DNA of 62,108 nt, counting the filler, from Squatina squatina (Eukaryota): assembly GCA_031763465.1 (NCBI GenBank). It is 4 parts of 4 records of this genome, joined end to end, with 100 filler letters (N's around TTAATTAATTAA, not from the genome) between each part and the next. Parts side by side here need not be neighbours in the genome. Positions count along the whole stretch, not along the records: positions 35,521 to 47,610 come from JARFOE010010642.1; 3 more parts are not named here. One strand, given 5' to 3'. A model generated the notes under the pieces. The model saw only the letters and a list, made by a program, of their open reading frames with translations, made no database searches and was not told the DNA's origin. Positions within the stretch are counted from its first letter, which is position 1. Every line of letters begins with the position of its first letter. Below, in pieces: positions 1 through 62,108 of the stretch. A program made the translations under genes and the position numbers.

Positions 1-963
1 TGTGACGATTGAATGTTTGCCAATTCCTGAAACATAAACACAGTTCCATATGCTTAAATAGATTTGGCATCTGGGTCACTCTTGCCAATCATAAATGTCA
101 CTCAGCTCTTTCTTGTGTTCCCCATCCAGTGTGCAAGATAAAGGCCACCAGTGTTGGCTGTTAGCTTAAAGGTTACACAATTATAGAAAGGTGACTAAAT
201 TTAAACCTGAAATTGAGAAATACCCTTTGAAGAGGAGCAAATAACAGTGAATTAAGGTATTTATTTCACTACGACTGTATGGTGCCCTGCATCTGCCTTT
301 CAAGGAATAATGACAACCAAGTAAAGATATATGACATCAAAGCTTTAATTTCCTGCCCTGTTGGCAGCTTCTCAAAACATTTAACAGGGTGAGATGATCC
401 AAGGAGACAACCGGTTAAAATGTCTCATATCTGGAAGGAAATAGTATGAAAGAAATGAAAGAAAGGCACCAGACTGTCCCTGAAGACAGAATCACTCTGT
501 ATTGGCAATTGGTGGACAGAGATAATCTATAATTGAAAGTGATGTTTAAGTACAAACTTATACCCCTGGGCTATCATTATAGCATGTTAGTACTTGATTC
601 AGTGAAAATATTTTTTTCACAGTCTGACATTCCCTGAGCCTATACATTATACCATGCTGAGATTAGGTGCAAAAGAATACTCTCAGGGTTCTATAGAACT
701 TAACATATCAGAAATACAAGGACACACATTTTCAATTTGTTTCTTTGTCTGAATACTCTATGGGCCCTTTGTAAATTTTTCCCACTGTTGTGAATCAAAT
801 TCCGAGTGCAAGTGAAGCTTTATACTGACACAAAAATTAAAAGCAATTTTGTTCCATACTTTCNNNNNNNNNNNNNNNNNNNNNNNNNNNNNNNNNNNNN
901 NNNNNNNNNNNNNNNNNNNNNNNNNNNNNNNNNNNNNNNNNNNNNNNNNNNNNNNNNNNNNNN

Positions 964-1190
964 CCTCGCCCTAAGCTGTGGAATTTCTTCCCTAAGCCTC
1001 TCCGCCTCTCTACATCTCTTTCCTCCTTTAAGGCGCTTCCTAAAACCTACCTGTTTGATCAAGCCTTTGGTCATCTGCCCTAATTTCGCTTTATGTAATT
1101 CAGTTTCAATTTTGTTTTAGAACAATCCTGTGAAATACCTTGTGATGTTTTACTATGTTAAAGGTGCTTTCTAAATGCAAGTTGTTGTTC
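964..1190 (+). mobile_element. L2-type LINE/SINE 3' end fragment
   Basis: CCCTAAGCTGTGGAATT..CCTAAAACCTACCT.TTTGA.CAAGC..TTGG motif ending in a GCAAGTTGTTGTT tail; related copies at ~4205-4345, ~12445-12576 (minus) and ~25845-25992. Confidence 0.65.
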
Positions 1191-3329
1191 TTGATTGCTG
1201 CCAGGACACCAGGCATTCACCATCATGATGTGCTGGGCGTGGTCGCACACCAAATGAACATTAAGTGACTGGTTGCCTTTGCAGTTGCAGTACATGTCAG
1301 GATTGCAGTGCGGCACCCATAAAACCATGTTTGGTCAGTCGATGGCGCCCTGCATCATGGGAATCCCGATATCTTGGAAAAGCCACATGCACACTCTTCC
1401 TGCTTACCTCCATTTTACGCTACTGCTGAACTTGAATTATACCTCCTATGTATTTGTAGTAACATGGTGGCAATGTACTATAAAATTACCATATAAAGGT
1501 TGAACTGATCTTTGAGCTGCCTGTCTTAATATTCAATTTACAATTTGAGATTCTTTACATTGTAACACTCAGCACTGCTTGTTTGGAATTTCAAAATGAG
1601 CAATTTTGATTTTAAAATATCTTTCACTCCCTTTTCAGGAGTAGTGAAAAGGAATTTAATTTGGTGGTTTGCACTTTAAGAGGTCATTTCCTTACTGGTA
1701 CCTCGTGATCGTGAAGCCATGGAAAGGTTGTTGAGCGTTACACATACGATTACTTGTTAGATTGGTCTGTTCTTGACTTTCAGTCAAGTTATTAATTGAT
1801 ATAATCAATTGAAATGTTGTAATACCTAAAAGTACTGAAGCAAAACAAGTCTTTTCATAAATATGGCATAAACACAAAGCTGTCTTCAGCACCAAGTCAT
1901 TGCATGACATGAATCATGCAACCTCCGTGTATTTCGAAATAACTATTGCACAATTAACTCTGTAAAGAATAGAAGCTGTTTTCAGAGGAAGTGGTCACCT
2001 CCTGACTTTGCTCTACAATATGGATTTGAACAAATTGTAATGAGGAACAAGTCCCAACATTAAGTAAAATGCATAAATAAGTTGATGGCCATGTTGTTGA
2101 TGGAAACCAATTAATGTTGCCTTCATTGAAAGTATCTTGTAAGTGCAACACCGGAAGGAAAACAATCCTTTATTAGTGCTAAAATAATGTCTTATGGGCA
2201 TTGCCCAAACTCTTCTCTCTCTCCAAGTACCTTGCGAAATTTACTCGTATATTATGTGCAGCCTGTGTAGATTTTAATATTCAGCTTGCCTCAGGTCCAA
2301 ACATGGGGCTGAAATGAATTAAACACAACTGAGCTTCACAGCGCAATAAAGACAAGAGACATAGAAAGAACAAAAAAAGTAATGTAGGGACAAAGAGTGC
2401 AAGCAGAAAAGTGGAAGATGAGAAGTGCTGTACTGTAATCAGAATGCCATACTTCACTTCTCTTAGAATTTTGTTCATTTCATTTTGTTTCCACCCTCTG
2501 TTCTTTGCAGCTGACTACCTTAGTTGTATTTTGCTTTGGCTGCGATAGTTGGGGCTGCAGCCTTTGCCATATCCATTGTCAATGCTGCTTTCTGATTCAT
2601 TTCCACAGGTCAGCAGTCCTGGCACCCTTTAGTTTCCAGAGGTACGACACCCTGCTGCCATGCAGTGATCCATCTAAAGCTTTGGCTAAACTGTGGATAA
2701 ACTGAACTTAAATGCCAGCCAAGGAGGAAATTCAAAGTTGTCCCTTCTAGGCTTCGAATTCGAATCTCTTGCTCTTTTACTTTAAAAAAATTGTGTGAGA
2801 TGAACACAAAACACATTTCCTGAAATTCTGCTAAAAAAAAAGAAATGACTTAAAGAATGGAGATATGTTTCTACAATGGACGTGTCATCTCATCAAAGTC
2901 GGAAATAAAAGCAAAGCTATGAGCCTTCAGCATCCATCAACAACACAAGCCGCTTACAGAGGTAATCGATTTTAAATATATTTCACAGCTTTCATTTGCC
3001 CTTCACAGGAATGAATTATGCCCCAAGTAGGGATTATTTACAGCATCCACTCCTCATTCACTTTGAGGTTAACATATTCAGCACTAAATGGAATTTGGGC
3101 CTGTCAGGAATGTTGAACCCCTTTTTGTCATTTGTGTGCTTCAGTTTCTTTGCACTTAAACTTTCTAAAAAATATCCAATTATTGTTTGCCTCAATCTCT
3201 GAAGATCAGTTTCCATTTCTAGAACATACNNNNNNNNNNNNNNNNNNNNNNNNNNNNNNNNNNNNNNNNNNNNNNNNNNNNNNNNNNNNNNNNNNNNNNN
3301 NNNNNNNNNNNNNNNNNNNNNNNNNNNNN

Positions 3330-3580
3330 TCCTCTCGTCCCCCCCCCCCTCCCAAGTCAGCTCTTTGAAAGACCTATCCAATTAGTCGAACTCCCCCGAA
3401 CTTTCCCCATAGCCCTGCAAATTTCTCCTTTTCAAGTATTTATCTAATTCCCCTTTTGAAAGTTATTATTGAATGTGTTCCACCGCCCTTTCAGGAAGTG
3501 CATTCCAAATCACAACAACTCGTATAAAATAAAATACTTATCTTCCCCCCTCATTCTTTTGCCAATTATCTTGAATGTGG
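3330..3580 (-). mobile_element. CR1-like LINE 3' fragment
   Basis: Closely similar to 57550-57780 (CCAATTAGTC..CTTTCCCC..GAAAGTTA.TATTGAAT); typical elasmobranch CR1 3' end. Confidence 0.6.
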
Positions 3581-6500
3581 GACTTTCCTGGTCTGCCTGA
3601 CACGGCTACTAGACTCTCCGCTCAGTTACAGAGAGCGCAGGAACTGCGGGGGTCCAGGTCTTTAACAAGACACATAGTAAACATCATAGTCGGAGTTTGA
3701 CAGAAATGGAAACAGAAAGGGACAGTTACGTGACTCCTAACATAACCACATCGAAATCTGTGGAGCGATCGTCCCGCAACATTTCCCATTCATGCAGGCG
3801 CTGCGAAAAAGACCGACCGGGTTCTTTAAACAATCCCAACTCTTTCTGGAAAGTTTCATTTCTAGAGTAAAAAGCAAAGTATCGCCTTGAAAGTTGTTGA
3901 CTTTGTGTCTCCTCCACCATCGCACGACGCTCTTCAAAGTTCAGCCTGGAGGATGCCGATGGTCACTCTGGAGGTTTGGGTGTGGTCTCCTGCCGCAGCT
4001 GCCAGTCTCCCATCTCCTCTTCAGGACAGTGACAACTGCACCGATCGTCCGCTGCTGTCACCAGTGCAACCGGGAGATCCTCTTAAAAACCAGAAGCGGA
4101 AAAGCATTAGGGATGTTGTAAATCGAGTGATTCCACTTTGCTGCATCTAATTTTTTTTTTTAAAAAAAAGGTTCTTTCTAAAATTTCTCCCAGGCTGTTT
4201 AGGCAATTCTGGCCTCTTATGCATCCCTGATTTCAACGCCCCATTAGTGGTGGCCGTACCTTCAGCCCCTAAGCTTTGGAATTCCCTCCCTAAATCTCCG
4301 CCTCTCCTCCTTTAAGATGTTCCTGAAAAACTACCTCTGTGGCCAAAATGTACAACCAGATGTATAAAGCATAAGCCGAAAGGGAATTCAGTGTTTAAAA
4401 TATATCTACAAAATTTACACCTGTGTTGGCTGTTGTATAAAAATTTGCTGCTTGAAAGTGTTTCACTAGCAATTTACATGTGGATATTTCTGAGGGTCAG
4501 AAAGCCTAGTGTCACAGTCAAATTATGTCTTATAGTGTATGACATATTAAGTTGTTCTGAACCATTGTACAAAATGATATTAAACCCATACTAAGAGGAT
4601 TGAACTTCAGTGATTTTCACTGCAATTTGTACAACAGTATATAACAGCACTCCACAAAGTATGGCTGGCACTGTAAGTCAGCCAGACACATCTGCATCTA
4701 CCAGCATTTCTCACTCACCTCACTTTGAGTGCAGGGTATGATGTTACTTCTCAGTACGAAACACAAGGGATGTACTTTCTGCTGGAATGTCTAAGAGTAC
4801 TTGGCACATTAGTTTTCAATGTATGTTTTGCAGTTGTTAAATAATTATAAAAAATTTATACGTTTTAAATTGTAGAATTATATGCTTTAGTGTTCCTAAT
4901 GTGTGTGACTTAATCAGCAATTAAGGCACTATATTCAGCCATATACAGGATAAATACACTTATAAATTATGTTTGTTTCTTACTACAAAACCTGTGAATA
5001 ATCATTACAAATATGGTTGAATTTAAAGCTTTGGTACATGGAACAAGGCATGGATTAGAATTCTGCTCTTTCACCTCTGCAAACTAGATTTAAAATGTAA
5101 TGAGGGAGATAGAAGGGGNNNNNNNNNNNNNNNNNNNNNNNNNNNNNNNNNNNNNNNNNNNNNNNNNNNNNNNNNNNNNNNNNNNNNNNNNNNNNNNNNN
5201 NNNNNNNNNNNNNNNNNNCTAAAATGCAACTGACTTGTCATCTGATTTATGCTTTCAATGAAAAGCTCGGCCTGTTGGTGTCCCTTAGGTCCTGTCCTTG
5301 TCCCACATCCTGGACATAAATGGTCTCCCAAATGATGGTGGCAAAACTAAAATCATTGTGAATGCAGACAGCACTGCTCTCCTACTCAGAGTACTGTCTG
5401 CATCTGTTGTGTCTGATGTCCTTTGAACTGAAATGTCCCTCGTTTCTCAGTGACTATTTCATTAAGATCTTACCCGTAACCTTGACTGGACAATCTCTCT
5501 ACTGCTTTCTTCTTTTCCTGCAGTAAATTGTTCACTTTGGTTGTGGATCTTCCACAGATCCCTCGGAGTACTTTCTGACAGTTCCATTCATTAGCAAGCA
5601 CACGTTTTAATTTTTTTTTGTAATCTGATCCCCTACAGAGTGAGGCAATGTTAAAGGTTAAATCACTTTGGTATAACAGGGAACTGGTCAGCCATATGTG
5701 TATTGCTATAGCTGTGCTCCAAGTAGAAATTAATATTTCCTAGAGTATGGGGCCAAGTTATAGGTCAGGATACTTACATGACACATTATTACAGTACAAA
5801 ACATTCTGGTTGNNNNNNNNNNNNNNNNNNNNNNNNNNNNNNNNNNNNNNNNNNNNNNNNNNNNNNNNNNNNNNNNNNNNNNNNNNNNNNNNNNNNNNNN
5901 NNNNNNNNNNNNCAAACTATCAGCATATTGAGGTGAGGGACACATTCTAATTGCTGATAAAATGTCAATAGCCTTATAAGAGCATATTACCAGTCCATTA
6001 AATTTCTTTAATGCAGCTTCTCAGCAAACAATAAATTACTTGGTCGACAGACTGTAAAGGAAATCAGGTGACTTCTTCAGAAATATAGGGAGTTTTGACA
6101 AAGCAAAAAAAACCCCGAATATATCAGGCTCCTTAGGGAAGGCCAGAGTGCCGATCCGAAGAACAAATTTTCACTGAACTCTTGAGCAGGTAATAAGCCT
6201 TACACTAACTTCAGACATTTCCGACATAGTGGACTTTGTATCCTCATGGGTTTGCTAATGAGACACTGATTCTACTGCTAAAACTACACTAGACTAAATG
6301 TATTCCTTGTATTGTAAACCAAAATGTTTTTAAATTGAATTCTGTTCTCTTCAGAGTGTGCGGAGTTTGAAGTTTTCAAATACTGTAATTGAAAATATCA
6401 CAGTGGATTTGCACTTCTGCACCACTTTATACTCCAATTGAAGATACTTCACGATAGGAGTTTCCTCTTTACAAGCAGGGAATTATTGATGGTGTAAAGG

Positions 6501-7314
6501 TTTAAAAGCGTTACTGAATGAATACACGTGAGTTCAGCATTTTGAATCACCAGTTTGTTTATTGAACTGAATTCTAATATTTCATAACCTTCTGCCTGAT
6601 GCAGTATGTTCATCATACTCATTTGTTTTGGGGTAATTATTATTTGTTTTTTAAGATGTGTTTGTATGATGTGGGTGTTGATGGAAAGGCTGCATTTATT
6701 GCCCATCCCTAGTTTTCCCTGAAAAGGAGGGAGTGGACTATCTCTTTGAACTATTGCCTTATGCTAATGGTGCTCTCTTGATGATATTTGGGGGTTCTGG
6801 GATTTTGATCCAATGATAATCGAGTGAATGGCGATATATATCCTAGTCAGGATGATTTGTGACTTGGTGGGGAACTTGCAAGAATTTTCTTACTTTCTTC
6901 CCCTTTGATTATGTAGTAGAAAAACAATACCAGCAATATTCTGATGACAGCGACTTAATAATATTTTATTTCACTGGTCTCTGTTGTGTTATAATATACT
7001 TTTTCACATGTACTTCAATAGTTATACATTGTTATATCTATATTTTCAAATGGCATCCCCGTACTGCAAGCTTTGGCATTAGTTCTGGCTTGTGACTGAA
7101 AGAATTACAGTTGGAAGTATTTGGGTTTTTTTTTATTAGTTTGGACAGAACTAAAGATAAATTAATTGAGTTTTCTGTTCAACTGTTCATTATCATACAT
7201 TTGTTTAACATACNNNNNNNNNNNNNNNNNNNNNNNNNNNNNNNNNNNNNNNNNNNNNNNNNNNNNNNNNNNNNNNNNNNNNNNNNNNNNNNNNNNNNNN
7301 NNNNNNNNNNNNNG

Positions 7315-7800
7315 GTATCACCAAGTCATATATATCTCTTAATAAAAGCACTGACTCCTGGGGAACACCGTCTACCATCCTCCATTCTGAAAAACAACCA
7401 ACCATCCACCACAACTTGCTGTTTTCTGCCCTTAAGTCATTTTTTTTATCCAAGCTGACACTAACCCTCCTATTTCATGAGCCTCAACTTTGTTAATCAG
7501 CCTTTTATGTGGTACTAGGTCAAATGCCTTCCTAACTCTCATAAGCTCCTTGGTTCCCCACTATTTTTGGTATACCTTTTGCGTCTTCTACTGTGAAGAC
7601 AGATACAAAATATTTGTTTAAAAATTCTCTGCCATTTCCTTGTTCCCCAATACAATTTCTCCTGTCTCAGCCAGTAAGGGACCAAGTCTTGCTTTGCTGC
7701 TCTCTTCTTTTTTACATATTTGTAGAAGCTCTTACAATCTGTTTTTATATTTCTTGCTAATTTACTCTCATATTCTATTTTCTCCCTTTTTATCATTATC
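7315..7800 (-). mobile_element. CR1 LINE ORF2 fragments
   Basis: Minus-strand translations KREKIEYESKLARNIKTDCKSFYKYVKKKR and SEWRMVDGVPQESVL (degenerate GVPQGSVL). Confidence 0.85.
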
Positions 7801-8024
7801 CAGGACCTGCGTACCAGGAGCCAAGGGAATGCAGACCAGGAACCCAAGGGCTGGCAGTGCAGCAGGAGCACAGTGACACAGGAAATATTAAGGAGCATTT
7901 CACTATTTCTATCAGGGTCATTCANNNNNNNNNNNNNNNNNNNNNNNNNNNNNNNNNNNNNNNNNNNNNNNNNNNNNNNNNNNNNNNNNNNNNNNNNNNN
8001 NNNNNNNNNNNNNNNNNNNNNNNN

Positions 8025-8434
8025 AATTGGCCTCTTTTAATGTCCCATTCGCACCCCTGAGGGGCGCTAATGGGATGTTTTTTTTTAAAATGGCATTGGG
8101 AGACGGCCATCGCTCCTCCCCCAAAATTCAGTTGGGGCGCAAAGGCCTTTGTGCCTGCCCAGATGAATTTTGTGGCGAGTTGGCACGTGATGCCATCAAG
8201 ACGCACACCAACCCTCACCGCACAGCTGCAACGCCCTCAGCGCTCTGTTTACGTCCTGCAGGGAAATTTGCAGGCTTCACTGTCGCTGCAACGAGCCCCT
8301 TGAGGGAGCATGCTGTGTCCGGCAGGCGCCCCGGAGTAGCAAATACCAGGAGGGCTGGGACGGGCGTCTGCGAGCGAAATGCCGGCTCCCGCCCCGTACA
8401 CGTTTCCAGCGCGGCGGGAGGCAATTTCGGCCCC
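8025..8434. mobile_element. GC-rich non-autonomous DNA transposon (probably Harbinger-type), partial
   Basis: Ends in GCAATTTCGGCCCC, the same terminus as at ~27383-27394; shares internal motifs (CCTGCAGG..AATTT, TTC/TTTACTGTCGCTGCAAC) with 26700-27394. Confidence 0.6.
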
Positions 8435-9675
8435 TTAATTTTAAAATGTTGATGGCTGTTTTAACAGAGCATCAATGTGATAGTCCAAAACCATTCCCTT
8501 TTTCTTGGTGGCATCTGTGTTGGAGTTAAGGATCTCATTAAGTACAAGAATCCTACTAGATCTAAGACAGTGGCTTCTGACAATTGTTACAGCTAAAATA
8601 TTTTGGTTGCATTGAATAACAGCTGCCTATGTCTAAGAAATAATTATAATATGTATTGCTTTGATCGAGCTTCATTTCCACTTCATCGTATCTGCTTTAT
8701 TTAAATAATCAATATAATTTAATAACTCACAAATCCATGTTGTAAAGAAACTATTGAGTCTATTAATGAATTTCACAGTTGGAACTGTATATATAGATAG
8801 TAAAAGATTTCACACTTAATTGGTGTCATTAACTATTTAAAGAAACACTCAGTCTCACTGACTCATTGTAGTTTTGCTGTACCTCATATACAATCTGTTC
8901 CACTTGGTTTAAACAGGCACTGACTTCAAGAACATAATGGAATATAAACAGATTATCATTTGTTTGAAATAACATGTTGTGATGATGTAAATCATACCAA
9001 AACACACCATCGTACATTATCGTCATGATGAAAATGACATGGCTTCTCTGACTCACCCACTTCTCCAGCTAAAAAAAGGATTGACAAAGGCTGTGCTGTG
9101 TCGGAGTTAGAATGCTGAGCCTGACAGGACGGTGATATTCGGAGAGGATGTGGAACATGTGATGCTGCAATGATTATGTAACTTGGCATATTTAAACTAC
9201 AGGTGCATTATCTGGTGCTGTTTATTGGCTGGATCCTATAATGTGTGATTGTAATTTAAATTAATAACTTCTGGCTTGACATCATAGTAACCTCGGCCAT
9301 GAAGCAGAGATTTCACTACGCTGGTATAAACACCTGAATTCAATTACCTTACTACTTTCTTTAGGAAACCCTCTCATTGTGCAGCTCACTAACATCAGTG
9401 TTCTCCTGTCCGACATAAGTCAACCACATAATCCAAGTAAAATTAAACTCAATTTATGTCATTTGCATCATACTTGTCTTCATTCTTCTGTAAGACCAAA
9501 CTTTGGTTTTGGTTATCCACCAATTTCATCACCGCAACATTATGGCAGGATTAATAAGGTTCTATTTTACTCACTGCTAGACTACCAGAGTAAGTGGATA
9601 TATACCTACAACCTGCATTCCTGCTCACCCACCATGACAGTATTCAAGATTTGCAGAAACAACAGAGAAATAGCA

Positions 9676-9778
9676 TGGAGTACTGTGTACAGTTCTGGTC
9701 ACCGCACTATAGGGAAGATGTAACGGCACTAGAGGAGAGGGTACAGAAGAGATTTACAGGGATGTTGCCTGGACTGGA
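9676..9778 (+). mobile_element. CR1 LINE ORF2 C-terminal fragment
   Basis: MEYCVQFWSPHYREDV..ERVQKRFTGMLPGL, the hallmark CR1 C-terminus. Confidence 0.9.
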
Positions 9779-12028
9779 NNNNNNNNNNNNNNNNNNNNNN
9801 NNNNNNNNNNNNNNNNNNNNNNNNNNNNNNNNNNNNNNNNNNNNNNNNNNNNNNNNNNNNNNNNNNNNNNNNNNNNNNTCAAAACTTCAATAAAAGATAC
9901 ACCTACCTGATTGGCTGGGGCCTTCCATGTGACTTCTCCAGCCTCTTCGCTCGGCTTGCCCGGGAATCTAGACAGCCCCGCTCCGAATGTCCCGGGGGGG
10001 CTGAATATCGCAAGGTCGCATGGATCCAGGACCCTTAGGTAAGTTCGTAACTTTTTTTGCGATTACCAGCACCCGCACGCAGGAAGCTTCCAATTGCAAT
10101 TTCAGGGCCAATATATCGAACCTTACCTTTGGTTACTTATTCAATGGCCCACATTAAACATCCCAGAATGCCTTTAAAAACCCATTGTATAATAAAGCAT
10201 CTTACCATTGGTGTTCAGAATTTCTTTCACTTGTGCAAAAGATCCTCATATTACACAAAGTAATATTCATGTGTTATGAGGGTTGCATACACTCTGTTGC
10301 CTTATTATTCATATGACATCCTGCATATAAATATCTCACCCTTCTTAATCAAACCACTTGCTTCTGTTGATTTTTATCATTTCTGTACATTATTTCAATC
10401 AGTCTAAGTATTTGGTTTCATTTTTTTTCCCAACTTAGATCCTTTGCAATTTACATCAATGTTTCTTTTTAGGATGAAAGATCCAGACTTTCGCAGCTTA
10501 ACAGCCAATAACTGTGCAGATAATGGCACCAGAATGAAGACATGTCAATTTAGTCTTCCAGCTAATTGTCCTCAGAGTACAGCTGCTCATCAACACATCA
10601 AAGCTGCTGCGTTCTATCTGCCCAGAAACAGCTGTCAGATTGTTGCTGTCACTCAGCAAATTGCAACGGGCCCATTCTGTGACAAAAATGTATCTTGTGG
10701 AACTGAACTATTATGCACATTCATTAATTTATGAAAAGATAAAAGTGTGATTTACATTATGAGATTTAAATAAAAATGCAGTCATTTATATTCTCCAAAT
10801 ATAATCTGTAAATAGTAAACAATTTTGACGGTTTGTGACTTTCTTTTACCATTACATCATTCACGACATCCGTGATTTGGTCATACAGTGTTTAGTCTGC
10901 ACTTGGAAGACTGGTCCCCACACAACAGTCTAGATTTAAACATCTCACCATTTATGACTTAGCAGAGAGGCATCCATAATGATACACAGTCCTCTTCATG
11001 GATTTATATTTTCATATTTATTCCTTACCATTCCTCATACAGTTTCCTGGCCAAGACCTCAACTCTGAAGACCCATTTATAATTATATAATAAATCTAGC
11101 TCTCAATATCTAATAATCTGGGGTTTCAGATAATCTCATACACAAGNNNNNNNNNNATCCTAAATTAAGAACATATGTCTATACGGCTTGCTTTAGAAAT
11201 AGTAAAAAGCTATCGGACCCATCTATTTTTGAGAGATCAGACCCCAACAATCACCTTTACACCATAGCACTCAGCCCTTTCTCTCTAGGGACCATTTCCA
11301 CTGTCCTCTTCAATGCCTTCCTGAACATTTTCTTCCATAAATGTATTATCCTATTATCCTGCTGTTAAATTATATACTACTGCTACTGGACTGAGAAATT
11401 CACTTAAGGATGGTGGATGCTCTCACAATGTTGCTGTATTGTAATGTAATTATGGATTTCAAGGAATTGCTGATGGTTTGATGCATATGAGTCAATTCTT
11501 TAAGTCAGACAAAAATGACATTGATCTAGCCCACAGCATAGGCTTGCCTGCATTACCAGTTTAGGGTGCAGAGCATACCGAGTGTTCTGATGGAAATCCC
11601 TCCCCCTAATTGGAATAGGCATTTTTACATATGAAAAGCTGGCCCAAATAGCTTTCCCTGTAGCGTACTTAACTGGGAACCATAAAAGCTGATGGGGCAG
11701 CAGCTCTTCAAGGGCTGAAGTTTATCATAAGAAGTTGGAGATACAATAAGCGACNNNNNNNNNNNNNNNNNNNNNNNNNNNNNNNNNNNNNNNNNNNNNN
11801 NNNNNNNNNNNNNNNNNNNNNNNNNNNNNNNNNNNNNNNNNNNNNNNNNNNNNNTTCTCTGTCTATGCACCTCCTCACATCCCCATCCGACAATCCACCA
11901 CTGACACTCACCCTCATCTGACATGCCTTGCGTCTCCCTCATAGTCACCCACAACACATGCTGTCCATCCATCCATTTCACTCATTCCATGACTCTCACT
12001 CAAAGGTCTCTTGTTTCCCTCCTTGCAG

Positions 12029-12178
12029 AAGAAGAGAACACAAAACACCAGGGAGAAGCAGAGTACCGGAGACGACCCTCCATCATCGCCACACTCACAG
12101 TTGCAGAGAAAGATACACTTGAAATAAGTGGAGTGTCGGTGTGCCTGCCAGTGGGAGATGGGGAGTTCCCAGTTACTT
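12029..12178 (+). mobile_element. Harbinger Myb/SANT-like (ORF2) exon remnant, frameshifted
   Basis: After a pyrimidine tract and CAG acceptor: KKRTQNTREKQSTG / PSIIATLTVAEKDTLEISG..VGDGE, resembling the 'HNRRER..TGGGP..LT..EE..L' segment of Harbinger SANT proteins. Confidence 0.55.
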
Positions 12179-13166
12179 AGTGACAGAATTAAATATCATA
12201 CAGTCACATGGCTACAACAGTCACTCATGGTGACTTGCCATCAGCAGCCAATGAGATATGATAGTGTACATGATGTTAACTTAAAACACTTTTACCATGA
12301 CAGTTCTAATTCATGTCTTTAATCTCCTTCAGGCCCATCAATTCTCCCCCAGGTGATGGAGCTGGAGGAGGAAGATGACTCCTCAGAGGAGCTTGCTAAC
12401 TCTGGGGGTGCATCGTCACAGGACGTATGCACACCATGCACCGGCGCAACAACATCAACAACAAATTGCATTTATATAGCACCTTTAATACAATAAAATG
12501 TCCCAAGGCATTTCACAGGAGTGTTATATGAAAAAAATTTGACACTGAGCCAAATAAGGAGAAATTAGGGGAGATTNNNNNNNNNNNNNNNNNNNNNNNN
12601 NNNNNNNNNNNNNNNNNNNNNNNNNNNNNNNNNNNNNNNNNNNNNNNNNNNNNNNNNNNNNNNNNNNNNNNNNNNNNNNNNNNNNNNNNNNNNNNNNNNN
12701 NNNNNNNNNNNNNNNNNNNNNNNNNNNNNNNNNNNNNNNNNNNNNNNNNNNNNNNNNNNNNNNNNNNNNNNNNNNNNNNNNNNNNNNNNNNNNNNNNNNN
12801 NNNNNNNNNNNNNNNNNNNNNNNNNNNNNNNNNNNNNNNNNNNNNNNNNNNNNNNNNNNNNNNNNNNNNNNNNNNNNNNNNNNNNNNNNNNNNNNNNNNN
12901 NNNNNNNNNNNNNNNNNNNNNNNNNNNNNNNNNNNNNNNNNNNNNNNNNNNNNNNNNNNNNNNNNNNNNNNNNNNNNNNNNNNNNNNNNNNNNNNNNNNN
13001 NNNNNNNNNNNNNNNNNNNNNNNNNNNNNNNNNNNNNNNNNNNNNNNNNNNNNNNNNNNNNNNNNNNNNNNNNNNNNNNNNNNNNNNNNNNNNNNNNNNN
13101 NNNNNNNNNNNNNNNNNNNNNNNNNNNNNNNNNNNNNNNNNNNNNNNNNNNNNNNNNNNNNNNNNN

Positions 13167-13610
13167 TGTACCCCAGAGACCTATGGAGGCTCAATCATTG
13201 AATATATTTAAGACAGAGATCGATAGATTTTTAGATATGAAAGACATCAAGGGATATTGATTCAGTTCAGGAAAATGGCGTTGAGGTAGAAGATCAACCA
13301 TGATTTTGGTGAATGGTGGAACAGGCTCGACGGGCTGAATGGCCTAATCCTGCTGCTATTTTTTATGTTCGTATATTCTTATGTTCAGTGTATGTGCTGT
13401 TAAGAAATAAGAAAGGGCCAAAAATGCAGTGGGAGTAGTTTATAGGCCCCCTAACAGTAACCATGGTCTTGGGCAGAGTATAAATCAGGAAATTAGAGGA
13501 GCATGTAACAAGGTTAATTCAATAAGTGTGGGGTAAATTTAATCTTCATATAGACTCGGCGAAACAAATTGCCAAAAGTAGCTGAAGAATGAGCTTGTGG
13601 AATGCTTTCG
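13167..13610 (+). mobile_element. CR1 LINE 3' end followed by a second CR1 endonuclease-region fragment
   Basis: GAGATCGATAGATTTTTAG..GGCTGAATGGCCTAATCCTGCT 3'UTR; then GTAGTTTATAGGCCCCCTAACAGT (VVYRPPNS). Confidence 0.7.
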
Positions 13611-15553
13611 AGACAATGGCCCTGAATTTGCGATAGAAAGTTTCCTGCATGCGGCAGCCTCCAATCACAAAAATGTCTACAAACTTACCTGTCAGTCATG
13701 GATCCACGCGAGCTTGCGATTTTCTGCCTGCCACAGATGGAGTTTTGGAGCAAGGTTCTGTTCATTCCTGTCTATGTCCAGCGAAGGCTGTGCAGAGGTC
13801 ACATAGGAGGCCCCAACCAATCAGGCAGGTGTATCTCTCATTCTGACAGATCTGCCAAAGCTTGAATGAGAGATGAAAAACTACACAAACATAGATCCAA
13901 AAACATTTTAAAAAACTATCCTAACATTAAAATTTAATAAAAAGATGAATAAGACATTTTGTTTGAATTTTAAAAAATCTTTTCAATTGTTTAAAAACGC
14001 ACTTACCTTAATGGAAAATGTTTGTAAGTAATTTACCATTTGCTTTTGATTTAATTTTTGGGGATTATTATTTTGCCTTCAATTACTTAGCTAAAGTATA
14101 ATTTAAACAGAATATGCAACGATAGCCATGGGATAGCTCTGTATCAAACTCATGGTACTGCCCAGTTCACATGGATGGTACGCCCCGGTGTCTTGTCCTG
14201 TATCCCCACATATATATGTCAGGTTATGTGAAGAATAAATAGTGATCTTGATGAATTTGCTTATACTCAGAATTGCATGGATGCCGACTCAATTCCGCGA
14301 CATCTGTTTATTCTCGGCAGCAAGGGGTCCAGCGCTATTGTGAGCGCGCGTTCGTGCATGCACTGCTTGATGGGCGTACATAAATCATTCTGTGTTGCCT
14401 CGTTAAAAATCACAATAAGACCAATACAAACAAATAAAGGAATAGACTGGGACCGCTCCGAGTTTGAGGAAAACGGCCTGAAATGTTTTGCTGCCTCAGT
14501 GCAGATGTCACTATAGCGAGGAGTCAGGATTCTGCAGTTTGGGGCTTCGCTATCGATCTGTCTGAAATGAGATATTCTGGTAAATATAAAGTAATCCATA
14601 CGCAAGACTTTCCCTCGATCGACTCTGCGCTCTCAAGTGAGATTATTTTTCTCTTATTTGATACGGGGTTGTGCTCCCGCCCCTCATTCAGTCTCTCTGG
14701 TGCTTACGCTGAGACAGCAACGATTCTGTTTGAACTAACAGGAGCTGAGTGCAATTCTGCCAATAAAAAAATAAAGCCCTTTCGCGGTTTTCCCAGTCAC
14801 TGACTTTATCAGTTTCCTCACAAGCACGAAAATTGGCAGCTAACCAGGAAACGATCTCATCTCATCATCGCATCTCATCAGAAGTACATTCAGTGTTTCA
14901 GGAGCAAACCTTTAAAAATAAACTTCATTGAGGTATCTTATTCAGTCCTTTGAGATGTCGTACTAACTGAAATTCTACATAAAATTACAAAGGGAACAGC
15001 ACCATTATTATATGGTTTATTAACTTGGCGAGTTGTTCGGAAGCTGAGGCTGTCCGGCTCTCGCTGTTGAACACTCCCTCCCTTGCTGTAAGCGTATGGC
15101 CCCCTTTCTGTTCTAACTGGAGATGTGTTCAGTCCGATAGAAACTTTTTCTTTGCTTATCACAACTCAGCGGGGATTGGAGGCGATGAAGCGCTTGGTAT
15201 CATTGAATCTCTCCAGTGAATGGGAACAACCCGTCTGCACCGACGCGCCGCTCAGCTGTGTCTGAATGAACCCAATATTCAAGCGGGCGAGAAGTGATTT
15301 TTGTTGTTGAGGCTTCCTTCTGAGGATAAGGGGCAATAACACGGCTATTGTAGAAAAGATTCAACCTTGATGAAATATTAATCAGAACCTTCTATCCTAT
15401 TTAGTGAGCTGCACAGAAACTTCACCTACTGTGAAAGGCTGTCAGATTTTCACATCGCCACCTGTGTGTGACTCGGGATGCTAGGTTTAAATTGCTCCTT
15501 CTGTTTGCTGTTAAATAAAGTCCCGTCGCTAAATAAATGCAGTAAAAGGCTTA

Positions 15554-16235
<682 letters not shown>

Positions 16236-16377
16236 NNNNNNNNNNNNNNNNNNNNNNNNNNNNNNNNNNNNNNNNNNNNNNNNNNNNNNNNNNNNNNNNN
16301 NNNNNNNNNNNNNNNNNNNNNNNNNNNNNNNNNNNAAAGCAATAGAGCGTAGAAAGTGCTTTAAAGATGACCATGCT

Positions 16378-16383
16378 TTTATT
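16378..16383 (-). promoter_or_regulatory. Candidate polyadenylation signal for YIPF7
   Basis: TTTATT on + (AATAAA on minus), about 100 nt after the stop codon. Confidence 0.45.
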
Positions 16384-16481
16384 GGTAAATATATTTCTGA
16401 ATCCCAAAATTGCATCAATAAAAACATAATGTACAATTAAAACAAAATTGAAACTGTACATTTAGTGTTGAAACAATGAAC

Positions 16482-16838
<357 letters not shown>

Positions 16839-17188
16839 TCAATGCCACTGTTGATGGAATTAAGTGAAGAAATCAGAAAATAGGTTAACTCAAAATCGGA
16901 GTATGTGTTGTGATTAAAATTTTGATAATTAGTTTCTTTCTTAAAGCTGGAGCCTGGAAATTATAGTAAGAAGTTATCATATGAACATCAAACACAATGG
17001 CATAGAGTCAGTATCCTGCTCATTTTAAATGTGTTAACACCTCCATTAAAATAGTGATATTATTAATTTGATACTAACAGCCAACATTAACATGACCTAT
17101 AGTGATTTCCAGGCTGATGAATTGTTCAAACCATTGATTTCATCNNNNNNNNNNNNNNNNNNNNNNNNNNNNNNNNNNNNNNNNNNNN

Positions 17189-17200
17189 TTAATTAATTAA
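17189..17200. other. Artificial scaffold linker (N44-TTAATTAATTAA-N44)
   Basis: Palindromic six-frame stop cassette embedded in Ns; identical at 35465 and 47655. Confidence 0.97.
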
Positions 17201-17860
17201 NNNNNNNNNNNNNNNNNNNNNNNNNNNNNNNNNNNNNNNNNNNNCAATTGGGCAGCAGACTTAACCACTTAGACAGGGTGTGAACAGAGTACTGCAGCTA
17301 GAACAAGTTTGGATAAACCAGGATCCAGGGTGGGTTTAAAGGGGAAATTGAAAGGACTTATTTGTACATATTCAAACATTAACTCTTTCATGCATTCCCA
17401 TCAGTCAACTGATGTATGTATTCTGTCACTTTCGATTAAGTCAAAAAATGTAAACATATTTAGCCTGGTGTTGATTATGGATTCAAAAGATTTTTTTTAA
17501 GAATACAAAAGGAGTCTAACGCTCTCAATAAATATTCTAAGATTGTAGTCTATGATTTCTGCATTGGTTACTTCAAAAACAAAACTAAATGTAAAACAAT
17601 GTGCAGATTTTATGGTAATAGTATTATTTTCTTTACGTAAACTGTATTGAAATACCTTCAACGTCAAAACAAGTGTAGCAGAAATAAATTAAAGACCATT
17701 CTGCGAAGGGTTGATCGTCACTTCTTTGTAAACTGCCCTATCCAGAACACCAAAAGGGGCTCCAATGCTGCAGACCCTGACAATTATTGTTTCGTCTGTT
17801 GCCGGATAAAATCGGGGTAATTTCCATCGATTAAGTCTCAGACACATACAGCATAAATGG

Positions 17861-18988
17861 TCATATAACGCAGTAAGGTTCCCTTGGTAACCTAGATTTT
17901 CGACAGTAAAGGATGTTGGTGCTGAAACAACGTCTTAGCTCCCGGTTGGAGAAGATGCAGATGAATGGATTGACCCCAGCCTGGGCAAAAGTCATCCAGA
18001 CTGCAGCCGTCAGGTAGCCACGTGGAACAGCGGGACCTTTCACAAAAACACGCCAGTAACAAGCTACCAGATATGGGCACCAGAGAGCCACGAAGAAGAA
18101 GGTGATCAGGTAGAACATCCTGCCTATTCTTTTCTCGGTTTTGAACTCGTCCATGACCAGCAGCCTCCTCCTCATGCCCTGGCCCTGGGGGTTTTGCCTG
18201 ATTCCCAGCAGAGTCGGAGGGGTTGGTCCCCGGCCAAAACCAGCGATCCAGTTGGCAGCCGCTTGCCCAGTGGCTCCTGGCCCGTGGAAAGTCCAGTTCT
18301 GGCTGACTGCGGGCACCAGTTGGACNNNNNNNNNNNNNNNNNNNNNNNNNNNNNNNNNNNNNNNNNNNNNNNNNNNNNNNNNNNNNNNNNNNNNNNNNNN
18401 NNNNNNNNNNNNNNNNNNNNNNNNNNNNNNNNNNNNNNNNNNNNNNNNNNNNNNNNNNNNNNNNNNNNNNNNNNNNNNNNNNNNNNNNNNNNNNNNNNNN
18501 NNNNNNNNNNNNNNNNNNNNNNNNNNNNNNNNNNNNNNNNNNNNNNNNNNNNNNNNNNNNNNNNNNNNNNNNNNNNNNNNNNNNNNNNNNNNNNNNNNNN
18601 NNNNNNNNNNNNNNNNNNNNNNNNNNNNNNNNNNNNNNNNNNNNNNNNNNNNNNNNNNNNNNNNNNNNNNNNNNNNNNNNNNNNNNNNNNNNNNNNNNNN
18701 NNNNNNNNNNNNNNNNNNNNNNNNNNNNNNNNNNNNNNNNNNNNNNNNNNNNNNNNNNNNNNNNNNNNNNNNNNNNNNNNNNNNNNNNNNNNNNNNNNNN
18801 NNNNNNNNNNNNNNNNNNNNNNNNNNNNNNNNNNNNNNNNNNNNNNNNNNNNNNNNNAGCAGGTTTCCCAGCACGCCGACCCCAATGATGAAACCCAGGG
18901 ATGTTAGCTTGAAGAACGTCGCCAGAGGAGACACATTCTGCAAAAGGTTCTCGCTGCTCCCAGTAGCTGCATGGCTGTAGTTCGCCAT
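17861..18988 (-). CDS. GPR85: SREB-family orphan GPCR, GPR85 (SREB2)-like; intronless; middle hidden in a sized gap
   Basis: N-term MANYSHAA..NLLQNVSPLATFFKLTSLGFIIGV; C-term VSQNWTFHGPGATGQAAANWIAGFGRGPTPPTLLGIRQN...IFSNRELRRCFS..LYCRKSRLPREPYCVI*. Both halves are in frame across the gap, giving 375 aa. Confidence 0.85.
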   Translation of the reverse strand: MANYSHAATGSSENLLQNVSPLATFFKLTSLGFIIGVGVLGNLXXXXXXXXXXXXXXXXXXXXXXXXXXXXXXXXXXXXXXXXXXXXXXXXXXXXXXXXXXXXXXXXXXXXXXXXXXXXXXXXXXXXXXXXXXXXXXXXXXXXXXXXXXXXXXXXXXXXXXXXXXXXXXXXXXXXXXXXXXXXXXXXXXXXXXXXXXXXXXXXXXXXXXXXXXXXXXXXXXVQLVPAVSQNWTFHGPGATGQAAANWIAGFGRGPTPPTLLGIRQNPQGQGMRRRLLVMDEFKTEKRIGRMFYLITFFFVALWCPYLVACYWRVFVKGPAVPRGYLTAAVWMTFAQAGVNPFICIFSNRELRRCFSTNILYCRKSRLPREPYCVI

Positions 18989-19019
18989 AGATACTGTCAA
19001 TGGAAATCTGGGGATAGCC

Positions 19020-19043
19020 TCAGCCACGGCGGCGAAGTACCAT
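19020..19043 (-). promoter_or_regulatory. Short uORF (MVLRRRG*) in the GPR85-like 5'UTR
   Basis: ATG GTA CTT CGC CGC CGT GGC TGA ending 31 nt before the main ATG. A likely acceptor for this exon is TTTTACAG| at 19230. Confidence 0.45.
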
Positions 19044-19909
19044 GATGGAGGGAAGCGCCAGTTAAAAAAAATAATCCAGCCCCCAATCTAGCTCTTCTGT
19101 GTCAATAGATGTAGGTGGAAAAACATCCAACGCTAGCGTGTCCGGCCCTACCCGGGCATCATTCTCATTCTCGACATCTAGAATATCCACCGGATCGGGT
19201 GACCGGCTGAATCATTCACGGCTAGGACCCTGTAAAATGAATCATCATATATTTCAAAAAGAGCCTCTTATTTCTCAAAAAAAAACCAATACACAGCAGA
19301 TTAACTATTAACATTTTTGAAGCACTATTGCATCGACTTTTTTTGTCCACAGCAAAAATACATGTACTCACAGAGAAAGAGAGAGCAAAAAAAGCCCTGA
19401 AAGCCCCAAACGGCAGTCTGCGGTGACGGAAGAGAAGAACACAGGAAAATAATTGCAAACCGTTGGTTTGGTACAGCAAAAAAAAGTGTATTTGAAAATC
19501 GTAAACGTGTCTGTGTCTGGACAAAGAAAAAAGCAGGCGGCTGTTCTCCCTTCAATCCTTGCTGGAAGAAGCATCTTGCCTTTCCAATTAGGTGTGCTGT
19601 TGAGCATCTGCAGCAGAAACAAATTGGTTGTCCCTTTTGCCTGTTGTAAGTATCGTTAGGCCGAGGCAAAACACCATGAGATCAAATTCTACATTTCAAT
19701 TTTTTCGTTTGTGAATAGCTTTTAGGAAGCCACTTAAGGGAGAGCGTACTGCCCCAGCACCTGCTCAATTAATCTCAGCTCCTTTGCTTAAGGGTACGTG
19801 CAGCCTTCATTAAGAACATCTTAGTTACAAAACAAGGAACTCCCTCTGGCAAATAATCTAACATTGCTACTAAGAAGGCATCCTGTCTGGTTAGGAACAN
19901 NNNNNNNNN

Positions 19910-20240
19910 TAGGCCATTCAGTCCCTCGGGCCTGCTCCGCCACTCAATGAGATCATGGCTGATCCGTATCCTTTTCCCACCTTGGCTCCATCTCCCTTGA
20001 TACCCTTACCAAAACAAAAATCTATCGCTCTCAGCCTTGCAAGCTCCTCCAGCATCCACAGCCTTTTGGGAGAGAGAATTCTACCATCCCTTGTGTGAAA
20101 AAATGCTTCCTGATTTTGCTCCTGAGTTCTGGCCTGGCTCTAATTTTATAAAGTCGTCCCCTGGTTCTTGATTCCCCCACCAGAAGAAATAGTTCCCCTG
20201 TATATCTGCCCTAGCAAATCCTTGGAACATTTTAAACACA
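19910..20240 (-). mobile_element. CR1 LINE 3' end
   Basis: AGGCCATTCAG.CCCTCG.GCCTGCTCCGCCA.TCAATGAGATCATGGCTGAT motif; also at ~58285-58402 and ~59855-59925. Confidence 0.75.
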
Positions 20241-20249
20241 CCAACGGGG

Positions 20250-20825
20250 ACTCGGTACTGTAGTTGTTAAGTTGAGGGACTAGTTAATCCAGAGGTTTGG
20301 ACCATTGATCCAGGGACGTGAGTTCAAATCCCACCATGGCAGCTGTGGAAGTTAAATTCAGTTAATTAAATAGTCTGGAATTTTTTTAAAAAAGCAAGTG
20401 TCAGCAATGGTGACCATGAAACTACCGGATGGTTCTAAAAACCCATCTGGTTCACTAATGTCCATCAGAGAAGGGGTCAGCCATTTAGGACTGAGATGAG
20501 GAGAAATTACCTGGTCCTTACCTGGTCTGGCCTGTATGTGACTCCAGAACCACAGCAATGTGGTTGACTCTTAAATGGCCTAGCAAGCAACTCAGTTATA
20601 AACAACTGCTACAAAAAGCCAAATTAAGAATAAAACTAGACGGAACACCTGCCATCGACCTNNNNNNNNNNGTTGACTCTTATCTGCCCCTCTGAAATGG
20701 CCGAGCGAGACACTCAGTTGTAAAGAACTGTTCAAGGCGGCAGCTCTTCACCACCTCCTCAAGGGCAACTAGAGATGGGCAATAAATGCTGGCCTTGCCA
20801 GCGGCACCCACATCCCAGGAACAAC
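20250..20825 (+). mobile_element. tRNA-derived SINE (elasmobranch family)
   Basis: B-box GAGTTCAAATCCCACC followed by a body ending GGGCAATAAATGCTGGCC..CCCACATCCC; the reverse complement of the tail recurs at ~6665-6720 and ~22938-22983. Confidence 0.65.
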
Positions 20826-22149
20826 TGGTCATCCCTGGACTCATAGGAATACAAGCCAGGTATATGCAACCGGTCCTGAACAAAGATATTGATTCCAAGT
20901 GCCACACAACTGTACATTTATCTGTATGCAAATGTGTAATCATAATTTTTTTCCAGACAGAAGCTAGCTTTGTTCACGGTAAGTCACGTGATGCATTGTT
21001 TTACNNNNNNNNNNNNNNNNNNNNNNNNNNNNNNNNNNNNNNNNNNNNNNNNNNNNNNNNNNNNNNNNNNNNNNNNNNNNNNNNNNNNNNNNNNNNNNNN
21101 NNNNTTATATGCAATACGTCTGCTCCACCGGGGACACGATTAACGCTAATTTATGTTACTTCAGCCCAGCCAGGCATTGCAAAGCTTTACAGGCGGCTGG
21201 GCCTGGTAGAGATAACCTTTAGTGCATCGCTGCATTGTCAAATATTTTTTATTTCATCAGTTCTTCGCTGTCAATTTGTTGCTACACATTCGAATCAAAA
21301 AACGTACACAGCCATTTAACAAATTAGCGTTTAATACGTATTTTCTGAAGGTATATTAGTATGCAAAATGTGTGTGCGTGCATAATGCCCACGTGCGGCC
21401 CATTTATCACTGCACATAATCTGCGCCAAACATATATGAACATATCTATAGGGTGAAGTGGTAATTATTGACTCTATATGACTTTATTATCCATTTCAGA
21501 ACGAAAGTTCTTTTTCCTGCACCTGATGTTAATGTTTTTTGGAAGTTTGGTATAGTTTTTGATTAACTATATGGCTATATAGCAAAACCACTGGTTTAAT
21601 GACTTCATATGCCATTGGATTTTGTTCTGTGTAATTAGGCCCACAAATACTGGATAAATGATCCATGTGCATCATTGATCTTCACACTGTATCTGGCTAA
21701 AATAATACTGTAAAGCTTACCACAGAGCAACACATTAAAAGTTTTCTTAACAGTTCTGTGTTTTAAGCTTTTTCGTCAAATGTTTCCATTGAGATTCAAT
21801 TGAGCTGCCATTGAATCCAGAGAGAAATTTTTAAAAAGTGAAGCAAATTTGAGCAGATTATTGTCAAAGTATATTTTTAAACAGCGTTGTCATCAGATTG
21901 GGTAAGAACGGCAACTCCTGAAAGGAGGTCAGATTATAATAGCTTTCACTGCCTCCTTTCTCACAGGTGTAAAGACAATTTGTGTGCAACATTGAGTGAG
22001 CAAGATTGAAGTATAGTATGGTGTAACGGCAATGATACTAGCAATGACTTGGCAATTAGAATTTAGATGACCACATAAAGGCAAAATTTTGAATGGGAAA
22101 CGGGAGAACACCACCATTCCCTATTAGGGGCACCCCTGAAGTAAAGTCT

Positions 22150-22545
22150 TTGCGCAGCGGTAGCACCTGGGTCTCTGAGTAAGAACATTTTGCCATGAGC
22201 CCCATTCCAGAGACTTGAGCACATAATCTAAGATGACACTTCAGTGCAGTAATGAGAGAGTGGGGCACTGTCAGAGGCAATTTTTCAGCTGAGATCTAAC
22301 TAAAAGATCTATGGCACTATTGGAAGAAGTAGTGGGGGTGGGGGGTGGTGCCAGTGGTCTCCAGTATCCTGTCTAACAGGATATATCCTTTATCTGGTCA
22401 GCTATCTCATTGCTGTTTTTGTGCTCAATTTGGCTGCCACACTTGCCACCATTACAACAGTGATTAGGTTTCAAAAAGCACTTTAGAGGCTGTGAAGTGG
22501 TTTGGGAGGTCCCAAGGTTGTGAAAAACTCTATAGAAATACAATT
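22150..22545 (+). mobile_element. Deu-domain SINE (SacSINE1/AmnSINE1-like)
   Basis: ACTTGAGCACATAATCTA..CAGTGCAGTAATGAG..AAAGATCTATGGCACTATT.GAAGAAG..CTCATTGCTGTT..TTGGCTGCC; reverse copies at ~33990-34216, ~55936-56125 and ~60860-60935. Confidence 0.65.
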
Positions 22546-25500
22546 ATTTTTAATATTATGAAATATCTTCTTTACTTTAAGCCAGAAGACACCACCAATA
22601 CAAGAGATGCTTCAAGCTGGGAAACACAGGAGTTCCCCTTCACTCCCTTTCCCCAAGTTAGCATCTTCACACAGTCATTTAGAGGGAGCATCTCTGCTTT
22701 CAATTCCTGATTCCTGTCTATCCCTGTGAACTGTCAACCAGCTCAGCATAGCATGGCCAGTAATAGATGTCACATCAATCAACTATGCCTCATAGCCCTT
22801 CCCCAAACGTATCAGTTTTAAAAGGATTTGACGTGCAGGAGCCTGGACAGCAAATCCGAAGTAATCATCAGGTAAATGGTAAGGTCCACAAGCTCATGAC
22901 ATATCAGATTAGTGATGCATTTTAAAAAGTTCGTTCTTGGGATATGGGCATTGCTTTCAAGGCTGGCATTTATTGCCGATCCCNNNNNNNNNNNNNNNNN
23001 NNNNNNNNNNNNNNNNNNNNNNNNNNNNNNNNNNNNNNNNNNNNNNNNNNNNNNNNNNNNNNNNNNNNNNNNNNNNNNNNNNNAGGCAATTCAATATGTA
23101 TTCTACTTTTTCAATTCTACTGTTTTTCAAGGTTCTAGATCACAGACTGTGCTAATACACCATTGCATCAATATGTCAAAGGCCAAGTAATTTCTCTCCA
23201 GCAGAATGGGATATCCTCTCAGTTTAACCTATTTGTGAATTTCTCAAATCTGTGATGGCACACTGACAAATGACAGCTCGATCCAATTACTTAGCCCTTT
23301 TCCATCTGAAGAGCTTTACATGTGATGAATGATAGGTTCAGGTTCTGAATTCTACTACCCTCATCTTAGAAGCCCCATCCATTACAAGAAAAAGTCAATA
23401 TATTTTTGGCTGGAGTCAGGATGATCTCAGGCTTCTCTAGTCAGATGTTTACCATCTAGTGGAAGGAGAAGGGTGTGTTTACTTCCCTTCCCGAGCCTGC
23501 GCTGCCCTCCTGGCTGAGCGCAGCCAGTGAGGCCCAGGCCAGAGAGGGCCTGTCTGTTCTCACCCTGGGCCAAATGGCTCAGCAGCGCCCCAGGTGGTGT
23601 ATCTGAAAACTGCGGCACCAGACCAGCTATTTCCTCTTTCTTTTTAAGTTGCCTTTCCCTCTTACCACTTTCTCGTAAGCCAACCTAAAATTAAATCTCA
23701 CAAAAGATGCCAATTTTTTTTTTTTTAAAAGGACACAGCTGCAAAATAAAATGCTGGCATTTCAAATATTGTCAGCTATTTTTGAACAAAAACTCAAAAG
23801 NNNNNNNNNNNNNNNNNNNNNNNNNNNNNNNNNNNNNNNNNNNNNNNNNNNNNNNNNNNNNNNNNNNNNNNNNNNNNNNNNNNNNNNNNNNNNNNNNNNN
23901 AAGTGGAAATCCCAGCTCAAAAGGATAGGTTGCGATTCTGCCAAAAACTTTTCATATGTAGACAGCAAGGGCTGAAATTTTAGTACATGGACATGGTGGA
24001 TCACTCTGAAGCAGATTAATCTTTAAGTAACTTTCATTCCTCTATCTTCACGGCCCTCTCTGCTTCCACAGGAATGCACATTGGTGTTGTTCTTTCCCTT
24101 TATATAATTTGTTCTGCATTAAATAAAACATCAACTGACATTACCAGCGAAGGACACTTTAGAACAAGAAAAGAAAGCATTTTACTCTGACACATCCTCA
24201 TGCAGAGATAAGGACAGCACTTATTGGAGTCACAAGTGGAAAATACTGAACAACAGATGGCACCGATTAACCTATAGGAAAATAGACACGCATTGGTGCA
24301 AATTGCATTTGTATTCCTGTGCCAAGACAAAAAATATGCCTATTGTCTGCCATTGCTTGCACTGTTACTGCAAGTCAAAGTGTAAATTGAAATAGTTCAT
24401 TGATTTTCATGAAAAGTAAAAACAAATTTAAATTACTACAAATACACAATTCAGTTGGCTGCAGATGAATCAGTTTTAACAAACGCCGATGGACTTTAAT
24501 GCCAATGATTCACTATAAAGTAGTCAGACTGATTTCAGCACAATTAAAAATAGCTTTCTGCCAGAAAATTAAAATATGAAGAGAGCCAAAGGAAAGTGTT
24601 AAGATTGGGTATATGCAGGACAAAAAGGACAGCGTCTGAAGGGAAATCAGAGCTGGACAAATGGCAGTACAGTACATAGGGTCTATTAAAACACAGAGAA
24701 AAAGATCCGTACAAAATTCCAAACACAGTCAGCACTTTGAAGGCTGCTTCTACATGATACTGATCAAGTTATTGAAGATCAGAACCTGCTGTTGTCACTG
24801 AACGACTGTTTCTACCACTCAGCGCCATAAATAAAATAATCTTCAAAATGGCTGTGCACTCCCTCCCCCACTCAACATGCACACCTCAGTCACTCCTCAG
24901 GGGTATCTCTTTGAAGATGCCTCCATTGCACTCAACAGCTACAGATCAAAGTGGACCAAAATAAATGTTAATTTAAGCCATCCAAAGTCGCCTCATGCAA
25001 AACTTCTCTGATTTAAAGTAAGCATTGTACCTACTGAGCCTGCAGCCCCATTCAAATCAAACGTACAACTGTCTTTTCCTATCCACTGTGACATAAGTGG
25101 CTTTGTTTGTTAATTGAAAGTAAAATATATTGTGACTCCCAAATGAAATTAAACTGTTTCATATTTAAAAGGAGTTTTGTATAGTCAGGTTGTTAATACC
25201 CAGAGGGTAATATCGGAGCAGATAACTTTATTTGGCAGCAATGGGGCAATGTTTACGTTGGATTTGGTCCCAGGAATCGACCCTTCTAAATTTGCTTTCA
25301 TTTTTTGGCCCTTGTGACCTTATTTACATTTATTATAATGAAGGCCAGTGGCACAGCTGATATAGAATACCCTTCTGTAAATACCTCTTCAGACCACCAA
25401 CAGGCTCAAATTATTTCTCATTGGTACAAAGATGGTGCAACATGCTGTTATTATATAAGTTTGCAATGCCTAAGACAAATGTTCTCAAACAGTTTTGTAG

Positions 25501-26064
25501 CCTGAAGCACTTTTAATTGTGAACTAAACCCCACTGACTCCCCTCCTCCCTCCCCAAGTTTGTTATATTTCTTGACCCTTTGTTACAAACAGCAATATCC
25601 TAGNNNNNNNNNNNNNNNNNNNNNNNNNNNNNNNNNNNNNNNNNNNNNNNNNNNNNNNNNNNNNNNNNNNNNNNNNNNNNNNNNNNNNNNNNNNNNNNNN
25701 NNNTTATGATGTCGCACACCGGCCCACCACGAAATTCGCCTGACAAGGGGCCCGGGGGATTTCTCCAAGAGGCATTTTCGCCCCGTTGGCATCCCTTGGA
25801 GGCGCTTAAAAAAAGGGCAAAAACAGAGCTGAGTTTTGCCTCCTATCTCTGACCAAGCTTTTGGTCACCTGCCCTAATTTCTCCTTCTGTGGTTTGGTGT
25901 CAAATTTTTGTCTTATAATACTCCTGTAAAGCACCTTGTGTTGTTTCACTACATTAAAGGTGCTAGATAAATACAAGTTGTTGTTGTTGTTGGATAAAGA
26001 AATGTCCAATTGTAGAAGTTCTGGTCAGCTTTTGTTTATTCTGGGATGAACATGAATAAAAATT

Positions 26065-26440
26065 TAAGAGCAAGCTCCAAGTGTATAAGGCAGTGGTTCT
26101 GGCATCGCTTCTCTATGGGTGAGAGACGTGGTTTACAGGTGCCACATCAAACTGCAAAGAAACCTCTGCCTTCGCACTAACGTGTAAACATTGAGGTTCT
26201 GCTTTGTCAGGCATTGAGACAATGATGATCAAGGCTTGACTAAGGTAGCCTGAGCATGTCCTGAGAATGTCTAATGACTGGTTGCCTCAAAATTGCTTTC
26301 TATTCTCAGCTGGAATGTCATAAGGATACATTGGAAAATAACTTCAAAACCTGTGAGGTCAATGTGGAGTCCTGGGAGCAGCATTGCATTCCTTTACCTA
26401 CCTGTTTGTACCATTTACCAAGGTGGATGCTGGTGTGTTG
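26065..26440 (+). mobile_element. RTE-clade LINE fragment, decayed
   Basis: KLQVYKAVVLASLLYG*ETW, the RTE/BovB C-terminal motif, followed by HVLRMSND.LPQ. Confidence 0.7.
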
Positions 26441-26700
26441 AAGCTACACAACAGAAAGTAACGAAAAAGACAAACTGCCAACTAGACTGTAACAACAAAC
26501 TTATACGATATTGCACTTACATTTTACATAAAATAACTACGGAGAGAAGACATACCCTGCTAATATTCCAGGCTACAACCTAATGTTATCATTTCAATGG
26601 ACAGTCAAACACTGCTTATGAACATTTGGGAAACAAAAAAAAGTTTAACAAGTTTATTGCCTAGCAGGATATCAGGATTCAGAAAATCTAAAGGCTTTTT

Positions 26701-27394
26701 GGGGCTAGAAATGAATTGTTGCCATGCTGCAGACACGCACAGGGCAGGAGCCAGCATTTCTCTCGCCGTCGCCCGCCCCGCCCTGCCCTGCCCTGCCACT
26801 CCCAGAATTCAGCGATCCGGGGAGCCTGCAAGGTGCAGCACACTCCCGGTCGCTACTGGGGCGGCTGGCCTTGGGCGCCGGTGGCATAGCTTCAGCGCCA
26901 CATCAGCAGCGTCACAAACGCAACGCGTTGACGTCAGCAGCACAGCCAGACCTTCCTTAAAGGGGACGCCGCCGGCCATCCTGACAGCACCCTGCAGCCG
27001 GACACTGAGCCACCAGGGACGCCGGCAACTGACGACGAAGTTGGTCAAAAAAATAAAGATGATGACCGGAGGCGCAGACCCCCTCCCCTTTAACAGGTCT
27101 GTTGCGGCTACAACTTTTACTGTCGCTGCAACCGCCCTGCGCTGTGGCCGCCTCCTGCAGGTGAATTTCGCCCGGGGGACGCAAACGGAGCATGAAGGGC
27201 GTTGCGGCTCTTCAGTGTGGGGCAGCGCGCATTTTGATGATGTCATGCACCGACCCGCTGTGAAATTCAGCTGGCCTTTGCATCCCACCTGAATTTCCTG
27301 GGAGGGGAGATGGCCGCCTTCTGGTGCCATTTTTTTCCTCTTACGCCACTCGGAGGCACTAATGCGGCATTGCAGGAGAAGAATTTCGGCCCCC
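26701..27394. mobile_element. GC-rich non-autonomous DNA transposon (MITE-like, probably Harbinger)
   Basis: Left end GGGGCTAGAAAT, right end AATTTCGGCCCC (imperfect TIRs); related to 8025-8434 and 32865-33560. Confidence 0.6.
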
Positions 27395-28482
27395 TGGTGT
27401 ATTTGTCATGCCTGTATAAAAATTTCACCTGTGTCTTATATGCCATGTAGATAATGATTACCAAAGACTGTTCCATGTAGTGCATGGGTTTGCAGATCAT
27501 TAAAGCCTCATGGAGATGTAATTATCAGATTTCAAAGTGGGTGGAAAGAATTAGCTGTATGGGCAGTCTCCATACTGTAGGCCCAGAGAGGGCATCACCA
27601 TGAATTTGACAAATTAATGATGAAAAAAAGGGCGAAGGAACACCAGGTACTGTACAGTTTTCACAGGCACTTAACATTATTAGCTTGAAAGGTAATTGGT
27701 TTTAAATAATCATTCCTTGGCAACAAGCTGTTAACTCAAAATGTTTGAAATTCAGTTCATGGGCTATATACAGCCTCCCAGCCCTAGTAATCTGTCCCTC
27801 TGAGCCCAGGCAAATGATTCTTATTTGCACTAATATTTCTTACTTGCTAATTTGCCCTGCTTGAATTTTATGGTCCTGGGGACTTGGAAAGGCCTGTTGC
27901 TGTTAGCCTGTTAGCACAGTTGCTTCATTGATGGATAAACTCCAATGCAAAGTATTGGTTCCGTGGATTTAAACTTTATATGTTATATGCAGCTTCACAA
28001 TTTGCACTTTGCAGGCAAAAAGCTTGGACATGCCTACTGCATTGCATCTCCATTGTCGCAGTAAGATGTCAGTTATGGTGCTACAATGATACATGGATCA
28101 TCTTTCACTACTTTGTCTTATAATCTTTAACTCAATTCTTAATTGAATATTCATCCAGCTCGTTTTTTTTAAAAAAGAGTTTGATGACATGCTTCTACTT
28201 TAGTTTTATTCATGTCCTCTAGTTCTGCAATTCTAGACTTAGTTAAATAATTTCAAAATTATTGATGTGTTTTGCATTCTTAAACAAATAAATATTAAAT
28301 GCTTTAAGCTACTCCTCATAATTTACAGCTTCAAAACTTACAGCCACCCTTATTTTCTTTATTTAGCAGAATATTCTAAATGATTCCTTACTAATGGATT
28401 AAGTTATACAGGTTATAATAATCTAGCAAAGATGTTTTGCCTGAGATTATATAACCATAAAATCTTAGAGTATATAAGGTTA

Positions 28483-28704
28483 TTTGGTCAGTTGGGTTCA
28501 GCTGTCCTGGCTATGTCCCCTCTCAACCTCTTGCCCACCTCCAGCCAACTAGCTGGAGTTGGAGAGGCAGCCTGGATGCTGTGGAAGCACTGCTCAGCAG
28601 CAGCCAAAACACTGGTGTGTTATCAACACCTTTCTAGCCACTAACGCAAAGCACAGCACTATGAGGGCTGCTATGGAGAAAATTAACTCTGGCTCAGGCA
28701 GACC
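28483..28704 (+). mobile_element. 3' part of an LTR resembling the avian ERV-L TguLTR5/GGLTR5 family
   Basis: TTTGGTCAGTTGGGTTCAGCTGTCCTGGCT..AGCACTGCTCAGCAGCAGCCAAAACACTGGTGTGTTATCAACACCTTTCTAGC..AAAGCACAGCACTATGAGGGCTGCTATGG.GAAAATTAACTC matches my recollection of that bird LTR. Confidence 0.6.
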
Positions 28705-29739
28705 TCCAAAGCCACAGCCAAATTTTTCAAACTGCAAACAGAGCAGAAGCCACATGCACTATAGGTTGATTAAAAGAATCTTGCTTTTCAGAGAAGTTGT
28801 CATACTAATTTACATGTTGTGTACATTTTCAAGGACAGCATGCCAATGCTGCCAACATGTGAAGGAAANNNNNNNNNNNNNNNNNNNNNNNNNNNNNNNN
28901 NNNNNNNNNNNNNNNNNNNNNNNNNNNNNNNNNNNNNNNNNNNNNNNNNNNNNNNNNNNNNNNNNNNNGGTCATTCAGCACTCCAGGTGTGTGTACATTC
29001 TCTCCATTAACTTTTACATTGAGTTTGTGAGTACCATTGTGTTAAGTTTGTAAAAGGGGCACAAATATGAACATCCGAAAATCACGGGCTGGAAAAGACC
29101 ATTAGGCTTGTGCCAGCCTCATGCTGACCACACACTTCTTCCCTACCCCCACAGCCATCTCATCTCCTGGGAAAGGCAAATAAACGGAAGAAAAAAACCA
29201 GGGTCAATGAAGGAAAAATACTCTGGAAAATTTCTCCCTGACCAGGAGATCACATGTCTTATCAAGACACTTACCTTCTATATGATGCCATCTCTATCCC
29301 AGTCAGGAACTGGTCTTGAAGGCATTCACCACAACCAGCCGGCAAGGCTAAATATATATTCAAGCAGATTATGGAAGATTTATAACAGAGGTTGAGTTAT
29401 AACGGATTTAAATTTGTGAAGCGTGAATGTTTGGCAATCGGTGCCAATTGGGAGAGGGAGGTGAATGAGGAGAGTCGCAAAGCAGTCCACCACACTAAAG
29501 TAAAGGGCAGCAACACAATTGCATATTGTAATGTGGCCATTGGCAGTACGGGTTAGATTCCCCCCTTGACTGCCTGGACAGTGTTCCTGACAGATTGACT
29601 CAAATCAATGGAATAAACATCGGGCAGGTTCTAGAAATGGCGGACGACTCGTTTGGCCAGAACTGGAAAATCAACCCCCATATCCTGGATACCCAAGAGT
29701 GAGTTACAGACCGAAATTAGAGCCCGAAGTACCCCAGCA

Positions 29740-30290
29740 CCCACAACCTTTTAGGGGATAGAGTTCCAGATTTCCGTCACCCTTTGTGTGATGAAGTGCT
29801 TCCTGACATCATTCCTGAACGGCCGAGCTCTAATTTTATGCAATGCCCCTTGTCCTGGACTCCCCCACCAAGGAAATAGTTTCTATCTATTTAGTGTATT
29901 GAATCCCTTTATCATCAATCAGATCAGCTTGCAACCGTCTAAACTCAAGGGAATACCAGCCAAGTTTATACAACCTAATCACCATAATTTAACCCTTTAA
30001 ACTTAGGTATTCCGGTAAATCTCTGCTGCACCCTCTCCAAGGCCAGAATATCCTTCCTGAGGTGTGATGCCCAGAACTGAACGCAATACTCCAGATGGGG
30101 TCTGACCAAGGCTCTGTACAAATGAAGCACAACGTCCTCTCCTTTGTATTCCAACCCTCGAGATAAAGGCCAACATTCCAATAGCATTTTTGATGACTTT
30201 GTGTAGCTGTGCACTAGTTTTGTCATTTTTGTACCTCAACACCTGAATCCCTTTGCTCCTTCACAATTTCTAGTCTCTCGCCATTATAAC
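29740..30290 (-). mobile_element. CR1 LINE ORF2 C-terminal fragment
   Basis: GLEYKGEDVVLHLYRALVRPHLEYCVQFWASHLRKDILALERVQQRFT. Confidence 0.92.
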
Positions 30291-32491
30291 CATCGCCTTC
30301 ATGCTGTGGGGCAGAACATCATCTGTGCTATACACTTCTGTAACTTTTGTGCTGATACTTTCAGAAATTTTTCTAATGTGAGGTCTAACCCGACATTATA
30401 GAGTCTTTTTTTTAAAAGAGTCGTCAGTGCTGTTTCATTATACATGCATTTCTGTGATTAGACTTTAAGAATGTATGATCAAGCACAAAATGTTATTGCT
30501 CCATACTTTTCATTAAGTTTTGTGAATCCATTTTAGCAATTGTCAGAGAAAGATTAAACATAAATGGATAGTCTGCTCGCGCTTTCTCCAAAAATAGCAG
30601 CATTTTTTGCTCGTCTCCATTTTGCTAAATTTAGCAGAAGATTCTGCCCCAATGTTTCTTTATTACAAAATATTGACTTGTTGTCAATCTTTTGCAAAAA
30701 ATTACTTTGTTCATGAAAACTGAGGATTTATATTTGCAATATCTATGATTCTAGTGTTTTGAAAGAAAATTCATTTACACTGTACTCCTTAGAGGAAAAG
30801 GAAGATTTGAAAGAGAGCTGGCTGAAAAAGTGATAAAAGGCATGCGGGTACAAGCTGTTGTCAATCAAGATGTTGCACTTGAAAAACTGAAGATTTCAGT
30901 GACAAATTAAATAATATTCTCAATTATAAGTTGGGAAATATGACATAGAGCTGCAATAGCCTAAAGATTGAGGTGAACTAGATCTAGAACCCATAATTTA
31001 TACAGCACATATACAAGTACAGCAATTACTACATAGGTTTGAGGACATTAGTATCTTGTACTAAGAGATCTTATGCTTCTGGAAAGATGAATCAATTCAA
31101 GGTATTGCTTTCAGAACTATGCCAAATAAGCTAACACAAAAATTAGATTTTTATTTGATACAAAATGCTACCATAGTGCAAAAAAATTCAGTCTGCAATC
31201 TCATCAATGCCGAGTAGGAATTCATTGGGGACGGATGGTCTAGCTGGTAAATTCTATTGCTCATTTTCTAATCAGTTGTCTCGGGTCTTCTGAGAACTAT
31301 ATTTCACAATAACTTGCAAATCCATTCTGCTTTTCATATAGCAGTGATGTTACCAATATTACAAAAAACAGGACAGTATGGGTATCACCTTTTCTATTCT
31401 CCCAGAAGAAAAATCTGGATAATTCAATTGGCCCCCTTTCAAAGGGGGAAGCTTCAACCCATCCCAGCCCCCAAAATGTTCTGGCCTCTCATTCCCAGGG
31501 GTTGATAGTCTGACCTCTTCCTGGACACCCGTAAAGCACCATTTCTGTCCCTTTCAGCCAGATATATACTGGGTCTTGACTGAAAGCTTAGGAGTGGGAC
31601 ATCTTGACTCGGGGGATCCCTAACCCTCCTTATGTCAATGGACTTCTAGGGCCGGCCTGAGACTCCGCCTCCACAAGCTCATACAGGAACCTTTGCTTTA
31701 AGGTCAGGATTTGANNNNNNNNNNNNNNNNNNNNNNNNNNNNNNNNNNNNNNNNNNNNNNNNNNNNNNNNNNNNNNNNNNNNNNNNNNNNNNNNNNNNNN
31801 NNNNNNNNNNNNNNCACCATTTAAAAAAAACACCAATTAAACATTATAGGAACTGGGCTACATTCATGGAAAGTTAATCAGCCTCATATACAAAATGTCA
31901 ACTTTTTACAGTCCAATTGGTATCTTAACCTTCTTGTGACTTAATTAATGACACTCAGAGACGACACTTCAAAAAGATCTTTGTTGATGGGGCTGGTTTA
32001 AGGTAAACAGTACTCTGCAGTCAGAAAACTCCTGATTAAGTGGAACATGGAACACCAGTTTAAAATAGCTAAGTGTAAAAAAAGACTGTAATGCACGCTA
32101 TGAAAGAACCCACTCCTGTGAGACATGTCATTCACAATGAGAGGAACCAGTCACTTAATCTATTTATTTTAGACATAGCTATAAAATCTAGCTCTGTGAT
32201 TGCATGTCTATAATCCTTTGGAAGTATTAGGTATATCAGGACTTTAACTGGTTAATCAGTTAAACAGTTGTTATTGTTTGCATGTTTCCAGATTTCATTC
32301 TACAGTTTCTATTTGTTAAAACCAACATTTGCTAATGTGTCCATGTGAAATGATAAATCATTTATGGTGTCCAGAGTGTTTTATAATCCTAAGCAGTTCT
32401 TTAGAGGAGGCAACCGAAGATATTGGTGTAACACTAACATTTTTATTGTCTGCTTGGTCAGATTTATGCCATATTATTATGTACAGAATAT

Positions 32492-33560
32492 TGGCCCAGA
32501 TTTTGTGGCACTGATGAAGGTGTACGAGCCGTCGTAAGTCCTCAGAATGGCCCCGCAAGTTCCGGGTTTCTGCATGCACTGCGCATGCCCGAAAACCCGC
32601 AACTTGCAATCTGTCAAGTTTCTCCTTGACAGATCATCCGCCTGCGCCCCAGAGCTATTTGCCCAACTATTCTCCAGCGAATGACCAGGAAACCCTTACG
32701 CCTGGCAACAGCAGGCATAGGGCCTGTTTTCACCAGCGTAATGGTTACAATAAATGTTAAATTAAAATTTAGAAAATGATTAAAACATACAATAACATTT
32801 AAAATTAATTCATGTAAAATTTGGGCTGGATAAAAATGTTTTATTACATTTCAAAAAATTTAAGGGGCCCAATTAGTACGCAGCACAAAAGTAAATTTGA
32901 GTGGTTTCTGGAATTGTGCATGGCGCCCCGGCGGCGCTAAGGCCTTTTCGGTAAGGACGCCATTGGCGCCAGGATGTCGCACGCCGACCCCACAACGCCA
33001 CCCCGCAACCCCCTTCTGCGTTGCCGGCAAGCCGTGGCCGGAATTGGAACCATTTAAAGGTGCGCGATAGCACGACCGGTCAACATGTTTTTTTCATCGG
33101 CTGATGTTTGGCAACCAATCGGCCGCCATCGACGCTGCCCCCCAACTTGCTGCCCCAGACTCTGTGACCTCAGCCTGCGACCTTCCCCTTTAAGGCAGGG
33201 GGCGGGGCCGCGGCTGTTCCAAGTGCATTGGCCGCGGTAGTGTGGCTCCAGCCACGCTTCCAATGCAAGCCCGAACTGCCAGGGAATTGTTTCATTAGCG
33301 TTGCCACATTGCACTGACCCTGAAATGAGGCTAAGACCCCAATTNNNNNNNNNNNNNNNNNNNNNNNNNNNNNNNNNNNNNNNNNNNNNNNNNNNNNNNN
33401 NNNNNNNNNNNNNNNNNNNNNNNNNNNNNNNNNNNNNNNNNNNNCCCGCAAAATTTAGCGGGAGTTGTTAGCGGTGCTGCACCCAGGTGAAAAGTGAAAA
33501 GGCGCCCCATTAGTGCCAACGGGAGGCACAAACAACCTCAGTTTCTCACCCTTTAATTCT
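32492..33560. mobile_element. Adjacent or nested non-autonomous DNA transposon fragments
   Basis: GGCCCAGATTTTG start (like 13618 GGCCCTGAATTTG), then a GC-rich segment sharing CCCCTTTAA and GGCCGCCATC motifs with 26700-27394. Confidence 0.45.
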
Positions 33561-35149
33561 GGTCAGGAAAACGATTTACACAACGGGAAAAATCAGAATA
33601 TTACTGTTTGCAAGTTGTTCTGAAGCTTAAAGTAGCGGCCAAAGCATGATGCTGGGTAACACAATGGTGCCAGAATGCTGTCCTGAAACAAGGTTATTAA
33701 ACAAAGTAGTTAAGAAACAATTAACCTGCCTCTGACATTCTGTAAAATTTGCAGTAAATTAAAAATGATCAAGAAGATCTGCATATGGCTGAACCCAAGA
33801 TATGTCTACATTTTGGAACTAATCTTTTATCTAACATATTTCTAATTGTTATTGAACAGTATCAACCATCTTGGAAACCTAGCTCCAACCTAGGCAAAGC
33901 TGGGGGTTTTCTGTCTCTGGAGATAAGGGGCTCTAGCTGTATTAACTATGTTTCATGGATAAATTCAGGAAAATTGAGCCCTATTCAAAGAAAGAAAGAC
34001 TTGCATTTTTATAGCACCTTTCACAACCTCGACCTCAGGACATCCAAAAGTGCTTTACCACCAATTAAGTACTTTATGAAGTGTTGTAATGCAGAAAATG
34101 CGACAGCTAATTTGCATACAGCAAGGTCCCACAAACAGCACTGAGATAATGGAAGAAATCGCCTGCTCTTCTTCAAATAGTTCAATGGACTCTTTTGCAT
34201 CCACCTGAGAGGGAAGNNNNNNNNNNTTTTAATTTAAATTTGTCTTGATAGTTTAATTTATGTAAGTAAAAGAAATATGATAAAGTGTCAGTGAAAGTCA
34301 CGTCATTCGCTCTGTCTTAGGAGAGGTTCATCTTTTTTTTTAAAAATTGCTGCCCTTGCAACTATATAATGAGACACTTTGGGATCAAATCTGAATTCCT
34401 GTATGTATCACTTGAATTTCCCATATTCATTTAAATAACCTACTTTATCTTTTATTTATATATTTTTCTATGAAACGATCAAGCAAACTATTTAGAATTC
34501 ATGCAATGAAAAGAAAGGTTGCATTTTTGGCAGGTCCTAAAAGACAAAAATTAATGTTAGCATAAATGGATCTCTGTCGGTTATTTAAAATTAAAAACAG
34601 ATTATGGTCCTCTGCTCCAAATAGATTTTAAAAAGGCTCATATCGCTTTAAAATATTAAACGTTTTGTGTCGAGCATGTATTTCCTGTGCGTCATACTTC
34701 CTAATGTCACGCTTTTGCAGTCAGATCTTTGCCAATGTATTTTTGCTGTAACNNNNNNNNNNNNNNNNNNNNNNNNNNNNNNNNNNNNNNNNNNNNNNNN
34801 NNNNNNNNNNNNNNNNNNNNNNNNNNNNNNNNNNNNNNNNNNNNNNNNNNNNGCCTACAGTTCTGTGAATGTTGCTGTCACTGGACCGTAACTGTCCTCT
34901 TCAGAAATCTTTAGCTAGAGGATACAATTCATGAACCAGTGTTTCCGACGACAGCTATTATTACCCACCAGGCATTCTTTTACACTAAGATATCTGAAAC
35001 AACCTATGATTCTAATATTAAACTAGAGGCGTGATAGAATCCAGAATCCAAATCCAATACACGTGTAATGTGGCATTTAGCATTGCAAACCAGTTGTCTA
35101 CACATGGAGTGGGTCCCTTTCGGTTCCTAGAATTCATTCAAAGAAGTTT

Positions 35150-35405
35150 CTTACAGTTTAATCTATTGCTCTGAGGATCCTGTAACAATCTCAAATGGAT
35201 GTAATTGCTTTTTGAGTTGCTCTTGCTCCTGGAGGTCAAATAGAAGAAAAACTGATGATCAGCCTGACTGATCAATGTAGGCATGACTTGACTAATGGCG
35301 TTACACATGACAGACTGGCTGATGCTAGCAGAATCCCCAGTGAGTACCTGAAACAAGCCAGTGGCATAAAAGTTGTGCACTCTGGTCACTTTCAAAAAAC
35401 TAAAC
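35150..35405 (-). mobile_element. Harbinger (HARBI1-like) transposase fragment, pseudogenised
   Basis: LKVTRVHNFYATGLFQVLTGDSASISQSVMCNAISQV resembles the Harbinger transposase 'L.FYATGSFQ...GD..GISQS....I..V' HTH region. Confidence 0.75.
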
Positions 35406-35464
35406 ATAACAGTAGCAATGNNNNNNNNNNNNNNNNNNNNNNNNNNNNNNNNNNNNNNNNNNNN

Positions 35465-35476
35465 TTAATTAATTAA
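35465..35476. other. Artificial scaffold linker
   Basis: N44-TTAATTAATTAA-N44. Confidence 0.97.
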
Positions 35477-36179
35477 NNNNNNNNNNNNNNNNNNNNNNNN
35501 NNNNNNNNNNNNNNNNNNNNTCCGGGGAAATGTGGTAGTTTTTGAAACAAACAACAGGTCCCTGCTCAGTATATTAATTGTTGCGATCTTCCCTGATATC
35601 TAAGGGCCACAGTTGGTAAAGTGTCTCACAGCCTTACCAGGGGACAGACTCGGGGAAATGGGCGAACCTATAGTCCAGTTGTTTAAAATTTTGGGGGATT
35701 AAATGAATTGATATCAGTCACTATAGAGATGATCCACAAGGAGATATTTTATTTTCTCCCAGCCACATCAGTAGTTCTGTTAATAGGTGTCTGGGGCGGG
35801 GGCGACAGTGTTGTTAAATAGTTGGCGAGGGCAGAAGCTTGTATCAGAGAGCTGCAGGTAACCTCGTCACGGAAGTGATACAGAGGTTACAGAGGTGGAA
35901 AACAGAAAGGCCTGAGTGGATAAATCCCGGGAGCGGTTGAATGAGAGGAACAGGACCAGGTGGTGCCTGGACCCCGAACGTCAGTTGATGGAGGACAGGG
36001 ATAGATTGGCTAAAGATGTAGCGAAGTTAAAAGAAAAGTTGAAGAATCAGGAAAAGGGAGCAAGAATCACCGATGGGAATGACGTCTCCATCCAGTTGGT
36101 TAGGTCGGGGGGAAATTTCGCCAGTGAGGCAGAAGTGCAATATGGAGGCAATGCTTCAACCCCTCAAGTCATTCTCTAA

Positions 36180-39100
36180 GGATCTTTACTTTTATCCTAG
36201 GGGTGGCCGTGCCCTTATCGAGGCAAATGGGGAATGGCAGCGGGAAATATTAATGATTGACACCGGGTCCATGTTTACATTTGCGGATAATTCTGTTCCC
36301 CCATCTACAGTTATGACAATTCAGGTTGGCACTGGTGTCCCGGACCTAGTTCCTATCATGTGATCCAAATGAGGATTACCGTAGTTGTGGGTGGCTGCAG
36401 ACGATTATCTTTACAGAATTCCATGCGAGTTTTACACGGAACACCGACCCTTACACAATTAGGAGCAATTGTTGATCTGGCAAATATGCGGTTGCTGGGA
36501 AACAGAATCAGGAAATGAGCCGGTAACATTGTCAGTGGCTAATGCACTTGTTCCCATTAAGCTGGTTGGTCCAAAATCACAACTGACTCTTCCAACAGAC
36601 TGGAGAACGGAATGAGGACCCTTGTTGGCTGTCTGGGCCCCCACTCCTTGGCTGCCAGACGAATGTAGGTTGAGGTGGTCCCTGAAGGACGGGAAGCCCT
36701 TTCCCAGAGACAGTTCCCCATTTCTCCAAACGCATGAGAGGCAATTATTGAGACTTCACAGGGACTGAGAGACAAAAGCTTGTTTCGATCTTGTATCTCT
36801 TCATGTTTGCCTCCCGCATGGCCTGATCAGATGCCTGACAGGAGACGGCAATTCACGTTGGGTTATGGGGAACTAAAGAAGTGTCCCAGCAGGTGGGATT
36901 GGTGTTTGCAGCTTTGCCTGAACTTGATGGCGCGTTTGGATCCAGAATCACTATGGTTCACATTTCAGGACATTGCTGACGGTTTCTTGTCCCTCCATTT
37001 CCATCCAGACAGTCAGTATCGCACAGCCTTCACTGTGCCTGAAGTGCAGTACTCCTGCGATTGTTCACGGCAGTAAAACAGCTATTTAACCCAATTCCAT
37101 TTAGGGATCGAACCATCCAATATGTGGTCGACTTACTGATCCACTCTCTGTCTGTGGAACAACAAAATATCGAGGTCTGATGTTTGCTCCACATGTTGTG
37201 AGATGAAGATTTGCTGTGGAAACACACCAAAGCGCAGTTGTGCAAACCATGGGTTGTATGTCTGGGCGTTCAATTGCAGATCGAGGGCAAGTCCATTGCG
37301 TGGGATCGGAAAAGCCAACTGTTAAAGTTACCCCTCCTCGCCGACCATAAGGCAGCTTACTCCTCCTTGGGATTCACGGGGTTTATACAGAGTTTGTGCC
37401 CGACTATGCTCGAGTTGTTAAGCTACAACATGTGTCTCACTGCTCCACTGTTAAATGGACGGAGGAGTAAACTGTTGCTCCATCATGTCTAAAACAGCCA
37501 CTCAGCAGTGCACCCAAATTAATCGCCTCAGGCCTGCACAGACCCTTTATGATTTACCCCACGCTTTTTATATGACTATCACAGACATCACCGTACAGAC
37601 TGTGGGAACTCAGGAGCGCCTGGTTGCCCACATGAGCAATGTAGTGCATTCCCCCGAGATTAATTTCAACGCTTGTGAAAAAACCACACTAGATAGTCAT
37701 TGGAGTATTGGCAAAAATGAAATATTTGACTGGGATCAATCAGTTGTGTTGCGCTGCCACCATAATTCTCTGCAATTGATGAGAGGTGCTGATATTCAAT
37801 TGAGTTTTGTTTCCAGTGTGTGGATTCTGTCATGGATGTTCACTCTCCTGTCTGCTAATCATATGTTTGGACGGTTAAAGGAACCTCGCTCCGAGGTTAT
37901 GGGCCTTCTGCTAATGGACGAATCGCATGAACGTGAAGCACTCATGGCCCTTGCAGCAAATCCAGTGTTTGTTCAGGGTCGAGCAGTCGATGCTGACATG
38001 GCCGGGTTATAGATGGTAGTTGTTTTATTTAGGACAGTAGCCCTAACACGGGGTTTGCAGGCACTCTTACTGTGCAGGGTCTGGTCCAGCAGGATTGTGG
38101 ATTGAGAGTTAAAATGGCGGCGCACAGGCTGTGGAATTAATGGCCCTGGTACACATGGTAGACGAAGTCTTCGACACAAATTTAGATATTACAGTAGATG
38201 TAGATTCGGATTACCACTTTAAAGGTGTTCTACTCACATTAGAGCGTTGGACCCATAATAGTTTTATAGCAACTGATGAGTCAGATATTACGTGTATTTA
38301 TGGAAATATTTTAATTGACACAGCCGTTAGCAAAGGTGGAAAAATCTGAAAGGCTAAAGTTGATCACTCGTGAATAAACGGAATCTGGGGTCTTTTCAAC
38401 ATTGGTTTTGAGGTGGTTGATAAGGAAACCAAACAGCTGCTGTCGAGGGTCCATTACAGCAAAAAGAGAATTCAATGGCCTAGAATAAATGGGTCAACAG
38501 TTTTACTCCTGCAAACCAGGTGAGTGTCTGCAGCAGGAGAGTATAATCGGCTCAGGGACAGGCAAAGCTGTTCTGCAGAGATACAGCATCTGTCTGATGG
38601 CCGAGGGAGCCAATGGCAGAGGTGGTGGTGGGGGGGACACAGATCACGCATGATCTGGTCACGTGAAAGGTGGAGGAGGACCAATGAATGAATTGGTTGC
38701 TGAACCTGTTAGCAGACTCCCCAGGCCATGGATAGATGCCTCATTAGTTGGGGGCACCCGAAAGCAGAGGAGGCAGTGTCACGGTTAATAAACTTCGTCA
38801 TGTGGCGCAGATGAGAACGCGATGTGGCGACACATATAGAGATAAATTGTGCACAGCAAGATCCCGCATGTACAATCAAGAGACCATTATTCAGGCAGTC
38901 TCGCAGGAGGCCGTGGGAACGGATTCAGATTGGTTTTGTCGAGCCTGTCCCTGAAGTTGGTGGTGGTGGACGCATTGGCCCGGTGGGAAGAGACATTCCC
39001 CACGGCCAAGTGGAACAGGGCCACAGCTGCTCGAGTATTAGAACCGGAAATAATTGCATGTTGGGGATTGTAACAGGTTATTGACTCAGACAATGGCCAG

Positions 39101-39720
39101 GCATTTGTTGGAAAGTGTTTAACGAGTTCAATTAATTCTTGGGAACCCCATGGCAATTAAATATTCCGCATTATCCCCCGGCTTTGTTCAGGTGGACCGC
39201 TTGGATCAAAGGCTTAAATTTGTGTTGTCAAAAGTATAAGATCGGGCTGGGGGAGATTCATTCAATTTTCTGCCATTCGTAATCATGTGAGTGAGGACCC
39301 AGGTGAATTGAATGATTGGGCTTTCAGCAAATGAGGCATTGTCTGGCTGATCCATGCCAATACAGGAGAACCTGTTTGTACCTATGGACCCGCACCTGAC
39401 TTCCAAAACCGCGATGGAGGAGTGGGGCTCCTCACTCCAGAGGCACCTACATTTGTTTAGTGACATTGTGGGACACAATGATGCTGAGCAGGCAGCTCGC
39501 ATGAAAAAAGGAATTTGATGAGAAGGCTGACAGTCGTGTCTATCAGGCCGGGGATCAGGTTGTGATAATCAGAGACAGGAAGAGGGAAAAATTCCCCAAG
39601 GGAGTTTGAGATGGGCCCTAGAGAGTGATTGACCCGACAGAGAGATTGACAAATTGACTTCCTCTGTGTCATTCCTCCAAATGCATATTGCACATGTCAG
39701 GAACTGGATTGCTGAACAGC
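36180..39720 (+). mobile_element. Decayed endogenous retrovirus-like pol: protease, RT, tether (degenerate RNase H), RNase H, integrase
   Basis: PR LMIDTGS (~36255); RT PAWP..PD..FTLGYGEL, WFTFQDIADGFLSLHFHPDSQYRTAFT, QYVVDLLI (37121), KAQLC..V.CLG, SLGFTGF; tether ERLVAHMS..EINFNACEK..W..VVLRCHHNSLQ; RNase H VIDGSCF (38012), GAQAVELMAL, VDSDY; IN RPWERIQIGFVEPVP, LVVVD..RW.E.FPT, WGL.QVIDSDNGQAF, QVDRLDQRLK, YQAGDQV. Many stops and frameshifts. Confidence 0.88.
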
Positions 39721-40082
39721 AAAAAACTCAGCACCTGTTCAGGGCAACTCGTCAAAAAAACAAATGAAAAATGGTCAATCCAAGGCCAATCTGCTGGGCT
39801 CCCAGCTCCGTCAGGCTGCATGTTCTTTCAGACAGATTTTCAACAGGACGCCTGCAACCAGCTGCCTGACTGCACGAGCATGAATTGGGATAAATTCACG
39901 CTCGGCTTCAATCCACACACCTTCTTGACAAACTGTTCTCATTTTCCCCACGTGTGTAGCGTCGACAATCCCTCCGCGTTCTGTCCTCCGGCTCTCAAAC
40001 CAGCTCTGATTTTAAGTCAATCCCGCCTTCTGCAAAGCTGAAAAGAGATGAGAAGGCACTTGGGATTTGTACAAAAATGGTG

Positions 40083-40168
40083 GGGTTCCTCTGGGATTTG
40101 AACCCGGGACCTCTTGAAATATTAAAGTAATTCCTTATGCGAGAATCTTATCGCAAGACAAATGAACC
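40083..40168 (-). pseudogene. tRNA-Pro pseudogene with a 14-nt insertion in the anticodon loop
   Basis: Minus strand GGTTCATTTGTCTTGCGATAAGATTCTCGC-[21-nt loop]-TCAAGAGGTCCCGGGTTCAAATCCCAGAGGAACCC aligns to vertebrate tRNA-Pro; a T5 terminator follows. Confidence 0.75.
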
Positions 40169-40361
40169 GCTTGAAGGTAAAGCAATTCTGAGAATCACAG
40201 GGATTGATAGTACTGAGCTTGAATTCGCTGATTAGCGCCACCAGTGGATGATCAGAGAGAACGGGAGTGAACAGGAGGCAAAAATGTTGCTTTTTGTGGC
40301 CTGACTCCCTCCATGTGATGGGGAACATCAAAAACTGAAGTGTTTCAACGAATAAAGAGAA

Positions 40362-42327
40362 TCTCACACTCTTCAGGATCACTCTCCAAAGATCCCTGTC
40401 ACTCTGGAATCGAACACTCTCTTCGGGATCACTCTCTGCAGATCCCTGTCACACCAGGGTCTCACACTCTTCAGGATCACTCTGCACAAATCCCCGTCAC
40501 TCTGGAATCAGCCACTCCCTTCAGGATCACTCTCCACACATCCCTGTCCCTCCGGGCTCAGTCACTCTCTTCAGGATCTCTCTCCACAGATCCCCGTCAC
40601 TCCAGGGTCTCACACTCTTCAGGATCACTCTCCACAGATCCCCGTCACTCTGGAATCGAATACTCTCTTCGGGATCACTCTCCACAGATCCCTGTCACTC
40701 CAGGGTCTCACACTCTTCAGGATCACTCTCCACAGATCCCCGTCACTCTGGAATCTAACACTCTCTTCGGGATCACTCACCACAGATCCCTGTCACTCTG
40801 GAATCAGTCACTCTCTTCAGGATCACTCTCCACAGATCCCCGTCACTCTGGAATCAGCCGCTCTCTTCAGAATCACTCTCCACAGATCCCTGTCACTCTA
40901 GGGTCTCAAACTCTCTTCAGGATCACTCTCCACAGTTCCCCGTCTCTCTGGAATCAGCCACTCTCTTCAGGATCACTCTCCACAGTTCCCCGTCACTCTG
41001 GAATCAGCCACTCTCTTCAGGATCACTCTCCACAGATCCCTGTCACTCTGGAATCAGCTAATGTCTTCAGGATCACTCTCCACAGATCCCCCTCACTCTG
41101 GAATCAGCCACTCTATTCAGGATCACTCTCCACAGTTCCCCGTCACTCTGGAATCAGCCACTCTCTTCAGGATCACTCTCCACAGATCCCCCTCACTCTG
41201 GAATCAGCCACTCTATTCAGGATCACTCTCCACAGATCCCCGTCACTCTGGAATCAGCTACTGTCTTCAGGATCACTCTCCAAATATCCCTGTCACTCCA
41301 GGGTCTCACACACCTCAGGATCTCTCTCCACAGATCCCCGTCACTCTGGATTCGGACACTCTCTTCAGGGACATTCTCTATAGATCCCTGTCACTCCAGG
41401 GTCTCAAAATCTCTTCAGGATCACTCACCAGTGATCTCCGCCCTCTGGACTCGGTCACTCTCTTCAGGATCACTGTCCACAGTTCCCCGTCACTCTGGAA
41501 TCAGCCACTCTCTTCAGGATCACTGTCCACAGATCCCCGTCACTCTGGAATCAGCCACTCTCTTCAGGATCACTCTCCACAGATCCCCGTCACTCTGGAC
41601 TCGGACACTCTCTTCAGGGACATTCTCCATAGATCCCTGTCACTCCAGGGTCTCACACTCTTCAGGATCACTCACCACAGATCCCTGTCACTCTGGAATC
41701 AGCCACATTCTTCAGGATCACTCACCACAGATCCCTGTCACTCTGGAATCGAACACTCTCTTCAGGATCACTCTCCACAGATCCCTGTCTCTCTGGAATC
41801 AGCCACATTATTCAGGATCACTCTCCACAGATCCCCCTCTCTCTGGAATCAGCCACACTCTTCAGGATCACTCACCACAGGTCCCCGTCACTCTGGAATC
41901 AGCCATTCTCTTCAGGATCACTCTCCACAGATCCACATCACTCTGGAATCAGACACTAACTCCTGGATCACTCCCCACAGATCCCTGTCACTCCATGGTC
42001 TCACACTCTTCAGGATCACTCTCCACAGATCCCCGTCACTCTGGAACCAGCCACTCTCTTCAGGATCACTCTCCACAGATCCCCGTCACTCTGGAATCAG
42101 ACACTCTCTTCTGGATCACTCTCCACAGATCCCTGTCACTCCAGGGTCTCACACTCTTCACGATCACGCCACACAGATCCCCGTCACTCTGGAACCAGCC
42201 AATCTCTTCAGGATCACGCCGCACAGATCCCCGTCACTCTGGAACCAGCCACTCTCTTCAGGATCACTCTCCACAGATCCCCATCACTCTGGAATCGGAC
42301 ACTCCCTTCAGGATCGCTTTCCACAGA
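40362..42327 (+). repeat. Tandem repeat (minisatellite), about 40 units of 50 bp with an interspersed 48-bp variant
   Basis: Unit CACTCTCTTCAGGATCACTCTCCACAGATCCCCGTCACTCTGGAATCAGC; the variant has CAGGGTCTCA in place of TGGAATCAGCCA. Confidence 0.97.
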
Positions 42328-42385
42328 AATATTGTTTTCTGGCAATCTCGGCTCATTCATGTCAAATAGAAGCTTCCGGCACCCA

Positions 42386-42467
42386 GCTGTGATGGCCGAA
42401 TGGTTACGGCTTTTGACTCAAAATTCAATGTGGTTTCCCCAAGTCGGTTCAAACTCTGCTCACGGCG
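42386..42467 (+). pseudogene. tRNA-Ser(CGA)-derived pseudogene (anticodon now CAA)
   Basis: 82 nt, GCTGTGATGGCCGAATGGTTACGG..GACTCAAAATTCAATG..GGTTCAAACTCTGCTCACGGCG, colinear with vertebrate Ser-CGA; several stem mismatches. Confidence 0.8.
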
Positions 42468-42564
42468 GATTTGTTGGAGCAGCTTCCTACATTTTATTCC
42501 GCTCTCTCTGGAAGCCATTGGCTCTGAAGTTGGCCAAGACCTTCACCACTTCAATTGCAAAAAG

Positions 42565-42652
42565 GAGGCAGTGACCACATGCAAACACAATCCACTTGGG
42601 TGATAGAAATGATTTAATTCGAAGATTGCAAATTCGAGTCATGTCCATTATT
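42565..42652 (+). pseudogene. Heavily decayed tRNA-Arg(TCG)-like remnant with a possible intron
   Basis: 3' part GAAGATTGCAAATTCGAGTCATGTC resembles GAAGATTGCAGGTTCGAGTCCTGCC; weak 5' match GTGACC..ATG..ACTTGGG, with about 15 extra nt between. Confidence 0.4.
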
Positions 42653-42938
42653 TTCACACTGGTAAAGATTCCACTATTACCGCAACTATTTTACTTACCT
42701 CCATCATTGAAATTTTCCTGTGGCATTGTCTTAATCTAACATTCACTTTCACCTACTTACACCGTTAGGTTTGCTCTGCTACCACCACTGTTCTTGGGGG
42801 CACATGCCTCATTCACACCAATCTGAATTGTTGCTTTGAAACCAGTTGATATATTTAGACCTGTGGGACCGCTGGTCAGACAATCATTGCGAGAGCATGG
42901 CGGGCCGTCAGAAGCAAAATAGCCAGATTGCACATGAA

Positions 42939-42995
42939 CTTTCCTTGGCCTAATGGATAAGGTGTCTGACATCGCGGCTTATTGTAATCGGGATT
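42939..42995 (+). pseudogene. tRNA-Arg(TCG) 5' half remnant
   Basis: TGGCCTAATGGATAAGGTGTCTGACATCG versus consensus TGGCCTAATGGATAAGGCGTCTGACTTCG; the T arm is missing. Confidence 0.65.
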
Positions 42996-43092
42996 AGTGA
43001 CAGTGACAGATCATTCTGTGTCTCTTTTAACAGGGTGAGCTCACAGTCCCCAATCATTCTGAGTTAGTCCGTTTAAAAGGAGTGTGATTTCA

Positions 43093-43144
43093 GCTGTGCT
43101 GACCGAGTTGAAAAGTTGTTGTATTCGAACTTAAACTCGCAGCG
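43093..43144 (+). pseudogene. Internally deleted tRNA-Ser(CGA)-like remnant
   Basis: GCTGTGCTGACCGAGTTG..TTCGAACTTAAACTCGCAGCG keeps both acceptor strands but lacks about 30 nt. Confidence 0.5.
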
Positions 43145-43570
43145 CATCCATTCATTAATTCAAAATATGTTCATCGTTGGCTGGTGCCATCAATTTGCTC
43201 ACCATTCTTAGATGATTATTCTGTTCGGTGACATTAGCGCCCACGTGCCCTATTGTCTCAGGTGTTTGATTTCAATGCTCACGTTGATGTTAGCAGAATA
43301 TTGCAGGTTTCGGACCTTCCACGGTGGCTTAACTTACTGAGCAAAAAGGTTTTCTTCTTGTTCCGAATCTGTATCAATACCAACCGTTTCTGACAGCCCC
43401 TCACCTGAATATAGGGAGGGACTTTTAGCTTCCAAAGTTAATCATAAATTTTCAATATTGTCAATCCGGGTGCACGAACATAACAAGCGGTGAAGAGGAC
43501 TCTCTTGCAGAGTATTTCAGCTTGAATGCGAAATTAGGAAATGGAATGGCTGAGTCACCTGCAATGGGGC

Positions 43571-43652
43571 GACGAGGTGGCCGAGAGGTTAAGGTGCTGG
43601 CCTGCTAATCTGTTGTTTTCTGCATGCGTGGGCTCGAATCCCACCCTCGTCG
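43571..43652 (+). tRNA. tRNA-Ser(GCT), probably a pseudogene
   Basis: 82 nt, GACGAGGTGGCCGAGAGGTTAAGG..CTGCTAAT..GTGGGCTCGAATCCCACCCTCGTCG. Acceptor and T stems are intact, but there are anticodon-stem mismatches and T54>C. Confidence 0.8.
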
Positions 43653-43934
43653 TTACTTTGTTAAAATGCTGATTCATTTGATTGGTTTTTCCAATCACCT
43701 TAACTTTCATTTCCAAATTCAACTTTTGTCCCCTCACCTTCCATACTTAGCTCATGTCATGCCCCCAGATAGTGATGTATACTTTAAAGGGACAACATAT
43801 GTCGGATTATGTAGAGTGGGACTAATTAGAGAGCACTCTCACAAAGGACAGGTACGATTGGTTGAACAGCTTTCTTCAGCGCCATCAGAATCTGAGTATT
43901 CAATACAGAATGAATTGTGCCTTTGTTTGTTGGC

Positions 43935-44021
43935 AGCCTGTTGCTCCAGGGCTATGATTCTCTCCTTGTGGTTTTTGTAGCTAAGATGCGAGAGGTAGCG
44001 TGTTTAATGCAGATGGAGCCG
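43935..44021 (+). pseudogene. tRNA-Pro pseudogene with a 16-nt insertion in the anticodon loop
   Basis: AGCCTGTTGCTCCAGGGCTATGATTCTCTC-[23-nt loop]-GCGAGAGGT..GGAGCC aligns to tRNA-Pro GGCTCGTTGGTCTAGGGGTATGATTCTCGC..GCGAGAGGTC..GAGCC. Confidence 0.65.
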
Positions 44022-44384
44022 GTGGCTTTGAGTAAAATATCAGCCATGTTCTATTCCAGCTAATGGAAAATCTTCACATTTTGCTTTTCGCACCTATCAA
44101 CTCGTATTAATTGGGATAAACTTACATTCAACGTCAATCTCCACATCTTCTTGAAACACCCACTGTGCTGATTATTGGTCAGTCCCACTTTCTCTCGTGC
44201 CGAAAGGAGGTGAAAAGCTGCCCAGGATGCCTGCCCTGATTCAAAGGGCTGCGCACCTTCTCTTACGATTCATCAATTTACAGCCTTCCGTCCTCAGCAA
44301 TAAGTTCAAAAATTCGGATCCGAACAAGCGCTCCCACTGTTGGGGCAACGGGTGCAGGTAACGATTACATAAATATGATTATGT

Positions 44385-46510
44385 AGAATTTATGGCACAG
44401 AAACAGGCCATTCGGCCCAACCAATCCATGCTGACGTTTATGTCCGCTCGACCCGCCTCCCGTCTTCCTCATCTAAATCTATCAGCAGAAACCTCTATTC
44501 CCTTCTCCCTCCTGTGCTTGCCGAGACTCGCCTTCAATGCATCTATTCAATTCGCTTCAACCACTCCCTATGGTGGCGAGGTCCACATTCTCACCACGTT
44601 TTTTGGTAAAGTAGTTTCTTCTGAATTCCCTCTTGGATTTATTGGTGACTATCCTACATTGATGGCCTCCAGTTCTGCTCTTCTACACAAGTGGAAACAC
44701 TCCCGTTGTATCCACTGTATCAGAACCTTTCATAATTATAAAGAGCTCTATTAGGTCACCACTCAGTCTTTGTTCAAGGGAAGAGAGACCCAGTCTGGTC
44801 ACCGTTTCCCAATATGTACAACCTCACATTTTTGGTATCAAGTTTGTTGCAGTCCTCCTCAGCATTGACTTTGTATCCCGCTCCCCGCCTCGCCACCCCC
44901 GAATCTGGCGTCATCAGCAAATTTAGAAACAGTGTTTTTGATTCCAAAGTCTAAATCGTGAATGTAGTTGTGAACAGCAGCCTCTTCTCTGCACCCTCTT
45001 CAGCGCCTCTATATCATTTTTTATAATAACGTGACCAGAATTCCATGCAGCACTCTGTGTGGTCTAACCAAGATTCGATACAAGTTTAGCATCCATTCCA
45101 TACTTTTCAATTCTCTACCTCGAGAAATAAACCCGACTGCTTGGTTTGCTTTGTATTAGCCTTAGAAACCTGTGCTGCAACTTTTAAGGCCTTAAATCAC
45201 GATTTCCCTGGTGGGGATCTTGACTGATTCAATGCTTAGGCTGGTAACAGGTTACCAACGCTGAGCTTTGCGAGATTTTTGCAAAACTTGTACTGAAATT
45301 CTGTTATCGTTTTTAATGCATGGTTTTACCAGCATAAGACTTGTCAAAAACATTTAAATCGAAAAAAATAATGGTACATTAATTTAAAACCATTCCCAGG
45401 AAGGTGAGTAGGTTTTTATGCATTTTAAAAGACATATTTAAATTTAGAAAAAAATGACTTATTAATCTCCTTTTTATTAAGTTTTACTGTTGGAATAGTT
45501 TTCAAAATGTTTTCGGATGTGTTTGTGCTGTTTTTCATCTTTAATTCAATTGTTGACAGGTCTGTGATTGTTTGAGGCCTCCCATGTGAACTCTCCAGCC
45601 TGGACCGGGGACTTCCCCGGGAGTCTACAGAGCCCCGCTCCAAAACTCCAACTCAGGTGGGCTGAAACTCGCAGGGTTGCGTGGATCGAGGAATGTCAGG
45701 TAAGTACGTAAATAGTTTTTTGCCATCAGAGGCCTCCGCATACAGGAAGCCTCCGATCGGAAATTTAGGGCCAGTGTGAATTGTGTATTTTCACTCCTAG
45801 ATCTCTTTGCTTTTCTATCCCACCTAGAGTCGCAACATCCAAGTAATGAGTGAGCTCCCATTTCTTCCTACCAATTTGTAACAGCTCATATTTATCTGTT
45901 TCAAACTTAATTTGCCAATTATTTGCCCATTATGCAAATTTTATTAATGTCCTCCTGCAATTTATTGCAGTCCACCTCGGTATTTAATATGCCCCCCGCC
46001 ACACCCCCAATTTGGTGTCATCAGCTAATTTAGACACAGTGGTTTTGTTTCCAAAGTATAAATCGTGAATGAAAATTGTGAACAGCAATGATTCCAGCGC
46101 TGATCCTTGAGGAACACCACTACCCAATGTCTGCCACTGTGAACAGCTACACATTACTCCGACTCTCTTCTTTCTGTTGTGAAGGCAGCCAGCAACCCAT
46201 TCTGCTACCGGCCCGCTGACTCTGCATTCTCTGACCTTGATCATCATGGCTATATTATGGGGCACCGGTATAAGAACTTTTGGAAATCTAGATCAATTCC
46301 ATCTAATGAACCAGCATTGTTTATTATCTCTATTACCGCTTCAAAAATGTCATTAAGTTTGGTCAGGCAAGATTTTCCTTTTTGAAATCCATGCAATCTC
46401 TTCATGATTATATTCTTTCGTTTCTAGATGTTGTCCTTATTTTTCCTTCAGCAAGGATTCCATTATTCTTCGAACCACCTGTGTTGAGCTAACTGGTCTA
46501 AAATTCCCAG
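44385..46510 (-). mobile_element. CR1 LINE fragments (3'UTR and RT), interrupted by a DNA transposon
   Basis: CAGAAACAGGCCATTCGGCCCAAC 3' end; RT translation [46 protein letters not shown] (45984-46265). Confidence 0.85.
45188..45772. mobile_element. Non-autonomous DNA transposon with TIRs inserted into the CR1
   Basis: Left GGCCTTAAATCACGAT; right ATCGGAAATTTAGGGCC (reverse complement GGCCCTAAATTTCCGAT). CR1 sequence resumes on both sides; related ends occur at ~10100 and ~13618. Confidence 0.65.
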
Positions 46511-46525
46511 CATATGTTCGATCAC

Positions 46526-47215
46526 TGTAAGTCGCACACACTGCTCCCCAACCTGGAGTCTTCCTGTGCGATCGACAGCGCCCCGGACACTGTGTACAGG
46601 CAGAGAGTCGTCAGCCATCTGATGCTTCATGTTACAAGGACTTAAAGGCAAATGGACGTTTTGTGAGAGCGTTGCAGATGAACACACAACACACAGTGTT
46701 TAATTCTCAAGAGAGAGTAGGAACTTTATTATCTTTCAATATTGTTTTCTTTACACACACTATTAACAATGGAAAACCTGAGGGAGACCAGCGCTTTCCA
46801 TTCCTAGGTCAGATTGAGGAGCCCCAATTTAGACAGGCCGTCCGAATAGCCTCTAAATACTAGCCCACCAATTCTACCATTATAGCAGAGTGGCCGCTTA
46901 GCCCCCACTGTTTGAGGCCCCGCCGGTTCGGGAGAGTGTAGCCCACGTGTGCTATGCTCACCAATCCAATGATATCTGCGTAGTTGGAAACCACGTGGCT
47001 CACTCTAATGGCGTCCGTTCAGAAGGGTGAAGGTCTTCCAAATGAATGGGTCTTTAAAATGCGTGGGGTACAGCAAGGAAATGCTGTCCCAAGTCTTTGT
47101 TTATGGTCGATTGTTTTGAAACCAGTTTATTTAAGTGGGAGGGGTGGTGTCCCCAGCCACCGTATGTATTCATCTCCTGGGCTGAGTAAAAGTCCATTTT
47201 AGGTGTCTGATAACA
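46526..47215 (-). mobile_element. Possible LTR (~690 bp)
   Basis: Begins TGTAA where the CR1 breaks off and ends TAACA; internal TTTATT (AATAAA on minus) at ~46725. No clear TSD, PBS or PPT. Confidence 0.35.
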
Positions 47216-47654
47216 GTAAGAATAAAAAAAGCTCTCTGTATATCTTTGCGAATGTTGTTATGTTGGTAATTTTAACAGTTGCAAACTGTAAAATCATGTC
47301 TTCCCAGCACCTGGGCCTCGATGTTCTGTTAGTTGTTAAAATAAAAGTGTCTTCAGCTCTTGTGGCTGGAGTTTCTAATTACCATACGTACTTTCTCTGT
47401 TGATTGAGAGGAGTCCGCAGGTTTTTCACCACCTGCCAGTTCGAAGTCCACATTTTAAATTCCTGACCCCTGTCCACCATTTTGTTCCTGGCCTCAAAAG
47501 TATGCAGCATTTTGGCCCAATTCTTACAATCACTGTAGAATTGTGCCCAAATTGAGACTTTCTGGACAATAAACTGGGCCTTAAAATGGAGTCTTGAAAA
47601 ACAAAATGGANNNNNNNNNNNNNNNNNNNNNNNNNNNNNNNNNNNNNNNNNNNN

Positions 47655-47666
47655 TTAATTAATTAA
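47655..47666. other. Artificial scaffold linker
   Basis: N44-TTAATTAATTAA-N44. Confidence 0.97.
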
Positions 47667-48481
47667 NNNNNNNNNNNNNNNNNNNNNNNNNNNNNNNNNN
47701 NNNNNNNNNNCTTTATATGCATGTCACGTTCCCACTTGGAAATTCTTCAAATATCAAAAATTGTCTTGAGATCATTTTATCAAAATATTTTATTGGGATT
47801 ATATTTAAAAACATAATTGAATATCTGGATTTTCAAATTTGAAATAATATTTGAACCAAAAGTTCTTGTCATTTTTAATCAGTTCAAAACTATTAATAGT
47901 TTTTATGTCTATTCTAAAAGTCTCTTTTCAAGAGAAATCTTTATAAAATTGTGCTTTATTTTAATTTCTCATTTGCTTTCAGCCAAATATGTACAAAACT
48001 AGTTTTCTTGAATTACAATTACAATAATGAATTACATTTATGGTAATTTTAAAACTTGTACTGTTAGATTTTGCTTGAAAATACAGATTCTCAGTGCGGC
48101 AAACTAGATAAACATGAATTGCTTTTCGCTCAATATTTCTTTCACGCCTTTGAGCACTTCCATATCTTTTAGCACCTTTAATGTCACTGAGGGGCAGAGT
48201 TATGATTGTGCCACTCATTCACTTTATTTTGACATTTGCTTAGCTATGTGGTTATGCATATTCTCAGTAGGATATGTGATTTAATAAGCATTTGATGTGA
48301 CATTTGATAAGCCTTTGTGTGCAGAACACCTTTTTGTAATTAAAGCTGCATAACATTGCTGTAACAAATCACTGCTAACATTTCATCAGAACATTTTGTG
48401 AGTTTCTCATACTTCTGTTTTACAACTGCATGTTGTTTGGGTCTGCGTGTGCATTTTTTTTTCTGCTGTTTTGCATTTTAG

Positions 48482-48647
48482 CTAAACTAAGACTTGCTAT
48501 GCATGAAGGCAGTGCCATCACACACAGCAGAGCCCTTGCTGATAAGAAGCTGCATATTTGCATGAAGAAGGTTCGAAGTCTGCAGGAGCGCATGCAACAA
48601 TCCATCCACTCCCCTCCACCAGGGGACCCCGTGACTGAATGCAAAAG
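48482..48647 (+). CDS. Probable internal coding exon (coiled-coil-like) of an unidentified gene
   Basis: Strong acceptor TTTTTTTTCTGCTGTTTTGCATTTTAG|, open frame [42 protein letters not shown], donor AAAG|GTAGTA; GC higher than the flanks. Confidence 0.55.
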
Positions 48648-49180
48648 GTAGTATCTGATGATTAAGAGGGACAAACGTCAGATAGAAGCCATTTGAGCAT
48701 TGATACAACAAATAATGCTTTGAAAACGAGACCTTTTGTTTTATAGAAAATTAGCTTGTCATTATTGGGCAAAATGTTCAGTAACCATATAAATTATTTC
48801 GAAAACTTTGTCATGATGCATTTTTTTTTGAAAGAAATATGCAGAACTGCTATGAATTAATTGAGAGACTGTTTCTGATCAGAATTGTAATGGAGCTAGT
48901 ATTAGTTATGCTTCCGTAAATTTGAGTAACTTGGGCGGAGGTCCGTGTGGTGTTGGCAACTCCTTTTGAGATTCATTTTAATTTCTAGCCCCTTGAGCAC
49001 AACATTTCCATGAGGTATTTAAAAATATGCAGATACTACTATAGAGCAGCTGTACNNNNNNNNNNNNNNNNNNNNNNNNNNNNNNNNNNNNNNNNNNNNN
49101 NNNNNNNNNNNNNNNNNNNNNNNNNNNNNNNNNNNNNNNNNNNNNNNNNNNNNNNTTACCTTTTCTGTTTGTTGTGAAAG

Positions 49181-49932
49181 CAGACAAGAACATCGAAAAA
49201 TTTCTGGCTGTGTTTGACCGGGGTGAAGCTCTCAACCATGAGAACTACCAGAGTGTTGCAGTGAACTATGGCACACTGCCACGCTCTCAGAGGAGTTTGA
49301 GTAAAGGACAGAGACCCATCAGAATCGACCAGATGCGCATTGAGAATAAGAATGTCATCAAGCAGAGATTGGCTCAAGGCAACCGAGCAGTTCTCCCAGA
49401 CAAGAGAAAAGTGGAGCAACTTCGCAGAGATGCATCCAGCATAACAGCATTGAGCAGGCCTATGCACCAGACTAGGACTGAGGTGCCCGATAGTTATGGT
49501 TGCACTAACCGTTTCCCTGTGCATTACAGACCTGTGCATGGCTCTGGCCAGAACACTTTTCCAAAAAGCAGCAATGCGGCAAATACCTTGGACCCTCCAA
49601 AATCTCCTTATAACAAGACTTCACGCTCCAGCACTCCAGGCCCAGTCCGCCTTGATGTTCCTCCAGATGAGGATTGGAGGAAGGCAATTTATACCCAGCC
49701 ACAGCCCAGTGAGAGGAAGCATTTGGTCCCTTGTACTACTGCAGTGACCAGCGGTACTGGTATGTATACGAGGCGGCCATCTGCTGGCCAACCAATGACC
49801 AAACAGACTACTCCACAGCCAACCGCCAGGGGGCCTCAGTGCGCTTTATGTCAGCAGGTGTTTATTGATGCTGCCCAAGTGTACTGCCGGAACTGCAGTG
49901 TGTACATGGCGCGGTTTAAGCCACGACACTGA
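49181..49932 (+). CDS. Terminal coding exon (~250 aa) of an unidentified protein with a C-terminal CxxC-x11-CxxC motif
   Basis: Acceptor TTTTCTGTTTGTTGTGAAAG|CAG; 750 nt stop-free, non-repetitive, P/S/T-rich, ending CALCQQVFIDAAQVYCRNC..RH*; AT-rich 3'UTR with AATAAA at 50421. Confidence 0.8.
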
Positions 49933-52900
49933 CGCTTGTGATCGAGGTCAGCCAGAAGCAATGATTGTCAGAAGCACTAACTGAATATATAAGTAACACT
50001 GTAAAAATGATCACTTGCCAACTGTGATGTCAAAAATTGAAACTGCATACTTCCTGGTTGGTATAAATGAAAAATGATGAAGGCTGAAGATTGAATGTAT
50101 TTAAATTATAAAACCGAAAGTTAAATTTTTTCAGTTACTATTTAGGAATTGTGTTGAGTTCTGATGCTGGATGTAATAACTGCACTGCTCTCCTGTGGAT
50201 AGAAATATTTTTTGCTGCACCACAGTAATAGCCACTACTAATTTGGATCTTTACACTGATATAAAATATCTAGCGTTCTGTACAGTATAATGATCAAAAT
50301 GCCTTTTGTGGTTTACATGTCAAGTTGCAACAGGCATTTTCTGATATAACTGTAATGAAGACAATTTAATAACCCATTTAACTCATTACAAATCGATCAA
50401 GTTGAAATATTATGTATTAAAATAAATTAGCGTTGTATTTTAACAAATCTCAAATTCTGGTTAGGACTCGGTGGTTCCAACATCTCAAAGCTTACTAAAG
50501 GTGACCTTAAAATTATGCAGCAGGATCGCAGCTTCCGGATGTTTAATGCGTTCCTCTGAAATCGCTCTGTCTGCTATTTTAGCAGAGGTGTTTGCCCATT
50601 TAATGTAATCAGGTTACCGCTTCCACTAAAATAGTGGAGAGGAATTGGATGGATCCATTAAGCTTCTGCAGACTAGCATCTCGGCTGTTCTGTCTCTGAA
50701 CCCTATTCATTCTTTTAATGAAGTGAAGTGACTGCATGGCAAACGATGGTCAGTTTGACCTGCAGAAACTTTGTTCCGTCCATTCTTGGGCTTGAAGGGG
50801 GTTTAAAGACAAACAATTACACAATAGTTCAGCTAACTGTGTAGGTTTTGTCCAATTGTCGTTCTGTTTGGTTGCAGCCTGAGGTTGTGCTTGTACTTAC
50901 CATTTGTGAACAGCTTGTTTTTTCTGTAACACATATGAAGGAGCTAAAACGTGTCTGTTATGACTGCCCACGTGGAAGACACCTTGACACTTTATTCACT
51001 GTCCCGTATAGTTGTATATAATTGAAAGTGTACTTGATTGACGGCCTGATGTGAGAGACAGCGTGGGTGTCATTTCACTGAGGGCCTTGAGGGATGAGAA
51101 GCTGCTGTTTTTATAAAAAAAAATAATAATGAAGGATGCAGGTTAAAATGATATTGAAGAAATACACGTGTACCCGGTCACTGGGCATGATTACGATGGT
51201 GTGATAAATGGGGGAAAATTAGTTTTGATGAAGATTGGATAACTAGAAGGAAGTTAGAAGGCAACAAGACAGTCATATTTCGAGGACTTCACCCATCGGA
51301 GTAAAGCTTCAGCTGCTGGCACACGTGAGCTCTGACTCTGATTGCCTTTAATTTCCTTCTATTCATCTGTTATTTTTATAATGTGTGCGATTCTGATTTT
51401 TATTTGTGGAAGTCTGTAAAGTTCGTCGTGACTTGCCAGTATTCCGAACTGCTGAAGATCCATGTGAAGTGTCACCAGTAAATGCTTCTCACAAGCTGTT
51501 GTGACGTCTACAGAGTCATGACATTGATGGTGCCACTGGTGAAAGGGTATTGCAAGGTACTTTCCTGTTGTGAGTACCGGGCCCTTCACACCCTTGTGTA
51601 TACCCAAATGATTACCCAATGATAAAAGTTACAGGTGTACAGTTGTGGGGTTGAGAGATTTTATTGTAGAAAACTGTTTACAGATTTTTACTGTAATTTC
51701 ATAATTGTCTGCTTAGTAAAGCTTGATATTCTTGCTAATGTATTACCGTTAAAATGTGTACAGCTTTGACAGCCAATCAAATGTGAATTNNNNNNNNNNA
51801 GGAAATGCAACTCATATTTTTGCAATAAAGTATCCAAATGTGCTAATAATTGGGTCGGTCGTTGGTCTGGCCCTGATGATCAGCAAACCATTTAAGATGA
51901 GAAGCGACATCTCTTTTTTTTCCCCTTTTGTGAATTGAGACATTAGGAATTGTTGCAAAGAGTTTGTTCCTCAACTAGCTGATGAAGGTTTATTTTGTGA
52001 GTAACTGAGTTGCACAAATCAGGAAAGGTCTTCCATTTATAAAGCATCCTCGTGCTGCCCAAAGAATCTTCACTACCAATTAATCACTTTTAAAGTGTAG
52101 TCAGTGTTGTTTTGCAGAGAAACACGGCAACCAATTTGCACAGAGNNNNNNNNNNNNNNNNNNNNNNNNNNNNNNNNNNNNNNNNNNNNNNNNNNNNNNN
52201 NNNNNNNNNNNNNNNNNNNNNNNNNNNNNNNNNNNNNNNNNNNNNCACACACACACAGCCACCACACACACCACACAAAAGCCCTTTCATTGCTGATTGG
52301 GCTTGTTGGGGAAGGGGTGTTCATGATATCTGCAGTTCTCGCAGCAACAAGCTGTGACATGTGTCCTACTCGTGTCTTTTCACGATATTGTAAAAATCCT
52401 TTCCGTGACCAAACAATTGGCAAACTAAATATGGAATCTAGAAATTATCTGCAGACCATATGCTTTCAATAAAAAAAGACAAATAGGGCAGGGAGATAGG
52501 AATAGCAGTTTGCCTGTTATAAAACGCATTAAATGATCCAATGTAAACTAAATATTACCGGCTTTCAATGGGCCAGTAAATACCAAATCTATATATGGGC
52601 TAACCAAGCAGGTGTAAGTTTAAACCCATTACTTTTCCTGTTCTCATAGAGAGTTTAATTCTCCTCCTCCTGCCTTTGCAGCTCTTGTTACGTATTGAAA
52701 AGCAAGTCATCCCCCTTACGTCTTGTCTGTGTCCAGCTGTACTCTCCTATTGCTTTCCTGCANNNNNNNNNNNNNNNNNNNNNNNNNNNNNNNNNNNNNN
52801 NNNNNNNNNNNNNNNNNNNNNNNNNNNNNNNNNNNNNNNNNNNNNNNNNNNNNNNNNNNNNNGTAACCCAGCATGTGCAACATGTTTTCACCCAGCCTGC

Positions 52901-55900
52901 AACTCTCCAAACTCCTATCAGTGCTTTTGTAGGGTAAGAATACGTATTACAGCGCAGTAATCCCAGTAATAAAATCAAAATCACTAATTCCCGCACTAAT
53001 ATCAATAGTGCCATTATTCCAGCCAAATCCATATGCAAAAACCGTGCGATGGACGCTCAAATCCGCTGCTATTCTTTCTCAAAAGCAGAAATAATTGACC
53101 CCATTTCTTTGACAGCTGCTGATGTTGGGACTTATTAGATCGGTTGCCTAGGGGGCGTGTAAGGAGTAGAATACATAATGCTAAAGTTAAATAAACAGCA
53201 CAGGGACATTTCATTCTCTTCCTTCCTGAAAACTCTGTGGCTGTTGAGCTGAGTCACGTGGATTGGAGTGTAAATGCACATTCTCGATTTGAAGCTGAAG
53301 TATCCCGCTGTGCCGGGGCCCTGTCCTGTCTCGAAAATCCTTCAGAAAATCGACATTCAATTGCCGCCTTTCGAACCTGCTTTCAGACTTAACCCTCTCC
53401 TCGCTGGCTACTGAGGGTGAAGTTGCGCTCCTGATATTCTCACTGAAGCAAAGTGGTTTCGAGTGCTGTTCAATGCAAAAGTGGCAGAATAACTACAACC
53501 TAAGTTGACTTGCCTACTATTATAATAGATCAGCAAGCTATTGCAGGAACTGGAAGTATGTTGTGATTAACATAATTATGCAAGTATAGACCAGAAATTA
53601 TTGAACTTACTTTAAATGCAAAAGGAATGTATGGGTGCAGCACTCACCAAGACTAGGCAGGTTACCAATTAAAAGATTCATCAGCCAAGAAAAGATCTAA
53701 GCAATCTTGAGCCATGTTTTATATGCCATTTATACATATATCTAACTGAAAATATTTGAATACTTTCTGTCCAACTAAACTACTCTCTACAGTCACAATT
53801 TTTTGTCACTTTTTTGCCAATATTTAACTTTGAAGCTGCCTAGGGTGGTAATTTGCAATTGAGATTTCATGATTTTTTTGATGCCTCTCCCATCTTTGCT
53901 TTTCTGCTTCCAGATAAGTAACTTTTTATGTAAAGCTTTTAGCTTTCTATATATTTTAAATACTTTCATGCTTATATTTTAAGTAATTTTGAAACTTTTT
54001 TGCCTCTTCAAGGTCTTCAGCTTCAGTTTTTGGTTACCTGCACTTCCACCTTTATCGATCCACGCATTAGCATTCCTCGATTGCCCCATTTCTCCACTCA
54101 ATAAAGCACCTTTATTGTTTCGGGTATATTTGTTTCACTGCTTTTTTAAATCTTTTTGAAAAATCAGGTTAATGAGAGTGGCATACAAATTGAGCATCCT
54201 TTCCTTACTGGTCCAAACATTGTAGATGTAGAATATGATGCGATGTAGAATGCAATGCGATGTGTACAAATGTGCAATAAAAAAAACCTTAAACTGTGAT
54301 CTGTGGTGTTGAGGGGATGGGTGTAGATATAGCACTATGTGAGGAACTGTAAAGTGATTTAATTAGTGTAGTCATTCAGGTTAAAAACAGGTGACATTGC
54401 TCTCTGATAAACTCAAATTGAACTTACAGCTGGATGTTTCAGATCCATTGAATCCTCCTGCAATGAATTTAACTTTTTAAAATCTCTCAGCCAGCTTTCA
54501 GGCTTACCCACGGCTAGTCGGTTGAATAGACAGNNNNNNNNNNNNNNNNNNNNNNNNNNNNNNNNNNNNNNNNNNNNNNNNNNNNNNNNNNNNNNNNNNN
54601 NNNNNNNNNNNNNNNNNNNNNNNNNNNNNNNNNAGTACAATTTGCGGTCTAATCTATTTTTGTTCCAATTGCTGTAAGATTTTCTCCTTTCCGGACATGA
54701 TCGGGATACTGTACTGCCAGATATTTGTAGCCACTATCAGACTCCAGAGCGGTGCTGGATTTTACATCATTAAACTTGTTTTAAATCAACCATTGCTCTG
54801 ATTATTTAAATATAGAAGTTTCCGCGATATAAATATTTCAACCATTTGTGCAGTTTGGTTAATAAATGCTCTTTGGATGCAGAAAAAAAAATGAAAACAG
54901 AGGCCTTTGTTGATATAGTTTTGATGAATGGTGACTGAGGAATGTGGGGCCATATCTTTCTGGAAACTAGGAGAGGAATAATGGCGCTTATAAAACACGT
55001 TTGTAAGTTGCCCATTTGCTTTCAATGTCAACAACTGTCTTCAGTCTGGCCATGTTTATCAAACTCTTACCTGGAATCAATGCACTATATATTCATTAAA
55101 AAGAGATCAATTGGTCTCTCCCGACACAAATTAAAGGATGTAAACAATAACTTGCTATATTGCCCCTTTGCACCTGCCATCTGTAGTCGAACAGCGTAGA
55201 GTCCGAGCTCGCTGTTTACGCATCGTATTAGGTCACAAAGACCTGACACCCTTTCATTTTTGGTTAGGTTCCCTTAATTAGGAATTATTAATCAGTGCAG
55301 GTACCTGAGTGTTGGTTAGAAACACTGGCAACAAGCAGGCTCATCTTTGGCGCAGACTTGGGGACTGACCTTGTAGGTTGTTAATGATTTAACCAACTAA
55401 CATACAGGTTTGTAAATATGTCAGTGGACTAGCAGCAGATGGCAGTCCATCGTCGCTAATGACTGTGTGTTAAAATTTCCTTAAACCAAATACTGACCTA
55501 AACAGAGCCTCCACCTGGCTGCTGTCCAACCATCTGTTGCTAAACAAGGCTATTGATCAAACACCATTCAATGTTCCATCTCTTGTGACTTCATCTTGGC
55601 CTAGGCCATGACCTCTTTTAATAATACTCTCAGTGGATCATTGCTATTGCATTAATTAAAACATGTTAAAGAGCTATTCGCAACTTATTAGACTTGAGGC
55701 TTCGCGATACAAATCGTGTCTTTTTTAAATGTGTTTTCTTTCATTTGAAGAATGAAGAGGAAAATCCGGAGTTCAACAGAACAAATTCAGTATGTTCTAT
55801 TCATTCCCTCTCTTTCCGTGTCTCGCACCCAGTGCNNNNNNNNNNNNNNNNNNNNNNNNNNNNNNNNNNNNNNNNNNNNNNNNNNNNNNNNNNNNNNNNN

Positions 55901-57504
55901 NNNNNNNNNNNNNNNNNNNNNNNNNNNNNNNNNNNAGGGCACTGGGGAGAACTCCCCCTGCCACAGGATCTTTTACATCCACCCGAGAGAGCAGACGGGA
56001 CAGTGGTTTAAATGACTCTTCCGAAAGACCACAGCTCTGACAATGCAGCACTCCCTCAGCACTCTGCGAGTGGGAAGTGAAACAACAACCTTCTGGCTCA
56101 GGTGCGAGGGTGCCTGAGCCCTGGCTGTGTAGTTGTGGAGTTTTTGCTGCAATCTTTTAAATTCTGCAGACTACATATAGATTACACACTTGATACAAAA
56201 ATAAAATCTTACTTCTATTAACCAATTAGTTTCTTCCCCCCTGCATCCCACCTGTTTGTGAAATTCTGGAGGTGGTGTTTCGTGTGAAGGGTCGGAGGAG
56301 AATGGCTGGGTTTGCAGCCTCTGGGCTGATTGTGGACAAGGGCTTCAGCCACTTCAAGCTGAAAGTGATATCACGGGGCGGAGCATTACTTTCTGATGAG
56401 GGTTTAATCTGGGCCCAGTGGGCGACTGGAGCTAAATCCCGGACCGCAACAGATGGGCTTTTACATGTGTTCAGTGGTAAATTGAGGCGACATCTGCACA
56501 CGAGAGTTACTGGTGGTCCCGAGCATTGCAAGGGGATTGAAGGGGGATTTGTGTTAGCTCTCCGCAAAGGAGAACACTTATTAGGCAGGGTTCAAAATGC
56601 CTAATAAATCCCCTCACTCCTTGAAGAAAAATAATCTGAATAGAAAACAAAACAATCAAGGGCCAAGGTAGATGTTCTTTTGCTGGTGGGCTGGCGAGGC
56701 TGAGCTCCAACCCTTCCTTTGTCCCAGGACCCTCTAAGTTTTTTGTGCGTGAAAAGAGCAGTGCAAGATCCGATCTGTTGATTGCATTCAAGTCATCACC
56801 CCTAGCATCCAATCCATCATTAAAAGGACAGGGGGTAAAGCACCACTTCAGCTAATTGGAATAATCCTCTGTAGAGTCATGTGATAATGGTGCTCCCGGA
56901 CGAGGAGCTCTGATAATTATGGTAATTCGCTGCTATTCAGAAAGCAGGATAAACTCGAAAGCTTTGGGAGGTGTGAGGAAATGGGCAGCACACAGGGCTA
57001 TTATGCATAATTCCACACAGCTACTTAGTGAAAAGAGTTTGCAAGCATTATTTTGCTATAAACATACTTTTTGTTGTATTGTGCGAGGCTGTGCTCTAAA
57101 CGCCACAAGACACTGGGACTATTGCTGTGAGCCCCACCAGGGATTTTGTGCTGGTATAAATGTATCTGAATAGGTTTTAATTTAAATACACTCAGAATAA
57201 AAACAGGTTCAAACTTTAATAAGCTTTTCATGGAGAGGATTTCTAACAGACTGGATGACGATAACTAGTTCACACCGGGATTGTGATGGAACTTTTATCC
57301 AATATTTCTTCCCGTGTTGTACAAGTAATAACTGATAACACCGTGAACGGAGCCCCTGCCTTACAGTAATTCAAAACTCAAAGTCTATTGTATTGCATGT
57401 GATTATGGAATTTTGCCTTTGGTTTGAGCAGTGTAATCCACAATCCCACCAGTTTGTCCACGGATGGCAACTTGATATTGAGGACACATTAATAGATCAT
57501 CGAA

Positions 57505-57975
57505 CCTCATAGCACAGAAGGAGGTCATTCGGCCCATCGTGTCGGTGCTGGCTCTGTGAACGAGCGATCCAATTAGTCCCACTGCTTCCCTGCTCTTTCC
57601 CCACAGTCCTGTGAATTTTTCCCCTTCAAGTATTTCTCCAGTTCCCCTTTTGAAAGTTACTATTGAATCTGCTTCCACTGCCGTTTCAGGCAGCGTGTTC
57701 CCGATCACAACAACTCGCTGTAAAAACATTCTCCTCATCTCCCCTCTGGGTCTTTTGCTAATCACCTTAAATTTGTGTTCTCTGATTATCGACCCTTCTT
57801 CCACTGGAAACAGTTTATTTACTCCTTATTTACTCTTATCAAAACTCCTTATGATTTTGAACATCTCGATTAAATCTCCCCTTAACCTTCTCTGCTCCGA
57901 GGAGAACAATCCCAGCTTCTCTCGTCTCTCCCCGTAACTGAAGTCCCCCATCCCTGGAACCATTCTGGTAAATTT
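57505..57975 (-). mobile_element. CR1 LINE 3' end
   Basis: GGTCATTCGGCCCATCG 3'UTR; minus translation REHKFKVISKRPRGEMRRMFLQRVVVIGNTLPETAVEADSIVTFKR. Confidence 0.85.
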
Positions 57976-60097
57976 TCCTCGCCTTTGTGCCCTGTATCTC
58001 TATTTATAAAGAGAGGTACCGTACACTTTTTTCGCTGCCTTATCCTCTACACGAGTCTCCTCCCACCCTTCTTCATCTAACCCCATCAACTAAACCAGTT
58101 AACAGAGAATCCAGCAATTCTTTTTCACTCAAATGAATTGAGAACTTAAATGCACTGCCCAGAGGCTATCGCTGCAGAATCAAATTGAGCAGTTTTTAAA
58201 AGCGAGAGGAGACGGATGTCAAGTTGGGAAACATGGGTAGTATGGAATATGGAGAAAGGGTCAGGAATTGGAGTTTGACCATAAGAAGTAGGAGCAGGAG
58301 TAGGACATTTGGCCCGTTGAGCCCGCTTCGCCATTCAATTGGATCATGGCTGATCCGACATTTCTCAAGTCCACCTCCCCGCCTTCTCCCCATAACCCTT
58401 GANNNNNNNNNNNNNNNNNNNNNNNNNNNNNNNNNNNNNNNNNNNNNNNNNNNNNNNNNNNNNNNNNNNNNNNNNNNNNNNNNNNNNNNNNNNNNNNNNN
58501 NNTAAGTGTAGATAGCCTGTCAACCCAAGAAAACCCTTCAGTAGCCTGTCAGAAGGCCCGTTTGATGTCACTATTAAATGGCCCACACTACACAACAATA
58601 GAACTCTTTTTACATTCCAGAACTAGATTTATAAACATAAATGCTCATCCTACCTTTCCTTTTGCAATAATGAAGAAGGTGTTGCCTTGCTCCCCTTCGC
58701 GAATGATATAATCTCCTTTATCATAATAATCCTATCAGATATGGAGAGATTGCATACTGGGATCAGGCATTGAAAATAGACTTTAAGAAGTAATAGCCAA
58801 ATGATCAGAATAAATAAACCTCCGACTGATAAATTGGAAGTCTTCGTTGAATCAATGACAGAGGCTTGGTTTTCTTTGTGTTGTTTTCTATCCAATTGGC
58901 CTTTTCCACCTCATTTGAAAACCCACCTCATTGAATACAACAGGGAGTGAACACCTACTGCCCTTTGCAGCTCCCATCAGGGGGGTTTCCTGAACAGCCC
59001 TGCTACATATTGTCATCTTGCCAGGCACACTTTCTCAACATGCTTAAGGTATCCAATGGGAACTAAAGGTACAACTTGAACCTTTTTATCAAATCAAGCT
59101 GTAAAGAAAATGTAGTTGGCTTGACATTGAAAGCACTTTTATATTGACGCTCTGTCGCTAGCTGTAGCTGAGTGGTGCCACTGCCAGCAGTGGTACAAAT
59201 AGTACAACAGACACGACAATATGGGGTGCTCAGCAGAGGTGCAAATATGTCACACTTTGCTATTGGCACTCCAACAAGGGTCAGTGCATCACTGGTTCAG
59301 TAAAAAAAAGGGGCAGGGGCACTTGAAGGTCACATGCTCTGCTTGACCTTTGCCCTTTTCGTGCCCCAATAGCTATATAAAATTCCCAATAGTCTTTAAC
59401 ACCACCAAAAATCCTTACAGCAACGGCCAAAATAGCTGCGCTTCCCTCCCAATATTAACTGACTGCACAAGCTAAAGACTCACTTTGCAGCTTTGAAGAC
59501 CGCAGTTCAACTTCTCTTGAAATTTAGACCCAAGGAATTGTGTTTTCTTTTGGTTATCTGCGTGTTTGACGTGTTCGAAACCCAATCATCATGTTTAATA
59601 ATCTTGAAGATAAGCTGCTGAGAAACCTGCAGGGTTTCTGTTTGCCCAATATGGAGCGCATGCTCTCCCCCATAGGGACACGGCACATTTACACAAGTCC
59701 AGAGAGCGTAGCCATAGGTTGGCAAATCCAAGGTTTAGGACCCCTGGTGAGCACGGGTATACTACTGGACATTAACCAGATGACACCATGTCTTTTATCA
59801 GAGCTGCTTCCCACTGCTTGCCCAGCTAGGATCACCCTAACTGCTGGGGAATTAAGAACATAGGCTCAGAAGAAATAGGAGCAGGAGTCGGCCATTCGGC
59901 CCCTCGAGCCTGCTCCGCTGTTCAANNNNNNNNNNNNNNNNNNNNNNNNNNNNNNNNNNNNNNNNNNNNNNNNNNNNNNNNNNNNNNNNNNNNNNNNNNN
60001 NNNNNNNNNNNNNNNNNNNNNNNNNATATCCCCTACACTGTTGTGGGGAACTAGTGACCATTTGATCCCCTGGGCCAGCGAGGTTCTGCCTTCTTAC

Positions 60098-60549
60098 CTG
60101 GAGTCTTTCCGCACCCGGACCTGCTCGATGGAGAACTTCTGAACATTGTGACAGTAATAGTTCCAAGAGGTCGGTTCAGCAGACACTCCCTCTTTGGCCT
60201 TGAAGCGTCGGTGGATCTCAGTCGCCACCTGTGCGAATCGCTTTGGCCCCTCGTTTATGACACTGACCAGTTTCTTGTGTTGGCTGACGGTGGGGGACGC
60301 TGGAGCGGTGTTGTATCCGATAGCATCCTGAAGCTTGTCTATCTGAGACAGTTTGCCTTTCAGGTCTTTCTCCAGGGATTTTATTTTCTCCGCCTTTTGC
60401 ATCAGTTCTTCATCCTTCTTCTTCAATTCTTCCTCCAGGCTCAGAATCTTCCTCCTGAGCTTCTCTAGGATCTCCAAGGAAGGACCCGTCGGGCTGGAGG
60501 TAGAGTTAGTCTTCTCAGGCTTTGATGCTTTTATAGAACCGTTTCCCAT
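60098..60549 (-). CDS. cGMP-dependent protein kinase type II-like (PRKG2 or paralog), first coding exon
   Basis: Myristoylation start MGNGSIK, leucine-zipper LRRKILSLEEELKKKDEEL..IDKLQD, pseudosubstrate RRFKAKEGVSAEPT and RVRKDS; donor AG|GTAAG at 60097; upstream acceptor TTTCAACAG| at 60603. Confidence 0.88.
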
Positions 60550-62108
60550 TGCATCGATATAAATCATCCCAAACGCCTCTCAACACTCTCCTGGCCAGAT
60601 GGCTGTTGAAATAGAAACCATCCAGGCAGTAGGAATATCATTGAAAGCACAGGTTGCTGAGTTACTGTTTTTGAATCTCTTAGGCTGACCATTTTCTATT
60701 CCATAAACAATCATCTGCTCTTTTCATGAATTCTATGTGCATAAAGAATGAGATTTAAAAACAGGTGTAATATTTTGCCTTACACCCTTGCCCAATAGAG
60801 CCAGGCTACTGCTCAGCGTGATGAGGGGATGTATGTCCCTTGCCATTATCCTCACGAGCTGGGTTGCTGTAGGAAACATGGCAGCCAACCTGCACACAGC
60901 AAGCTCCCACAAATAGCAATCTGAAAATGACCAGCCCTCTGGTGGGAGCACATGGAGGCCAAGCACAAGCAGTGGAAGGAGCGTGCAAAAATCTGAGCAT
61001 CCCAGCCACCTGCCCCATCAGACACCACCTGGCCCACCTGTGGCACAGTTTGCAGATCCTGTATAAGACTATTTAGTTACCTCATAACCCACAACTCCGG
61101 AGTGGAAGCAAGTCATCCTCGACCCCGAGGGACTGCNNNNNNNNNNNNNNNNNNNNNNNNNNNNNNNNNNNNNNNNNNNNNNNNNNNNNNNNNNNNNNNN
61201 NNNNNNNNNNNNNNNNNNNNNNNNNNNNNNNNNNNNTTTACAAGTATTTTTATAGTATCATACATCTTATGCTACAAAAGCGAATCTCAATATAAAATTT
61301 TTGTAAATGTCTTCTTGAAATTGATGATGGTAAGGTATACAATTCAACAAATGTTTTAATTAAATCAATAGCTTTAAAAAATAAGTTAGGCATCGTAAAT
61401 GCTAAGTTATATGCTGCAATTAAAACTGGCCACTAAAAATGAATGAATAGCCCAGATCATTTCTGCAGCTATTATGGTGATTCTATCCCCAATTGTAAAA
61501 AAGTGATTCCTGTAACAGTAAAAGTGGTTGTTTTAGGAACTCCCAAAGATACTTGGAGCAAAAGCAGAAGATAAAAAAAATGACAAGTCCCCAAGTCTTT
61601 TCAGAATGTGAAAGCACTCCGCAAAGATAAGATGGAGAAGGTAGAGTTTCAGATGTCACAACACGTCGCTTCTTGACATTCATTTATTAGAAAAACTGAA
61701 ATAGTAATTTTTACAACAATTTAAAAGTTTTTTTTCTTAGTTTTCAAGTGCAGTAAAATATATTTATACCTTGCAAATCCAACCAACCAACACTGGAAGG
61801 ACTGCAGTGGAAAGGTACATCAAGAGAGCTCAGACTACAGTGCTAGTTGTTGAACCATAACTTGGTTGCTGGAAGTTATGCTGACTAGCTCCACCAATGA
61901 GCCAACATGGGCGCAATGGGCCGAATGGGCTCATTCTGTGCTGTATCATTCTATGATTTACATGGAATTACTGCAAAATGGAATTTTAATTAGCTTGTAC
62001 AACACTGCAATGAATTACAAAAGCTAAAATGATCACTTAAACAGGAATGACTGGATGCCTCACACAGACATATCAGAAAGGCATGTGCCATATAGATCAG
62101 ATCTGTTA

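What the first reader, a model, noticed from the sequence alone, without database searches (positions are those of the whole stretch)
36180..39720. Ancient retrovirus-like element with two RNase H domains (candidate lokiretrovirus or spuma-related ERV)
Seen in sequence: the order PR (DTGS), RT (YVVD, from YVDD), a Ty3-like RNase H/tether ('RLVAHMS..E.NFNACEK..W..V.LRCHH..LQ'), a second RNase H with a D-E-D triad (IDGS, AQAVEL, DSDY), then integrase ('PWERIQI.F..P.P', 'WGL..IDSDNG.AF'). Established: ordinary Ty3/Gypsy elements have one RNase H, while tether plus acquired RNase H marks Retroviridae and their sister lineages (lokiretroviruses, Odin). Inference: the still Gypsy-like tether with the YVDD-type RT suggests a basal, possibly undescribed chondrichthyan lineage. 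No env, LTR or PBS could be confirmed.
Basis: partly seen in the sequence, partly recalled or inferred. Interest (0 to 1): 0.7.

Follow-up and report, generated by a model that had tools for sequence, protein, structure and literature searches.

The report
Dead snakehead-side retrovirus, not a lokiretrovirus
This is a broken copy of an old retrovirus family with the two-RNase-H layout that all retroviruses share; it groups with retroviral fossils already catalogued in turtles, so it is likely a new family of a known kind, with an envelope gene of unassigned type.

Summary
All nine motifs are present, and 36205-39670 aligns end to end (PR-RT-tether-RNase H-IN) with intact retroviral Pol proteins, through 17 frameshifts and 17 stops. 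RT and RT+tether trees place the family inside canonical Retroviridae (100/99). Grouping with lokiretroviruses is rejected (AU p 0.039, 0.013); grouping with Gypsy is rejected only on RT+tether (p 0.03; RT alone 0.06). It is not inside the foamy clade, though a sister position is not rejected. Its clade (97/96) includes frog proteins and a protein near-identical to turtle ERVs that Xu et al. 2018 list, by tip order, in clade Huo. Other contigs supply what the window lacks: TG..CA LTRs of 500-590 bp, 5-bp target-site duplications, a likely tRNA-Trp primer site, an amber gag/pol junction as in snakehead retrovirus, and an env-like gene directly before a 3' LTR. That env is not gamma-type and matched nothing tested. 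The integrase leans towards lokiretroviruses (82-93% support; not significant). The host class was not verified. Verdict: a new family of a known ERV group, of modest interest.

The parts
35521..36145 (+). 3' part of gag (capsid region and coiled-coil end), cut by the contig start; broken by stops and frameshifts; no zinc knuckle
   Evidence: 72-79% nt match to many copies; family gag resembles frog relative P0030, E 1e-5; no CCHC motif in 28 loci
36205..36500 (+). aspartic protease (DTG motif at 36259), broken
36705..37450 (+). reverse transcriptase (YVVD here, YVDD in other copies), broken
37531..37863 (+). tether: degenerate Ty3-type RNase H without the catalytic acidic motif
   Evidence: Pfam RT_RNaseH E 0.015; HMM E 2e-18; copies compared
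38001..38458 (+). second, retroviral RNase H with D-E-D residues (the fourth D is visible in L004 and L016), broken
   Evidence: Pfam RNase_H E 0.009; HMM E 7e-17; tree
38755..39670 (+). integrase (zinc-finger remnant, core, C-terminal domain), broken; similarity to the family ends here and env and the 3' LTR are missing
   Evidence: family matches end at 39632-39673

Best explanation
The stretch is a truncated, inactive copy of an endogenous retrovirus family that groups inside canonical Retroviridae, likely in the snakehead-retrovirus-related 'clade Huo' / class III assemblage. Shown from separate copies: LTR, primer site, gag, amber codon, pro-pol with tether plus second RNase H, env-like gene, LTR, and 5-bp target-site duplications. 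Inferred: the live virus primed reverse transcription with tRNA-Trp, made Gag-Pol by reading through the amber codon, used the second RNase H as the nuclease and the tether as a structural connection, and entered cells with a furin-cleaved envelope whose membrane subunit was about 430 residues. After entering the germ line it left solo LTRs, decayed copies and a deleted non-autonomous subfamily. The window copy lost env and both LTRs and was later duplicated as dead DNA.
For: RT tree, 63 rows: canonical retroviruses including the family 100/99; loki 100/100 and foamy 100/100 are separate clades. RT+tether tree, 52 rows, gives the same result. AU tests: with loki p 0.039 and 0.013; with Gypsy p 0.03 on RT+tether. 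An 11-row clade with frog P0022/P0030, P0024 and P0169/P0197 has 97/96. P0024 is near-identical to turtle ch_my_ERV6 and ch_pi_ERV11 of PMC6001957, listed among the clade Huo tips. P0169/P0197 are also sister in RNase H (99/98) and integrase (100/99). LTR plus primer site in 6 of 30 LTR loci. Perfect 5-bp duplications at 5 of 9 solo LTRs. In-frame amber at the junction in 7 of 17 aligned copies, as in SnRV. Env-like gene directly before an LTR in L178.
Against: The base of the canonical radiation is an unresolved polytomy. The family does not group with SnRV itself, and a sister position to foamy viruses is not rejected (p 0.47). On RT alone, Gypsy is not rejected (p 0.06). Clade Huo membership rests on the tip order of a figure read as text. 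The integrase groups with loki, at 93/89 and 82/88. Family rows were read with a guide that includes P0169, which may favour that sister. No complete provirus is assembled; the layout comes from separate contigs. The tRNA match is below Rfam's threshold and ARAGORN found nothing.
Confidence: 0.82

Rival explanations
1. It is a lokiretrovirus (or Odin-like element), the first from a cartilaginous fish.
For: Dual RNase H with a Ty3-like tether. The integrase groups with loki plus frog and coelacanth 'NYNRIN-like' proteins (93/89, 82/88). The env has a furin site, a long membrane subunit and a cysteine spacing that by eye resembles loki Env.
Against: The five loki references form their own 100/100 clade. 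AU rejects joining them (p 0.039, 0.013). RT identity of L024 is 33-35% to loki against 45-50% to the turtle/frog clade. Its RNase H does not group with loki plus foamy. PMC7947760 found 0 of 3 chondrichthyan genomes positive.
Confidence: 0.05
2. It is a spuma-related (clade Tu, foamy-like) ERV, or the sister lineage of foamy viruses.
For: YVDD motif; no zinc knuckle; best PDB match of the integrase is PFV (E 2e-11); long env membrane subunit; a sister position is not rejected (p 0.47).
Against: It lies outside the 100/100 foamy clade in RT, RNase H and integrase trees. An in-frame amber gag/pol junction is unlike foamy pol expression (recalled). No profile match to 16 foamy Env or to foamy Gag. 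The closest relatives are the turtle and frog ERVs.
Confidence: 0.1
3. It is a Ty3/Gypsy retrotransposon that independently gained a second RNase H.
For: AU on RT alone does not reject Gypsy (p 0.06); the tether is Ty3-like.
Against: AU on RT+tether rejects it (p 0.03). Both trees separate Gypsy at 100/99-100. The second RNase H is sister to that of P0169/P0197. An env-like gene and amber junction are present.
Confidence: 0.03

Closest known systems
Turtle ERVs ch_my_ERV6 / ch_pi_ERV11 (Xu et al. 2018, PMC6001957; clade Huo by tip order), represented here by P0024; frog proteins P0022/P0030
   Same: One RT clade (97/96); shared V-V-A-[AS]-x-P-E and LPQGY.D signature; gag similarity to P0030; the same short spacer between LTR end and primer site is visible in the ch_my_ERV6 excerpt.
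   Different: Only 45-48% RT identity to L024; a different primer site in that excerpt; their env was not visible to compare.
Unnamed intact Pol proteins P0169/P0197 (Logan contigs, host unknown)
   Same: Sister in RT, RT+tether, RNase H and integrase trees; collinear over 1170 residues.
   Different: 50% RT and 55% IN identity to the best-kept copies; intact rather than decayed.
Snakehead retrovirus (L186/P0039; matches the SnRV row in the supplement of PMC7947760)
   Same: Canonical RT with YVDD, tether plus RNase H, in-frame amber gag/pol junction.
   Different: 38% RT identity; not its sister; SnRV Gag has a zinc knuckle; no env or gag similarity.
CmiERV lineage I of elephant shark (Han 2015, PMC4422223) and frog/coelacanth 'NYNRIN-like' ERVs (P0031, P0044, P0023)
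   Same: SnRV-related ERV in a cartilaginous fish; dual RNase H; similar integrase.
   Different: A separate RT branch (P0031/P0044/P0023; CmiERV compared by eye only). By my reading of its DNA, CmiERV has a gamma-type env, a zinc knuckle and another primer site.
Lokiretroviruses (Wang and Han 2021, PMC7947760) and Odin (PMC9040795)
   Same: Tether plus second RNase H; possibly a related integrase and env layout.
   Different: RT is not in the loki clade; RNase H is not of the loki/foamy group. Odin lacks env and was not available as sequence.
Ovex1/SpeV (PMC2717909)
   Same: Amber gag/pol junction, no zinc finger, coiled coil in Gag, long env lacking the immunosuppressive motif and CX6CC.
   Different: Ovex1 is single-copy, without LTRs and under purifying selection; its sequence was not in my trees.

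Membership tests
Canonical Retroviridae (ERV) | RT inside the canonical clade, apart from loki and Metaviridae | tested here: met
   100/99; AU
Canonical Retroviridae (ERV) | PR-RT-tether-RNase H-IN order | tested here: met
Canonical Retroviridae (ERV) | LTRs (TG..CA), primer site, target-site duplication | tested here: met
   in other copies only; absent from the window
Canonical Retroviridae (ERV) | env between pol and the 3' LTR | tested here: inconclusive
   Position, furin site and membrane helix fit; no Pfam, database or profile match
Clade Huo / SnRV-related class III ERVs | RT groups with elements assigned to clade Huo | tested here: inconclusive
   Groups with P0024, near-identical to ch_my_ERV6/ch_pi_ERV11 (97/96); their Huo placement is read from tip order; Huo was not recovered as one supported clade in my trees
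Clade Huo / SnRV-related class III ERVs | gag and pol in one frame, separated by an amber codon, as in SnRV and Ovex1 | tested here: met
   7 of 17 aligned copies amber, 1 ochre, 9 sense; PMC2717909 passage
Lokiretrovirus | RT in the loki clade, sister to canonical retroviruses | tested here: not met
   AU p 0.039, 0.013
Lokiretrovirus | RNase H grouping with loki and foamy (group I) | tested here: not met
   (loki+foamy 84/59; family elsewhere, with P0169)
Lokiretrovirus | integrase of loki/CGIN1 type | tested here: inconclusive
   93/89 and 82/88; canonical monophyly not rejected, p 0.085; no mammalian NYNRIN in the tree
Lokiretrovirus | Env similar to Mononegavirales F (PF00523) | tested here: inconclusive
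   No Pfam hit on broken frames; model pLDDT 38; layout similar by eye only
Spumaretrovirinae / clade Tu | RT within the foamy clade | tested here: not met
   outside the 100/100 clade; sister position not rejected, p 0.47
Spumaretrovirinae / clade Tu | foamy-type Env and Gag | tested here: not met
   hhalign probability under 1% against 16 foamy Env and against foamy Gag; weak test on fragments
Spumaretrovirinae / clade Tu | accessory genes and internal promoter | not tested
   In L178 the env end lies about 30 bp before the LTR, leaving no room in that copy
Odin retrotransposons | RT sister to loki; no env | tested here: not met
   RT not beside loki; env-like gene present. No Odin sequence was available
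Metaviridae (Ty3/Gypsy) | single RNase H; RT within Gypsy | tested here: not met
   AU p 0.03 on RT+tether, 0.06 on RT

The most novel reading that the evidence does not exclude
This family and its turtle and frog relatives form an unnamed, early-branching lineage of canonical retroviruses that kept a lokiretrovirus/NYNRIN-type integrase and a paramyxovirus-F-like envelope. That would link loki and canonical retroviruses through env and integrase, against the published view that their envelopes have separate origins, and would offer a donor lineage for mammalian NYNRIN.
Probability: 0.2. Interest if true: 0.65.

Novelty: new member of a known kind. Interest (0 to 1): 0.33.

Why it matters
As a locus it is dead DNA. 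As a family it adds a branch, with LTR, primer site and env, to a poorly resolved part of the retrovirus tree near SnRV and the class III ERVs. If the host is a cartilaginous fish, it extends a turtle/frog clade to that class. The env type and the loki-leaning integrase are the two points that could bear on how retroviruses and lokiretroviruses gained their envelopes; both can be tested on intact relatives.

Tried and rejected
Env identification failed throughout: Pfam on X-read frames; a homologue search with the stop-free C-terminal piece, 0 of 188 candidates; tblastn against the long ORFs of 36 viral records, best E 0.016; hhalign against foamy, delta and SnRV Env (one of three rows of the C-terminal profile was in the wrong frame, so that half is weak); AlphaFold pLDDT 38 and Foldseek with no hit at E 0.001. 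The Atlas could not read the sequence. The Gag model had pLDDT 41 and was not searched. The homologue search with the integrase returned two class I ray/skate ERV proteins and a Gypsy, not family members. Arachnid Gypsy proteins topped the RT profile search through repeated domains and were discarded. The AU test with SnRV did not finish. A PDB search with one unshifted RNase H frame of L004 found nothing. Splicing as the origin of the deleted subfamily was rejected: no acceptor AG at the junction. Sequencing runs: 4 small-share rows, no RNA holder listed, none laid. Earlier findings: nothing by sequence or words. No date: no provirus with both LTRs is assembled and no host rate is known. Host class: no tool call tested it.

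Full report
Setting. The finding lies in the third stretch of the pack (35521-47610), which is contig C10642 of a 1.52-Gb assembly in 1.15 million contigs. The contig starts inside gag.

Observation. All motifs are present in order. Pfam sees RNase_H, RT_RNaseH, RVT_1 and rve weakly in the raw frames. A frameshift-aware alignment with X at breaks spans residues 11-1176 of an intact 1215-residue Pol (score 778 against 33-44 for three shuffles), with 17 frameshifts and 17 stops. The tether (37531-37863) lacks the catalytic motif. The second RNase H (38001-38458) has D-E-D, and the fourth aspartate is visible in L004 and L016. Two RNase H-type domains are therefore real, and the copy cannot encode a working protein.

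The family. A DNA search of G000 gave 49 matches from 40 scored candidates, mostly 67-79% identical. Three close copies (K2P 0.055-0.127) share 2 of 2, 4 of 6 and 3 of 7 of the window's breaks, and L003 also shares the 3' flank, so they are likely duplications of dead DNA; L004 is at K2P 0.30. Upstream of gag in other contigs lies an LTR of 500-590 bp with TG..CA ends. It is followed by a primer site in 6 of 30 LTR loci. Of 9 solo LTRs with both ends located, 5 have a perfect 5-bp duplication, 1 has one mismatch and 3 have none. The primer site is complementary to the 3' end of a degenerate tRNA with CCA in the anticodon position (E 0.009, below Rfam's threshold; ARAGORN negative); tRNA-Trp also fits my recall of that sequence. 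At the gag/pol junction 7 of 17 aligned copies carry an in-frame amber codon, 1 an ochre and 9 a sense codon (one misaligned row of 18 dropped); SnRV has the same amber arrangement. No zinc knuckle was found in 28 loci. Overlapping contigs (L096, L147, L178, L179, L181) carry, after integrase, a broken gene with a furin-type site, a cysteine-rich stretch and a membrane helix (hydropathy 3.2), ending about 30 bp before an LTR in L178; the part after the furin site is about 430 codons. No immunosuppressive motif was found, and CX6CC appeared only in stop-ridden frames. The window copy leaves the family at about 39670 and has no env or LTR. A deleted subfamily shares one junction that removes most of the protease, in 10 of 15 junctions located among 21 loci (one spurious hit dropped, one contig-truncated copy counted by eye), then loses the rest of pol and carries its own tail; it likely spread using the proteins of full copies.

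Placement. References came from a profile search of 1.84 billion proteins and IMG/VR. SnRV and loki rows were identified by matching the supplement of PMC7947760, and PFV through the PDB. In RT (63 rows chosen from 111) and RT+tether (52 rows) trees the family falls inside canonical retroviruses at 100/99, with loki and foamy as separate 100/100 clades and an unresolved base. AU tests reject joining loki (p 0.039, 0.013) and, on RT+tether, Gypsy (p 0.03). They do not reject Gypsy on RT alone (p 0.06) or a sister position to foamy viruses (p 0.47). With short fragments added, the family joins P0169/P0197, the frog proteins P0022/P0030, P0024, P0045 and P0120 at 97/96. P0024 is near-identical to turtle ERVs ch_my_ERV6 and ch_pi_ERV11 in the data of PMC6001957, which the tip list of its S2 figure places between SnRV and the foamy group, in the clade Huo part (branches not visible). 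RNase H and integrase confirm P0169/P0197 as sister. The integrase of this group clusters with loki and frog/coelacanth integrases at 93/89 (LG+G4) and 82/88 (PMSF, three rows left out), but monophyly of canonical integrases is not rejected (p 0.085); PMC9040795 warns that such trees are unreliable.

How it likely worked. Shown: the parts and their order, pieced from separate contigs. Inferred from established retrovirology: tRNA priming, amber readthrough, RNA removal by the second RNase H, integration with 5-bp duplications, solo LTRs by recombination, and cell entry by a cleaved envelope. Nothing indicates present activity or co-option.

What is known. SnRV-related ERVs are described in elephant shark (PMC4422223) and clade Huo in all major vertebrate groups (PMC6001957). 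Lokiretroviruses were not found in 3 chondrichthyan genomes. The dual RNase H is general to retroviruses. This family's own RT motifs had no hits in the visible part of the PMC6001957 supplements or the PMC7947760 supplement. Both files are cut, so an existing description may be hidden there, and Repbase/Dfam could not be searched. Eight paper searches turned up no description of it. Read: PMC7947760 parts 1-2 of 4 and supplement passages; PMC9040795 parts 1-2 of 4; PMC6001957 parts 1-2 of 5, S2 figure text and supplement passages; PMC4422223 part 1 of 2 and supplement part 1; PMC10699275 part 2 of 4; bioRxiv 10.1101/2021.11.23.469661 part 1 of 6; passages only of PMC2717909, PMC9447858, PMC13524379, PMC12287698 and PMC3670739.

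Verdict. A real, decayed ERV of a probably unnamed family in a known group: new member of a known kind, interest 0.33. The unassigned env and the loki-leaning integrase keep a more interesting reading open at about 0.2.

Noticed in passing
L011, L012, L015, L017, L080, L082, L085, L087, L088, L092 (also L081, L091, L094 by blast): Non-autonomous deletion subfamily: gag, start of protease, start of RT, then a private tail of over 800 bp. It outnumbers full copies among the loci fetched.
   Followed up: partly
L025-L051 (26 loci): The genome holds several other canonical ERV lineages: 21 rows near SnRV and the frog/coelacanth group, 4 with P0059/P0101, 1 class I; none grouped with loki (FastTree). 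Some have open frames of 700-1200 codons.
   Followed up: partly
P0031, P0044, P0043, P0023 (frog, coelacanth): Proteins annotated NYNRIN-like or Gypsy integrase-like are ERV Pol with dual RNase H, and their integrases cluster with loki; candidates for the NYNRIN donor lineage.
   Followed up: partly
window 40365-42327: Tandem array of a 50-bp unit, about 40 copies, 82% matches; it produces long spurious ORFs.
   Followed up: no
window 42386-42467: tRNA-Leu(CAA) called by ARAGORN directly after the array.
   Followed up: no
window 39706-40080: Low-copy sequence after the element, shared with C899660 (92%) and C525842 (81%); not part of the family env.
   Followed up: partly
L020/L152 (C1:6.594 Mb): An LTR fragment is joined directly to the integrase core: another internally deleted copy.
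   Followed up: no
L165-L175: A 280-bp piece of the deleted subfamily's tail recurs in another repeat, followed by a 21-bp tandem array.
   Followed up: no
L123, L125, L126, L120: A longer LTR variant (555-590 bp) with an insertion in its 5' part.
   Followed up: no
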